Assembly (NCBI GenBank): GCA_963701965.1
Contig: OY969695.1
Coordinates: 992,001-1,056,000 of the forward strand
Direction: 5' to 3'
Length of the DNA stretch: 64,000 nt
Source of the DNA: an uncultured Gemmatimonadales bacterium
Lineage (GTDB): Bacteria > Gemmatimonadota > Gemmatimonadetes > Gemmatimonadales > Gemmatimonadaceae
A model generated the notes under the pieces. The model was given only the letters and a program-made list of their open reading frames with translations, had not been told where the DNA came from and did not search any database. Shown here piece after piece: positions 1 through 64,000 of this stretch. The stretch's first letter is position 1, and every line of letters starts with the position of its first letter. The position numbers and the translations under genes were made by a program.

Positions 1-336
1 GCCGAGCAAGGCGCCGGCGGCGTCCACCATGTGGCCTTTCGTACGCCGAACGCCCAGGAGCAGCTCGCCTGGCGCGATCGTCTGCACGCCGCGGGTGTGC
101 CGACATCGGGAGTGATCGACCGGTACTACTTCAAGTCCCTGTATTTCCGGGAGCCGAACGGCATCCTGTTCGAGATCGCGACGGATGGGCCGGGGTTCAC
201 GGTCGACGAGCACCCGGCGGCGCTGGGCTCGCGGTTGTCCCTGCCGCCTTTTCTGGAAGGGCGGCGCGCGGCGATCGAGTCAGGGTTACGGCCGCTCGAT
301 CCGCTTCCCGTTCGTCCCGTTTCCGTCGAACAGTAA
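1..336 (+). CDS. Ring-cleaving dioxygenase / VOC (glyoxalase) family protein, 5'-truncated by window edge
   Basis: Frame open from position 1; [34 protein letters not shown] and LSLPPFLE motifs typical of MhqA/O-like dioxygenases. Confidence 0.9.
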
Positions 337-1779
337 ACGGAGGCGCTTGGCGAATCGCCCGCCCCACCGCGCGATCTCGCCCGGGCGGCTCAAGCCAAGT
401 CGCGAGGACACGACGTCGAGTCCATCGCCGACGACGCTGGTCATGCTTTCGACCCAGTCCGCGGCGTTCGTGGTGTGGCTCCGGCCGAGCGCGGCGAGGA
501 CCACCGGCTGCAGGCGGAGCACCACGGGTGTGGCCACGGCCAGCGCGTTGAACCGCGGATCGTACCGGGTGCCAATGCCTTCGATCAACGACGCCGTACG
601 CGCGAAGTACACCATGGAGCTGGGCAGCGTGATCGGCGAGTCGTACAGGTTGATCATCACCTGGTCGGCGAGGAGCTCCATGCGCTCCAGCGTCGTGGTG
701 TAGCGGGACGCGAGGCCGAGCAACAGCGCGACGAGGGGCCGCAGGTCGTCGCGCGGCACATCCGGGGCGACGAGTCCCAGCGCGTCGAAGCCGGCGATGA
801 CCGCATCCACGTCCTTCCGGATCGCGGCCAGGATCGTTCCCAGGAGCGCCCGGCGCATGGCACGCGACACGCGGACGACCATGCCGAAATCCAAGAGCAC
901 GAGCGCGCCGTCCGGGGCGACCCGGAGATTCTTGGGATGTGGGTCGGCGTGGAACAGCCCGTCGACCATCATCATCGACACGTAGGCTTCGATGAGACGG
1001 CGCACGAGGAGGGTGAGGTCGATCTCGCCGGCGGCGACGCGGGCATTGAGCGCGTCGAGCGCGTCGCCTTCCATGAACTCGAGCACGAGCACGCGTTGGC
1101 GCACGAACGGCAGAACGACCGCGGGCACGCGGATCCCCGGCGTGTCGGCGAAGTTCTCGCCCATCTCGACCGCGTTGGCCGCCTCCAGGCGATAGTCGAT
1201 CTCGTCCCGCACCCGAAAGGCGAATTCGTCGAGCACAACGCGGAGCTGTCGCAGGTTGCGGATCACACGGGGGCTGCCGCGGAAGAGGCGCAAGCAAAGG
1301 TCGAGCAGCCGGCCCGTCGCCGCGCAGTCGGCCGCGATCAGGCGCTCGACGCCGGGGCGGAGCACTTTGACAGCGACTTTCTGGCCCGCCACGCGTGCCT
1401 CGTAGACCTGCCCGAGCGAGGCGGACGCGACCGGTTCGTGGGAGATCCACTCGAAGACCGCGTCGGCCGGCCGGCCATAGGCGCGCGCGATCTCGCGCGC
1501 GATCGGTGGCCACGGCGTCGCTGGCACACGATCCATGAGCGACGCGAGGGCGCCGAGGTAGGGCTCGGGGATCACGTCCGAACGCGCGCCCAGGAGCTGC
1601 GCCAGCTTGATGAACGAGGGCCCGAGGCCCGCCAGTGTCCGCGCGATCCGCTCGGCGCGCTTGGCATGGAATGCCGCGGTGCGCGGGAGCGGCGCGCCGA
1701 ACCAGACCCAGCGCGCGACATCGCGACGGAACGACACGATGACGGGCACGACCCGCCAGGCAATGATCACGAGGCGCAT
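286..1779 (-). CDS. AarF/UbiB (ABC1) family atypical kinase
   Basis: [40 protein letters not shown] motifs. Confidence 0.92.
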
Positions 1780-1818
1780 GTGTGTTAAGCTAGCCGGTGG
1801 GCCCTATCTTTCGCGGCC

Positions 1819-2676
1819 ATGGCCCAGGCGCCCGGCATTCTCTTTTCGTTCGCGCATCCGGATGACGAGAGCTTTCTCGTGGCCGGGACGGGGTGCGCCT
1901 ACGGAGCCCGCGGCGTCCGGCTCGCCCTGTTCACCGCGACCCGCGGCGGCGCGGGGAAGGTCGGGGATCCGCCGGTGTGCGCGCGCGAGGAGATCACGGG
2001 CGTCCGGGCGCGGGAGTTGAGCGCGGCCACCGCCATCCTGGGCATCGACGACGTCACCCTGCTCGACTATCCGGATGGGGCGCTGGGGGATGTGCCCGCG
2101 GATGACATCCGGCGGCATCTCGTGCGGCTCATCCGGCGCCATCGGCCCGCGGTGGTCGTCACGTTCGACCCGAACGGCGCGAACGGACATCGCGATCACG
2201 TGGCCATCAGCCGGTTCACGTCGGACGCGATCGCCGCGGCCAGTGATCCGCGGTGGTACGAGGACGAAGGCGCGCCGCACGAGGTGCGGCGATTGGTGTG
2301 GACGCCGCCGGCGCCGTGGTGGTCGGACCGCGACCAAACGCTGGGCGTCGACTTTCGCATCGACGTCCATGCCTACTGGGAGCGGAAGGCCGCGGCGCTG
2401 CGGGCGCATTGGACGCAGCATCAGTCGATCAATCGGATTTTCTTTGCGAATGAGCACGCCGCGGAGATCTCGGCGCAGCCGAGATCTGTCCAACCGACCG
2501 GGGATCTCGCGACGCGGAGCGGCGCGGAGATCTCGGCGCAGCCGAGATCTGTCCAACCGACCGGGGATCTCGCGACGCAGCGCGTCGCGGACATCTTGTC
2601 AGTGGAGGCGTTCCGCCAGGCATGGGGGCCGCGACTGCCCGAGCGACCGACCGCCGACCTGCTCGTTGGCTTGTGA
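1819..2676 (+). CDS. PIG-L/LmbE family deacetylase carrying two in-frame 21-aa repeat insertions
   Basis: AHPDDE, ATRG, HRDH motifs; insertion at 2466-2595. Confidence 0.9.
   Translation: MAQAPGILFSFAHPDDESFLVAGTGCAYGARGVRLALFTATRGGAGKVGDPPVCAREEITGVRARELSAATAILGIDDVTLLDYPDGALGDVPADDIRRHLVRLIRRHRPAVVVTFDPNGANGHRDHVAISRFTSDAIAAASDPRWYEDEGAPHEVRRLVWTPPAPWWSDRDQTLGVDFRIDVHAYWERKAAALRAHWTQHQSINRIFFANEHAAEISAQPRSVQPTGDLATRSGAEISAQPRSVQPTGDLATQRVADILSVEAFRQAWGPRLPERPTADLLVGL
2466..2595 (+). repeat. Tandem dimer of 63-bp GATC-bounded palindromic element (copies 1 and 2)
   Basis: GATC at 2466 and 2529, degenerate CATC at 2592 (63-bp period); near-identical to copies at 7352-7418 and 43546-43612. 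Confidence 0.95.
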
Positions 2677-3941
2677 CCACCCGCCGGGCGTTCGTTTCGA
2701 CCGTGGCGTGGGCCGCGACCGCGCCGCGCGCGCTGGCGCACGCGGCGGCGTATGCGGCCTCCGCGTCTCCCGCGTTGCTCGTCGATGACGAGGCGTACTG
2801 GTCGAGCGTGCGGCAGGCGTTCGCGCTCGATCGCACGCTGACGTATCTCAACAGCGCCGGCATCAGTCCGGCGTCAACCGCGGTGCTCGAGGGGATGGTG
2901 CGCGCGCTGCGGTTCGCGAACAGCGCGCCCGTCGAGCATATGTGGCGCGGAGAAGAACCGGAGATCGAAGGCGTGCGCCGGGCGCTGGCGGCGGAGTTCG
3001 GGTGTGATCCCGAAGAGATGGCGATCACGCGGAACGCGTCCGAGGCACTGGAGACGCTCATCTTCGGCCTGCCGCTCGGCGCCGGGGACGAGGTCATCGT
3101 GACCGCGCACAACTATGACCGCATGCTCACGGCGTGGGCACAGCGCGCGCGGCGGGATGGCATCGTGGTGCGCACCGTGACGTTCCCGCTGCCCGTGACA
3201 TCGGACGCGGTGGTGATCGAGGCCATCCGCGAGGCGATCACCGATCGCACGCGCGTGATCGAGATTCCGCACCTCACGAATTGGACGGGCCAGCCGTTAC
3301 CGGTCCCGGCGATCGTGGCGTCGGGTCGCGCCCGGGGCGTGAGCGTCATCGTGGATGGGGCGCAAACGTTCGCCCACACGCCGGTGTCGCGCGATGCACT
3401 CGGCTGCGATTACTACGCGACCAGTCTGCACAAGTGGTTGCTCGCCCCGGTAGGGTCGGGCTTCTTGTATGTCCGGCGCGAGCGCATCCCTGCCGTGTGG
3501 CCGCTCTTCGCTGCCCCGGAGGCGCGGAGCGCCGACGTGCGCAAGTTCGAGGAGATCGGCACGCATCCCGCGGCCAACCACAACGCGATCACCGCGGCGC
3601 TGGCGTTTCACCACAGCATCGGCGGGCCCCGGAAGCTGGCGAGGCTCAAATGGCTCCGGGATCGATGGGCGCGCGCGATCGGCGCCGAGAGCCCGCGGGT
3701 GCACATCCGCACGCCGCTCGACGATCCGCGGAGCGGAGCCATCGCGCTCGTGGAGATCGAGGGACTGGAAGCCGGCGCGCTGGCGCGGTGGCTCTGGGTT
3801 ACGCATCGCATCGTGACGAGCGCCATCGCGTTTGGGGGCGTGACCGGAGTCCGCGTCACGCCGAACGTGTTCACCACGCCGTCGGAGATCGACCGGTTGA
3901 CGGACGCACTCCGGACGGCCATTCGAAAAGGCATCACGTGA
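2673..3941 (+). CDS. Class V PLP-dependent aminotransferase (isopenicillin-N epimerase/cysteine desulfurase-like) with probable Tat signal
   Basis: GTG start overlapping upstream TGA; N-terminus TTRRAFV; YLNSAG, VDGAQ, SLHKWL motifs. Confidence 0.85.
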   Translation: MTTRRAFVSTVAWAATAPRALAHAAAYAASASPALLVDDEAYWSSVRQAFALDRTLTYLNSAGISPASTAVLEGMVRALRFANSAPVEHMWRGEEPEIEGVRRALAAEFGCDPEEMAITRNASEALETLIFGLPLGAGDEVIVTAHNYDRMLTAWAQRARRDGIVVRTVTFPLPVTSDAVVIEAIREAITDRTRVIEIPHLTNWTGQPLPVPAIVASGRARGVSVIVDGAQTFAHTPVSRDALGCDYYATSLHKWLLAPVGSGFLYVRRERIPAVWPLFAAPEARSADVRKFEEIGTHPAANHNAITAALAFHHSIGGPRKLARLKWLRDRWARAIGAESPRVHIRTPLDDPRSGAIALVEIEGLEAGALARWLWVTHRIVTSAIAFGGVTGVRVTPNVFTTPSEIDRLTDALRTAIRKGIT

Positions 3942-4777
3942 AGGCCCTCCGCCGCATCCCGCCATCGCTCTTGGTACTGACGTCAATGTCGACGACGCAG
4001 ATCGGGGGCGCGCTGGCCAAGACGGTGTTTCCGGTGCTCGGCACCCCGGGCACGGTCTTCATCCGCGTGGCGAGCGCGGCGCTCATGCTGCTGGTGGTCG
4101 CTCGGCCCCGTCTCGAGCACGGGTGGAAACGAAACGCCGGGATTGTGGGGCTGTTTGGCGCGATCCTCGGCACCATGAACCTGGTGTTCTACCTGGCGCT
4201 GGCGCGGATCCCGTTCGGGATCTGCGTGACGCTGGAGTTCACGGGTCCGCTCGCGGTGGCGGTCGCGGGCTCGCGCCGGCCGCGCGATCTCCTCTGGGTG
4301 GTGCTGGCTGCCGGGGGCATCGTGCTCTTGTCACCGCTCGAAACGCACGACCTGGATCCGATCGGCGTGATGCTGGCACTCGGGGCCGGCGTATGTTGGG
4401 CCTCGTACATCATCGTGGGCGCGCGACTCGGCAAGGCGTTCGATGGAGGACACGGGCTGGCGATGGCGATGGCGGTTGCCGCGCTCATCCTGCTGCCCAT
4501 CGGCGGAGGGACAGGCATCGGGCGCGGCATCCATGCCCCTCTGGCGCTCGTGACTGGATGCGCCGTGGGCCTGCTCTCGTCGGCCCTGCCCTACTCGCTG
4601 GAGGTCGAGGCGCTGCGGCGATTGCCGACGCGGGTGTTCGGCGTGTGGATGAGCCTCGAGCCGGCGCTGGCGGCGGTCGCGGGTTTTCTCATGCTAGGTG
4701 AACGACTGGGTTTTCACGCCATTATCGCTTTGATCATGGTCACCATCGCCAGCGCCGGAGCGGCGGCTTTCGGATGA
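3938..4777 (+). CDS. EamA/DMT transporter (RhtA-like)
   Basis: About 10 hydrophobic segments; TLEFTGPL, PYSLE and MSLEPALAA motifs; GTGA overlap start. Confidence 0.88.
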   Translation: MKALRRIPPSLLVLTSMSTTQIGGALAKTVFPVLGTPGTVFIRVASAALMLLVVARPRLEHGWKRNAGIVGLFGAILGTMNLVFYLALARIPFGICVTLEFTGPLAVAVAGSRRPRDLLWVVLAAGGIVLLSPLETHDLDPIGVMLALGAGVCWASYIIVGARLGKAFDGGHGLAMAMAVAALILLPIGGGTGIGRGIHAPLALVTGCAVGLLSSALPYSLEVEALRRLPTRVFGVWMSLEPALAAVAGFLMLGERLGFHAIIALIMVTIASAGAAAFG

Positions 4778-5883
4778 CGGAACTTCTCTCGTGTCAACGC
4801 GACGCGTTCTCCCTACCGGAGGACTCGCACTATCTCAACTGCGCGTACATGTCCCCGTTGCCGCGCGCCGTCGAAGCCGCCGGGGTCGCGGGTATCGCGC
4901 GGAAACGCGACCCATCGCAGATTCGCCCGGCGGACTTCTTTACGGAGCCCGATCAGGCGCGGGCGCTGTTCGCGCGGCTCATCGGTGCCGCGCCGGCGCG
5001 CGTCGCGATCATCCCGGCGGTGTCCTACGGGGTCGCCGCGGCGGCCCGCAACGTGGAGATCCGCCCGGGCGCGAACGTGGTGCTGCTCGATGAGCAGTTC
5101 CCGAGCAACGTGTTGAGCTGGCGGCGCACGCGCGCCGAGATTCGCACGGTCGGTCGCGGGCCCGATTGGAGCGCGCGGCTCCTCGACGCCATCGATCGCC
5201 ACACGGCGGTCGTGGCGGTCGACGCCGTCCACTGGACCGACGGCACGCGCTTCGACCTGGCGGCGATCGGCGCCCGCGCGCGCGAGGTGGGCGCCGTGTT
5301 CGTCGTCGACGCCACCCAGTCCATTGGAGCCGAGCCCATCAATGTCTGCGTGCTCCAGCCCGACGTCCTGGTGACCGCGACGTACAAGTGGCTGATGGGC
5401 TCCCTCGGCATCGGGTTCGCGTATTTCGGACCGCGATTCGACAACGGCGCGCCGGTCGAGGAGAATTGGCTGTCACGCGGCGGCAGCGACGACTTCCGCC
5501 GGCTCGCCGAGTACCGCGACGACTACCGGCCGGGCGCGGCGCGCTACGACGTCGGCGGGCGCGCCAACTTCATCCTGCCAGCCATGGCCGCCGCGGCGCT
5601 CGAACTGATCCTGACCTGGGACCCGGCCCGCATCGCCGCCTACTGCCGCGCGCTCAACGGCCCCCTGGTCGACGCGGCGCGGGCCCTCGGCTACACCGTA
5701 GGCGACGTCTCCCACATCGTCGGCCTGCGCCTGCCCGCGGGGCGCGACACCGCGTCGATCGAGCGGAAACTGGCCGACCACCGCGTCTTCGTGTCCCTCC
5801 GCGGCAGCGCCGTGCGCGTCTCGCCCAACGTGTACAACACGCCAGACGACATCGCGGCGCTGGTCGCGGCGCTGGCAATGTAA
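4774..5883 (+). CDS. Class V PLP-dependent aminotransferase
   Basis: YLNCAYMSP, VDATQS, TYKWLMG, VRVSPNVYN motifs. Confidence 0.88.
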   Translation: MTELLSCQRDAFSLPEDSHYLNCAYMSPLPRAVEAAGVAGIARKRDPSQIRPADFFTEPDQARALFARLIGAAPARVAIIPAVSYGVAAAARNVEIRPGANVVLLDEQFPSNVLSWRRTRAEIRTVGRGPDWSARLLDAIDRHTAVVAVDAVHWTDGTRFDLAAIGARAREVGAVFVVDATQSIGAEPINVCVLQPDVLVTATYKWLMGSLGIGFAYFGPRFDNGAPVEENWLSRGGSDDFRRLAEYRDDYRPGAARYDVGGRANFILPAMAAAALELILTWDPARIAAYCRALNGPLVDAARALGYTVGDVSHIVGLRLPAGRDTASIERKLADHRVFVSLRGSAVRVSPNVYNTPDDIAALVAALAM

Positions 5884-5913
5884 GGTTCCGGGGGGGTCGG
5901 TCGTTTGCTCTGT

Positions 5914-6423
5914 ATGAACGACCCCCTCGTGGTACCACGGGATCCGGACGCGCTGGCGGCGCTCTACGAGCGGTACGCGCCGGTCATGATGCGCGTGGCC
6001 TATCATATCACCGGCTCCCGGGCCGACGCCGAGGACGTGCTCCATGACGTCTTTCTGGGCCTGCCGCAGGCGCTCCAGCGGTACGAAGAGCGCGGCCGAC
6101 TCGAATCCTGGCTCGTGCGCCTCACGGCCCGGGCCGCGCTGTCGCGCGGCCGCCGCCGGCGGCGCCAAGCCGAGACACCCATCGAGAACAAGATCGTGTC
6201 CGCCGCTCCGGGAGACGTCGAGCGCCGGCTGGCCCGCGCGGACCTGCGCGCGGCACTTCATGCGCTGCCGGCGTCGCTGCGCGCGGTCGTCGTGTTGAAG
6301 GAGATCGAGGGGTACGCCCACGCCGAAATCGCCGAAATACTCGGGATCACCGCCGGCGCGTCCGAAGTTCGCCTCTGCCGCGCCATGCGACGGCTCCGCG
6401 CCACGCTCACGGAGGGCACATGA
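5914..6423 (+). CDS. ECF RNA polymerase sigma factor
   Basis: DAEDVLHDVF region 2; region 4 VVVLKEIEGYAHAEIAEILG. Confidence 0.9.
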   Translation: MNDPLVVPRDPDALAALYERYAPVMMRVAYHITGSRADAEDVLHDVFLGLPQALQRYEERGRLESWLVRLTARAALSRGRRRRRQAETPIENKIVSAAPGDVERRLARADLRAALHALPASLRAVVVLKEIEGYAHAEIAEILGITAGASEVRLCRAMRRLRATLTEGT

Positions 6424-7520
6424 CACACCTCAGCGATAGCGCACTGCTCCAGTACGCGACTGGTGAATTGACCGGTGATCGCTCGGGCGTCGCCGAGCAT
6501 CTGGCCGGCTGTGGCGCGTGCCGCGGGATCGTGCTCGACACGCGGCGCATCGGGGCCGATCTCCGCGATCTGCCGGTGCCGCCGGCCCCATCGCTGGATG
6601 CGCTGCTGCGGATCCCCAGGGTGCGGCCGCGGACCGTGTGGCCCCAGGCCATTGCCGCGGTCCTGGTCATCGGCATCGCGGGGGCGCTCATCGCCAACAC
6701 GCCCGGCGCCATCGCGACCATGAGCCTATGGCCCGAGCCGCCACACGAGCCCGGGCCGCCGGTTACGGCGATACTGCCCAACCGCATCGCCGCGGGCCGG
6801 TGGACCTACATGTCGCGGATGTACACGGACAGCATCCTGTGGAGCACGCCCGTGATGTTCACGGTGACGGTCGATTCGGCCGCGGTTGGACCGACGCCGG
6901 CGTGGCGCGTCGTGGAGAGCGGCGCCCGGGGCTCCGATACCACCATTGTCGCCCGCGGCGACCTGCGACCAATGTCCGGCGTGCTCTCCGATCCGGGCAG
7001 CGGCCTCCGGGTCGTGACGACCTACTCGCGCGACAGCGTCATCACGATCGACTCGGCGCCGCGATACCGGTACGCCGACGGACATCGCGGGCTCAAAGTG
7101 CGACGGCACGCGTTCGCGATGGCCGACACGGTGCGCGTGCGCGCGGTCAACGAGGCCGGTCTCTGGGCCCTCATGCGGACCTTGCCCCTCGAGCGCTCGT
7201 GGCGCGGAACCATTGCCATGGTCGAGGACCCGGCATGGTCCCACGGCGCGGTGATTCGACAGCTGGCGGTGGAAGGCCGGCATACGATCGTCACGCCCAT
7301 CGGCCGCTGCGACTGCTGGCAGGTTTCCGTCTCGCACGGCGGCGTAACGGGGATCTCGGCGCAGCCGAGATCTGTCCAACCGACAATGGATCTCGCGACG
7401 CGAAGCGTCGCCGAGATCCTGTGGGTGCGCGCGTCCGATCGGATCGTGGTCAAGACCGAGTCCGTCGGCGAAGACGTGGGTGTCGTGGAGCTCGTCGCCG
7501 AGGACCCGCCGCCGACCTAG
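6420..7520 (+). CDS. Zinc-finger (zf-HC2) membrane anti-sigma factor with extracytoplasmic domain; contains 21-aa repeat insertion
   Basis: HLAGCGAC (HxxxCxxC), single TM, coupled to ECF sigma by ATGA overlap. Confidence 0.8.
   Translation: MTHLSDSALLQYATGELTGDRSGVAEHLAGCGACRGIVLDTRRIGADLRDLPVPPAPSLDALLRIPRVRPRTVWPQAIAAVLVIGIAGALIANTPGAIATMSLWPEPPHEPGPPVTAILPNRIAAGRWTYMSRMYTDSILWSTPVMFTVTVDSAAVGPTPAWRVVESGARGSDTTIVARGDLRPMSGVLSDPGSGLRVVTTYSRDSVITIDSAPRYRYADGHRGLKVRRHAFAMADTVRVRAVNEAGLWALMRTLPLERSWRGTIAMVEDPAWSHGAVIRQLAVEGRHTIVTPIGRCDCWQVSVSHGGVTGISAQPRSVQPTMDLATRSVAEILWVRASDRIVVKTESVGEDVGVVELVAEDPPPT
7352..7418 (+). repeat. 63-bp GATC-bounded palindromic element, copy 3
   Basis: GATCTCGGCGCAGCCGAGATCTGTCCAACCGACAATGGATCTCGCGACGCGAAGCGTCGCCGAGATC. 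Confidence 0.95.
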
Positions 7521-7918
7521 TGGCGCGCGCTATCGTCCGGCGCGGAGGGACCGAACCGGTGCGAGCGCTCGTGGCTGCGCATGCGCGCGAACCGGTCGCG
7601 TTGTTCCGGCGTCAACACGCGCTCGATGTCGGTGCGCGTCGAGTCGAGGATCAGGCGGATGGCGGGGCGGATGCGCTGGGTGATCGAGTCGCGTTGGGCC
7701 AAGCGATGCTTCACGATCGAGTCGACCGCGGCGCGCTGGGCGGGCGACAACCCTAGCGCGTCGCCCAGGCGGCCCGGCGGGCCCATGGGATAGGAGCGGC
7801 CGAAGGGCGAGCGCGGGGCCAGCACCCGGCGGTCGAGCGCGATGCCGATGACGATACCGGAGACCAGCGAGAGCGCGACGACGAGACCGGCAATGACGCG
7901 CGCGGAGGCGCTCGACAC
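7517..7918 (-). CDS. Membrane-anchored Spy/CpxP-like periplasmic helical protein
   Basis: N-terminal TM; LGLSPAQ and VLTPEQR LTxxQ-like motifs; third gene of ECF operon. Confidence 0.7.
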   Translation of the reverse strand: MSSASARVIAGLVVALSLVSGIVIGIALDRRVLAPRSPFGRSYPMGPPGRLGDALGLSPAQRAAVDSIVKHRLAQRDSITQRIRPAIRLILDSTRTDIERVLTPEQRDRFARMRSHERSHRFGPSAPDDSARH

Positions 7919-7924
7919 GCTGGC

Positions 7925-8341
7925 CTACTGGACGGTCGGTCCGAGCGCCGCGGCGAGCCACGCGTCGCGCCCGCCACCACCAACGACGGCGTCGTCATTC
8001 TCGCTCTCGGCGACGGTGCTGCGGACCCACGCCGCCACATCCGTGGAGTCGGCGGTCGCGCCGATCGTGCCGGACGGCGACACGACGGACGGCCCGACGG
8101 CAAAGAACGCTGCCGCGAGCGTCGCGACAATGCCCACGGGCACCATCGCGCGCCACCACATGAGGCCGTCGAGCAACCGACGGCTCTGCGTGGGCGCCAG
8201 GAGATATCCCGCGTCCGTCCCAATGCGGCGGCGCAACGACCACCAGTCGACCGTCTCGGCCGGCGGCGCACCAGCGACCGCACGGAGCGCCGCGACGACG
8301 CGGCCATCGAGCCCGCGCGAACGACGGATCGGTTTAGTCAT
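7925..8341 (-). CDS. Putative membrane anti-sigma partner
   Basis: Single TM; directly downstream of and overlapping the ECF sigma. Confidence 0.6.
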   Translation of the reverse strand: MTKPIRRSRGLDGRVVAALRAVAGAPPAETVDWWSLRRRIGTDAGYLLAPTQSRRLLDGLMWWRAMVPVGIVATLAAAFFAVGPSVVSPSGTIGATADSTDVAAWVRSTVAESENDDAVVGGGGRDAWLAAALGPTVQ

Positions 8342-8945
8342 TGCGCAAAGCGCCGGCGAGCGGCGCGAGTGTCACGCGGAGCGCGTTGCGCGCCTCGTGG
8401 AGATACCACCGCACCGTGCCTTGCGAGAGATCGAGAATGCTCGCGATCTCGACGCTGGAAAATCCCTCCAGCTCCGAGAGCCGGAGAATGAGCCGCTGGC
8501 GCTCGGGCAGCAAATCGACCGCCGCCCGCACGCGCTCCTGGAGCTCCCGGCGCTCGGCGAGCCCGTCCGGCGAGCCTTCCCCGCCCGCCGCGTCGGCCGG
8601 CACCTGCTCTGTCTGCCGCACCGTCCGCGACTTCCGGGCGTTCAACCCGCGATTGACCAGAATGCGAAAGAACCACGGCGAAAACGCCCGCTCCCGGTCA
8701 AACCGGTCGATCTGCTCCAGCACCGTGATGAATGTCTCCTGCACGAGGTCCTCGGCGTCCTCGCGATGGTGCATGACGTGATACGCCACCGCGTACGCGC
8801 GGCGCAGGTAGCGCCGCACCAGCTCGTCGAACGCCGACGGATCCCGGTGACGCACGAGATCGAGGAGCGCCGGTTCGGTCAGCGCATCGAGGCCCGGAGC
8901 GCCGGACCGGACAGCAACAATGGCAGGCGACGATTTCGGCTTCAC
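8334..8945 (-). CDS. ECF RNA polymerase sigma factor (RpoE-like)
   Basis: DAEDLVQETF, FSPWFFRI, EGFSSVEIASILDLSQGTVRWYLHEAR; GTG start inferred at 8945. Confidence 0.9.
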   Translation of the reverse strand: MKPKSSPAIVAVRSGAPGLDALTEPALLDLVRHRDPSAFDELVRRYLRRAYAVAYHVMHHREDAEDLVQETFITVLEQIDRFDRERAFSPWFFRILVNRGLNARKSRTVRQTEQVPADAAGGEGSPDGLAERRELQERVRAAVDLLPERQRLILRLSELEGFSSVEIASILDLSQGTVRWYLHEARNALRVTLAPLAGALRND

Positions 8946-8980
8946 ATCTCTTATACCCGCGGCGCGTTCCGTTCGTTGGA

Positions 8981-9946
8981 CTACTGGTACTGAATGTAGA
9001 CCGGGGCCGGAAAGAGCTTGAGAATGTCGGCGATCGCCGTCTGCGGCACATCCTGCCGGAAAAACTGCTTCCAGCCGGCGAACTGCACGGGCGACGCGAA
9101 CACATAGTCGTGGTACGACTCGCGTTTGAGCTCGGGCGGCCCGAAACCGTCCATGTCGATCACGACCTGCACGTGGGGATCGAGCACGATCCGATCCGGA
9201 TGCGTCAACATCGGGCGCCGAAACCGGTGGATCACGAGAATCTTGGGCGGCAAGCTGTCCCCAACGAGCTTGGCCAGAAACTGCGTGGCGTAGTTCACGT
9301 CGGCCGCGTCGATCGTGCCAATACGGCGGCCCGGCACGCCACCCCGCTTCGCCATCGCGAACTCCGGATCGATCGCCAGATGCACGTTGGGCCGGGCCAA
9401 AAACGGCGCCAGCCGCGGCAACTCCGCCTCGACGGTGCTCAACCCCGGTTGCACGTCGAGAAAGAGGAGCGCGTGACGGCGCGCGGCCCAGGAGTAGACA
9501 CGCTCCACGAGCGTGTCGGGCATCCGGGCCCGGTACTTCCCATCGGCGCCCGCGGACCCCTGGGCCACGACCGCAATGAGTTGGAGCGCGGGAATAACGG
9601 GCGTCGCCGAGTCCGCCGCGCGCCAGGCCGCGACCTCCCGGTCGAGATGCGCGAGCATCGTGTCGACCGGATAGGCGCCCAGCACCCCCATGTGCTTCGA
9701 CAACGGATTGCCATAGAAGGCGACGATTCGGTGCGATGGCAGGAGCGCCGTCGGGGACGCCGGCATCGTCGCCAGCGCCGCCCACCGACCAGCGAGGACA
9801 CTGTCCTGTCGCGGGCCGGGCCGCGCCACGTGGTAGTGATGATGCGCGTGCGACGCCGGCGGCGGCTCCGCCGCCACTGAATCCTGCGCCCCCAATGCCG
9901 CCGGAAACAGCACGGCGGCGACGACGAGTGGCCCGGCGATCCGCAA
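8981..9946 (-). CDS. Secreted hypothetical protein
   Basis: Signal peptide ending ALG-AQ; globular region with IVAFYGNP, LDVQPG, AIDPEF, IDMDGFG. Confidence 0.75.
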   Translation of the reverse strand: MRIAGPLVVAAVLFPAALGAQDSVAAEPPPASHAHHHYHVARPGPRQDSVLAGRWAALATMPASPTALLPSHRIVAFYGNPLSKHMGVLGAYPVDTMLAHLDREVAAWRAADSATPVIPALQLIAVVAQGSAGADGKYRARMPDTLVERVYSWAARRHALLFLDVQPGLSTVEAELPRLAPFLARPNVHLAIDPEFAMAKRGGVPGRRIGTIDAADVNYATQFLAKLVGDSLPPKILVIHRFRRPMLTHPDRIVLDPHVQVVIDMDGFGPPELKRESYHDYVFASPVQFAGWKQFFRQDVPQTAIADILKLFPAPVYIQYQ

Positions 9947-9951
9947 TCTGG

Positions 9952-10488
9952 CTACGACGCGTTCGCGGCTTTGACGAGAGTCTGCTCGAGCATCCCGGTG
10001 CTGGAGCAGTGGGTCGGGTCGTTGCTGTCGCCCGACGTCGGTTGCGCCGTGCCCTCCACCATCGTGGACACTCTCGTGGTGCCGTTGCCAAGCGCCGTGA
10101 GGGTGGAGACGACGGAAATCGTCAGGCGATCCTTGTCGGCGAGCGGTCCGCTGGCGATGTCCACTCCGCAGCGCAAGTACCGGGACAGCGCCGTGCCGTG
10201 CAGCGAGTGAATCGCCACGACGTGCACATTGCCGACGATGTGACGCTCCGCGTCGCGGGTGCCGACGTCGATGCCGAGCTTGATGTAGGCCGTCACCACC
10301 GCGGCGTACGCATCATCGAGCGGCCGCTCCATGGTGAGATCGTTGGGCGAATCCGCGGTCGTACGGGTCACCCGGCCCGCGTCGTCCTCGATGAGAACGC
10401 GCTCCGCATCGCGCGGCGCCGGGGTTCCTGGTGCGGACGCGCACCCGCCGATCAGTACCGCGAATGCTACGACACTCGAGCGCATCAT
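9952..10488 (-). CDS. Lipoprotein, paralog of 10513-11049
   Basis: Lipobox LIGG-C; shares AYxKLGIDxGTRDA, LSxYxxCG and CSSTG with neighbour. Confidence 0.8.
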   Translation of the reverse strand: MMRSSVVAFAVLIGGCASAPGTPAPRDAERVLIEDDAGRVTRTTADSPNDLTMERPLDDAYAAVVTAYIKLGIDVGTRDAERHIVGNVHVVAIHSLHGTALSRYLRCGVDIASGPLADKDRLTISVVSTLTALGNGTTRVSTMVEGTAQPTSGDSNDPTHCSSTGMLEQTLVKAANAS

Positions 10489-10512
10489 ACCGATTCTCCA
10501 GAAGCGCGGGTT

Positions 10513-11049
10513 CTACAAACCACGGGCGGTCTCGACAATGTCCTGCTCCAGCGCACCGGTGCTCGAACAGTAGGTCGGTGTCGTGCTCGTCCCTCGCGAG
10601 ACCCCGTACCCATTGACCAGCGTCGACACTTTTGTGGAGACCGAGTCGACCAACGACAGTGAGGAAACGACGGAGAACGTCACGATATACTGATCGGCGA
10701 GCGCCCGACCCATCATGTCCGCCCCGCAACTGAAGTATTTCGAGAGGGCCGAGCCGTGGAACGTCCGCGACGCGACGACCTGCGTATTGCCGACGATATG
10801 GTGTGCCGCGTCGCGCGTACCAATGTCGATGCCCAACTTGAGGTACGCCGCCGCGGTGGCGGCGAAGGCGGCATCCAGCGGCTCACGAACGGTCGCCTCG
10901 GTTGGCACATCCGCGGTCGTCCGCAGTCGGGTTCCCAATTGCTCGTCGGAGACCATGCGCACCATGTCGCCTTGTGACGTCGTCGGAACACCGGAGGAGG
11001 CACACCCGAGTGCCAGGAGGGCCCACGCTACAATGCTGAAGCGAATCAC
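10513..11049 (-). CDS. Lipoprotein, paralog of 9952-10488
   Basis: Lipobox ALG-C; same length (178 aa) and shared motifs. Confidence 0.8.
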   Translation of the reverse strand: MIRFSIVAWALLALGCASSGVPTTSQGDMVRMVSDEQLGTRLRTTADVPTEATVREPLDAAFAATAAAYLKLGIDIGTRDAAHHIVGNTQVVASRTFHGSALSKYFSCGADMMGRALADQYIVTFSVVSSLSLVDSVSTKVSTLVNGYGVSRGTSTTPTYCSSTGALEQDIVETARGL

Positions 11050-11079
11050 CGCGTCTCCAGATGTTTGGACGGCCCTACG

Positions 11080-12823
<1,744 letters not shown>

Positions 12824-12831
<8 letters not shown>

Positions 12832-15800
12832 GATCAGTTGCGACGAGCGAAATAGTCACCACGGTACCGCGACCTCGCTGACTCTCAACGGTGATTGTGC
12901 CGCCCCACCCATCGACGACACGGCGACTGACGGCCAGCCCCAATCCGCTGCCACTCGTCCGCGTAGAGAAATGTGGCTCGAAAAGGCGCGGCATGACGTC
13001 CTCGGGAATTCCTTCCCCATCATCTTCGACGGCGACGGTCACCCGCCCGACATCGCGGTCGACCCGCACGCGGACGCGGTGCGCGTCAGCGAGACGCGCG
13101 TTTTCCAGGAGGTTGAGCAACACCTCGCGCAACTCGTCGGCGCGCGCCCGCGCCACGAACGCGTTCGTGTCACTCGCGTCCACGGTCCACTGCACGCCGT
13201 CAGCACCGAGTCGCTCCAACTCGACCACGTCGCGGGCCACCGCGCCCACGTCGGTCGGCTCGGCCGGCGGCCGCTCCTCGGGCGCCGTGCCATACCGGCT
13301 GAAGGCGCGCGCAATCTCATCGAGCCGGTCGATCTCGGCCAGGATCCGGGACACGTTCTGGTGAAGAATTCGGTCGAAGTCACGACGCTTATCTGTATGC
13401 GCCCGTTGGAGATGCTGCACTCCTAGGCGAATTGGGGTGAGGGGGTTCTTGATCTCGTGGGCGACCTGGCGTGCCATCTGGCCCCACGCCAGGACGCGCT
13501 GGCTGTCGCCGAAATCGGCCGCCATGCGCCGGAACGCCGAGTACACCGGGATGAACTCCGCCGGCGGTTCACCGCCCAAATCGGGTTCGCGGGCGCCGGC
13601 GGCGGCGGCCAACGCGGCGCGGCGCAGCGCGTCGATCGGCCGCGCGAACCGGCGGGCCACGAGCCCGCTCAACCACAGGGCCGCCACCGCGCCCGCCGCC
13701 GTCGCGAACAGGACCAGGATACTCAGATCGTCCCGGCGGCGCGTGAGCGCCGCGTCGTCGATCGGATCCGTGCCGGCCGGCGCGGCGAGGATGACGTGCT
13801 CCTGCCGGTCATCGGTCGCGGCGCGGTACCCGAACAAGAGGCGCACGGCGTCCGCCCGCTCCACGCGGTCGGCCGTCAGCTCGTCGGCGAGACCGAGCCC
13901 CAGCTCGATATCCGGCCGCACGAATCCGCCGATGGGGGCCAGGGCCGTGAACAGGGTGTCACTGGCCCCGCTCAGCGCGCCGTTCCGATACAGGAGCAGG
14001 GGCGTGTCGAGGCGATCGCCGGCCAGTTGCAGGAAGTCGACTTCGCCGTTGTTGACCACGGAGCGCAGCGTCTCCAGCACACGGAGCGCGTGCGACTGCC
14101 GGTCATCGCTCGCCAGGCGCCGGTAGGACCAGGCCGTGAACAGGAGCGCCGGAGTCACGAAGAACGCGAACAACACCACGGTCAGCTGTGCGCGGTAGCT
14201 GCGGGCCCACCCGCGCGCCCGCCAGCGCGCCCACCGCCATACGGCGCCACCGGACACGGCGGCCAGGGTCCACAGGAGCGCGATGACCAGGAGATCGAGC
14301 AGCAGGAGCAGTGTGCCCCGCTCCGCCAACGCATCGATCGAGCGCAGATCGATCTCCACGTGGGCGCGCGCCGGAGTGAATCCGCCCCCAACGACCCAAT
14401 CGGCGTGCAGCTCCTCCCCCTCCCGCCACCACCGGCGGAGCGCGGCCCGTGTCTCGATCGTATCGGCGTGGCGCGAGGCGATACGGATCAGGATCAGCGA
14501 GTAAGCGGGCGTCCCGCCATTGGCGGCCGACGCCAGGCCGAATAACCGCGCTTCCGGCGACTCGGCGATCAACCGGGTCGCCGGCGCGACGACGACCGCG
14601 GTCACCGCGTGCGCCGGTCCGCTCCCTTCCGGCACCGCCAGAATGAGCTGCGTGCCCTGCGACGCCGCGGCCCCGATCATGACAGACGTATCGGCGGCGC
14701 TCGCGGCGTTCACGGCCTGCGCGACGCGTTGGCCCAATGTCTCGAACCGGGCCAGCTGCAGGGTGGCGATCGTATCGCCCGCGGGCGACCAGGCGCTGAG
14801 CGCCACCGGATACCCGCCCGCGGCGAGATCGGAGCGGGAGTACAGCTTGAGGAGATCGGCGCGCGAGCGCGGCGCGGGCGCGGCCGCCAAGTCGGCCCCG
14901 AACCGCTGCAGCAGCACGATCGCATTCGAATCCGGGGTCGTCAGCCCCGCCACGTCGCGCTCGGCCAGCGCCACCCGACGCTCGGCGTTCTCCGCCCAGA
15001 TCAAGAGCGCCGCGCCACACCCGGCGACCACGGTCACGGTCGTGATGCGCGGACGCGTGCCCGACGCGAACGCCGCGGCCGCCGCGGCGGCGATCCAGAG
15101 CCCGATATAGGCCGCCGGCCAACCGGCGACGGTCGGCGGCCGCCAGAGGAGCACACCGAGAACGGCCGCGATCACGGCGAGCGCGATGGCCACACCCGGA
15201 GCCGCGCCGCGCGACGTCCGGAGGGCGCTCCGCCCGGCGACGACGGCGACGCACAGCAAGGCGACGCCGGCCAGGGCCAGGGTGAGCTGCCACACAATCC
15301 ACAGCTCCACCGGCACGCCCGACCCCGGCGATGTGATGCCCTCGGCGAGCTCGCGGACAAAGTACGGCGTCGCGGCGCTCACGGCGACCGCGATCGCCGC
15401 CGCGAGCGGCCGGGAGCGCACCCGGACGCCCGCCTGCACGAGGGCCAGGGCCCCGAGCGCGGCGACCGCGCTGGTGAGCGCCAGGGCGCCGATGCTCGCG
15501 GTAAGCGGGCCGCCGATCGTCGAGTAGAAGTACGTCGGATCGAACACCGCGCTCAGATTGGAGAGCGTGTTGAGCGGCACGATCGCGATCACGGCCACTG
15601 GCAGGAGGAGGGCCGCCAACCGCCGCCCCAGGGGCGCGCGAGGGTACCACTCGGCGCCAATGAACGCGATCACCGCGAGCGCGAGGAGGGCCACGCCGCG
15701 GCGGCGGGCGCGTTCGATGGCCGCCGGGCGCGCGACGTCGACCCGCGGGGCGATCGGCTCGACCGTGACCAGGGTGTCGCCGCCGGCGCGGTTGAACGCG

Positions 15801-16498
15801 AGTCCCGACACGCCCGTGCGCCGCGTGATGACCTCGTCGAGCGCCATCGACAAGCGGTCCGCGGGCGGGTCGGCGTGCAGCAGCACGGTGGCCACGGCCC
15901 GCGAGGCGCCGCGGGTGACGGCCGCCTGCAAAGTGACGTAGAAATCACTCCACGTGACCGAAAGCCCGGGCGCATCGGACGGCGGCGTGCGAATGGTGCC
16001 GGCCCAGGCCACGGGTCCGCCGTTCCGGTATAGCACGATCCCACGCTCGGGGTCCACGGCTTGGCCGAGCACCCGCCGCACGGCGTCGAAGGCCGCCGGC
16101 GGATCGGACGGCGCGTCGAGGGCCCGCGTGGCGGTCCGGGTCAGCGACGCCGAGAGCCGCCCAAGGGCTTGCTGGGCGGTGCCCTGGGCTCGCGCCACGA
16201 CATCCTGGGAGACCGCGGGCCAGAACTGGTCGATGCGCCAGAGTGCGTACTGTCCCGCCATGCCGGCCAGGGCAAACGCGGTCAGCAGCACGGACGCGGC
16301 CCGGGCCGCGGACGTGCCGGGTCCGCGGCGCGGGGCGGCCAACGCGAGGGTGGCGACCGTGGCGCACACCGTGGCGACCAGATAAGGTAGGTCGGGCGCG
16401 CGGAGCCATCGCGCGGCCAACAGCACGGCGATCGCGGCGGCGGCCGACCACCAGGAGGAACGCGCGCCGCCGCGGCGATCCCTTTGTCCCGCAGGCAT
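12824..16498 (-). CDS. Large multi-pass membrane sensor histidine kinase (NtrY-like C-terminus)
   Basis: MARQVAHEIKNPLTPI H-box, NLLENA, DDGEG, GSGLGL; many TMs; start inferred at ATG 16498. Confidence 0.88.
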
Positions 16499-17216
16499 GT
16501 CGTCACCGCGACGTCTCAAAGAGTTGCCGCCCGGCCGTGTCGCCGCCGCGATCGCCGATGATCCGAGGCTCATCGTGCCGATTGGCACCTGTGAAGCCCA
16601 TGGGCCTCACGTGCCATTGGGGACCGATACGATAATCGTCGAGCATCTCGCCGACGATCTGTCCGCGGAGTTCGGCGTGCTGCGCGCGCCGACGGTCGAA
16701 TATGGCGTGAATGCCGAGACGGCACGGACGTCACCGGGGAACGGATCCGTGCGCAAGAAGACCTTGCACTCCCTGCTGAACGATCTGCTCGCTTCGTGGG
16801 AAGCGACGGGCGTGCGGGAGTTCATTCTGTTGACGGGGCACGGCTATGACGCGCATCAGGAGGCCTTGGCGACGGTCATCACCGCCGAGGCGCGCGTGCG
16901 CGTCGTCAATGTCTTCGCGGTTCACTTGGGCGATCTGTTGAGTGGCCAGGATGGCCCGATGCACGGAGATGAGGTCGACACCTCGCTTCTGTTACACCTC
17001 GCGCCGGAATTGGTGAATATGCGGGTCGCCGAGGACTATAGTCTGCCGGACCGCGAGCAGCGGCGCTACCGCCGCGGCCGGCTACGCGTGCCCGGTGAGG
17101 GGTCGGGGTCGGTGGGCCGGCCGACGTTGGCGACCGCCGAGAAAGGGCGCCTCGTGTACGAGCGACTCCTCGAGCGGATCGCGCAGCGGATCTTTCGGCC
17201 AGCGGGTCAGGGGTGA
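16497..17216 (+). CDS. Creatininase family amidohydrolase
   Basis: PIGTCEAHGPHVPLGTD, GHG, HGDEVDTS, ATAEKG motifs. Confidence 0.88.
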   Translation: MSSPRRLKELPPGRVAAAIADDPRLIVPIGTCEAHGPHVPLGTDTIIVEHLADDLSAEFGVLRAPTVEYGVNAETARTSPGNGSVRKKTLHSLLNDLLASWEATGVREFILLTGHGYDAHQEALATVITAEARVRVVNVFAVHLGDLLSGQDGPMHGDEVDTSLLLHLAPELVNMRVAEDYSLPDREQRRYRRGRLRVPGEGSGSVGRPTLATAEKGRLVYERLLERIAQRIFRPAGQG

Positions 17217-17935
17217 GGCGTGGCTGCATCCTCGCTCTCGCCGTCTTCGGGGCCCGGGTGGTCGGGGCCCAGGCCGCGAACGGGCTGGTGGTCGACCAGG
17301 GGAGCTTCACCATCACCGTGGGGTCGACCCGCGAGGGGCGTGAGACATTCGCCATCCGGCGTTCGCCGGCGGGAGGGGTGGACGCGCCGTTTCAGGCCAC
17401 GGGCACGGTGTTGCTGACCGACCGGCGCTTGACGCCAGCGCTGACGACGGACGCCTCGGGAGGACCCATCACGTATACGCTCGAAGTGCGGGGGGGCAGC
17501 GCGCCCATCGAGCGCATGGCCGTGAGCCGGGACCGTGGGTTCCTGACGTTACGCGGCCAGTGGCCGGGCGAGGAGTCGGTGCGGGAGATTCCCACCGCGC
17601 CGGTCCGCTGGGGGCCCGACTCGGCGGCCATCGGCGGCACCGTCCTCGTGGACGACGATGTCGTGCATCACTACTACTTTTTGTTGCTGCGGCGCCGGGA
17701 AGGCACGGTGTCGGTCGTCGTCCCCCGGCGGCAGGCCGCCGTCGCCCTGCACATCGCGCGCGATGGCGCCGACTCGGTCGTCATTGGCAACCACATTCTC
17801 AAAGCCGAGCGCGTCAGCATTACGGGTGACGCGGATGGGGAGCGCCTGGTGTGGGTCGATGCGGCCGGCCGGGTGCTCAAGGTCGAGGCGCCGGACCGGC
17901 ACTTGCTGGCGTTGCGCGATGACCCGCCGCGGTAG
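17213..17935 (+). CDS. Secreted hypothetical protein (beta-rich)
   Basis: Signal-like N-terminus, GTGA overlap with upstream gene, VWVDAAGRVLKV near C-terminus. Confidence 0.7.
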   Translation: MRRGCILALAVFGARVVGAQAANGLVVDQGSFTITVGSTREGRETFAIRRSPAGGVDAPFQATGTVLLTDRRLTPALTTDASGGPITYTLEVRGGSAPIERMAVSRDRGFLTLRGQWPGEESVREIPTAPVRWGPDSAAIGGTVLVDDDVVHHYYFLLLRRREGTVSVVVPRRQAAVALHIARDGADSVVIGNHILKAERVSITGDADGERLVWVDAAGRVLKVEAPDRHLLALRDDPPR

Positions 17936-17965
17936 CCGGCACGGTGTCAGGGAGGCGCAGGCAGT

Positions 17966-18036
17966 CGAGGAACGCGTGAGCGTTCCTCGTGTCCAACCGA
18001 CGGTTTCAGGGACGGCCGACAGGCCGTCCCTGAAAC
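17966..18036. repeat. Intergenic hairpin-TGTCCAACCGAC-hairpin element related to the coding repeat
   Basis: Perfect 10-bp stem 17966-17989 (loop GTGA), core 17990-18001, perfect 15-bp stem 18003-18036 (loop GACA). Confidence 0.75.
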
Positions 18037-18083
18037 TTGTCATAACTCCGTCACGTACGGTCACCAACTTGGCCCAGGGATTC

Positions 18084-19562
18084 ATGGTTCGTTCTAGAGT
18101 CGTCCGTCTCGGCGCCCGTCTGCTTGGCGCCTGCCTGTTGTCGGCCAGCGCGGCCCGGGCGCAGGGACCCACGCCGGACTCGGCGGGACCCATCCTGTCC
18201 TTGACCAATGCGCAGAAGATCGCCCAGCGCAACAACCCCGCGTACCTCCAGAGCATCGTGGCGCGCCACACCCAGAGCGCCTCGTTGCGCGCGGCGTACG
18301 GCGGCCTGCTGCCGCAGCTCACCACATCGATTCAAGGCCAGTACACCCAGGCCGGTACGAGTCTGATCGCCGGCCAGCAGCTCGGCGCGAGCTCGGACTA
18401 CTGGGCGTCCTTGTGGCAGCTCAATCTGAATTACACGCTGAGCGCCAACACGTTGCTGAGCCCCGCGGTGGAGCGCGCCAATCGCGATGCCACCGAAGCG
18501 GACATCGGCACCGCGGCCGCGACGCTGCGCAACAACGTCGCCATGGCCTACATCGCCGTCCTGCAGGCCCGGGCCCAAGCCGAGCTGCAGGACACGCTGG
18601 TCTCCGATGACCAGGCCCAGTTGCTTCTGGCCCAGGCGCGGGTCGCCGCCGGCGCGGCGACGCCGCTCGACGTCCAGCGCGCCGAGGTCACGCTCAACCA
18701 GCAACAAGTGCAGGCTGTCCAGGCGCACAACCAGATCGATATCACGAAGCTCCAGCTCTTTCAGGTCCTCGGCGTGCAACAGCCCAAAGGCGTGCAGGTC
18801 CGCGACACGTTCGCCCTCGTGCCTCCGCCCTACGGGCTCGACAGCCTGATGGCGATCGCGCGCCAGTCGAACCCCCAGCTCGTCGCCATGCACGCCCGCA
18901 CGCACGCCGCATCGGCGGACGTGCACCGCCAGCGCGGCCTCTACGCGCCGGTCCTGCAGATCCAGACCGGTCTCAGCGGCCAGACGTTCCAGTACACGGA
19001 CGTCAACGTCCTGGTGAACTCGGAGCAGCAGAACTTCGCGTTGAACTACCAGCTCTGCCAACTGCTCAATGGCGGGAACGCCGCGACTTGCGGCCCGCCG
19101 ACGCTATCGCCGGCGGAGATTCAGAGGCTGCGCCAGGCCAACAACCAGTTTCCGTTTGGTTTCATCAACAACCCGCGGCAGATCTCGGCGATGGTCTCGC
19201 TGCCCCTCTTCGACGGGTTTGTCCGCGAATCGCGGATCGAGCAGGCCGAAGCGGCGCGCGAGAACGCCCAGTACAACCTGCGGGGTCAGGAGTTGACGCT
19301 GACGGCGGCGGTCACGAGCTCGTATCTGAACGTGATGACCGCCCGCCGAACGGCCGATCTCCAGCAGCAGACGGCGGCCAAGGCCCGTGAGGAGATGGCC
19401 CTCGCCCAGGCCCGCTACGAAGTGGGAGCGGCCTCATCGTTGGATGTGACTGATGCACGGGCCGCGTTCGAGCGCGCCGAGACTGATCGGATCAACGCTG
19501 TGTATTCTTATCAGACGGCATTCGCCGCGCTCGAGAGCGCGGTGGGCCGTCCTCTTCGCTGA
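18084..19562 (+). CDS. TolC family outer membrane efflux protein
   Basis: Signal peptide; VSLPLFDG and ARYEVGAASSLDV motifs; first gene of export operon. Confidence 0.9.
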   Translation: MVRSRVVRLGARLLGACLLSASAARAQGPTPDSAGPILSLTNAQKIAQRNNPAYLQSIVARHTQSASLRAAYGGLLPQLTTSIQGQYTQAGTSLIAGQQLGASSDYWASLWQLNLNYTLSANTLLSPAVERANRDATEADIGTAAATLRNNVAMAYIAVLQARAQAELQDTLVSDDQAQLLLAQARVAAGAATPLDVQRAEVTLNQQQVQAVQAHNQIDITKLQLFQVLGVQQPKGVQVRDTFALVPPPYGLDSLMAIARQSNPQLVAMHARTHAASADVHRQRGLYAPVLQIQTGLSGQTFQYTDVNVLVNSEQQNFALNYQLCQLLNGGNAATCGPPTLSPAEIQRLRQANNQFPFGFINNPRQISAMVSLPLFDGFVRESRIEQAEAARENAQYNLRGQELTLTAAVTSSYLNVMTARRTADLQQQTAAKAREEMALAQARYEVGAASSLDVTDARAAFERAETDRINAVYSYQTAFAALESAVGRPLR

Positions 19563-19576
19563 CCGGGTCCCGACCT

Positions 19577-20871
19577 ATGACAGCACGCGCCAAGTGGACG
19601 ATTGCGCTGAGTATTCTGGCGATAGCCGCCATCGGCGGCGTCACGATCGCCGCCACGAACGGCAAGAAAGCCACTGAGGTCCGCATCGAGCCCGTGGTGC
19701 GGCGGGACCTCGTGGCGTCCGTGACCGCGAGCGGCCAGGTCGTCCCCCACACCAGGGTCGACGTCAGTACCGATATCTCAGGCCGCATCATCCAGCTGGC
19801 CGTGAAGGAGGGCGACATGGTCAAACAAGGCCAGTTGCTGCTCCAGATCGACCCGGCGATCTATGCGGCCGAAGTCGAGCACGACAAGGCCGCGCTCGCC
19901 GGCGCCAAGGCGGCCGAGGTCCAATCGTCCGCCAATCTGGCCCAAGCGCAGCACAACTACGATCGCTCGGCGCAGATCAAACGCCAGAATGCCTCGCTCA
20001 TCTCCGACGAGCAGATCGAGCAACTCAAGACGGCGCTCGACGTCGGCAAGGCGACGAAGGAAGCGGCCGACTTCCAGGTCGATCAGGCCGAGGCCACGCT
20101 GCGCAACTCCGAGAGCGCCTTGAGCAAGACGACGGTGCTGGCGCCCATGAGCGGGCGCGTGACCCGCCTCAATGTCGAGCAGGGGGAAACCGCGATCCAA
20201 GGGACGCTCAACAAGGATGCCGCGACCCTGCTGACCGTCAGCGACATGACCAATCTGGAGACGCGCGTCAAGGTCGACGAGACCGACGTCGCGCACATTC
20301 AGATTGGCGACTCGGCCCAGGTCCAACTCGACGCCTTTCCCGATACCACGTTCCTCGGACGCGTCACGAAGATCGCCAACAGCTCGGTCAAGGCCGCGGG
20401 GCAGGCCAGCACCACGACGTCGACCGATCAGGCGGTCGACTACGAGGTCACGATCAAGTTGCTCAACCCGCCGCCCGACACCCGTCCCGACTTTTCGGCC
20501 ACGGCCCGCGTGGTGACCGACTCCCGCACCCACGTGCTGTCGATTCCCATCATCGCCCTCACGGTGCGCGAGAACGAGCCCGTGCCCGCCGGAGACTCGG
20601 CGGTCACCATTGGCCGCGCCCAGCCCACGAAGCAAGTCGGCAAGCGCGACGTCGAGGGCGTGTTCGTGGTGGGCAAGGACAACAAGGTCACCTTCCGACC
20701 GGTGCGCGTCGGCATTGCCGGCGACAAGTTCTTCGAGGTCATGAGCGGCGTGCAGGAGAACGAGAAAATTGTTGGCGGCACGTACCAGGCCATCCGCGAC
20801 CTCAAGGATGGCGCGCTGGTGCGCGAGGCCAAGCAGGAGACGCCACATCTCGCGGCGACACCGGCCAAGTC

Positions 20872-20875
<4 letters not shown>
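19577..20875 (+). CDS. Efflux periplasmic adaptor (MacA/HlyD family)
   Basis: TM anchor, [35 protein letters not shown]. Confidence 0.9.
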
Positions 20876-22913
<2,038 letters not shown>

Positions 22914-22914
22914 T

Positions 22915-24165
22915 GTGAGCCGCGGCGCCAAAGTGTCCGCGATGTTCGAGGGCGTCTCCATCGCCCTCGACGCGATCCGCTCCAACAAGGTGCGTGCGGC
23001 GCTCACCATCTTGGGGATCGCTGTAGGCGTCTTCTCGGTGACCGCCATCGCGGCGGCGATTCACGGGATCAACGAGTCCGTGGCCAAGGACATTGAGTCG
23101 GCCGGCGCCACTACGTTCTTCATCTTCCGGTTCCCGATTACGTTCAGCTGTGATGGCACGGACGAAATGTGTCCGTGGATGCACAATCCCCCGATCACGC
23201 TGGCGGAGGCGACGGCCCTGAGTCGCCTCCCCGCATTGGAGGGTGTCACCGGGCAGATTGAGTTCCAGGGATCGTTCAAGTACGGAGACCGCGCGTTGCC
23301 CGCGGCGCAACTCCTGGGCTATACCCCGTCGTGGACTCAGACCGATGGTGGCGACATTAATCCCGGCCGCTCCTTCACCATTCAGGAGAACAACAGCGCC
23401 GCCCACGTCGTCCTCATCAACGACGTGATGACGAAGAAACTGTTCGGCGACAGCGTCGACCCTGTCGGCAAGACGATGACGATCAATAACTCCCAGTACG
23501 AAGTCATCGGCTTCTACCACTATCATCCGAGCATCCTCTCCGGGGGCGAGCGCGCCATGGCCATCGTCCCCATTCAAACGCTGATCCGGCACTTCAACGT
23601 CAGCGTCCGCGAGATGATGCTGACGATCAAGCCACGGTCGGAGGTCGCGCGGGACCAAGCGATTGACGACGTCACGGCTTTCCTGCGCGCCGCGCGTAGC
23701 CTTCGGCCGAGCACCACGAACAACTTTTCCGTCGTGACGCAGGACCGTCTTTTTCAGCTCTACAACAGCTTCTTCGGCGTCATCTTCGCGGTGACGCTCT
23801 CGTTGTCCGCCGTCGGGCTCCTGGTCGGTGGCGTCGGGGTCATCGCGATCATGATGATCAGCGTGACCGAGCGGACGCGCGAAATCGGCGTGCGGAAGGC
23901 GCTGGGCGCCACCCGATTCGTGATTCTGTGGCAGTTTCTGATCGAGGCGATCACGCTCACCAGCATCGGCGTCGCCATCGGTTTCGTGCTGGGCTGGCTG
24001 GCGGCATTGGTGGTGCGGCTTACCCTGCCCATTCCGGCCTCGGTGCCACCCATGGCCATTCTCGCGGCCGTCGGCGCGAGCATCGTCACCGGCATTCTCT
24101 TCGGCGTGCTCCCCGCAACGCGCGCCGCCCGCCTCGATCCGGTCACGGCGCTTCGTTACGAATAG
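22915..24165 (+). CDS. MacB/FtsX-type ABC permease
   Basis: VTERTREIGVRKALGA; RLDPVTALRYE; start may be ATG at 22942. Confidence 0.9.
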   Translation: MSRGAKVSAMFEGVSIALDAIRSNKVRAALTILGIAVGVFSVTAIAAAIHGINESVAKDIESAGATTFFIFRFPITFSCDGTDEMCPWMHNPPITLAEATALSRLPALEGVTGQIEFQGSFKYGDRALPAAQLLGYTPSWTQTDGGDINPGRSFTIQENNSAAHVVLINDVMTKKLFGDSVDPVGKTMTINNSQYEVIGFYHYHPSILSGGERAMAIVPIQTLIRHFNVSVREMMLTIKPRSEVARDQAIDDVTAFLRAARSLRPSTTNNFSVVTQDRLFQLYNSFFGVIFAVTLSLSAVGLLVGGVGVIAIMMISVTERTREIGVRKALGATRFVILWQFLIEAITLTSIGVAIGFVLGWLAALVVRLTLPIPASVPPMAILAAVGASIVTGILFGVLPATRAARLDPVTALRYE

Positions 24166-24170
24166 GCCGC

Positions 24171-24710
24171 CTAGGACGAGGGCGGCGTGTGCACCCACGT
24201 CATGCACACGATCGCCTCGGCGGGGATCGCCTGCACCTCCAGGCGGCCGCGTCGCACGGCGTACAGCGACGAGGGATCGACCAGACGCGCCTGCAACGTG
24301 TACCGGCCCGCCGGCCACCACAGCCAGCGGCGCAACGTCCCGGTCCGTGACACACAGGAGTCCGGCGGGCCATACCGCGCCGTCAGCTCGTCCTCCAAGG
24401 CCACGGTGGCGCCTTCCAGACTGTCCAGCGGGATCAAACGCTCCCATCCCGCGGCCACGACGCGGTGGCTCTTCTTGTCCCGATCGAGCAGCCACGTCGT
24501 GTCGCCGGTCTGCCGGAGACAGCGCTCGACCGACGGCCCGCTCTGCTCGTACAGCAATCCGGACTGACACACATATGCGGCACTGGGCGCCATGTAACGC
24601 GCCACCACACTGTCGGCTTCCGGCGCCGCGATCGTTACCGGACGCGGACCGTGACCGCCGCACGCGGTCGCTATCGCCAAGAGCGGGGCGAGAACCCACG
24701 GCCATCGCAT
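24171..24710 (-). CDS. Hypothetical lipoprotein
   Basis: Lipobox ATA-C; TAACGT 6 nt upstream of ATG. Confidence 0.65.
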   Translation of the reverse strand: MRWPWVLAPLLAIATACGGHGPRPVTIAAPEADSVVARYMAPSAAYVCQSGLLYEQSGPSVERCLRQTGDTTWLLDRDKKSHRVVAAGWERLIPLDSLEGATVALEDELTARYGPPDSCVSRTGTLRRWLWWPAGRYTLQARLVDPSSLYAVRRGRLEVQAIPAEAIVCMTWVHTPPSS

Positions 24711-24774
24711 GCCCGAACGTTAACGGGCGGTTCGACTTGCCGGAGGGCCAGCGTTCACGTACTCTAGCCAGGCC

Positions 24775-25638
24775 GTGACCATCCCCGAGAGTGGGCGCGC
24801 CGTGGGCGCGGTGATAGGCGGACGATACGTCATCGAGCAGGAGCTCGGGCGCGGCGGGGGGATGGCGACCGTCTACCACGCGTGGGATGGACGGCGGACG
24901 CGGGCCGTCGCCATCAAGTTCTTGGAAGCGCCCTACGCCGATCCGGTGGCGCTCCAGCGGTTCGCGCGCGAGATCGTCACGCTCTCGCAACTCGCCCACC
25001 CCCACATCCTTCCCCTGTACGATTCGGGACAAGATGCGGACGGCAGCTTGTTCTTCGTGATGCCGTACGTGGCCGGCGGATCCCTGCGCACGGTGATCGA
25101 GCGCGAGAAGCAGCTGCCCGTCGCCGACGTCCTGCGCATCGCGCGGCAGCTCGCGGACGCGCTGTCGTTCGCGCACGCCCGGGGATTCGTGCACCGCGAC
25201 ATCAAACCGGAGAACGTGCTGATGCAGGGCGACCAGGCGCTGCTGGCCGACTTCGGGATCGCGCAGGGCACCGGCGGCTCGCGCCTCACGACGACCGGCG
25301 TGATCATCGGCACCCCGGGATACATGAGCCCAGAGCAAGCCTACGGCGATCCCGTCGACGGCCGCAGCGATGTCTACGCGTTGGGCTGTGTGTTGTACGA
25401 GGCGTTGACGGGCGCGCCGCCCGGACGCGACGGCGGCAGCGGCGCGCGACGCTACTTCGGGCCCGCGGCGCCGATCCATCCGCAGCGGCGGGACGTGCCC
25501 GAGCACATCGAAGCCGCGATCCTCCGCGCGACGCGGGCGATGCCCGACGAACGGTTCGCCACGGCCGAGGATTTCGCGCGGGCCCTCGGCGAGCCCGCGA
25601 AGAAGCGCCGGCTCCCGTGGCCCGGAAAGCAACAATGA
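24775..25638 (+). CDS. Ser/Thr protein kinase (Hanks type), kinase domain only
   Basis: LGRGGGMATVY, VAIK, HRDIKPEN, DFG, GTPGYMSPEQ. Confidence 0.92.
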   Translation: MTIPESGRAVGAVIGGRYVIEQELGRGGGMATVYHAWDGRRTRAVAIKFLEAPYADPVALQRFAREIVTLSQLAHPHILPLYDSGQDADGSLFFVMPYVAGGSLRTVIEREKQLPVADVLRIARQLADALSFAHARGFVHRDIKPENVLMQGDQALLADFGIAQGTGGSRLTTTGVIIGTPGYMSPEQAYGDPVDGRSDVYALGCVLYEALTGAPPGRDGGSGARRYFGPAAPIHPQRRDVPEHIEAAILRATRAMPDERFATAEDFARALGEPAKKRRLPWPGKQQ

Positions 25639-25654
25639 CGATAGATTGTGCCGC

Positions 25655-27307
25655 ATGCTTCGGCTGACGGCACTCGGCGGGCTCACGCTCTTGCAGGACG
25701 GTCAGCCGCACCAGGGGCCGGCCAGCCAGCGGCGGCGGCTCGCTTTGTTGGCCCGCATCGCCACCTCCGGCAAGCGCGGCGTCACGCGCGACTTGCTCGT
25801 CTCCACGCTTTGGCCCGGCAGCGCCGCCGACCAGGCGCGCCACGCGTTGGAACAAGCGTTGTCCGCGACGCGCCGCGCCCTGAACGTCGAAGCGCTGTTC
25901 GTCGGCTCGGGCACGCTCCAGCTGAACACGTCGATCTTCAGTTGTGACGTCACTGATTTCGAGGAATCCGTCAGCCAGCGCGCCGCCTATCGGGCCGTCT
26001 CGCTCTATCAGGGCCCGTTTCTCGATGGATTCGCCGTCGACGGCGCGCCGGCGTTCGACCGCTGGATCGACGAGGAACGCGCCCGCCTCCAACGCGAGTA
26101 CGAGAAAGCGCTCGACGTGCTCGCCGAGGCGGCCGCCGACCGCAATGAGCACTCGGTCGCCGTGCAATGGCGACGCCGGCTGGCATCGGTGGATCCGCTC
26201 AGCTCCCGCTTCGCCCTGGAGTTGATCGAGTCGATGATCGCCGCCGGCGATCAAGCGGGCGCGCTCCGGTCGGCGCTCGTTCATGAAGAGCTGATCCGCC
26301 AGGAGTTGGACGCGCCGCCGGACCCGGCGATCAGTGGATGGATCGACCGGCTCCGCTCGGGGCGCGTCCCGATGCCCGCGCCGCGCACGCAACGGAAAAG
26401 CAGCGTCGCTCCCGTGGCGCCGTCGATCGCCGCGACGGCGTCCCTGCCGGAGGCCGTGACGGCGGACCAGTACCGCGACCGCGTCACCCGCGTGCTCGGC
26501 GACCGGTACGCGATCGAGCGGACTGTGGCCATTTCCACCGTGCTGGTGACCTTCGGCGCCAAAGACCGCCGGCGCTCGCGGCCGGTGCACATCCACGTGG
26601 TGGCGCCGGGGTTCGCGGCGCTGGCCGACGGCGAACGCATGGTCCACGTGTTCGAGCGCGTGACCACCCTCGATGATCAGCACGTGATGCCGATCATCGA
26701 CTTCGGGGTCTCGGGCGACGTGGTGTACTACACGACGGATCCCGCGGAGGGGCAGACGCTCAAGGATCGCCTGGCGCGCGAGCGGCCGCTCCCGATCGGT
26801 GAGGCGGCGCGGATTGCCAATGACCTGGTGGCGGGCCTGGCGCACGCGCATAGCCGCGGGGTCCGCCACGGCGACCTGCGGCCCAAACACGTCGTCCTCC
26901 AGGGCGCGATCGCGGTCGTCACGTCCTGGGCGCTCACCGACGCCCTCCGGCCGAGGCCGGGCTCGGACGCCGGCTCCACGATCGCAAGCTTCGGTGCCCC
27001 GGCCTATCTCAGTCCCGAACAACTCTCGGGAGAGTCGGCGTCCGACGAACGGAGCGACCTCTACAGCCTGGGCTGCATTCTTTATGAGACGCTCGTCGGC
27101 GAACCGCCGTTCCGCGCGGCGACCGCGCAGGGCGTCCTGTCGCGCAAGCTGAGCGAGCCGCCGCCGTCGCCGCGGACCCTGCGTCCGGAGATTCCCGAGG
27201 CGCTGGACACGCTCGTGCGGCGCTGCCTGGCGCGCCACCCGGCCAATCGCATCCAGAGCGCCGCCGAAGCGCGGGCGATCACGTCGACGTTGCGCGCGAC
27301 GCTCTAG
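25655..27307 (+). CDS. SARP/BTAD regulator fused to degenerate Ser/Thr kinase domain
   Basis: N-terminal wHTH+BTAD (LYQGPFLDGF, FDRW, DPLS); C-terminal HGDLRPKH, YLSPEQ, SDLYSLG; DFG absent. Confidence 0.85.
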   Translation: MLRLTALGGLTLLQDGQPHQGPASQRRRLALLARIATSGKRGVTRDLLVSTLWPGSAADQARHALEQALSATRRALNVEALFVGSGTLQLNTSIFSCDVTDFEESVSQRAAYRAVSLYQGPFLDGFAVDGAPAFDRWIDEERARLQREYEKALDVLAEAAADRNEHSVAVQWRRRLASVDPLSSRFALELIESMIAAGDQAGALRSALVHEELIRQELDAPPDPAISGWIDRLRSGRVPMPAPRTQRKSSVAPVAPSIAATASLPEAVTADQYRDRVTRVLGDRYAIERTVAISTVLVTFGAKDRRRSRPVHIHVVAPGFAALADGERMVHVFERVTTLDDQHVMPIIDFGVSGDVVYYTTDPAEGQTLKDRLARERPLPIGEAARIANDLVAGLAHAHSRGVRHGDLRPKHVVLQGAIAVVTSWALTDALRPRPGSDAGSTIASFGAPAYLSPEQLSGESASDERSDLYSLGCILYETLVGEPPFRAATAQGVLSRKLSEPPPSPRTLRPEIPEALDTLVRRCLARHPANRIQSAAEARAITSTLRATL

Positions 27308-27322
27308 GGCCGCTCGCGGACG

Positions 27323-28042
27323 ATGGCATCGGTCAGCGTTCTCGCGATCGCCGCGCACCGCGATGACATCGAGCTGACGTGCGGCGGCACGCTGCTCCGC
27401 GCGGCGGCGTTCGGGCATACGACGGCGATCGTCGATCTCACCGAAGGCGAGTTGGGCACCCGGGGATCGGCCGCGCTGCGCGCCGAGGAGGCGAGCCGGG
27501 CCGCCGAAGTCCTGGGCGTCTCGGCGCGGGAGAACCTCCGGCTGCCCGACGGCGCGATCGTGAACACGCCGGAGACCCGCGTCGCGCTGGTGCGGGCCAT
27601 CCGCCGGTTCGCGCCGAGGGTGGTCATCGCCCCGGCGTTGCGCGGGCGGCATCCGGACCATCGGGCGACGGCGGAGTTGGTGCGGGACGCCTGCTTTCTG
27701 GCGGGACTGGCCAAGCTGGATCCCGGCACGCCCAAGCACCGCCCGGTCAAACTGATCCACTGCATCACCTATCGCGACGACTTCGAGAAGCCGACGTTCG
27801 TCGTCGACGTCAGTGACGTCTTCGAGCGGAAGATCGAGGCCGTGCGGTGCTACGCATCACAATTCGAGGGCGTGACGCAAGCCGGCGAGGTCCTGCCCAA
27901 CGGCGAGCCGCTGCTCGATATCGTGCGCCACCAGGCGGCGCACTATGGCGCGCTGATCCGGACGCGCTACGGCGAGCCGTTCTGGACGTCGGAGACCATG
28001 CGCGTGGACGACGTGGCCACGCTCGGCGTGTCGACGTTCTGA
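27323..28042 (+). CDS. bshB1: Bacillithiol biosynthesis deacetylase BshB1-like (PIG-L family)
   Basis: AHRDDIELTCGGT, DLTEGELGTRG, RHPDH, LAGLAK, PTFVVDVS. Confidence 0.75.
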   Translation: MASVSVLAIAAHRDDIELTCGGTLLRAAAFGHTTAIVDLTEGELGTRGSAALRAEEASRAAEVLGVSARENLRLPDGAIVNTPETRVALVRAIRRFAPRVVIAPALRGRHPDHRATAELVRDACFLAGLAKLDPGTPKHRPVKLIHCITYRDDFEKPTFVVDVSDVFERKIEAVRCYASQFEGVTQAGEVLPNGEPLLDIVRHQAAHYGALIRTRYGEPFWTSETMRVDDVATLGVSTF

Positions 28043-28058
28043 GTTATATTTTTCCGGT

Positions 28059-29222
28059 ATGCCGGATCCCATCTATCTCGACCACGCGGCCACGACGCCG
28101 GTGCGCGCGGAGGTCCTCGAAGCCATGCTGCCGTTCTACGGCCCGCGCTTCGGGAATCCGTCGAGTCTCCATCGCTGGGGACGCGACGCGCGCGTCGCGC
28201 TCGATGAGGCGCGCGAACGCGTCGCCCACTGCCTCGGCGCCCACACGGACGAGATCAGCTTCGTCTCCGGAGGGACCGAAGGCGACAACCTGGCCATCCT
28301 GGGGACCTGGCACGCCGCGCGCGGCGGGAACCGCACCGCGATTGTCACCACGCCGATCGAGCACAAGGCGGTCCTCGGCGCCGTGCACCAGGCGGCCCGC
28401 GAGGGCGCCCAGGAGCGCTTCGTAGCGGTTGATGGCGACGGGGTGGTGCGCGCCGACGAGTTCGAGCGCCAGGTCGGCGCCGACGTCGCGCTGTGCTCGA
28501 TCATGTGGGTCAACAACGAGGTCGGTACCATCCAGCCGATCGGCGCCTTGGCGGAAGTGGCGCGCGAGCGGGGCGCGGTCTTTCACACGGACGCGGTGCA
28601 GGCGTTCGGGACGATCGCCATCGATGCGGCGAGCCAGCCGTTCGACTTGCTGACAATGTCGGGGCACAAGATCGGCGCGCCAAAGGGGATCGGGGCGCTC
28701 TTTGTCCGGCGCGGCACGCGCATCGAGTCCATCCTGCACGGCGGCACGCAGGACCGCGGACGCCGGCCGGGCACCGAGAACGTGGCGTCGGCCGTGGGCC
28801 TCGCCCGGGCCGCCGAGCTGGTGGTCGCCGAGCGCTCGGCGGAACGCGAGCGGCTGCGGCGGCTGCGGGACACCCTGGAGGCGGTGCTGCGCGAGCGCAT
28901 CGGGGACATCGTGGTCCACGGGCGTGGCGCCGCCCGGGCGCCGCACATCGTCATGGTGTCAGTGCCAGGCACCGACAGCGAGTCCCTGCTCATGGCGCTC
29001 GACCTGGCGGGCATCGCCGTCTCGGCGGGGTCGGCGTGCCAGAGCGGATCGGAGGCGCCCTCGCACGTCCTCGGCGCCCTCGGCGTCCGACCCGAGGTCG
29101 CGGCTTCGGCGGTGCGGCTCAGCATCGGGTGCCTGACGGACGACCTGGCGATCGAGCGCGTCGGCACGATCTTCCCCGCGCTCATCGAGAAGGCGCGGCG
29201 TTTGTCCGCGGCCGGACACTAG
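28059..29222 (+). CDS. iscS: Cysteine desulfurase (IscS/NifS type)
   Basis: IYLDHAATTP, GNPSS, HTDAVQ, SGHKIG, GSACQS; adjacent to mnmA. Confidence 0.9.
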   Translation: MPDPIYLDHAATTPVRAEVLEAMLPFYGPRFGNPSSLHRWGRDARVALDEARERVAHCLGAHTDEISFVSGGTEGDNLAILGTWHAARGGNRTAIVTTPIEHKAVLGAVHQAAREGAQERFVAVDGDGVVRADEFERQVGADVALCSIMWVNNEVGTIQPIGALAEVARERGAVFHTDAVQAFGTIAIDAASQPFDLLTMSGHKIGAPKGIGALFVRRGTRIESILHGGTQDRGRRPGTENVASAVGLARAAELVVAERSAERERLRRLRDTLEAVLRERIGDIVVHGRGAARAPHIVMVSVPGTDSESLLMALDLAGIAVSAGSACQSGSEAPSHVLGALGVRPEVAASAVRLSIGCLTDDLAIERVGTIFPALIEKARRLSAAGH

Positions 29223-29231
29223 CCTCGGGTG

Positions 29232-30323
29232 ATGTCGCGGCGCGTGTTGGTGGCCATGTCGGGCGGGGTGGATTCGTCCGTCGCCGCGGCGTTGCTCGTC
29301 GAACAAGGGTACGACGTCATCGGCGCGACGATGAAGTTGTTCTGCTACGGCGACGCGACGCCGGACCGGCCGTGCTGCTCCCTCGACTCCATTGACGACG
29401 CGCGCCGCGTCGCCGCGCGGCTGGGCATCCCCCACTACGTCCTGCAGCTCGAGGACGCGTTCGGACGCGACGTCGTCGGGAATTTCGTCGACGAGTACGC
29501 GCGCGGCCGTACGCCGATTCCCTGCGTCCGGTGCAACACGTTCACGAAGTTCCGGGATCTCCTGGCCAAGGCGGACGCGCTCGACGCCGCGTTCATCGCC
29601 ACGGGGCACTATGCGCGGGCCGACCACGGCGTGCTCCGCCGTGGGTTGGATCCGCGCAAGGACCAGTCCTACTTCCTGTGGGGGCTGGATCGTACGGTCG
29701 TTGCCCGCATGTTGCTGCCCGTCGGGGCGTTGACCAAGCCCGAGACGCGCGCCCGCGCGCGTGGCCTGGGCCTGGATGTGGTGGCGGACAAGATCGAGAG
29801 CCAGGACATCTGCTTTGTGCCCGATGGGGATCATACCAAGATCATCGCCGCGCGCCTCGGCGCTGACGCGCCGGCCTTGTCGCGGGGGCCGTTCGTCACG
29901 GCCGACGGCACGGTCGTCGGGTGGCATGAGGGGTACGCGCGGTACACCGTCGGCCAGCGGCGCGGCGTGCCCGGCGGATATCGCGAGCCCATGTACGTCA
30001 CCGCCATCCGGGCCGGCGAGCGCGCCGTCGTCATCGGCCCACGCGACGAGTTGCTCGGGCGCGGTGTGATCGCGCGGGAGATGAACTGGCTCGTCGAGCC
30101 GCGGGCCGTCGGCGATGCCGTCCTGGTCCAGGTCCGCCATCGCGCGACCCCGGTGCGCGCCGAGATCGTCCGCGTGGACGGTCCTGAGATCGAGCTGGCG
30201 CTCAATGAGGCGATCGCCGCCATCGCGCCCGGGCAGTCGCTCGTGCTCTACGACGGCGACGTGGTGCTCGGCGGTGGGGTCATCGAAGGCGCGCGGAGCG
30301 CCCTGCCCGTTCTCGCCGCCTAG
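29232..30323 (+). CDS. mnmA: tRNA 2-thiouridylase MnmA
   Basis: [40 protein letters not shown]. Confidence 0.96.
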
Positions 30324-30334
30324 CTCATCTGTGA

Positions 30335-31468
30335 CTAGTACTTGAGGCCCCCAGCCTCGGCGAACTCCCGCATCATCTTTTCCTGCTCCTCGGTCAGCTT
30401 CTCCGGCACGTTGATCGTGACTTCCACGATCAGGTCACCGCGCGCACTGTCCTTGGCGATCCCCTGCCCCGGCACGCGAAATCGCTTGCCGGACGGAGTC
30501 CCCGCGGGAATCCGGATGGCGACCTTCTTGTTGTCCAACGTCCGCACCGAGATCTTCGACCCCAACGTCGCTTGCGCGATGTTGAGCGGCACATGGGCGA
30601 TGATGTCGAGTCCATCGCGACGATAAAAGCGATCGGGCTGCACTTGGAAAGTGATGAGCAGGTCGCCAGCCGAGGCGCCTTCGGACCCGCCACCGCCTTG
30701 GCCACGCAGGCGGATCTTGGTTCCCGTGTCGACGCCGGCGGGAACAGTGATCAAGACCTTCTTGCGACTCCGCACCTCGCCCACGCCGTTGCACGTCGGA
30801 CAGGGCGTACTCGGCACCTGTCCGCGCCCCAAGCACATTGGACACGGCCGCGTGACCGCGAAGCCGCCTTGCCCGAACGAGACCACGCCTCGGCCGTCGC
30901 ACTCGGGACACGTCTTGAACGATGCCCCGGGCGCGCCGCCGGATCCGCGGCAGGTGGGGCACGGCTCATTCACTTCCAGCTCGATCGGAATCTTCCCACC
31001 CAACGCCGCGGTCCGGAACGGGATGTCGAGCGTCGTCTCGACCGTCTGTCCGCGCTGCGGCCCGCTCTCCCGGCCAGCACCGCGCGCCCCGTTGCCGCCG
31101 AACATCGAGCTGAAGAGATCGCCGAGCCCGCCAAACCCGCCGACGTCGAACTCGTCGAACCGGGGCTGGGCCTCAGGCCGCGCGCGCGAGCCCGCGCCTC
31201 CCCGGCGCGCCGAGTGCGCCGCGTCCGCGAACCCGCCAAACGCCCCGAGACGCCGCATCTCGTCATACTGCTTTCGCTTGTCGGCGTCGCCAATGACGTT
31301 GTACGCCTCGGAGATCTCCTTGAAGCGTTCGGCCGCCTTGGGATCGCTCTGGTTCGCGTCCGGGTGGTTCTTCTTGGCCAGCTTGCGATACTGCTTTTTG
31401 ATATCGTCTTGCGTGGCGGACGCGGCGACGCCGAGGACTGCGTAATAGTCCTTGGTCTGTGGCGCCAT
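30335..31468 (-). CDS. dnaJ: Chaperone DnaJ
   Basis: J domain with HPD; G/F region; four CxxCxGxG repeats. Confidence 0.95.
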
Positions 31469-31475
31469 ACTCAGG

Positions 31476-32018
31476 TCAACCGTTCCACTGCTTCACGACC
31501 ACGCGCGCCGGACGCAGCAGCTGTCCGTTGAAGACGTACCCTGGCTGATAGACGCGGGCGACGACGTGGTCGTCCTCGGGAGACAACGCCGGCTCCGTCC
31601 CCACCGCTTCGTGGAGCGACGGGTCGAAGGCCTGGTCGAGCGGGATGATGATGGCCATGCCCGCATTCTGGAGCGCCTTGAGGAGCTTGCGCTCGGCGAT
31701 CTCGGCGCCGTGGATCACCGTGCCCACATCGACCGTCGCCGGATCGACATGCGCGGCTCGCGCGAGATCGTCGAGTCCGTCGACGAGCTGCTTCGCCAGG
31801 TCGGCCTGCGACCGGGTGCGATCCTCGGAGCGTTCGCGCTGCGTGCGCTTACGATAGTTGTCGTATTCGGCGGCGAGCCGCAGGTACTTGTCCTTTTGCT
31901 CTTGCAACTCGTCGACCTCCGCGGCCGATGCGCCGCGGGCGAACTCGTCCTCGGAACCAGGCACGCCTTCGTTGCGGGACTCGTCGGGAGCGCCGTCTGC
32001 TTGTCCAGAAAATCCCAT
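31476..32018 (-). CDS. grpE: Nucleotide exchange factor GrpE
   Basis: [37 protein letters not shown]; start inferred at ATG 32018. Confidence 0.93.
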
Positions 32019-32095
32019 AATCTCAAAATGTCGGTGGTTACGGGAAGGGGTGCAACGCCCGTGCCCCGGTTCGACTGCCGTCGCGGCAGAGTCGG

Positions 32096-33337
32096 TTACG
32101 TCAGCTGCCGGCGTATCATGTCGAGCGCCGCCTGAGTGGCACGATAGCGGTTTTCGTCGCGGTCGCCGAAGAAATGCGAGCGGCGGCTTTCGGTGGGCCA
32201 CGGGCCCGCGACGGCAATGCAGGTCGTGCCGACGGGCTTGTCGGGCGTTGCCCCGCCCGGCCCGGAGATGCCGGTCACCCCGATGCCGATCGAGGCGCCG
32301 ATGCGATCGCGCGCACCCTCGGCCATCGCCCGGGCCACCGTCTCGCTGACCGCGCCGTCGCGCGCGATGAGTCCGGGCTCCACGCCAAGCTCTTTGGTCT
32401 TGACGTCGTTCGCATACGCGATGACCCCGCCCAGCACCACGTCGCTGGACCCCGGAATCGCCGTGAGCCGGGAGCCCAACATCCCACCGGTGCAGCTCTC
32501 ACCCACCGCGATGGTCAGGCTTCGTTCGCGGCACAGTTCGAGCACGACCGCGGCCAGATCGTCGCGATCGCCGCCATAGGCGTAGCGTCCGGCGCAGGCG
32601 CGGAGCGCGGCGCCGCCCGCGGCGAGCGCGTGATCCGCGTCGGCGGCGGAGAGGCCTATAGCCGTGAGACGCAGGTCGACTCCGTCGGGACCCGGCAGGT
32701 AGGCGAGCGGCAACCCACCGACGCCATGGGCGATCGGGCCCAACATCTCGGCCAGCTTGGACTCGGCGATGCCCGTCGTGCGCACCGTCGTCGAACGCAC
32801 GACCGTGTCGCCGTCGATCCGGGGGCGCAGCACGGGGATCAGCGCGTCGTCCAGCATGCCCCGCATCTCCCGCGGCACCCCGGGCAGCATCGCCACCCAG
32901 CGGCCCCGTTCGTCCTCGAGCCAGATGCCGGGCGCCGAGCCGTGGCGATTGACGAGAATCGTGGCGCCTTCGGGTATCATGGCCTGCTGGCGGTTCGGTG
33001 CCGGCAGCGGCGCCGCGAAGCGCGCCGCCCAGCGCTCGGTCAACCGGGCCAGGATCTCTTCGTCGAGCCGCATCGGGCGACCAAAGATCGCGGCGATGGC
33101 CTCTTTGGTCCGGTCATCGCTCGTGGGCCCGAGACCACCGGTGGTGATGACGGCGCCCGTCCGATCCAACGCATCGCGCACGGCGGCCGCGATCGCGTCC
33201 GGCTCGTCGCCGGCGGTCGTGCGGCGCGGGATGGAGACCCCAATGGCCGCCAGGTGTCGCGCCAGGTACGCCGCGTTCGTGTCGACCGTAAATCCGAGCA
33301 GCAGCTCGTCGCCGATCGTGACCAGTTCAACGCGCAC
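32096..33337 (-). CDS. cinA: Competence/damage-inducible protein CinA (NMN deamidase)
   Basis: IGDELLLG, TGGLGPTSDD, ESCTGG, GISGPGG. Confidence 0.93.
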   Translation of the reverse strand: MRVELVTIGDELLLGFTVDTNAAYLARHLAAIGVSIPRRTTAGDEPDAIAAAVRDALDRTGAVITTGGLGPTSDDRTKEAIAAIFGRPMRLDEEILARLTERWAARFAAPLPAPNRQQAMIPEGATILVNRHGSAPGIWLEDERGRWVAMLPGVPREMRGMLDDALIPVLRPRIDGDTVVRSTTVRTTGIAESKLAEMLGPIAHGVGGLPLAYLPGPDGVDLRLTAIGLSAADADHALAAGGAALRACAGRYAYGGDRDDLAAVVLELCRERSLTIAVGESCTGGMLGSRLTAIPGSSDVVLGGVIAYANDVKTKELGVEPGLIARDGAVSETVARAMAEGARDRIGASIGIGVTGISGPGGATPDKPVGTTCIAVAGPWPTESRRSHFFGDRDENRYRATQAALDMIRRQLT

Positions 33338-33347
33338 GGCCGACGGG

Positions 33348-34052
33348 TCAGGGCGCCTGGCGGGCGTCAGCGCGCGGTCGCGCGAGGACGGCGCCGTAGC
33401 GGCCCAAATACAGGCCGAAAGAGTAGAGCGAGAGCGCGACGGCGCCGAGAAGGGCGCCGGTGCCGACGATCCCGATGAAGTCGGAGGCGGGCGTGACGAA
33501 CACCGGCGGCAGCGACCAGGCGCCGAAGGCGCTCGTGGCGAAGAACCAGAAGAGGGCGGAGCCGATCCACGTCCACTGGAATCCCGTCTTCCATTTGGCC
33601 AATGCGATCGCCGAGACGACGATCCCGCGTCGGAGCGCGGCTTGGCGGAACAGTGTCATGAGCAGCTCGCGCCCCAGGATCACGGCGACGACCCAGAACG
33701 GCAATGGCACATCGCCGAACGGCGTATGAAATGGCTCCGGGAGGAGGCCCAGGAACCCGGCGCTAGCCGTGAAGTTCCCCAGCACATCGTGGGCCCGCCC
33801 CTGGAGGATGTAGATCGGGGTGACCGTGGCCGCCAGCAGCAACTTGTCCGCCAGGGGATCGAGCAGGCGACCCAGGTTGGTAACCATGTTCCGTTCGCGC
33901 GCCAGCTTCCCATCAATGTAGTCCGTGACGGCGGCGACGACGAACATCACGAACGCGACGAGGCGCAGCGGCCAGGATGGCCACAGGGCGAGCAACGCGA
34001 CCGCCGGCGCGGCGACGATACGCCCGACGGTGATCGCGTTCGGTAGGTTCAC
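33348..34052 (-). CDS. pgsA: CDP-alcohol phosphatidyltransferase (PgsA-like)
   Basis: MNLPNAIT, TDYIDGKLAR, LLDPLADK. Confidence 0.88.
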   Translation of the reverse strand: MNLPNAITVGRIVAAPAVALLALWPSWPLRLVAFVMFVVAAVTDYIDGKLARERNMVTNLGRLLDPLADKLLLAATVTPIYILQGRAHDVLGNFTASAGFLGLLPEPFHTPFGDVPLPFWVVAVILGRELLMTLFRQAALRRGIVVSAIALAKWKTGFQWTWIGSALFWFFATSAFGAWSLPPVFVTPASDFIGIVGTGALLGAVALSLYSFGLYLGRYGAVLARPRADARQAP

Positions 34053-34097
34053 AAGTCACCTCATGAGGAGCGCGGTGCGCTCACCGGCGGCCGCCCG

Positions 34098-34775
34098 TTA
34101 CGCGAGCGACTTGAGCACCAGCTTGCTGACCGCCTTGAGCGTGTCGAAGACCCCATCGCCACTGACTGCGACGGCCTCGAAATATGGCGCCCGCTCCACC
34201 CATTCCCCAGTAGGCAGCTGCTCAATCAGGTTTTCACCCGCATGACTCGGGTCCGGCATGACACGCTGGCGCGTCGCGTCCTCGACCTCCCATCCCGGGT
34301 TGAGGGACGCTTGGAGGTCACAAATGGCGGCGGCGTTGGGCAGATCGCGCTTGTTGTACTGGACGATGAACGGCATGCGCCGGAGATCGTATCCGTACTC
34401 CGCCATATTGTCGTACAGGTTCTGCATCGCTTCCTGGTTCGCTTCCATGCGCTCGATCTGCGAGTCGGCCACGAAAACGATCCCGTCGACGCCCTTGAGA
34501 ATCAGCTTGCGGCTGGCGTTGTAGTAGACCTGTCCCGGGACCGTGTACAGGTGGAAGCGGGTCTTGAACCCGCGGATGGTCCCCAGATCGACCGGCAAGA
34601 AGTCAAAGAAGAGCGTCCGTTCCGTCTCGGTCGCCAGCGAGATGAGCTTGCCGCGCGTCTCGGGCTGCACTTTGGCGTAGACGTGCTCGAGGTTCGACGT
34701 CTTGCCGCCGAGTCCCGGCCCGTAGTACACGATTTTGCAGTTGATCTCGCGCGAGGCGTAGTTGATCATCGACAT
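34098..34775 (-). CDS. mglA: MglA small GTPase with ~30-aa insertion
   Basis: [43 protein letters not shown]. Confidence 0.95.
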
Positions 34776-34787
34776 GACTGTCGCCCC

Positions 34788-35279
34788 TTACTGAAACAGT
34801 CTGTCAATCTCGTCATCCGCGCCCGAGAGGATGTTGGGTTGTTCCCCCCCCTCGGCAGTCTGTCCGCGCGCGAACACGTGCTCGAACAACTTCGTCAGGT
34901 CATCGACCGCGGTTTTCATTTTCAGGCGCACAAGACCGAGCGTCGTGCGGTTGTCGAACAGCACGACCAGAATGACCCGTCGGGCCACGTCGGCGAGGTA
35001 CATCGACTCTTTCTCGCCCTGGTGAAAGAGCGTGTTGAAGTCGGTCTCCCCGATCAGCCGCGCCAGTTGATCATTGGCCGAGAAGTCCGCCGCGGTCAGC
35101 GTGGCGAAGGCGGTGGGGTCGAACGTCGGCTGTTCGCCGACCGTCGTCACCAGCTGGCCCGTGCGGTCGACCAGGAGGGCACATCGGGCGTTGCTCTCGT
35201 AGAGGAACCGGTGGAGGGCTTGGGTGATGGCCCCGTAGTCATCTTCCGTGAACGACCAGCTTGCTGAGCCGACAGCCAT
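34788..35279 (-). CDS. mglB: MglB roadblock/LC7 protein (MglA GAP)
   Basis: LVDRTGQL, LFHQGEKESMY, FDNRTTLGLVRL, DDEIDRLF; GGAG RBS before ATG 35279. Confidence 0.93.
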   Translation of the reverse strand: MAVGSASWSFTEDDYGAITQALHRFLYESNARCALLVDRTGQLVTTVGEQPTFDPTAFATLTAADFSANDQLARLIGETDFNTLFHQGEKESMYLADVARRVILVVLFDNRTTLGLVRLKMKTAVDDLTKLFEHVFARGQTAEGGEQPNILSGADDEIDRLFQ

Positions 35280-35288
35280 TGACTCCAC

Positions 35289-35600
35289 CTAGTCGAGTGA
35301 CGCCTCCATGCGTCGCAGCACTTGCCGGCCGCGTCGGCGGAGGACCGATCGAGGTTCCCACTGGATATAGTCACGGAGCAGCCGGACGTTGTCGACGCTC
35401 GGGGTCCCGACGATGTACCCGAGTGCCGCCAGGCGCCGGAGGGAGTGCCTGCTGAAGAGGTCCCGCCGGTGCCGGTGTTGATGCCGGCTCCAGAACAGGA
35501 CACCTACCGCGAGCCCTCCCAAGAACCCGAGCGCCGCCAGGCTGGCGCGGTCGCGCCCCCCACCGTCCCGGGTCTCTCTCCGCCTGTTTCTCGTTCTCAT
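35289..35600 (-). CDS. Small membrane hypothetical protein
   Basis: One TM; fills recR-mglB gap with ATGA overlap. Confidence 0.7.
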   Translation of the reverse strand: MRTRNRRRETRDGGGRDRASLAALGFLGGLAVGVLFWSRHQHRHRRDLFSRHSLRRLAALGYIVGTPSVDNVRLLRDYIQWEPRSVLRRRGRQVLRRMEASLD

Positions 35601-36187
35601 GGCATCTCCCGGCGTGCCGAAAGAGCCTGCGCGATAGTGACGCCGTCAGCGTACTCCAGGTCACCGCCCACGGGCAGGCCGCGGGCGATCCGCGAGACAC
35701 GGGCGCCTAGGGGTGCGAGCTGTCTCTGCAGGTACAGCGCCGTCGCCTCGCCCTCCAGACTGGGATTCGTGGCTACGATCACCTCGCGGATACCACCGTT
35801 GGCGACGCGGGTCACGAGTGAGGACACCGTGAGGTCGTCGGGACCGACGCCGTCGAGGGGGGAGAGCCGGCCGCCCAGGACGTGATAGACGCCCCGATAC
35901 TCGCCCGCGCGCTCGATGGCGCCAATATCGGCGGCTTCCTCGACCACGCACACGACGCCGGCCTCGCGCCGGACGTCGAGACAAATGGCGCACACCGGCT
36001 CCTCCGTGAGGTTATAGCAACGGTCGCAGGTGCGGACGCGTTCGGCGAGCGTGACCAAGGCCTCGGCGAGGCGCCGACTCTGGTCGGGGGGGCGCTTCAG
36101 CAGATGATACGTCAGGCGGAGCGCCGTCTTACGGCCGATCCCGGGGAGCTTGGCCAGCTCCATGGTCAAGTCGTCGATCGCGCTCAC
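35597..36187 (-). CDS. recR: Recombination mediator RecR
   Basis: LPGIGRKTA, C4 zinc finger, YHVLGG, EGEATA. Confidence 0.97.
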   Translation of the reverse strand: MSAIDDLTMELAKLPGIGRKTALRLTYHLLKRPPDQSRRLAEALVTLAERVRTCDRCYNLTEEPVCAICLDVRREAGVVCVVEEAADIGAIERAGEYRGVYHVLGGRLSPLDGVGPDDLTVSSLVTRVANGGIREVIVATNPSLEGEATALYLQRQLAPLGARVSRIARGLPVGGDLEYADGVTIAQALSARREMP

Positions 36188-36196
36188 GCGTCGCTG

Positions 36197-36514
36197 TTAG
36201 AGCGGGAGTTGGAAAGGCAGGCCGAGTCCGCCGGTCAGCTTGCCCATCTCCTCCTGGGCCAGCGCGGCTGCCCTGCGTTGGGCATCCGTCATCGCGACCA
36301 AGACCAAGTCTTCGAGCATCTCGACATCGGTTGGCGAGACGACGCTGGGGTCGATCTTGATCGAGCGGATCTGGCCCTTTCCGTCGGCGGTGACCGTGAC
36401 CATCCCGCCGCCGGCCGCGCCTGATACCGTCTTCTGTTGCAGCTCTTCCTGCATCTGTTGGAGCCGGCCCTGCATCTGTTGGGCCTGCTGCAACAATTTC
36501 ATGATATCGGCCAT
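36197..36514 (-). CDS. ybaB: YbaB/EbfC nucleoid-associated protein
   Basis: GGGMVTV, DVEMLEDLV; between dnaX and recR. Confidence 0.93.
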   Translation of the reverse strand: MADIMKLLQQAQQMQGRLQQMQEELQQKTVSGAAGGGMVTVTADGKGQIRSIKIDPSVVSPTDVEMLEDLVLVAMTDAQRRAAALAQEEMGKLTGGLGLPFQLPL

Positions 36515-36560
36515 GCCTGAAAGGTAGTCTGGTTGCGCTGAGTCGATGGCTACTCGATGG

Positions 36561-38201
36561 TTACTCGTCGACCAGATCGAGGTCGAGCGCGTCGATGGCC
36601 GCGCCGAGGAGGGCGTCGCTCCGGCGGAGCCGGGCGACCTGGTCCACCTTCAGCTTTTCGTGCGAGAGCCGCCGCGGAGCGGCCGGTTGATCCGCCGCGG
36701 GCACGGGCACGTCGATCCGCACGTGGGCGACACCGTCGACGAACTCGCCGAGTACGGCCACGAGTTGGTCCTGGCCGCTCTCGATCTTCCGGACATAGAT
36801 CTCGTTCGGCTCCTCGAGGCGGATCGTGAGCACCCCGGCCGCCGAGAGCGAGAGCGGGCGCGCGTGCTCGAGCGAGGCACCGAGCATAGGGGACAGGGCC
36901 CGCACCCGCGTGACGACGTCATTCCAACGCGCGTTGATCGCCCCCGACCCGCCCGTCGGCGCCGCGCTCGGCGCCGCTTTGGCGGGAGGCCCGGGCCGCG
37001 GCGCCGGTGGGTGGGGCCGGGCGGGATCGCCCCCGCTGTCCGGCGGGCGGCGGTCGCCGCCGCCGAGCTCGCGGAGCACGTCCTCCAACGCCACCGAGCG
37101 GTCGAGCAGCGCGAACCGGAGCAACAGCGTCTCCAACAGTAGCTGCTGCTGCCCGCTGCGCCGGAACTGCGGTTCGAGCTCGGTCAGCGCATGCAGCATC
37201 CGCAGGAGGTCGGCCGCGGTGAGCGCCGAACGCCGTTCGGTGAACGCTGAACGCATCCGCTCCGACATCTCCGGCGGGGACGCGCCAAGGATCACGGCCA
37301 GCTGCGCCCGAAGCGTCTCGGCGAACCCCGCCAGAAAGAGCGAAAAGTCGACGCCGAGATCGGCCAGCCGCGCGACGGCCCCGAACACCTCGCCCGCCCG
37401 CCGGCCGGCGATCACATCCAACATGGCGAGATACTCGTCCTCCGCCACGAGGCCGAGGGACTCGCGCACCCGATCCGCGGTGACCGCCGCGTCCGTGCCC
37501 AGCGCCAGGACCTGATCGGTGAGACTCAGCGCATCGCGCATCGACCCATCCGCGGCCCGCGCCAACATGGCGAGCGCATCGGCGTCGGCCGTGAGGCCCT
37601 CCGCGTCCAACACCGTCGCCAGCCGCGCCCGGATCTCGGTGGCCGGGATGCGTTTCAGATCAAAACGCTGCAGGCGACTCAATACCGGCGCCGCCGCCTG
37701 CGCGATCTTCTGCGGCTCCGTCGTCGCGAACACGAACACCACGCGCGGCGGCGGCTCCTCGAGCACCTTGAGCAGCGCGTTCCAGGCCTCGCGCGTCAGC
37801 ATGTGCGCTTCGTCCACGATGTAGACCTTGTAGCGATCGTCCCCCGACGGCGCATACATGGCCCGCTCCCGCAGCTCCCGCGCATCATCGACGCCACGAT
37901 TCGACGCCGCGTCGATCTCCACGACGTCGAGACTGGTGGAGCCACTCCAGATGCGGAGACACGAGGCGCACTCCCCGCACGGCTCGCCGTCGTCCCGGAG
38001 ATGCCGGCGCTCGCAGTTGAGCGCCATGGCCAGGACCCGGGCCAGTGTCGTCTTCCCCGTTCCCCGGGGTCCACAGAACAGGTAGCCGTGCGCGACGCGC
38101 CCGCGGGCGATGGCGCCCTTGAGAGTCGTGGAGACGTGCGACTGCACGGCGACCGAGGCGAACGACTTCGGCCGGTACTTACGCGCCAGAGCGAGGGGCA
38201 T
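36561..38201 (-). CDS. dnaX: DNA polymerase III subunit gamma/tau
   Basis: LARKYRP, GPRGTGKT, EIDAASNRG, DEAHML, GSMRDALS; start ATG 38201. Confidence 0.96.
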   Translation of the reverse strand: MPLALARKYRPKSFASVAVQSHVSTTLKGAIARGRVAHGYLFCGPRGTGKTTLARVLAMALNCERRHLRDDGEPCGECASCLRIWSGSTSLDVVEIDAASNRGVDDARELRERAMYAPSGDDRYKVYIVDEAHMLTREAWNALLKVLEEPPPRVVFVFATTEPQKIAQAAAPVLSRLQRFDLKRIPATEIRARLATVLDAEGLTADADALAMLARAADGSMRDALSLTDQVLALGTDAAVTADRVRESLGLVAEDEYLAMLDVIAGRRAGEVFGAVARLADLGVDFSLFLAGFAETLRAQLAVILGASPPEMSERMRSAFTERRSALTAADLLRMLHALTELEPQFRRSGQQQLLLETLLLRFALLDRSVALEDVLRELGGGDRRPPDSGGDPARPHPPAPRPGPPAKAAPSAAPTGGSGAINARWNDVVTRVRALSPMLGASLEHARPLSLSAAGVLTIRLEEPNEIYVRKIESGQDQLVAVLGEFVDGVAHVRIDVPVPAADQPAAPRRLSHEKLKVDQVARLRRSDALLGAAIDALDLDLVDE

Positions 38202-38220
38202 GTAGGAGGGAGGGGACGTT

Positions 38221-38319
38221 ACCCCAGGCCCGGCGAAGCGACGCAAGACACCACATGCCGCTGCTACCTGCGGGGTCCTGACGGGGTTAGCGGGCTCACG
38301 CCCTCCGTGGACCTGGGGC
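38221..38319 (-). ncRNA. ffs: Signal recognition particle RNA (4.5S)
   Basis: Minus strand CCGTCAGG-ACC-CCGCA-GGT-AGCAGCGG domain IV; terminal stem CCCCAGG/CCTGGGG; canonical position upstream of dnaX. Confidence 0.88.
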
Positions 38320-38331
38320 GTGAGAAACGTA

Positions 38332-39237
38332 CTATTCGACCGCCTCCCACTGCAACCGCCGCACGCGACGCAGCTCGTACACTTGCCCCACTTCGCCGCC
38401 CAGCACGAAGATCGTCGCCGCGTAGTAGATCCAGACGATCGCGATGACGATCACCGCCAGCGTCCCCGTATAGAGCGAGCCCGGGTTGAAATGCCGGAGA
38501 TAGATCGCGAAGACGATCTTGGCCAGCTCGAGCAGGACCGCGGCGAACATGCCGGCGAGCAGCGCCGTCCGTCCGCGGATGAGGCGCTTGGGCAGGAATT
38601 TGTACAGCGAGAAGAACATGGCGGTGAGAAAAAAGAACTCGAACCCTCGCGCCGTCCAATACTCGAGGCGCCCCATCGCCGCCGATCGCACGCCGACGTC
38701 GGCCAGGATCTCGACACCCCGCGTCGTGGCCACGACCATGAACGCGTTGAGCGCCGTGTAGACGATGATGATGAGCGTCGCCACCACCGTGACTTTAATG
38801 TCGAAGATCTTGCCGTCGAGGATCCCCCGATCGTGATCGAGATCGAAGACTTGCGCGAGAACGCTGCGCAGCGATCCGAAGAGGCGGGTGGAGAACCAGA
38901 CGAAGGTGATGGCGCTGGCGATCCCCACCCGGCCGCGGACCCGGATGGCCTCGTTGAGCAATCCCATGACCACGTTGCCCATGTGCCCCGACTCCGGCGG
39001 CAACAGGCGGTCGACGAGGATGGAGACGCGCGACAGCGACGCGGCGGGCGAGAGGTCGAGAAAGTATCCGAGTCCGCTGACGAGGAGCAGGACGAACGGC
39101 ACGGCGGCCAGCAGGATGTTGAACGCGACACCGCTGGCCATGAAGAAGATGTTGTCTTCTCCACTGTTGTTCCAAACGCTCGTGATGTAGTCCCGTAGCG
39201 CCGAATCGCGCCACGCCGCTCGCAGTCCGCGAACCAG
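38332..39237 (-). CDS. YihY/virulence factor BrkB family membrane protein
   Basis: Multiple TMs, YKFLP, YTGTLA, WIYYAATIFVLGGE; start uncertain (in-frame CTG 39237 right after upstream stop, or ATG 39141). Confidence 0.85.
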   Translation of the reverse strand: MVRGLRAAWRDSALRDYITSVWNNSGEDNIFFMASGVAFNILLAAVPFVLLLVSGLGYFLDLSPAASLSRVSILVDRLLPPESGHMGNVVMGLLNEAIRVRGRVGIASAITFVWFSTRLFGSLRSVLAQVFDLDHDRGILDGKIFDIKVTVVATLIIIVYTALNAFMVVATTRGVEILADVGVRSAAMGRLEYWTARGFEFFFLTAMFFSLYKFLPKRLIRGRTALLAGMFAAVLLELAKIVFAIYLRHFNPGSLYTGTLAVIVIAIVWIYYAATIFVLGGEVGQVYELRRVRRLQWEAVE

Positions 39238-39238
39238 G

Positions 39239-39613
39239 TCAGCCCTCGACGGGCTTGGGAACGTCGCGCTTGGACAGGTCGCGCCGGGCCTCGCGCGCCG
39301 CCTGGCGGGCCGCCGCCCGTCCCGCGGCCACCGCATCGGCCATGCGCTGCTTCTTCTCCTCCAGCACCAGCCGCGCCGACTCAATGCGTTGCTCGACGCG
39401 CTCCTTGGTCTCGGCGAACGACCCCGCGGCCGCGTCCTTGGCTTTCTTGACGCGCCGCGTGATATCGCCCCGCATCTCGGCCCCGCTCTTCGGCGCCAAC
39501 AACAGCGCCACTCCGGCGCCAACCGCCAACCCGAGCAGGAACGACCCGACGTCGCTCGAACGCTCCTGGATCACGACGTACGGGTCTTCGTCATCGACAT
39601 CATAGTGTCGCAT
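39239..39613 (-). CDS. YtxH domain protein
   Basis: FLLGLAVGAGVALLLAPKSGAEMR signature. Confidence 0.88.
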   Translation of the reverse strand: MRHYDVDDEDPYVVIQERSSDVGSFLLGLAVGAGVALLLAPKSGAEMRGDITRRVKKAKDAAAGSFAETKERVEQRIESARLVLEEKKQRMADAVAAGRAAARQAAREARRDLSKRDVPKPVEG

Positions 39614-39627
39614 CGGATCATCCGTTG

Positions 39628-41043
39628 TTATTTGGGTTTCTTGCCGTTGGCTTTCTTGGACGCCTTGGCTTCGCCGTTCGGCGACGCGACGTATTCCGCC
39701 AGCTCCGACTGCAGACTGGGCTCACTCTCGCCGAGCATCGTCGCGGCGCGGCCCAGATCGCCATTGGCCGCCGCCCAGGTCTTGAGCACCAGCATCCGCC
39801 GCGCGTCGGCCGTCGTCGTGCCCACGGGGACCACGATCGTGTGGGCCGGCTCCGGCGTGTGGCGCACGTGGCGCGGCATGATCTCGCGCTGCGTGATCAC
39901 CGGGCCGCGCGACATCACCACGGCGCGCTCGACGCTGTTCTTGAGCTCGCGCACGTTCCCCGGCCAGGAGTACCCCACGATCCATTCCATCGCCGCGTCG
40001 TCGAACCCCTGGATCTTCTTGCCGTTCTGCTGGCAGAACCGCGCCAGGAACTCGTTGGCCAGCAGCGGGATGTCGACAATGCGCTCGCGCAGCGGGGGAA
40101 GGGCGATCTCGACGACCGCGAGACGATAATAGAGATCCTCGCGGAGCTCGTTGTCGTTGAGCGCCTGCTGAAGATCCCGGTTGGTCGCGGCTACGATCCG
40201 GATGTCGACCGCGATCTCTTTCTTGCCGCCGAGCCGGCGGACCGTACGCGACTCCAGCGCGCGCAGCAGCTTCACTTGGATGTCGGGCGGCATCTCCGCG
40301 ACCTCGTCGAGAAAGATCGTCCCCGTGGACGCCATCTCGAACGCACCGGGCTTCTCGTTCGTCGATCCGGTGAACGCGCCTTTTTCGTGCCCGAACAACT
40401 CGTTCTCCAGAATCTCCTTGGGCAGCGCGGCGCAGTTGAGGGCGAAGAACGGCCCTTTCGCCCGCTCGCTCTTGCTGTGGACCGCGCGCGCGACCAGCTC
40501 CTTCCCCGTCCCCGACTCCCCGAGGATGAGCACACTCGCCGTCGACGGCGCTACGGCGTCGATGATGCGATAGAGCTCGCGCATCGGCTCCGACTGGCCC
40601 GCCAACTCGGCATAATGCGTGAGGCCTTCCAGCTGCGACGCCAGCTCGCGGTTCCGGAGCTGCATGGCGTGCTTGTCGAGCGCCTTGGGAATCAGCGCTT
40701 TGAGCCGGTTGAGCTTCTCGGTGTTGAGCGGCTTCTCGATATAGTCGTAGGCGCCGCCTTGCATCGCCTCGACGGCCGAGTCGATCGTCGCCTGCCCCGT
40801 AATGATGATGCACTCGGTCTGGATCGCGCGCGCCTGCAGCTCCCGCAAGAGCTCGAGGCCATTGATCTTGGGCATCTTGAGATCGGCCAGCACCAGGCCG
40901 AACCGGTCGCTTTGGAGACGTTCCAGCGCCTGTTGCCCGTCGGCCACCACCTCGACGTCGTAGTCGAGGTCACTCAGGATGGCGCTCAGGCCGCTCGTGA
41001 TCGCGGCCTCGTCATCGGCAATCAATATCTTCGCAAGCGTCAT
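39628..41043 (-). CDS. Sigma-54-dependent response regulator (NtrC family)
   Basis: REC domain; GESGTGKE, ELFGHEKGAFTGS, WPGNVRELKN. Confidence 0.93.
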   Translation of the reverse strand: MTLAKILIADDEAAITSGLSAILSDLDYDVEVVADGQQALERLQSDRFGLVLADLKMPKINGLELLRELQARAIQTECIIITGQATIDSAVEAMQGGAYDYIEKPLNTEKLNRLKALIPKALDKHAMQLRNRELASQLEGLTHYAELAGQSEPMRELYRIIDAVAPSTASVLILGESGTGKELVARAVHSKSERAKGPFFALNCAALPKEILENELFGHEKGAFTGSTNEKPGAFEMASTGTIFLDEVAEMPPDIQVKLLRALESRTVRRLGGKKEIAVDIRIVAATNRDLQQALNDNELREDLYYRLAVVEIALPPLRERIVDIPLLANEFLARFCQQNGKKIQGFDDAAMEWIVGYSWPGNVRELKNSVERAVVMSRGPVITQREIMPRHVRHTPEPAHTIVVPVGTTTADARRMLVLKTWAAANGDLGRAATMLGESEPSLQSELAEYVASPNGEAKASKKANGKKPK

Positions 41044-41636
41044 GCGGCTGGGGACACTGGGGGAAAGATGAGAGAGACATGATCCGGCGCGGCATGCACC
41101 GTGATACCCGCGCCCTCGGCGATCCTGCTCACCGCGGCCGGAAGCCCGGCGCCCTCGATCCGGACGGCGGTCGCGTCATCGCGTAGACTCACAATAACGT
41201 GGGAGACCGTGCCCGCGCCCAAAGTCGTCAACGCGGCGGCGAGGCTGAGGCGGACGACATCCCCCGCGACACTCGTGGCCTGCCCAACGCCCGCCAGCTC
41301 GATCCGGCAACGAGCAGCCTCAGCTATGGGGATCAGATGGTCGAGTACAGCGCGCGGATCGACCGGGTTGGGCACCGGGCGGGCCAGCCACAGCACACTC
41401 TGCAGGAGCCGCGTCGCGGCGTCGAGGTGCTCCGCGGCGCGATCGGCGAAAGGCGCCACGCGCTCGAGCGCCCAGCCATCCGCCGGCGACGCGGAAGCGA
41501 CGCGCGTCTGCACGACCGCGAGATTCACCGCGACACTGTTCAACGCGTTGTTCACCTCATGCGCCACCGGCGATGCCAGGCGCCCGAGCACATCGAGCCA
41601 CAGCGTCGCCACGGTTGGAGTCGTCGGATCTGTCAT
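41040..41636 (-). CDS. HisKA-containing protein with degenerate ATPase domain (possible phosphotransferase)
   Basis: AHEVNNALNS H-box; no N, D or G boxes; ATGA-coupled to the NtrC-type regulator. Confidence 0.65.
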   Translation of the reverse strand: MTDPTTPTVATLWLDVLGRLASPVAHEVNNALNSVAVNLAVVQTRVASASPADGWALERVAPFADRAAEHLDAATRLLQSVLWLARPVPNPVDPRAVLDHLIPIAEAARCRIELAGVGQATSVAGDVVRLSLAAALTTLGAGTVSHVIVSLRDDATAVRIEGAGLPAAVSRIAEGAGITVHAAPDHVSLIFPPVSPAA

Positions 41637-41671
41637 TCAGGAACCGGGCCGCCTCCCCGAAAAAAATAGCC

Positions 41672-42451
41672 TCAGTCGATGCGCACCGTCAGGCCGTCGA
41701 AGGCCGGCGCGATCCCCCGCGGAAGCTCGGTCTCCAGATCGGCGTGAAAGTTGTCGTGCGTCAGATGCGTGATATACGTCCGCTCGGCGCCGAGCGCCCG
41801 CGCGACATCGATCGCCTCGGGAAAGCTCAGGTGGGTCGGATGTTCGGTGCGGAGCAGCGCGTTGATCACCAACACTTTGGCCCCGGCGAGCACCGCCCGC
41901 GCATCCGGGGGGACGGCCTTGGCGTCGGTGACGTACGCCAGATCGCCGATGCGGTACCCGTAGACCGTCATGTCGCCGTGCGGCAGCGAGACCGGCGTCA
42001 CGTCCACATCGCCGATCCGCACCGTCACAAATGGCTCGAGCGCCCGGGCGTGACCCTTGGGTTTGGACGTGCCCGGCAGCGGTTGGATCGATTCGTCGAA
42101 TACGTAGGCGAACTTGCGCGCCAGCGATGCCAGGGTGGCGGCCGATCCGAACAACGGCAGGGGGCCTTCGCGCCGCACCGAGATCGCCCGCAGGTCATCC
42201 AAGCCGTGCGTGTGGTCGGCGTGATCATGCGTGAACAGCACCGCGTCGATCCGGTCGATGCCGTTGGCGATCAGCTGCACGCGCAGCTCGGGCGGCGTGT
42301 CGATCAGCAGGTGCGTGCCGCGGTCCGTCTCCACGACCGCCCCAACCCGCGTGCGCCGGTCGCGGGGATCGGGGGACCGGCACACCGGGCAGTGGCAGCC
42401 GACCATCGGCACCCCGAAACTGGTCCCGGTGCCGAGAAACGTCAGCTTCAC
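41672..42451 (-). CDS. MBL-fold metallo-hydrolase (PhnP/YycJ-like)
   Basis: LGTGTSFGVP, CHCPVC, THDHADHTHG; GTG start overlapping pyk stop. Confidence 0.9.
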   Translation of the reverse strand: MKLTFLGTGTSFGVPMVGCHCPVCRSPDPRDRRTRVGAVVETDRGTHLLIDTPPELRVQLIANGIDRIDAVLFTHDHADHTHGLDDLRAISVRREGPLPLFGSAATLASLARKFAYVFDESIQPLPGTSKPKGHARALEPFVTVRIGDVDVTPVSLPHGDMTVYGYRIGDLAYVTDAKAVPPDARAVLAGAKVLVINALLRTEHPTHLSFPEAIDVARALGAERTYITHLTHDNFHADLETELPRGIAPAFDGLTVRID

Positions 42452-43929
42452 ACCGTTTCGACCTTGAGCAGGTTCGTGGTCCCGGGCACGTCGAACGGCA
42501 CGCCGGCGGTCACCAGTACGCGATCTCCGCGCCGCGCGAGATTGCGGTCGACGGCGGTCTGGCGGGCCAACGCGACCATGGCGTCGTACTCCTCGCAGTG
42601 GGCCGCGTGGTGGGGGACGACGCCCCACACCAGGGCCAGCTGGCGGTAGGTCCGGGCCATGTCCGTCAACGCCAGGATCGGCACTTTGGGGCGGTGGGAG
42701 GCGACGACCCGGGCGCTGAACCCGCTCTTGGTGAGCACGATGACGAGGGGCGTGGCGATCATGCGCGCCGCGGCCACGGTGGCGGCGGCGATCGCCTCCT
42801 CCGTGGTCAGGGTCGTGCCGGGCTCGCGCCGTTCCTCATCCCGGGCCCGGCCCGGTGGGGGATGACTCTCGACCTCGCAGATGATGCGGCGCATGGCTTC
42901 CACCGCCAATCGCGGAAACGCGCCGGCGGCCGTCTCTGCGGACAGCATGACGGCGTCCGTCCCATCGAGGATCGCGTTGGCGACGTCGCTGGCTTCCGCG
43001 CGCGTGGGGCGCGCGTGCTCGACCATCGACTCCAGCATCTGCGTGGCGGTGATGACCGGCCGGCCCAGGCGGTTGGCCAGGCGAATGATCCGCTTCTGGG
43101 CGATCGGCACTTCCTCGAACGGCAACTCGACGCCAAGATCCCCGCGCGCGACCATCACGCCATCGGAGGCGAGCAGGATCGACTCGATGTTGGCGAGCGC
43201 GACGTCTTTTTCGATTTTCGCGATCACCGGAAGCCATCGCGGGATCATCGCCCGCAGCTCGGCGATGTCCTTGGGCTCGCGCACGAAGCTGAGCGCGAGG
43301 TAGTCCATGCCGTGTTCCACCGCGAAGGCGATGTCGGAGCGGTCCTTCTCCGTGATCGAGGGCGCCGAGACGCGGACGCCGGGTAGGTTCATGCCCTTGT
43401 GGCTCTTGAGCGGGCCGCCGTGCACCACGCGGGCCTGGACGCGCGGCGCGCGGACGTCGAGCACCATCAGCTCAATGAGGCCGTCGTCGATCAGGATGCG
43501 GTCGCCGGCATGCACGTCGCTCGCCAGCGCATCATAGGTAATAGGGATCTCGGCGACGCTCCGCGTCGCGAGATCCGGGGTCGGTTGGACAGATCCCGGC
43601 TGCGCCGAGATCTCGCCACTGTGCACCTGCGGCTCGGGCACGAGCACGACATCGGCGCCCGTCTCCAGCAGCCGCGGCGCCGACAGTTCGCCGATGCGAA
43701 TGCGCGGGCCTTGGAGATCGCCGAGGATGGCGACCGGCAGTCCCCGGGCGTCGGCGGCTCGGCGCACGCGGGTGATCGTCTCCAGATGTTCCGCTTGGGT
43801 GCCGTGCGAGAAGTTGATGCGGGCGACGTTCATTCCGGCGTCGAGCAGGTCGCCGATCGCCGATTCCGTGCTGCTCGCGGGCCCGAGCGTACAGACGATT
43901 TTTGTGCGAGGATAACTGGAAGTGGGCAC
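42448..43929 (-). CDS. pyk: Pyruvate kinase with in-frame 21-aa repeat insertion in the B domain
   Basis: RTKIVCTLGP, RINFSHG, IAKIE, MVARGDLG, TQMLESM, DAVMLSAETA; GTG start 43929. Confidence 0.96.
   Translation of the reverse strand: MPTSSYPRTKIVCTLGPASSTESAIGDLLDAGMNVARINFSHGTQAEHLETITRVRRAADARGLPVAILGDLQGPRIRIGELSAPRLLETGADVVLVPEPQVHSGEISAQPGSVQPTPDLATRSVAEIPITYDALASDVHAGDRILIDDGLIELMVLDVRAPRVQARVVHGGPLKSHKGMNLPGVRVSAPSITEKDRSDIAFAVEHGMDYLALSFVREPKDIAELRAMIPRWLPVIAKIEKDVALANIESILLASDGVMVARGDLGVELPFEEVPIAQKRIIRLANRLGRPVITATQMLESMVEHARPTRAEASDVANAILDGTDAVMLSAETAAGAFPRLAVEAMRRIICEVESHPPPGRARDEERREPGTTLTTEEAIAAATVAAARMIATPLVIVLTKSGFSARVVASHRPKVPILALTDMARTYRQLALVWGVVPHHAAHCEEYDAMVALARQTAVDRNLARRGDRVLVTAGVPFDVPGTTNLLKVETV
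43546..43612 (-). repeat. 63-bp GATC-bounded palindromic element, copy 4
   Basis: Minus strand GATCTCGGCGCAGCCGGGATCTGTCCAACCGACCCCGGATCTCGCGACGCGGAGCGTCGCCGAGATC. Confidence 0.95.
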
Positions 43930-44052
43930 CGCCGTTGAACTTAAACGGTGCGCCACCGTTTCGCAGGCGGTCGAGACCGTCACACACCGTAACCCGTCGT
44001 TAACGCCAAGCGATGCTCCGGCGTCTGCCCCTCGACTCTGACGGGAGGCAGC

Positions 44053-44928
44053 ATGTCGTACCTTCGGTTGATGGCGGTGTTCGGCACGGCGGCGGTGATC
44101 GCGGCCCTGGCCGGATGTTCCAGTAGCAGTGACGTAGTCTCACCCGGCGGATCGTCGCCGGTCAGCAATGCGCAGGTCTCGAACGACATGGCGACGGTCA
44201 CGGCGCCCGACGCCGCCGGTGACGTGTCGGACTTCGCCAGCGAGGGCAACAACGGCACGACCTTCAGCGTCGTGAGCGGACGCGCCGGCGGCCTTTCGGC
44301 GGCGGCCGTCACTTGTGGGCCGACGACCACGATCAATGTCGAATACGTCTACGGGAAGGACAACCAAGACACGGTCGACTTCAACCGCACGCGCGAGTGG
44401 TTCGCGGGCGGAGCGTGCGCGACGGCGTTCAGCCCGTCCGTCGACTCCGTGGAGTACGTCGGCACATGGCTCGAGCATCTCGCGGGCGCGAACGCCAAGT
44501 GGTCGGTCCGCGCCAACCGCGTGCGCCACGCGGCCGTGTTCGGCGCGCCGTCGCTCGACTCGGCGACATCGCACGTCTGGAACGCCAATGCGCTGGTCAA
44601 TGACACGGTGCAGGTCATGGGATCGGTCAATACCCGCGACTACACCGGCGTGGCCTACGATACGGCGACCGCGATCACGTTCAATCATCCGCGCAACGGC
44701 GACCGGTATCCGGAGAGCGGCACGTGGACGCGGTGGGCGACGTGGACCCTCAATGTCACGGGCGCCAAGACCGAGACCAAGACCGTGTCCCGCCACATCG
44801 TCGTGACGTTCTCGGGCGGCAGCAACGACGCCCAGCTCCAGATCTATGACATCGCCACCAATACCGTGGCGCTGACGTGCACCATCGATCTGCTGGCGCA
44901 CGAGATCGTGCCCGGGTCCTGTCATTGA
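44053..44928 (+). CDS. Hypothetical beta-rich lipoprotein
   Basis: GGAGG RBS; lipobox LAG-C; followed by terminator. Confidence 0.8.
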   Translation: MSYLRLMAVFGTAAVIAALAGCSSSSDVVSPGGSSPVSNAQVSNDMATVTAPDAAGDVSDFASEGNNGTTFSVVSGRAGGLSAAAVTCGPTTTINVEYVYGKDNQDTVDFNRTREWFAGGACATAFSPSVDSVEYVGTWLEHLAGANAKWSVRANRVRHAAVFGAPSLDSATSHVWNANALVNDTVQVMGSVNTRDYTGVAYDTATAITFNHPRNGDRYPESGTWTRWATWTLNVTGAKTETKTVSRHIVVTFSGGSNDAQLQIYDIATNTVALTCTIDLLAHEIVPGSCH

Positions 44929-44930
44929 CC

Positions 44931-44973
44931 ACAAAAAAAGCTCCCCCTGCTAACGCAGGGGGAGTCTTTTTGT
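44931..44973. terminator. Bidirectional rho-independent terminator
   Basis: A-tract, CTCCCCCTGC-TAAC-GCAGGGGGAG stem-loop, T-tract, between convergent genes. Confidence 0.9.
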
Positions 44974-45000
44974 CGCGGTTCCGCGCAGTCTCGGTGAAAC

Positions 45001-47406
45001 TTACTCCGATCGCATCGCGATCACGGGTGCGATAGCGGCCGCGCGGCGCGCCGGGAACCAGGACGCGAATGCGGCAACGGCCAGCAGCGCGGTGCCGGCA
45101 ACGCCGTAGGTAAGCGCATCATCCGATCGCACGCCGTAGAGCAGGCTGCCGAGCACGCGGCTCAATGCCAGCGCCGCGCACACGCCGATCACGACGCCCA
45201 GGCCGGCGAGCCGCATCCCCTGCGTCAGCACCAGCCCCGTCACCTGGCCGGCGCGTGCACCAAGTGCCAAGCGGATGCCCAGTTCGCGGCGGCGCTCGCG
45301 GACCGCGTACGCCAACACCCCATAAATGCCGATCACGGCCAGAAGCTCCGCCGTCATCGCGAACGCGCCCACCACCCACGCATAGATGCGTGGGCGCGCG
45401 ACGGTCGCGCCAATGGCGGCCGCGAACGTGCCGGATTCGTAGAGCGGCACATTCGGGTCGAGCGACGCAACCACGCGGCGGGCCGCGTTCAGCACCGTCG
45501 TCGGATCGCCGCTCGTGCGCACGACGAACGTCAGGTCGCCGAACGACTGCTGGTCGAACGCGATATAGATTACTTCCTGAGCAGCAGCCTTGAGGTCGTT
45601 CGCCTTGGTGTCGCCGACGACACCGACGATCTCGCCGCCGGCGGCGACACTGTCGCCGTGTCCCGTGGAGTCGCCGACCCACCCCAGGGCGACATGCTTC
45701 CCGATCGGGTCTTCGTTCGGGAAATTCGTGCGCGCGAACGCTTCACTCACCACGACCACTTGGTGTCCGCCTGCCCGGTCCGCGTCCGTGAACACTCGGC
45801 CCGTGCGGAGCGGAATGCCGAGCGTCGTGAAGAACGATGGCGTCACCAAACGCACCCAGACGAGGGCTTCCGCGCCGGGAGTTGCCGGCCGGCCGGCGAT
45901 ATGCACTGGCGTCGAGCCGACGCGCGCGCCAAACGGCATACCGAACCCGGCAGCTGCTCCCGACGTGCCGGGCAGCGCGCGGAGCTGATCGATCACGCCG
46001 TGCGTGAATCCCCGGAGCTTGGCCCACGTTGGGTAATCAGTGTTCGGCAGGCTGACCGCGAAACGCACCACGTGCTCGGGCTTGAGTCCCGGGTCGACCG
46101 CCATCATGCTGACGAAGCTGCGCGTGAGCAGGCCCGCTCCGACCAAGAGCACCACCGCGAGCGCGGTCTCGGCTACCACGAGCATCGCACGTGTTCGGCC
46201 GGCGCGGCAATGGCTGCTCGCGCCACGCGCCGCCGGCTGCGCCGCCCGCCGCGCCGAATGAAGCGCCGGCGCCAGGCCGAACAGCACGCCGGTGAGGGTC
46301 GCAAGGAGCGCCGTGAACGCGAGGACGCGACCGTTAACGGCGACTTCGTCGAGGCGTGGTAGATCAGCGGGCCGCGTCGCGACGAGCATGTGGACACCGC
46401 CGTACGCGAGCGCGACGCCGACTACCGCGCCAAAGAGCGCGAGCAGCAGGCTTTCAGTCAGGAGCTGCTGCACAATGCGGCCACGGCCTGCGCCCAGGGC
46501 GACGCGAATGCTGATCTCATTGCCGCGGCCGGTGGCGCGGACGAGTAGCATGTTGGCGACGTTCGCGCAGGCAATTGCCAGCACGCAGCCCACTGCGCCG
46601 AACAGAATGAGCAGGGCCGGGCGGGCGTCGCTCACCAGGTCCTGTTGGAGCGGCACCAGGGAGTAGTGGAGATTCACTGGTGCGCTCATGTACCGCAGGC
46701 GCAGGCGCTCGGTGACCGCGCCGATCTCCTGGCGGGCGTTGGACAGGGTCGTGCCGGGCGCGAGGCGGCCGACCATGTTCAGCATGTGCGCCCCGCGCAT
46801 GTTGGACGCAAGCATCCACGGCGCAATCACCTGCGGCAGCCAGACGTCGGGACGCTGCGGGTACGTGAACCCGGGCGGCGCGATACCGATAATGGTGTAG
46901 GGCTCGCCGTCGAGCGTCACGGTCCGCCCAAGCGCTGACGGATCGCCGCCGAACCGGGACCGCCAGAACCCATCGCTCAGGATCATCGTGTGCGGCGCCG
47001 TGGGCTCGTCTTCGTCCAATGTGAACGCGCGTCCGACCTGCACGGGGACGCCGAGGAGCGCGAACCAGTTCGCGCTCACTTGGGCGGCGGCGATGCGCGC
47101 GGGTTGGTCGCGGCCCATAAGCGTGACGGTGCGGACGTAGTAGACGGCTTCGGCGTCCAACCCGTGGAGTTGTTGGCGCAGGTCCAGGAAGTCGAGCGGG
47201 GATACGTAGCCCGCGGTGACCGCGACCGCGCGGTCGGCGTGGCGGAACGGCAGAGGGGTCAGGAGGACGCCGTCGATCACGCTGAAGATCAGGGTGTTGG
47301 CGCCGATCGCTAAGGCGAGCGTGGCGACGACGCCGGCGGTGAACCAAGGGCTTTGGGCCAGACCGCGGATAGCGGTCCGGACATCCCGCGTGAGCGCGTT
47401 GATCAT
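45001..47406 (-). CDS. Duplicated MacB-type ABC permease (ADOP-like)
   Basis: LALAIGANTLIFSVIDGVLL, IACANVANMLL, GIYGVLAY, ELGIRLALGA; start inferred at ATG 47406. Confidence 0.9.
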   Translation of the reverse strand: MINALTRDVRTAIRGLAQSPWFTAGVVATLALAIGANTLIFSVIDGVLLTPLPFRHADRAVAVTAGYVSPLDFLDLRQQLHGLDAEAVYYVRTVTLMGRDQPARIAAAQVSANWFALLGVPVQVGRAFTLDEDEPTAPHTMILSDGFWRSRFGGDPSALGRTVTLDGEPYTIIGIAPPGFTYPQRPDVWLPQVIAPWMLASNMRGAHMLNMVGRLAPGTTLSNARQEIGAVTERLRLRYMSAPVNLHYSLVPLQQDLVSDARPALLILFGAVGCVLAIACANVANMLLVRATGRGNEISIRVALGAGRGRIVQQLLTESLLLALFGAVVGVALAYGGVHMLVATRPADLPRLDEVAVNGRVLAFTALLATLTGVLFGLAPALHSARRAAQPAARGASSHCRAGRTRAMLVVAETALAVVLLVGAGLLTRSFVSMMAVDPGLKPEHVVRFAVSLPNTDYPTWAKLRGFTHGVIDQLRALPGTSGAAAGFGMPFGARVGSTPVHIAGRPATPGAEALVWVRLVTPSFFTTLGIPLRTGRVFTDADRAGGHQVVVVSEAFARTNFPNEDPIGKHVALGWVGDSTGHGDSVAAGGEIVGVVGDTKANDLKAAAQEVIYIAFDQQSFGDLTFVVRTSGDPTTVLNAARRVVASLDPNVPLYESGTFAAAIGATVARPRIYAWVVGAFAMTAELLAVIGIYGVLAYAVRERRRELGIRLALGARAGQVTGLVLTQGMRLAGLGVVIGVCAALALSRVLGSLLYGVRSDDALTYGVAGTALLAVAAFASWFPARRAAAIAPVIAMRSE

Positions 47407-47575
47407 GAGGCCTTGAACATCTGGAAGAGCCGTACCGTTGTGGCTCATCAAGTAAAGCATTGCGCAGCAATCGCCTCGGCCCTTCAGGGCGGGCTGGGCC
47501 TGACCCGTGGTGGGACTGGGTGTACGCGAATGGGTTCGGCGTATCGTCGGTAGAGCCCGGCGAACGCCGCCGCGT

Positions 47576-48592
47576 TCAGGGTTGCGTCCTTGCGAGACGC
47601 GCCATCGTGGCGGGGTAGGCGAAGACGCCGGGAACACCGCCGGTGTGAATCCACACCACCGGCCCACCGTCGCGAAAGCGCCCTCGGCGGGCGAGTCCTA
47701 TCAACCCAGCCAAGCCCTTGCCCGAGTAGACAGGGTCCGTGACCAACCCCTCCAGTCGGGCACCAAGGCGTATCGCTTCTTCGGTTGTCGGATCGACCTC
47801 CCCGTAGGCCGGTCCGCTCCAGTCCGACGCGACTTCGACCGTGTCGTCGTTCCAGCGACAGCCGATCATCCCGGTCACTTCACGTCCAATGCGCCGGACG
47901 TCTCTCGCGACTCGCTCCGGCTGTGCGTCGACATCGATCCCGATGACCTTGGCGCCGTGTCCCAGGACGATCAGCCCGGCCAGGAGGCCGGCTTGTGTGC
48001 CGCCACTCCCACTGCCGTGAACAATCCACCGCACGTCCGGGCACTCGCGGACGATCTCCTGGGCCGCCAGCGCGTAACCAATCGCGCCGAGCGCGTCAGA
48101 CACACCGTACGGCACGAGAAAGACGTTGCGCCCCGACGCGCGTAGCATGGTCGCGATCCCCGCGAGTGGCAGGTTACGATCTTCGTTCCACTCGACGTCG
48201 TGGATGGTGGCGCCGTAGAGGCGGTCGAGCAGGATGTTGCCATTCGTCTCATAGGTCGGCTCCGCGACGAAGGACCGGCCGCGCATGATCCCCAAATGGC
48301 ACTCCAGGCCCAGTTTGGCGCACGCGGCGGCCACCTGGCGCGCGGTGTTCGACTGCGCGACGCCGCCGCAGACGACGCAATCCGCGCCGGAGGAGCGCGC
48401 GGCGGCGAGACTGAACTCCAGCTTTCGGACTTTGTTGCCGCCGACGCCCAGGCCCGTGCAGTCATCGCGCTTCACGAGCAGCGTGCTGACGCCGAGGCGC
48501 TCACCCAGCCGCGCCATTGGCTCGAGTGGTGTCGGCAAGTGTGCCAGCCTAATCCGAGGGAGTTCGTGGATCGCCGCCAGCAGGTCAGACAT
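47576..48592 (-). CDS. D-cysteine desulfhydrase / ACC deaminase family PLP enzyme
   Basis: PTPLE, KRDDCTG, GGNKVRKLEF, GSGGTQAG, DPVYSGK, IHTGG. Confidence 0.9.
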   Translation of the reverse strand: MSDLLAAIHELPRIRLAHLPTPLEPMARLGERLGVSTLLVKRDDCTGLGVGGNKVRKLEFSLAAARSSGADCVVCGGVAQSNTARQVAAACAKLGLECHLGIMRGRSFVAEPTYETNGNILLDRLYGATIHDVEWNEDRNLPLAGIATMLRASGRNVFLVPYGVSDALGAIGYALAAQEIVRECPDVRWIVHGSGSGGTQAGLLAGLIVLGHGAKVIGIDVDAQPERVARDVRRIGREVTGMIGCRWNDDTVEVASDWSGPAYGEVDPTTEEAIRLGARLEGLVTDPVYSGKGLAGLIGLARRGRFRDGGPVVWIHTGGVPGVFAYPATMARLARTQP

Positions 48593-48657
48593 CGCAATGG
48601 GTGCAGTATCAGAGCCTCCCGGCGGGTGACCGGGAGACTGGGAGCGCGCGGCGCGCG

Positions 48658-49758
48658 TCAGTGCGCGGCGACGACGCGGGTCTTCTTTTCCAATCCGGCG
48701 AGCAACGTGTCGAACGATTTCTGGAAGCTCGACAGCCCATCGGCCAACAGCTTGTCCGTGACATCGCGCATCGAAATGCCGGCGGCTTCAATGTCGCGGA
48801 GCGCCTTGCGCGCCCCTTCCAGGTCGGCGTCGGCCGTCCGCGCGATGACGCCATGGTCGCGGAACGCGTCGATCGTCGCGGCGGGCATCGTGTTGACGGT
48901 GTCCGGCGCGATGAGCTGCTCGACGTACATGACGTCCCGATAGGCCGGATTCTTGGTGCTGGTGCTGGCCCACAGCGGGCGCTGCACGTGCGCGCCCTGA
49001 CGGCGCAGTTCCTCCCACGCCGGACCAGAAAACCGCTGCTGAAAGAGCGCGTACGCGAGCTTCGCGTTCGCCACGGCGGCTTTGCCGGCCAGGCCGCTCG
49101 CCGAGGGCCCGAGCGCCGCGAGCCGCTGGTCGATCTCCGAGTCGACGCGACTCACGAAAAAGCTCGCGACCGACGCGACGCTGCTGACGGCGCCGCCGGC
49201 CCGCAGACGATCCGTGAGCCCGCCAATGTAGGCATCGATGACCGTCGAATAGGCATCAATGGAGAACAGGAGCGTGATGTTGACGTTGATGCCGTCAGCC
49301 GTGAGCCGGCGTACCGCGACGACGCCATCGGGCGTCCCCGGTACCTTGACCATCAAGTTCGGCCGCGCCACCGTGTTCCAGAGACGTCGCGCCTCGACAA
49401 TGGTCGCCGGAGCGTCGTTGGCGACGCCGGGCGACACTTCGATCGAGACGTAGCCGTCGGCGCCTTTGGTCTGGTCGTAGACGGGACGAAAGATGTCGCA
49501 CGCGGCCCGGACATCATCGGTCTCAATGCGCTCGAACATGGCCATGGGCTCCATGCCGCCGAGCGTCGCCAGCTGCTCGTCGTACGCCGACCCTTCGGCC
49601 AGCGCTTTCTCGAAGATCGTCGGATTCGACGTCTCTCCGGTTACGGCGTCATCCTGAATGCGGCGCTGGAGCGTCCCGTCGCGGAGAATCGCGCGGTCAA
49701 TGAAATCGAGCCAGATCGACTGGCCGGCGTCGTGCAACTGATGAAGTCGGTTCGGCAT
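48658..49758 (-). CDS. tal: Transaldolase
   Basis: GQSIWLD, TSNPTIF, VSIEVSP, MVKVP, NITLLFS, FFVSRVD, LWASTSTKNP; start ATG 49758. Confidence 0.94.
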   Translation of the reverse strand: MPNRLHQLHDAGQSIWLDFIDRAILRDGTLQRRIQDDAVTGETSNPTIFEKALAEGSAYDEQLATLGGMEPMAMFERIETDDVRAACDIFRPVYDQTKGADGYVSIEVSPGVANDAPATIVEARRLWNTVARPNLMVKVPGTPDGVVAVRRLTADGINVNITLLFSIDAYSTVIDAYIGGLTDRLRAGGAVSSVASVASFFVSRVDSEIDQRLAALGPSASGLAGKAAVANAKLAYALFQQRFSGPAWEELRRQGAHVQRPLWASTSTKNPAYRDVMYVEQLIAPDTVNTMPAATIDAFRDHGVIARTADADLEGARKALRDIEAAGISMRDVTDKLLADGLSSFQKSFDTLLAGLEKKTRVVAAH

Positions 49759-49790
49759 GGCCGCCGTGAAAGAGAGAGGTACCGTGGAAG

Positions 49791-51236
49791 TTACACGGGC
49801 TTCGCGGTCGCCGAAACGGCAAATCCCTCCCGATGCATAACGCCCCACGACCGCACGCCCCGCGCGTACTTCCAGAACGCCTGCAAACGAAAGAAGACGG
49901 TGATCTGCCGGTAGCCGAAATTCTCGAGCACGGCATAGAGGATGAGCCGTCCGAAATCGGACAGTCTCGAGTAGCGCCGGTACGTCAGCTCCTCGAGCAC
50001 GAAGGTCCAGATCGAGAGCAACAGCCCGTAACCGATCGCGACGAGCAGAAACAGCGCCGCGAACTCGCGGTTGACCGCCCCGATCGCCAGTCCGGCCGCC
50101 GTGATCACATAACCGAACAACTCGACGAGAGGCGCCAGCATCTCCCCGAAGAAATAGAACGGATACGCCACCATCCCGACGGATCCGTATTTCCGGTTGA
50201 ACATCAAGTCGCGATGCGCCCACAGCGTGGCGATCAACCCGCGGTGCCACCGCTCCCGTTGACGGCCGAGCACCTTGAGGCTGGTCGGGACTTCCGTCCA
50301 GGCCACGGGATCGGGCACGAACGGCATCTTGTCGGGCAGCTTGTTCTCGTGCAGATACCGGTGCATCCGGACGACGAGGTCCATGTCCTCCGTGATGTTG
50401 CCGGTCTTGTACCCGCCGATCTTGAGCACATAGTCCCGGCGAAAGAGTCCGAACGCACCGGAGATGATCAGATTGCCGCCGAGGCGGTTCCACCCCAGTC
50501 GCCCGAACAGAAACGCGCGGAGATACTCGACGACCTGGATGCCCGGAAGGATCCGGCGGTCGACGCGGGTCTCGACGACCCGGCCGTGCTCCACCCGGCA
50601 ACCGTTGGCGACGCGGATCGTGCCGCCGACGGCGGCCACGTGTCCCCCCATGAGAAACGGCCGCGCCAGACGCAACAGCGCGTCCGACTCGATCAGCGTG
50701 TCGGCGTCGACGGCGATCACGTACGGGTAGCGCGCGGCGTTGAGCGCGGCGTTGAGCGCATCGGCCTTGCCGCCGTTGTCCTTGTCCAGCACCAGCAGCT
50801 TGGAGTAGCGGCGCGACCGGTAGTAGGCACGCACGGGCCGCGTCGGCACGGCCACTGGAAACGCCGGTGGCACTTCGTACAGGTCGTAGGCCTCGACGAG
50901 GCGTTGAATGGTCTGGTCTTTGGAGCCGTCACTGACCAAGACCACTTCGTGCCGCGGGTACTCCAGTGTCAAAAACGAGAGCACGCTGGCCGCGATCGTG
51001 ACCTCTTCGTTGTATGCCGGGACCAAAATCGAGAGCGGGGGTAACGCGTCGGAGCCCAGCAGGCGTTGGACGTGCTCGTCGTGCGCCAGGTGCCAGTGCA
51101 GCCAGGCCTCCGGGATGGACGACAGCAAGAGCACCGCGTAGAACGAGTTCAGCGCCAGGAAGTAGATGAGCACCGTGGCATCGGCGACCGCGATGCCCGT
51201 CAGGATCCACGCGTGCAGGGTCGGCCCGAGACTCAC
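49791..51236 (-). CDS. Processive GT2 glycosyltransferase (PgaC/IcaA-like)
   Basis: VPAYNE, DGSKD, GKADALN, DAD, TED, QRERW; C-terminal TMs. Confidence 0.9.
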   Translation of the reverse strand: MSLGPTLHAWILTGIAVADATVLIYFLALNSFYAVLLLSSIPEAWLHWHLAHDEHVQRLLGSDALPPLSILVPAYNEEVTIAASVLSFLTLEYPRHEVVLVSDGSKDQTIQRLVEAYDLYEVPPAFPVAVPTRPVRAYYRSRRYSKLLVLDKDNGGKADALNAALNAARYPYVIAVDADTLIESDALLRLARPFLMGGHVAAVGGTIRVANGCRVEHGRVVETRVDRRILPGIQVVEYLRAFLFGRLGWNRLGGNLIISGAFGLFRRDYVLKIGGYKTGNITEDMDLVVRMHRYLHENKLPDKMPFVPDPVAWTEVPTSLKVLGRQRERWHRGLIATLWAHRDLMFNRKYGSVGMVAYPFYFFGEMLAPLVELFGYVITAAGLAIGAVNREFAALFLLVAIGYGLLLSIWTFVLEELTYRRYSRLSDFGRLILYAVLENFGYRQITVFFRLQAFWKYARGVRSWGVMHREGFAVSATAKPV

Positions 51237-52304
51237 GCTTCGGCCAGCTCCAGCACTCCGCCGCCCGACAATCCGCTGATCATCGTCGCCATCTCGCTGG
51301 CGTACCGGTCATTGCCGGCGCGGGCTTCCCGCAACATCCGCCGGCCGGGCTCCCCGAGCTGCGCCAGGCTCAGCGCCGCGCGAAACCGCACCCACCACGC
51401 TTGGTCGCCGAGGAGAACGCCGAGGGGCGCGACGGCATCGTTGACGCGCAGCACGCCAATGGAGCGCGCCGCTTGGGCGCGAACGCGCCAGTCGGGGTCG
51501 CGCAGGAGTACCAGCAGGACGGGAGGCGTATCCTGGTGAAAGTAGTGCTTGAGGGCGCGGGCCACGGCGAGCCGCACATCGGCGTCGGTGTGCTCGGCGA
51601 GCCGGAGCAACGGCGCCAGCACGCCGGGCGTGGCCAGCGCTTCGGCCAGGTTGATCCACACTTCAAGGCGGCGGGGCGGCGTGTCGGGGCGGAGCCGTGT
51701 GGCGACCAGTGGGACCGTGTGGGTCCAACACTGCCGGAGCGCACCAAAGAGATAGTGACGCACCGCGACGGGGCGCCCGGGCAGGGTCTCGACGACGAGC
51801 GACACCAGCTCGGCGTCGGCGACGCGGGCCAGACACGAGGCGGCGGCGAGTTGGACCGCAGGGTGCTTGTCCAGGAGGAGCCGGCGGAGCAGCGCCCGGT
51901 GCGCCTCGGTCCCCACGACGGCGAGCAGTCGGACGGCCGCCAAGCGCCGCCACCACTGGCGGGAACGGGCCCCGTCCAGGCCGCGCACGACCCACCGCTC
52001 GTCGCGAAGGGCCGTGGCCAGCGCCTCCTGCCGCTCGGGTGCCACGCGCAACGCGGACAAGCCGCGTGAGCTGTTCGATGGCGTCTTCGGGTGACAGCGC
52101 CGCGAGATGGTTGCGGACATCGCTGACGTCCCCGGAGCCCAGGAGAAAGCAATGCAACGGCTCGGTCAGTGACGAGGCGACGACCGTCTGCCGCCGCGCC
52201 CGCCGGCGAAATCGCACGCAATGCACCAGCAGATACGCCAGGAGCGTCAGGATGAAGATGACCTGCATCGCGACGATGAGGGACAAAATGACGGTTGGCA
52301 GCAC
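51233..52304 (-). pseudogene. Membrane-anchored HEAT-repeat protein split by an apparent +1 frameshift near 52060
   Basis: TM N-terminus in one frame, HEAT repeats (DPDWRVRAQAARS, DQAWWVRFRAALSL) in another; removing one base joins them. Confidence 0.7.
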
Positions 52305-52310
52305 GGTGCG

Positions 52311-53112
52311 TTATCCGTGCCGAATCCACGTCGGGATCTTCGCCAGGAGGACGCGCAAATTGAGGGGCTTCACGATGTAGTCGAGCGCGCCGTTGGTGAG
52401 GGCGCGGACTTGCTCGGATTCGCCGCTGTGCACCGTCTGGAACACGACGCCGAACACACCGGGGCGCTGCACGCGCAAACGCTCGTGCAACGAGTGGCCA
52501 TCAATGCCGGGCAGGTCGACGTCCAACAGGATCAACGGGCGGCGGCCGTCGGCGGGCACCGGCATGGCGAGTAGTGCATCCAGCGCTTGCGGCCCCGTGC
52601 TGTAGGCGCACGTCGTGAACCCACCGGACCGGAGCGCGTACAAGAGCATCTCCTGCAGCGGGCCGTCGTCCTCGATCACGATCACGTCCGGCACGTCGGC
52701 AGTCGGCTCCGACGCCAGCGCTTCGAGGACCGCCACCGGCTTGGGTGCCGGCGTGGTGGGCTCGCCGCCCGGTTCTTCCACGGCAATGGCCAGCACTTCC
52801 GCGAACTCGGCGATCATCGCGCTCCGTTCGTCGCGATCGAGGGTGTGGTCGTCGGCCCAACGCACGGCGCGCTCCTCCAGCTTCCCGGCGAGAATGGCTC
52901 GCTTCCCGAAACCCGTAGCTCCCCGCGGTCCCGTGGACGCGGTGCAGCTCGCGCCGCAGGGCATCGACGACTTCGGGGGCATCGGGGCTCGTGGCGAGTT
53001 GCCCGGCCAACGCCCGGAACGCTTCGCACGTACGCATCGTGGACGAGCGGAACCGCTCGCGCAGCGCGCGCATCACCTCGGGCGACAAAGTTGGCTTTGG
53101 AGCGTCGTTCAT
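52311..53112 (-). pseudogene. Hpt-receiver fusion protein split by an apparent +1 frameshift near 52894
   Basis: Hpt LHRVHGTAGSYGF in one frame continues as LAGKLEE plus REC domain (IEDD, LLDVDLPG, IVKP) in another. Confidence 0.72.
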
Positions 53113-53207
53113 GAGGACCCTGGGTTGCGCCGTCAGCACGGAGCTCGTCTCAGGGCAAGACGTACCCCATGGGTCGCTCGTCACGCTTCTGCTAAGGTAG
53201 TCAGCCT

Positions 53208-53573
53208 ATGCGTCTCCTCTGCGCCGACAATGAAGCGGACATCCGCACGATTCTGGAGCTGGCGCTCGGGCTCGACCCGGAGTTCCAGGTCGAGATCGTC
53301 GAGTCCGGCCAGGACGCCCTCACCCGGGCCAAGGAATCGCGGTTCGACGCGATCTTGCTCGACGGCATGATGCCGGGGTTGGATGGGTATGAGACCTGCC
53401 GCCGCCTCAAGGCCGACGCGTCGACGGCCGACGTGCCGGTCCTGTTCCTGACCGCCAAAACCCAGCGCGACGAAGTCGCGCGCGCGCTCGAGATCGGCGC
53501 CGTGGCCTGTCTCACGAAGCCGTTCGACCCGCTCACGATCGCCGCCGAAGTCCGGCGGGCCTTGGGCGTTTAG
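53208..53573 (+). CDS. Single-domain response regulator (CheY-like)
   Basis: LLDGMMPGLDG, FLTA, TKPFDP. Confidence 0.9.
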   Translation: MRLLCADNEADIRTILELALGLDPEFQVEIVESGQDALTRAKESRFDAILLDGMMPGLDGYETCRRLKADASTADVPVLFLTAKTQRDEVARALEIGAVACLTKPFDPLTIAAEVRRALGV

Positions 53574-55006
53574 GGTATCAGCTTGGCCGTGACGGCCAGC
53601 GCGTAGCCGCGATAGCCGGCCGCTTCACTCGCGGATACCGCGTAGGGAGAAGCCGCCACGGTATAGCCGGCCGACAGGCCGCACTCGACGCCGGGCATGA
53701 ACCGGTAGGTCAGTGATCCCGCGACGCGCTCCGCCGGCTTCACGGACCCCGGCTTGCCGAAAGCGGCAATCCGTTGGGCACCCACGCCGATCTCGGCCAA
53801 CGCGTTGAGACCATGATCGCGCGCCGTGGCCGCGCGAACGACGCCCTCGGTCAGGATGAAGCTCGCGGGTACGAAGTACCCGTCCGTGGAGTCGGGCCGC
53901 AGATAGCCGTAGCCGTGCGTGCCCGCCCCGACGGAGACGATGCGCCACGTGGGGGACCACACGTACATCGAGCCTTCCATCCGCTCGTTGGGCCGAGTGC
54001 CGCCACTCAGACCGACGTAGGCCGCCTGGGCGTCGGCGTGCACGCCGGCGGGCAAGATCACCGTCGCCTCGGCGTCGGTGGCCGTTTGCATGATTCCGTG
54101 GGCGATCAGGGCCGCGGTCTCGTCGTACGCGTCGCGCCACAGGCCGGCCGTCAGGGTCGATGCCCCCACGCGCACCGACGCGTGGGCGGCGCCGACCGCC
54201 GTGACCAGATCGTGGGTCAGCGGCACACCGGGGGCCGTTCCGCGGACGTCGATGAATCCCGCCTCGCCGCGGAGCGTGATGATCTCGCCGAGCGAAGACC
54301 AACCGGCGCCGAGTCGCGCCCCAAACGCGCTGCCCGTCGCGGCGAGCCCGGTCGCCGCGACATACGTGCTGGCGAACGTCCAGCGACCCCAGGGCGCCGG
54401 CGCGTCGCCAGCCACGGTGCCAGCCACGCTGGTGTTATGCTCATTGTCTCCGGCGGTCGTGACCGCGGGCCGCAAGGATGCGGAGAGCACCGGGCGCAGG
54501 GTGGCCATGGCGGCACGGGCATCGGGATCGTCGGGATGGGCGGCGATGGCGCGTTCAAGAGCGGCCCGCGCTTCGCGCGGCCGCCCCTCCCACTGGAGGA
54601 TCTGCGCGAGGCCGGTGTACGCCTCGGCATCGGTCGTGTCGCGCGCGACCACGGACCGATAGAGCGAGTCGCTCTCGGCGAGGCGCCCGCGCCAGGCCAC
54701 AACGCGCGCCAGACCTTTCACGGCGTCCGGCCCGGCGCCCGAGTCGATGAGTCCCCGATAGTCTGATTCCGACTCGGCCAGACGGCCGCTCCAGGCCACG
54801 GTCAGGGCGCGACTGATGGCGGCGTCCCAATTCCGGGGATCGGCGGCCAGCACGGAGTCGTACAGGACGATCGCCGCGGCGTAGTGCGCCGACAAGGCGA
54901 GCGCGTGCGCGCGCGCCTCGCGGGTCGGGGCTTGCGCCATGACCGCCGGCGCGCCGACGCACAGGATGAGGGCCGCGCCGAGCGCGGTACGACAGGAACC
55001 TCTCAC
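53570..55006 (-). CDS. TPR protein with C-terminal putative outer-membrane beta-barrel (YaiO/PgaA-like)
   Basis: Signal peptide; TPR-like repeats (AWSGRLAES, AWRGRLAES, QWEGRPREA); amphipathic beta strands with GYFVP. Confidence 0.72.
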   Translation of the reverse strand: MRGSCRTALGAALILCVGAPAVMAQAPTREARAHALALSAHYAAAIVLYDSVLAADPRNWDAAISRALTVAWSGRLAESESDYRGLIDSGAGPDAVKGLARVVAWRGRLAESDSLYRSVVARDTTDAEAYTGLAQILQWEGRPREARAALERAIAAHPDDPDARAAMATLRPVLSASLRPAVTTAGDNEHNTSVAGTVAGDAPAPWGRWTFASTYVAATGLAATGSAFGARLGAGWSSLGEIITLRGEAGFIDVRGTAPGVPLTHDLVTAVGAAHASVRVGASTLTAGLWRDAYDETAALIAHGIMQTATDAEATVILPAGVHADAQAAYVGLSGGTRPNERMEGSMYVWSPTWRIVSVGAGTHGYGYLRPDSTDGYFVPASFILTEGVVRAATARDHGLNALAEIGVGAQRIAAFGKPGSVKPAERVAGSLTYRFMPGVECGLSAGYTVAASPYAVSASEAAGYRGYALAVTAKLIP

Positions 55007-55051
55007 GGGAACTAGACGCCACGGCGAAAGCCCGTGTCACGTGAGAGCCTT

Positions 55052-55231
55052 CTAATGTTCGCTCGCGATCGCCCGGCCACGGGCCTCGGCCAGTTTCCTG
55101 GCCAGCCCGCGATAGAATGCGGCGTCTTCCGGTCGGCCTTCGGATTCCAGGCGGCCCGCCGCCAGCTCCAACGCGTACAGCAGGTTGCCGAGATAGAGGT
55201 CGGCGATCGCGCCGACCGTCTCGTCAGCCAT
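55052..55231 (-). CDS. Small hypothetical protein (59 aa)
   Basis: Helical ORF whose start overlaps the PP2C stop; fills the operon gap. Confidence 0.6.
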   Translation of the reverse strand: MADETVGAIADLYLGNLLYALELAAGRLESEGRPEDAAFYRGLARKLAEARGRAIASEH

Positions 55232-56030
55232 TCGGCCTGTCGGCCGGCCGGTAGACGGGGTTCTCGGCCGTCGCGGCCTCGAGGCGCGGGTCATCCAAGG
55301 CCGTCACCTGCACGACGACCGCCGTGATGTTGTCGAGGCCTCCGCGGCGGTTGGCCTCGCCGATGAGGGCGTCGACGAGCCGACCCGGCGAATGGCGCGA
55401 CAGCATCAGCCGCTGCAGATGCGAGTCCTCCAGCATACCGGTGAGCCCGTCGCTGGCCACCAGGAAGATGTCGCCGACGGCCAACTCCCCGGCGTAGACG
55501 TCCGGCTCCACCTCGGGGCTCGCGCCGACGCAGCGGGTGATGACATTGCTGTACGGATGATAGCGCGCCTGCTCGGGCGTGATATACCCGGCGTCGACCT
55601 GCTCCTGCACGTACGAATGGTCCTTGGTGAGCTGCTCGAGGACCCCGTTGCGCACACGATAGATCCGCGAGTCGCCGACCTGCCCGATGAGATACCGGTT
55701 CCGACTGAGCACGAGCACCGACGCCGTCGTGCCCATGCCCTGTTTGTCGACCTCGGCGATCGTGCGATCGAAGATCGCGCGATTCGCATCCTGGAGGGCG
55801 CCGCGCAGGGATTCGCTCGCCTCGCTGTTCGTGATGTCCGTCAGCGGCGCGATGTCCCGCGTGACGATCTGCACCGCCATCGCGCTCGCCACCTCGCCGG
55901 CGGCGTGGCCACCCATCCCGTCAGCGACCATGAATACGCCGCGGTAGGGGTTGGCCTCGGCGTACATGCTGTCCTCGTTGCCGACGCGGACCATGCCGAC
56001 GTCGGTGCGGCACGCATACGTGAGCTGCAC
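55224..56030 (-). CDS. PP2C-family Ser/Thr phosphatase (Stp1/PrpC-like)
   Basis: NED, VADGMGGH, MGTT, VGDSR, SDGL, GGLDNIT; GTG start 56030. Confidence 0.93.
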   Translation of the reverse strand: MQLTYACRTDVGMVRVGNEDSMYAEANPYRGVFMVADGMGGHAAGEVASAMAVQIVTRDIAPLTDITNSEASESLRGALQDANRAIFDRTIAEVDKQGMGTTASVLVLSRNRYLIGQVGDSRIYRVRNGVLEQLTKDHSYVQEQVDAGYITPEQARYHPYSNVITRCVGASPEVEPDVYAGELAVGDIFLVASDGLTGMLEDSHLQRLMLSRHSPGRLVDALIGEANRRGGLDNITAVVVQVTALDDPRLEAATAENPVYRPADRPNG

Positions 56031-57349
56031 TAGCGCATCCGGAGGACGAAGACGGCGGCGGCGGCGACGAGAGCCAGGGCGACGAGCCATGCCCACCATG
56101 GAACGCCCCCCTTCGCCGGGATTGGCACCGGCGCGGACGCGGGACGCGGACGGGGTGCGGCCGCCGTGGCGGCGGCTGGCGCTGCGCCTTGCGCCGCGGC
56201 GCGCTTGATGACGTCGGCGTTGATCTGTCGCGTGCCGCCGCGCGGATCGGTCGGTTGCTCCACGGCGTTGGCCCGGAAGAGGAGCGGCACGCCGCCGAAA
56301 CGCAGATCCGCGTCCGCCGGCAACCGCTCCTCGGTCGTGATGCGCCGTCCCCCGAGGTGCGTGCCGTTCGTCGAGCCGAGGTCGGTCACGTACCAGACGC
56401 CTTCGCGCCGCTGGAGCTTGGCGTGGGAGTCCGACACGCTCTCCTCGGCAATGATCACGTCGTTGTGGGGTCCGCGGCCGACATGGGCGAGGACCGACGA
56501 GACGGCGTAGACCTGACCCCGGAGCGGGCTCGATCCCACGACTTCCATGGTCGCCAACGGCGGACGCCCGCCAACGGGCATCGCGGTCGTCGGGACAATC
56601 GGCGCGGGAGCCGGAGTCGCCGCCGGGGCGGGAGCCGCCGCCGGCGCGGCCGCGACCGCCGCGACGGCAGCGACGGGCGCCGGCGCCACGGGCTCGGCGA
56701 TGTCGGCATAGAACCGGAACTCTTCGCTGCCGATTTTGAGGACGTCACCGCGGCCGAGGACCTGCATGGCGTCCACGCGCTGGCCATTCACGTAGATGCC
56801 GTTCGTGCTGGTGTCGCTCAGGACGTAGCCCACGTCACCCGGCGCGATCTCGGCGTGGCGCCGGGATACTTCGGAGGACGCGATGACGACGTCGCATCCC
56901 GCGTCGCGTCCAAAGGAGATGCCGGCCGGCGTCACCGCGTACTCGCGGCCGTCCACCAATGAGATCACGCGTCCCCCGGTCGCCAACGTGGCCTTGCCGG
57001 GCGGAGGCGCGCGGAGTTTTTGAAAGTCGGGGAGATTGACACTGGCGATGAACTGGGTGCTGCCCCCTTTGCGATCGTCGCCGTAGAAGAGCTCCGCGTC
57101 GCCAATCTCGATCTTGTCGCCGTGGATCAGGGGCGTTGGTTCGGCGCCAAGCTGGACCCCGTTGACTTTGACTACCGCGCCCGGCGAGGCGCGCCGGATG
57201 GAGACCAGGCTGTCGCGCGACAGGTCGACAACCGCCTGTGTGGACGGCCCCCCCGCCCCCGGTGCGATGACATCAGCTTCCGCGCCACCTATGCGCGTCT
57301 CCCCCACCCGGAGGGCGTACTGCTTGTCATTGAGTTGGAGGTAGGGCAT
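56030..57349 (-). CDS. Triple-FHA-domain membrane protein
   Basis: FGRD..VSRRHA..STNG and VGRG..VSDSHA..STNG FHA domains plus a degenerate N-terminal FHA; C-terminal TM. Confidence 0.88.
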   Translation of the reverse strand: MPYLQLNDKQYALRVGETRIGGAEADVIAPGAGGPSTQAVVDLSRDSLVSIRRASPGAVVKVNGVQLGAEPTPLIHGDKIEIGDAELFYGDDRKGGSTQFIASVNLPDFQKLRAPPPGKATLATGGRVISLVDGREYAVTPAGISFGRDAGCDVVIASSEVSRRHAEIAPGDVGYVLSDTSTNGIYVNGQRVDAMQVLGRGDVLKIGSEEFRFYADIAEPVAPAPVAAVAAVAAAPAAAPAPAATPAPAPIVPTTAMPVGGRPPLATMEVVGSSPLRGQVYAVSSVLAHVGRGPHNDVIIAEESVSDSHAKLQRREGVWYVTDLGSTNGTHLGGRRITTEERLPADADLRFGGVPLLFRANAVEQPTDPRGGTRQINADVIKRAAAQGAAPAAATAAAPRPRPASAPVPIPAKGGVPWWAWLVALALVAAAAVFVLRMR

Positions 57350-57408
57350 TAATGCGAGAGAAGGTATGGGCACCCGCCGAGGCTGGCAAGCATCGATGCC
57401 GGGCTCAG

Positions 57409-59241
57409 TTAGATGTCAGATGCGACAACCCGGTCCCGCGCAACACCGCCGCTGGCGTCATCCCCTATTTGCAAACGATAGAGTCTCTGATACAAGCCGT
57501 CCTGATCCAGTAGCTCACGGTGCGTGCCGCGTTCGCGGATTTCCCCGTGATGCATGACAAGGATCTCGTCGGCGCCGATGATCGTGCTCAGCCGATGGGC
57601 GACCGCGATCGTCGTTCGTCCCTGCATGAGCACGGCCAGGGCGCGCTGGATCTCGGCCTCGATCTCGCTGTCCACCGCGCTGGTCGCTTCGTCGAGCAGT
57701 AGCAACGCCGGGTCGGCGGCGATGGCCCTGGCGAATGACAGGAGTTGGCGTTCGCCGACACTGATCGACGCCCCCCGCTCGCCGAGTTGCTGCGACCACC
57801 GGCCGGGGAGCCGCTCAATGACGCGGTCCGCACCGACGCGCGCGGCGGCGCGCTGCACATCGTGGTCGGGCACCGTGCTCGACAGCCGGATGTTCGTCAT
57901 CACATCGCCGGCAAACAGAAAGATGTCCTGCTGCACATACCCAATGCGGGCGCGGAGGTCGGCGATCGGCATCTCACGGATGTCGACGCCGTCCACGAGG
58001 ATCCGGCCGCGTTGCGGATCGTAGAATCGCATGAGCAGGCTCACCACGGTCGTCTTCCCCGCCCCGGTATGTCCGACCAGGGCGATCGTCTGGCCGGGGG
58101 CCGCGCGAAAGGTGACCCCTTTGAGAACCCACGGGCTCGCGTCAGGGTCACCATACGCAAACCATACATCCTGAAACTCAACCGTCACGCCCGACTCGCG
58201 GCGCGGGACCGCCACCGTGCCGCCAGTGCGGCCTTCCGGCTCGTCCAACAGCTTGAAGATCCGCTCCGACGACGCCATGGCCTGCTGCAGGGTGTTGTAC
58301 TTGTCGGACAGATCCTGCAGCGGCTGAAAGAACCGGCGCACCAGTTGGAGAAACGCCGCGACCGTGCCGACGGTGAGCGTCGTCGCCCGCACGCGGCCCG
58401 CGCCGGCGACGAGCAGGCTGGCCAGCGCCACGGATGTCAAGATTTCGATCGCGGGAAAATAGAGGGCGTAGATCGTGATCGACTTGAGATTGGCCGTCAG
58501 GTAGCCGCGATTGAGCTCCTCGAACCGGCCGGCCTCGGACGCCTCCTGCCCGAACAACTGGACGATGCGCATGCCGGTGAGGCGTTCCTGGAGGAACGCA
58601 TTGATCCGGGCCAAACGCGTCCGGAGGTCGCGGTAGGATTGCCGGACCTTGATGCGGAAAATGTTCGACGTCAGCCAGATGAGCGGGATGACCGCGAAGG
58701 CCGCCAACGCCAGCCGCCAGTCGTCGGCGATCATGGCCACGGCGATGGCCAGCAGGGTGAACAGGTCACCGAGGCCGGACACCACCCCGGCGGTGAAGAG
58801 CTCGTTCAGCGCTTCGACGTCGGACGTCACCCGCGTCACGAGCCGGCCCACCGGGTTTCGATCGAAGAACGCCACCGGCAATGCCTGGACATGGGCAAAA
58901 AGCCGGAGGCGGAGATCGCGCATGACCCGCTGGCCGAGAAGGCTGGTGAGGAGCGTCTCGCCGTAGGAGCAGCCGAATTGGGCGGCCAGGGCGACGATGT
59001 AGAGTAGCGCCGCCGTCCGGATGATCCCGCCATCGTGCCGCGGAATGGCGACGTCGATCACCCGCTTGGTCAGCGCGGGCCCGACGAGCTGGAGGCTCCC
59101 TTCGGCGAACAGGAGAACGATGGCGCCAACCACAAGAGGGGTGTACGGTCGCGCATACGCCAAAAGGCGCCGCATCAGCCGCCCATCGTACGCCTTCCCG
59201 AGCGCATCCTCCTCGTGAATGCCGGTCGCCTCTCCAGCCAT
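57409..59241 (-). CDS. ABC exporter, fused permease/ATPase (MdlB/MsbA-like)
   Basis: TMD plus GHTGAGKT, SVGERQ, DEATS, AHRLST. Confidence 0.93.
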   Translation of the reverse strand: MAGEATGIHEEDALGKAYDGRLMRRLLAYARPYTPLVVGAIVLLFAEGSLQLVGPALTKRVIDVAIPRHDGGIIRTAALLYIVALAAQFGCSYGETLLTSLLGQRVMRDLRLRLFAHVQALPVAFFDRNPVGRLVTRVTSDVEALNELFTAGVVSGLGDLFTLLAIAVAMIADDWRLALAAFAVIPLIWLTSNIFRIKVRQSYRDLRTRLARINAFLQERLTGMRIVQLFGQEASEAGRFEELNRGYLTANLKSITIYALYFPAIEILTSVALASLLVAGAGRVRATTLTVGTVAAFLQLVRRFFQPLQDLSDKYNTLQQAMASSERIFKLLDEPEGRTGGTVAVPRRESGVTVEFQDVWFAYGDPDASPWVLKGVTFRAAPGQTIALVGHTGAGKTTVVSLLMRFYDPQRGRILVDGVDIREMPIADLRARIGYVQQDIFLFAGDVMTNIRLSSTVPDHDVQRAAARVGADRVIERLPGRWSQQLGERGASISVGERQLLSFARAIAADPALLLLDEATSAVDSEIEAEIQRALAVLMQGRTTIAVAHRLSTIIGADEILVMHHGEIRERGTHRELLDQDGLYQRLYRLQIGDDASGGVARDRVVASDI

Positions 59242-59268
59242 CCGCTAAAAACTAGTATTATCCACGGC

Positions 59269-59547
59269 GTGCCGCTCTGGCTCCATTGGGTCATCTTGGG
59301 ATTCGTCGCCGGCGCGCTGGCGAAATTTCTCGTGCCGGGTCGCGACCCGGCCGGTTGCATCGTCACGACGGGACTCGGCATTCTCGGCGCGTTCATCGGA
59401 GGATTGATTGGCGCGCGCTTGGGCTGGGGCACGGTGACGGCCGATCACTTTCACCCGCGATCGCTCGCGTTGGCGACGCTGGGCGCGATCGTCGTCTTGG
59501 TGCTGGGGCGCATCGTGTTCGGGGGCCGCGGCAACGCGAAGAGCTAA
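59269..59547 (+). CDS. GlsB/YeaQ/YmgE family stress-response membrane protein
   Basis: WVILGFVAGALAKFLVPGRDPAGC..LGILGAFIGG; GTG start 59269. Confidence 0.88.
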   Translation: MPLWLHWVILGFVAGALAKFLVPGRDPAGCIVTTGLGILGAFIGGLIGARLGWGTVTADHFHPRSLALATLGAIVVLVLGRIVFGGRGNAKS

Positions 59548-59589
59548 GCCCGACTCGGGATCTCTTCGGGGGCACGCTATCTTTCGGCC

Positions 59590-62451
59590 GTGAAGGACCG
59601 GCTGATCGTCCGCGGCGCCCGCCAGCATAACCTCAAGAACGTGAGCCTGGAGATTCCCCGGCGCGCGTTCACGGTGATCACGGGACCGTCGGGCTCGGGA
59701 AAATCGTCCCTGGCGTTCGATACCATCTACGCCGAGGGACAGCGGCGCTACGTCGAATCCTTGTCGGCGTACGCGCGACAGTTTCTCGAGCGCATGGAGA
59801 AACCCGACGTCGACGCGGTCGAGGGACTCTCCCCCGCGGTAGCGATCGAGCAGAAGAATCCCACCAAGACGTCGCGCTCCACGGTCGGGACGGCGACTGA
59901 GATCTACGATTACCTGCGCCTCCTCTGGGCCCGCGTCGGGCACACGTTCTGCCGGCAGTGCGGCCGCGAGCTCCGTCCGGCTACGGTGCAGTCGGTGACC
60001 GACGCGGTCCTGGCGCTGCCCGACACCACCCGCTTCGCGGTGGCGTTTCCCCTGCGCGTGTCGGACGCCGTGTCCCACGCCGTCGTCCTCGAGAACCTGC
60101 AAGCCAGCGGGTTCGTCCGCGTCAGCGTCAGCGGAACGACGCGCACGCTCGACGAGCTGGGCGCCGCCGGCATCGATCTCACGACGGCGACCGACCCGCT
60201 GGTGATCGTCGATCGTCTGGTCGTGTCCCCGGGCGTGGCGTCGCGCTTGGCGGACGCGGTGGGCACGGCGTTCCGGGAAGGCGATGGGGATTGCGTGATC
60301 GTGCTCGCCGATCGCGAGCTCCGGTTCACCGAACGGTTTCAGTGTCCAAATGATGGGACGATCGCGCCCGAGCCCACGCCGCAGCTCTTTTCATTCAACA
60401 ACCCGCGTGGCGCCTGCCCCACGTGCAACGGCTTCGGGGCGGTGCTGGAGTATGACCAGTCGCTCATCGTGCCCAACCCCGCCCTTTCCTTGAGCGACGG
60501 GGCGATCGACCCGTGGGAAAAGCCGCGCTACGACTCGACGCGCCGCACGCTCGCCGACTACGCGCGGCGCGAGAAGATCCCGCTCAACGTCCCGTGGCGT
60601 GACCTGCGCGAAGACCAACGCCACACGTTGCTCCATGCGCCTATCGGCGGGCGCACGAAGCCGTACGTCGGGATCTTTCCGTTTCTCAAGCGGCTCGAGG
60701 CCAAGCGCTACAAGCAGTACATCCGGGTCTTTCTGCGCCAATATCAGTCGGCGCAGGTCTGCCCGTCCTGTCAGGGCGCCAAGCTGCAGCCGGACGCACT
60801 GCACGTGCGCATCGCCGACCGGACGATCGCCGAGGTGGCGGAGCTACCCGTCGACGCGCTTTTGCCGTGGCTCCACGACTTGCCGTTGTCGCCGTTCGAG
60901 CAGGATGTCGCCACGACGCTGCTCCGCGAAGCGCGCGAACGCGTCCGGTTTCTCGTCGACGTCGGGCTGGGATACCTGTCGCTGCATCGGGCGACGCGCA
61001 CGTTGTCCGGGGGCGAAGCGCAACGCATCGCGCTGGCCAACTCGCTGGGCGCGCGACTGGTGGACACGTTGTACGTGCTCGACGAGCCGTCGATCGGCCT
61101 GCACCCGCGGGACATCGACCGGTTGCTCCGCCTGCTGACGCGCCTGCGCGACGCCGGGAACACCGTGCTCGTGGTCGAGCACGATCTGGAAGCCGTGCGG
61201 CGCGCCGACTACATGGTGGAGCTGGGCCCCGGGAGCGGAGAGGCCGGCGGCCACATCGTGTTCGCCGGCCCGATCGCGCGGGCGGCCGAGAGTCCGCTCA
61301 CCGGCGAGTATCTCACGGGGGCGCGGGAGATTCCCCTGCCCGAGGAGCGCCGGCCCGTCGGTCCGCCGTGGCTCACGTTGACCGGCGCGCGTGAACACAA
61401 TGTGTTGGGCGTCGACGTGCGGATCCCCATCGGCGCCATGACCGTCGTGACGGGCGTGTCGGGCTCGGGCAAGAGCACGCTGGTGCACGACATCCTGTAT
61501 CGCGCGCTGGAGACCCGTCTCCGGGGCGACAGTTCGGCCAAGCGCCATCTGGGCGAGGCGGTGGGCACGTACACGTCGCTGACCGGCAGCGAGGCCTTCG
61601 ACGATGTCGTGCTGATCGATCAGGAGCCGATCGGGCGGACGCCGCGCTCCAATCCGGTCACATACATCAAGGCCTACGACGAGATCCGCCGCTTGTTCGC
61701 CGAGACCCCCACGGCGCGCGAGCGGCGCTATACGCCGGGCATCTTCAGCTTCAACGTGCCGGGCGGACGCTGCGAGACGTGCGAAGGCGCCGGTTACATC
61801 GAAGTCGAGATGGTGTTCATGGCCGACGTGTTCGTGCCGTGCGACGTCTGCGGCGGTCGGCGGTTTCGCTCCGACGTGCTCGATGTGACGGTGAAGGGCA
61901 AGAACATCGCGCAGGTGCTCGATCTCACGGTCGAGCAGGCAGTACGCCTCTTCCGCGGCGAGGACCGTCTGACGTCGGCGCTCTGGCAGCTCCAGCGCGT
62001 CGGGCTCGGCTACCTCAAGCTCGGCCAACCGGCGACGACGCTGTCCGGCGGGGAGGCGCAGCGCATCAAGATCGCGCGCGAGTTGACCGCCTCGGCCCGG
62101 TCTGTTGGCCGCAAGCTCTACATCATGGACGAGCCGACGACCGGGTTGCACTTGGAGGACATTCGGAAGCTCGCCGGCGTCCTCGACCGGCTGGTGGATC
62201 AGGGGCATACGCTGGTGTTGATCGAGCACAACCTCGACGTCATCAAGCTCGCGGACTGGGTCATCGATCTTGGGCCCGACGCGGGGATGCAGGGCGGCCG
62301 CGTGGTCGCCATGGGGCGCCCGGAGGACGTCGCCAAGGTCAATGCGTCGCACACCGGCGTGTGGTTGCGGACGGTGCTGCCGACACCTGCCCTCTCGACG
62401 AAACGCGGCGCCGAGTACACTGTTGTGCCATGTATATCGGACCCGAAATAG
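59590..62451 (+). CDS. uvrA: Excinuclease ABC subunit A
   Basis: [32 protein letters not shown], two LSGGEAQRI, zinc fingers. Confidence 0.95.
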
Positions 62452-62699
62452 TCGTACCGGTGGCCGGGCTCGTCACGCTGACGAGCATCGTGCTGGGTTC
62501 CAAGTGGATCGGCTATAAGCGGATGACCGGTGGCGCGGCACCGGGTTCGCTGGACGCGTTGGAGAAACGGCTGGCGCGGGTCGAGGTGGCCCTGGATGAC
62601 CTGACGACCGAAATCGGCCGGGTCGGTGAGGGACAGCAGTTCTTGACCAAAGTCTTGGCCGACCGCGTCGGGTCGCCGGCGCTGCCGCCGAAACAGTGA
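62430..62699 (+). CDS. Small TM plus coiled-coil protein, paralog 1 of 4
   Basis: ATG 62430; one TM then DALEKRLARVEVALDDLTTEIGRVGEGQQFLTKVL. Confidence 0.8.
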   Translation: MYIGPEIVVPVAGLVTLTSIVLGSKWIGYKRMTGGAAPGSLDALEKRLARVEVALDDLTTEIGRVGEGQQFLTKVLADRVGSPALPPKQ

Positions 62700-62725
62700 T
62701 GCCCTGCATTCCGTAGGATTTAGTA

Positions 62726-62986
62726 ATGCCGGACTCCGTCTTTATCATCGTCATCGTATCGATCGCCGCCGTCTCGAGCTGGGTCCTGATGGCAATCTGG
62801 CGCGGCGGCGGGCGGAAGCAATCGAAGAACTCGCTGGACGCGGTCGAAAAGCGGCTGGCACGCCTCGAGGTGGCGATCGACGATATGGCAACGGAGTTGG
62901 GCCGCGTGACCGAAGGCCAGCGATTCCTTACGCAGGCGCTGGGTGAACGACCTGCTATCCCCGTGATTCGGGAGACCGTACGATGA
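62726..62986 (+). CDS. Small TM plus coiled-coil protein, paralog 2 of 4
   Basis: TM then RLARLEVAIDDMATELGRVTEGQRFLTQAL. Confidence 0.82.
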   Translation: MPDSVFIIVIVSIAAVSSWVLMAIWRGGGRKQSKNSLDAVEKRLARLEVAIDDMATELGRVTEGQRFLTQALGERPAIPVIRETVR

Positions 62987-63238
62987 CACCCAACGATTTT
63001 CACGCCCTCACCGCGGTGCTCGTTTTCGCGTGCCTCACGACCATGGTGTTGGGCTCGCTGTATCTCTGGACCCGCCGCCCGCGGCACAGTGCGGCGCAGG
63101 ACGACGCAGTCGTGCAGCGACTGGCCCGCGTCGAGGTGGCGTTGGATGATGTGACCGCCGAGCTGGCCCGCATGACCGAGGCCCAGCGTTTTCTCACGCA
63201 GGCGCTCGCCGATCGCGCGCTGCCCGTCCAGGCCCATC

Positions 63239-63246
<8 letters not shown>
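62983..63246 (+). CDS. Small TM plus coiled-coil protein, paralog 3 of 4
   Basis: TM then RLARVEVALDDVTAELARMTEAQRFLTQAL. Confidence 0.82.

Positions 63247-64000
<754 letters not shown>

Follow-up and report, generated by a model that had tools for sequence, protein, structure and literature searches.

How does a palindromic sequence of 63 bp come to lie inside the intact reading frames of unrelated genes? In the 64,000-nucleotide stretch of DNA analyzed here (the window), four near-identical copies of such a sequence occur at three loci. An initial annotation took the sequence for a small nonautonomous mobile element that targets GATC. According to our best reading, the GATC repeat is a nonautonomous mobile hairpin element that resembles REP sequences and Rickettsia palindromic elements (RPEs), has no prior description, and likely acts as single-stranded DNA.

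All four annotated copies lie at the positions given for them, and the 63-bp GATC element is real (Table 1). However, it is only one class of a wider family with a hairpin-core-hairpin layout, and the list was one short: a fifth, more divergent member had been missed. The covariance model that we use below (R1) does not detect this member either. The 16-mer GATCTGTCCAACCGAC, which joins the end of the first hairpin (H1) to the core, occurs four times in the window, while 0.01 occurrences are expected and none of 100 shuffles reached four. DNA folding predicts two hairpins around the core in each of the four copies (z from -3.2 to -7.6). H1 is a 9-bp hairpin with a GCA triloop. The core reads GTCCAACCGAC and could itself form a mini stem of 3 bp. 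The second hairpin (H2) is a bulged 14-bp hairpin with a GNA triloop, which in copy 1 runs into the next unit of the tandem pair. As annotated, copies 3 and 4 have perfect 10-bp terminal inverted repeats, and all six frames are free of stop codons in 4/4 copies.

Table 1. Elements and host genes in the window (positions 1 to 64,000), and filled/empty comparisons (cases a to e) in which one arm of a terminal stem can be traced to native DNA.
Feature	Position	Strand	Details
GATC-class copy 1 (tandem pair)	2466..2528	+	H1 2466-2486, core 2488-2498, H2 to 2532; R1 59.7 bits
GATC-class copy 2 (tandem pair)	2529..2595	+	end GATC decayed to CATC
GATC-class copy 3	7352..7418	+	H1 7352-7372, core 7374-7384, H2 7388-7419
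GATC-class copy 4	43546..43612	-	H1 43592-43612, core 43580-43590, H2 43545-43576, all on the minus strand
Divergent family member, intergenic	17966..18037	+	10-bp H1 with 4-nt loop, core GTCCAACCGAC, 15-bp H2; z -9.6
Host gene 1, PIG-L family deacetylase	1819..2676	+	Pfam PIG-L; tandem pair adds 42 residues near the C-terminus
Host gene 2, 366-aa protein	6420..7520	+	no Pfam match
Host gene 3, pyruvate kinase	42448..43983	-	Pfam PK+PK_C; insert of 21 residues
Case a	G000 5094842		one arm is the final codons ...RGIYA(stop) of a gene; conserved in 4/4 relatives
Case b	G000 4780691		glutamine synthetase end ...FLWNLF(stop) in 5/5 relatives; TAG followed directly by CTAAAAC, the inverse of GTTTTAG
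Case c	G005, copy behind gene ending ...TVF(stop)		site empty in G001 and G003
Case d	G003 L287		arm CGTCGAGACCC found at the empty site of this genome
Case e	G003 L310		CTAGAGCAG native, CTGCTCTAG the copy

The three host genes read straight through the element. Each of them would thereby gain the peptide ISAQPxSVQPTxDLATRSxAE. Pyruvate kinase aligns over its full length with solved bacterial enzymes such as 2e28; the predicted peptide there is ISAQPGSVQPTPDLATRSVAE, and the insert sits in the region before the (I/V)P(I/V)TY strand. Taking the element out had been said to restore a continuous protein, and the orthologs agree: they lack exactly the inserted residues, so that the sites of all three window hosts are empty in relatives. 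Pyruvate kinase aligns with a gap of exactly 21 residues in 11/11 relatives (10/10 without G012, an unpublished genome). The 42 residues of the tandem pair are missing from 4/4 homologs of the PIG-L protein, and the 21 residues of the third host from 2/2.

The same comparison can be made on the DNA. The pyruvate kinase site is GGC GAG ATC CCG in several relatives, but GGC GAG ATC, 63 bp of element, and CCT in this genome. Hence a duplicated CGAGATC flanks the insert. This interrupted gene is the only pyruvate kinase gene of the genome, because all other matches of the protein to the genome are short and cover only the element-encoded peptide. The only public run that contains the region is a low-depth soil metagenome, available as contigs, and none of these bridges the pyruvate kinase site; no RNA data set turned up among the public runs.

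How far does the family extend beyond the window? The genome is a single contig of 5,116,566 bp with a G+C content of 67.1%. Hairpin filters proved too permissive in a genome this rich in GC, and we replaced them with the covariance model R1, built on H1 and the core and applied with a cut-off of E<=1e-4. The model finds 80 copies at 51 loci, not counting divergent members, which it skips. The other five genomes of the genus are all positive, with 9, 9, 54, 6 and 6 copies, where counts from fragmented assemblies are lower bounds. Outside the genus, we applied the covariance model with stricter filters to 55 genomes of the same family and order, and none is positive. A degenerate-pattern scan of named genome records returned 106 stretches, mostly chance matches, as expected for such a pattern. 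Of those with a preceding hairpin (5 strict matches and 7 near-matches), every one belongs to Gemmatimonadales, Gemmatimonadaceae or their MAG records.

Insertion sites differ between species. We took 40 copies from G003 and located both flanks of 24 in this genome; we aligned 16 of these sites, and all 16 are empty here. In the reverse direction, the window sites and several other sites of this genome are empty in relatives. Two intergenic spacers are occupied by different classes in different species, and these shared spacers could be hot spots or old insertions. Exact empty sites in orthologs, the single GGC GAG ATC CCG in relatives and the empty G003 sites support the mobility and the GATC targeting that had been proposed from the window.

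Every member of the family starts with H1, followed by one linker base, the 11-nt core GTYCAACCGAC and a class-specific H2. Some carry a third hairpin. The unit measures 63-95 bp. H1 has the consensus GAKCYCSGC-GNA-GCSGRGMTC, a 9-bp hairpin closed by a GNA triloop. In 37 aligned copies, 96.7% of the H1 cells are paired, a percentage inflated by preselection of copies with at most one H1 mismatch; none of 500 shuffles matches this level, and slid controls give 28-41%. Because of the preselection, the meaningful part of the covariation count is the diversity of pair types: 7 of the 9 pairs have changed on both sides. Compensatory changes in H1 across subfamilies, next to a core that is nearly invariant, argue for recognition by a factor and against passive copying. 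We also considered that H2 is an independent repeat captured by the H1-core unit. We rejected this idea because inner H2 motifs lie almost always beside a core (14/17, and all clear cases).

The loops of the element belong to the d(GNA)/GCGAAGC type. DNA mini-hairpins of this type are extraordinarily stable, according to excerpts of PMC3201870 and PMC13037366. Such loops point to single-stranded DNA rather than RNA as the active form.

The classes differ in H2 and in the sites they occupy. GATC-class copies, with an H2 of the form GGATCTCGCGACGC-GNA-GCGTCGCCGAGATCC, lie inside ORFs and are open in 6/6 frames. Pfam domains are present in 16 of the 19 host ORFs tested. These hosts include VirD4/TraG, Lhr helicase, Ada/AlkA, Ogt, Y-family polymerase, GATase, MBL-rhodanese, PD40, alpha/beta hydrolase, DUF4015 and TMEM260-like proteins, among others. 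The element lies mostly in sense orientation in the Pfam-supported hosts (about 14 to 3 by our count). The same DNA is read as EISAQP... in some hosts and as DPGAAGISPTD... in a VirD4-like host, while the opposite strand yields EISPTLRVARSGVGWTD... or EDLGDAPRREIRGRLD....

Hence the window gives too narrow a picture of the reading frame. The initial annotation had found every copy in the same frame and orientation. This is correct within the window but fails genome-wide, where at least three combinations of frame and orientation occur. Since other hosts read the same DNA in other frames or on the other strand, the single frame of the window is no rule. It reflects the codon phase of GATC in a GC-rich genome and is not universal. 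This genome contains 46,130 GATC sites, 88% of them in coding sequence. The G of GATC falls on codon position 3 in 66% of cases, on position 1 in 29% and on position 2 in 4.5%. The frames that the GATC class uses agree with these phases.

Targeting of GATC is likewise a trait of one class. It holds for the GATC class but not for the family, because other classes use CTAG or carry TCGA. In the CTAG class, H1 begins GAGCTCCGC... and H2 has the form ...CTAG-CAGGGTGC-GTTTTTCA-GCACCCTG-CTAG.... Its copies have only 1-3 of 6 frames open and are located at gene ends, on TAG stop codons. With 1,914 sites, CTAG is scarce here (observed/expected 0.12), and 22.5% of these sites overlap stop codons. Where a called gene ends within an element, the stop codon is TAG in 20 of 26 cases, compared to 1,345 of 4,481 called genes (30%) genome-wide. 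At six loci, H1 begins with the G of the stop codon. The TCGA-based class has three hairpins. It is dominant in G003, where it also occurs in frame within genes.

A large number of copies sit right at the 3' end of a gene, in the spacer of a convergent or tandem pair. About 18 of the 51 loci fall inside ORFs and the others at or between gene ends. These numbers are approximate, because genes outside the window were called with a crude, home-made GC3-based caller (4,481 genes, 86% coverage). With respect to replication, the orientation of the elements follows no simple two-replichore pattern, and GC skew is noisy. Arrays are more telling. Inside ORFs, six arrays repeat every 63, 63, 69, 63, 63 and 63 bp, while the five that lie outside repeat every 68, 65, 62, 66 and 68 bp. 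Only periods divisible by three occur inside ORFs, which is a signature of selection against frameshifts. Intact host ORFs, an interrupted sole pyruvate kinase and the periods of the in-ORF arrays (divisible by three in 6/6) all support the earlier suggestion that the proteome tolerates the element.

What happens at the insertion site? Direct repeats of 4-7 bp flank the element in four filled/empty comparisons: CGAGATC (pyruvate kinase), GATC (copy 3), CTAG and TAGAT. Target-site duplication is thus a feature of the family. The repeats always contain a 4-nt palindrome, and the same palindrome stands at the hairpin bases within the element.

The terminal hairpin carries a second mark of the site. 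Among CTAG-class and related copies, its outer stem varies from one to the next yet stays complementary. Strict pairing in 15 CTAG-class copies extends 2.87 bp past the tetranucleotide, compared to 0.54 bp in controls with swapped spacers and flanks (none of 10,000 permutations reaches the 2.87 bp). Five filled/empty comparisons reveal where the two arms come from (cases a to e in Table 1). Native DNA forms the 3' arm, of which the 5' arm is an inverted copy. These inverted copies sit exactly between the core and the inner hairpin. GATC-class copies in genes show no flank copying past one base. The copy of case b is a zero-loop palindrome with no inner hairpin.

We found no mobilizing enzyme in the window, in line with the initial annotation, and searches for RAYTs, multi-copy ISs and nucleases found none elsewhere. 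The Y1/RAYT/IS200 transposase domain (PF01797) is absent from 6/6 genomes of the genus, including this one; as a control, 6 of 14 known genomes gave a match. The survey of IS elements covered multi-copy elements of this genome and found IS21, IS3 and IS256. None of them lies at or beside an element locus, and none of these multi-copy elements is a parent with matching ends. Two nucleases were considered as partners and rejected. DUF559 gives one weak match, within a frame of 1644 aa that is not flanked by the element. GIY-YIG matches lie in open frames of about 400-900 aa, none of them flanked by the element; these matches are probably UvrC-like.

The family also matches nothing in the sequence collections that we searched. 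Rfam yields no match at gathering score in the window, and for 20 copies at E<=1 only subthreshold miRNA-hairpin noise. Plasmid and phage collections contain no match (blastn, word size 11). In the literature outside subscription journals we found no description of the family, and the core sequence appears only in unrelated papers. Hence the element, which had not been recognized as a described family, stays without a match in these collections. Two further candidates can be set aside. The core fits the RYYYAAC motif of integron attC sites, but inspection by eye finds no complementary GTTRRRY partner in the unit. A Helitron/IS91-like origin does not fit either, since the junctions do not follow A/TC...CTRR/T in both classes.

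To explain these observations we propose a small nonautonomous mobile hairpin DNA, whose H1 and core GTYCAACCGAC would be recognized, probably in single-stranded form, by an enzyme for which we have no candidate. The family is restricted to the genus, and its copies entered many sites after the species had separated. We assign this explanation as a whole a probability of about 0.6.

The proposed mechanism would proceed as follows. A factor would recognize H1 and the core. A staggered break at a tetranucleotide would provide the integration point, and the internal copies of this tetranucleotide at the hairpin bases could anneal to the ends of the target. As a single strand, the element would then enter, and synthesis of the second strand would be primed from the 3' end of the target. 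Because the GNA mini-hairpin is very stable, the new strand may fold back on itself (snap-back) and use a few flank bases as template. Snap-back would place an inverted copy of the flank exactly between the core and the inner hairpin, which is where the copies are found. Tandem arrays could arise by re-insertion into the terminal tetranucleotide of the element itself, or by slippage. Within genes, selection would retain just the stop-free copies that are in frame, which leaves peptide inserts of 21 residues. The single-strand and snap-back steps we infer solely from the anatomy of the copies. For the zero-loop copy at G000 4780691, a covalently closed hairpin intermediate fits better than snap-back.

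Could the family spread without a dedicated enzyme? Template switching guided by microhomology, between a copy already present and a fork stalled at a 4-nt palindrome, combined with hairpin-induced snap-back, would account for the failure of all transposase searches, for junctions that are short palindromic microhomologies and for the frequent tandem arrays. Inverted flank copies are, moreover, the classic product of hairpin template switching. Passive copying of this kind, however, does not predict a nearly invariant 11-nt core or an H1 whose pairing is kept by compensatory changes across subfamilies. Furthermore, this genome carries 80 copies and G003 carries 54, with no shared sites, which is a high rate for rare multi-switch events between distant loci. 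We consider enzyme-free spread unlikely. A different way around the missing enzyme is to assume that it has been lost: the family would be of REP type, once spread by a RAYT (a Y1 HUH enzyme), and today's copies would be fossils. Hairpin repeats mainly at gene 3' ends with some intragenic copies are what such a family would leave behind. Excerpts of PMC3733652 report REPs within genes, frequently repair genes, and among the hosts here are Lhr, Ada/AlkA, Ogt and a Y-family polymerase. This scenario is harder to reconcile with the absence of PF01797 from 6/6 genomes of the genus when control genomes are positive, and with hairpin ends that carry no GTAG or CGTC tag. Insertion sites are almost wholly species-specific, hence activity must have outlasted speciation in several lineages, all of which lack a RAYT. 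Nor are target duplications known as a feature of Y1 transposition (IS200/IS605 elements). The chance that the copies are RAYT fossils is therefore small.

The remaining alternatives concern function rather than movement. The repeat could be a structural motif that is useful to the host, such as a terminator, an mRNA stabilizer or a BIME-like protein-binding site, selected at gene ends and only accidentally present within genes. Many copies do lie precisely at gene 3' ends, stems are maintained and terminal stems are long. Yet the sites differ between species, the loops belong to the GNA type specific to DNA, no T-run follows downstream and Rfam has no match. Usefulness to the host also leaves the origin of the copies unexplained, and it is compatible with mobility. 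As a full explanation we find it quite improbable. Selection could instead act on the protein, with the 21-residue peptide as a module that recombination spreads among genes. All three window hosts do contain ISAQPxSVQPTxDLATRSxAE, but the use of other frames and of the other strand (DPGAAGISPTD..., EISPTLRVARSGVGWTD..., EDLGDAPRREIRGRLD...) contradicts such a module. Most copies are noncoding, and it is the DNA hairpins and not the codons that are conserved, so that we give the protein module very little credence. Finally, we found no point in support of an assembly artifact. The genome is a single contig of 5.1 Mb, five further assemblies of the genus and named MAG records also contain the family, and the host ORFs are intact; the probability of an artifact is close to nil.

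Thus a mobile hairpin element remains our preferred reading, and it can be compared to known systems. In behavior, RPEs and intragenic REPs appear to be closest. As excerpts of PMC10969869 and PMC3733652 describe them, RPEs are palindromic repeats that lie in frame in unrelated and apparently functional genes, to which they add a peptide. RPEs and the present family both occur in noncoding DNA as well, and no transposase is known for either, as far as these excerpts go (PMC10969869, PMC3733652). As described, RPEs have a length of about 150 bp and are confined to Rickettsia, whereas the units reported here measure 63-95 bp and belong to a GC-rich genus, likely of Gemmatimonadales. The present family differs further by a conserved single-stranded core between two GNA-loop hairpins, class-specific tetranucleotide targets, classes that hug stop codons, and stems derived from the flank.

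REP sequences, BIMEs and REPINs share other features with the family. They are short hairpin repeats that number in the tens to hundreds and lie mainly downstream of genes, and some are intragenic, notably in repair genes (excerpts of PMC3733652). Both form clusters or arrays, and in both the stems vary with compensatory changes. The present family, too, consists of many short imperfect palindromes that are mostly extragenic (80 copies at 51 loci). A hallmark of REPs is a conserved GTAG or CGTC at one end of the palindrome, according to the same excerpts (PMC3733652). Our 37 aligned copies, however, have no constant GTAG/CGTC tag: H1 starts with GAGC, GATC or GCGC, and the ends of H2 vary. A RAYT gene, which in REP systems usually has the repeats on its flanks, is missing from 6/6 genomes of the genus. 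Furthermore, a REPIN is an inverted pair of REPs, whereas here a hairpin, an 11-nt core and a second hairpin follow each other in one orientation, with target duplications and inverted flank copies that set the family apart from REPs and BIMEs.

MITEs such as the Correia elements of Neisseria are similarly small and nonautonomous, have short target duplications on both sides and can fuse in frame with ORFs (excerpts of PMC10969869). The GATC class shares with MITEs its 10-bp terminal inverted repeats, but the CTAG and TCGA classes have none. No parent with matching ends exists among the multi-copy ISs, and the conserved part is the internal hairpin with the core, not the termini. PATEs derived from IS200/IS605 elements provide the last comparison. 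IS608 has subterminal hairpins on one strand, inserts at a specific tetranucleotide and is presumed to be recognized as single-stranded DNA. These features recur in the present family, where recognition of single-stranded DNA is likewise presumed. It differs in that a Y1 TnpA is absent and in that the junctions are duplicated, which is not expected for PATEs. Hence the family fails the defining features of REP/RAYT systems, of IS-derived MITEs and of IS200/IS605 derivatives alike. What is new is the flank-copying scar and the rules that tie each class to its target.

The family provides a second, independent and far more tractable case of the RPE type, where selfish palindromes end up within essential proteins. 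The setting is a free-living, GC-rich lineage with a complete genome and several congeners that retain empty sites. Testable rules follow. The target tetranucleotide would direct a copy into a gene or onto a stop codon; the peptide would depend on the codon phase of GATC; and the survivors in ORFs would be stop-free units of 3n length. Flank-derived stems are a molecular scar that constrains the chemistry of insertion, and they could lead to a new enzyme or to a new, repair-driven route of DNA mobility. In practice, the elements confound gene calling and ortholog alignment, and they create species-specific peptide loops.

The family may also be the GC-rich representative of a widespread class of in-frame, stop-codon-hugging hairpin repeats that has no prior description. 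More tentatively, and with doubts that outweigh our confidence, it could be a new kind of mobile DNA: a hairpin and a core, moved by no transposase of a known family, integrated as a single strand at 4-nt palindromes, and with a terminal hairpin that is partly built from the target by fold-back. If this were true, then the element would tailor itself to the stop codons and reading frames of its host.

The family has a divergent fifth member in the window, which did not appear among the copies of the initial annotation and was missed by the R1 model, the covariance model of H1 plus core used for the genome census. Folded as DNA it scores z = −9.6.

Coordinates of family members and associated features in the genome under study (G000, contig C1)
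Feature	Position	Description
Divergent fifth copy	window 17966-18037	intergenic; H1 10-bp with loop GTGA; core GTCCAACCGAC; H2 15-bp
Y-family polymerase-like gene (loci L015, L016)	G000:C1:2274376-2276185	IMS + IMS_C domains; contains a 4-unit array, antisense
VirD4/TraG coupling-protein gene	2401500-2403116	two element copies within the gene
Triple repeat (locus L207)	G000:C1:3025880-3025910	CCTAGGGCG x3 in tandem, directly adjoining H1 side of an element
HDOD/EAL-domain gene	G000:C1:4779346-4779364	frame crosses 3' arm of H2, ends at TGA in H2 loop

The last codons and the stop of the HDOD/EAL-domain gene likely come from the element. No orthologue of this gene was found within the genus.

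Replication and repair genes are a frequent location of intragenic REPs, short hairpin repeats, according to a paper on the subject (PMC3733652). Of the hairpin-family hosts with Pfam support, roughly 16 in all, a plain count gives five that act on DNA (Lhr, Ada/AlkA, Ogt, the Y-family polymerase and VirD4), which echoes the REP placement described there. In the Y-family polymerase-like host, the N-terminal domain lies in a different frame from the C-terminal domain. Therefore the gene may be disrupted or contain a frameshift.

Tandem repeats of other kinds also occur at sites compared in same-genus genomes. Past the stop codon of the homologue of G000 1363845-1364738, loci L232 (G004) and L234 (G003) carry 15-nt tandem repeats of the type GCCGTTGATCCGGTC. 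At L277 (G005), the glutamine synthetase gene is followed by a long array of tandem units, each about 17 nt and containing GGATCGCA...TTCT(A/G); this array has no sequence kinship to the hairpin family.

Across the whole genome of G000, 4-nt palindromes are heavily skewed, with observed/expected ratios of 0.12 for CTAG, 0.15 for TTAA, 2.96 for GATC and 2.89 for TCGA. The cumulative GC skew fails to close and a net C excess remains.

One third of the loci (17/51), almost all of the GATCCCGGC subfamily, are grouped at G000:C1:2.25-2.75 Mb. A GC-skew switch near 2.65 Mb sits amid this cluster, and the VirD4/TraG gene lies inside it. Two candidate readings of this part of the genome are a conjugative region that has integrated and a replication landmark.
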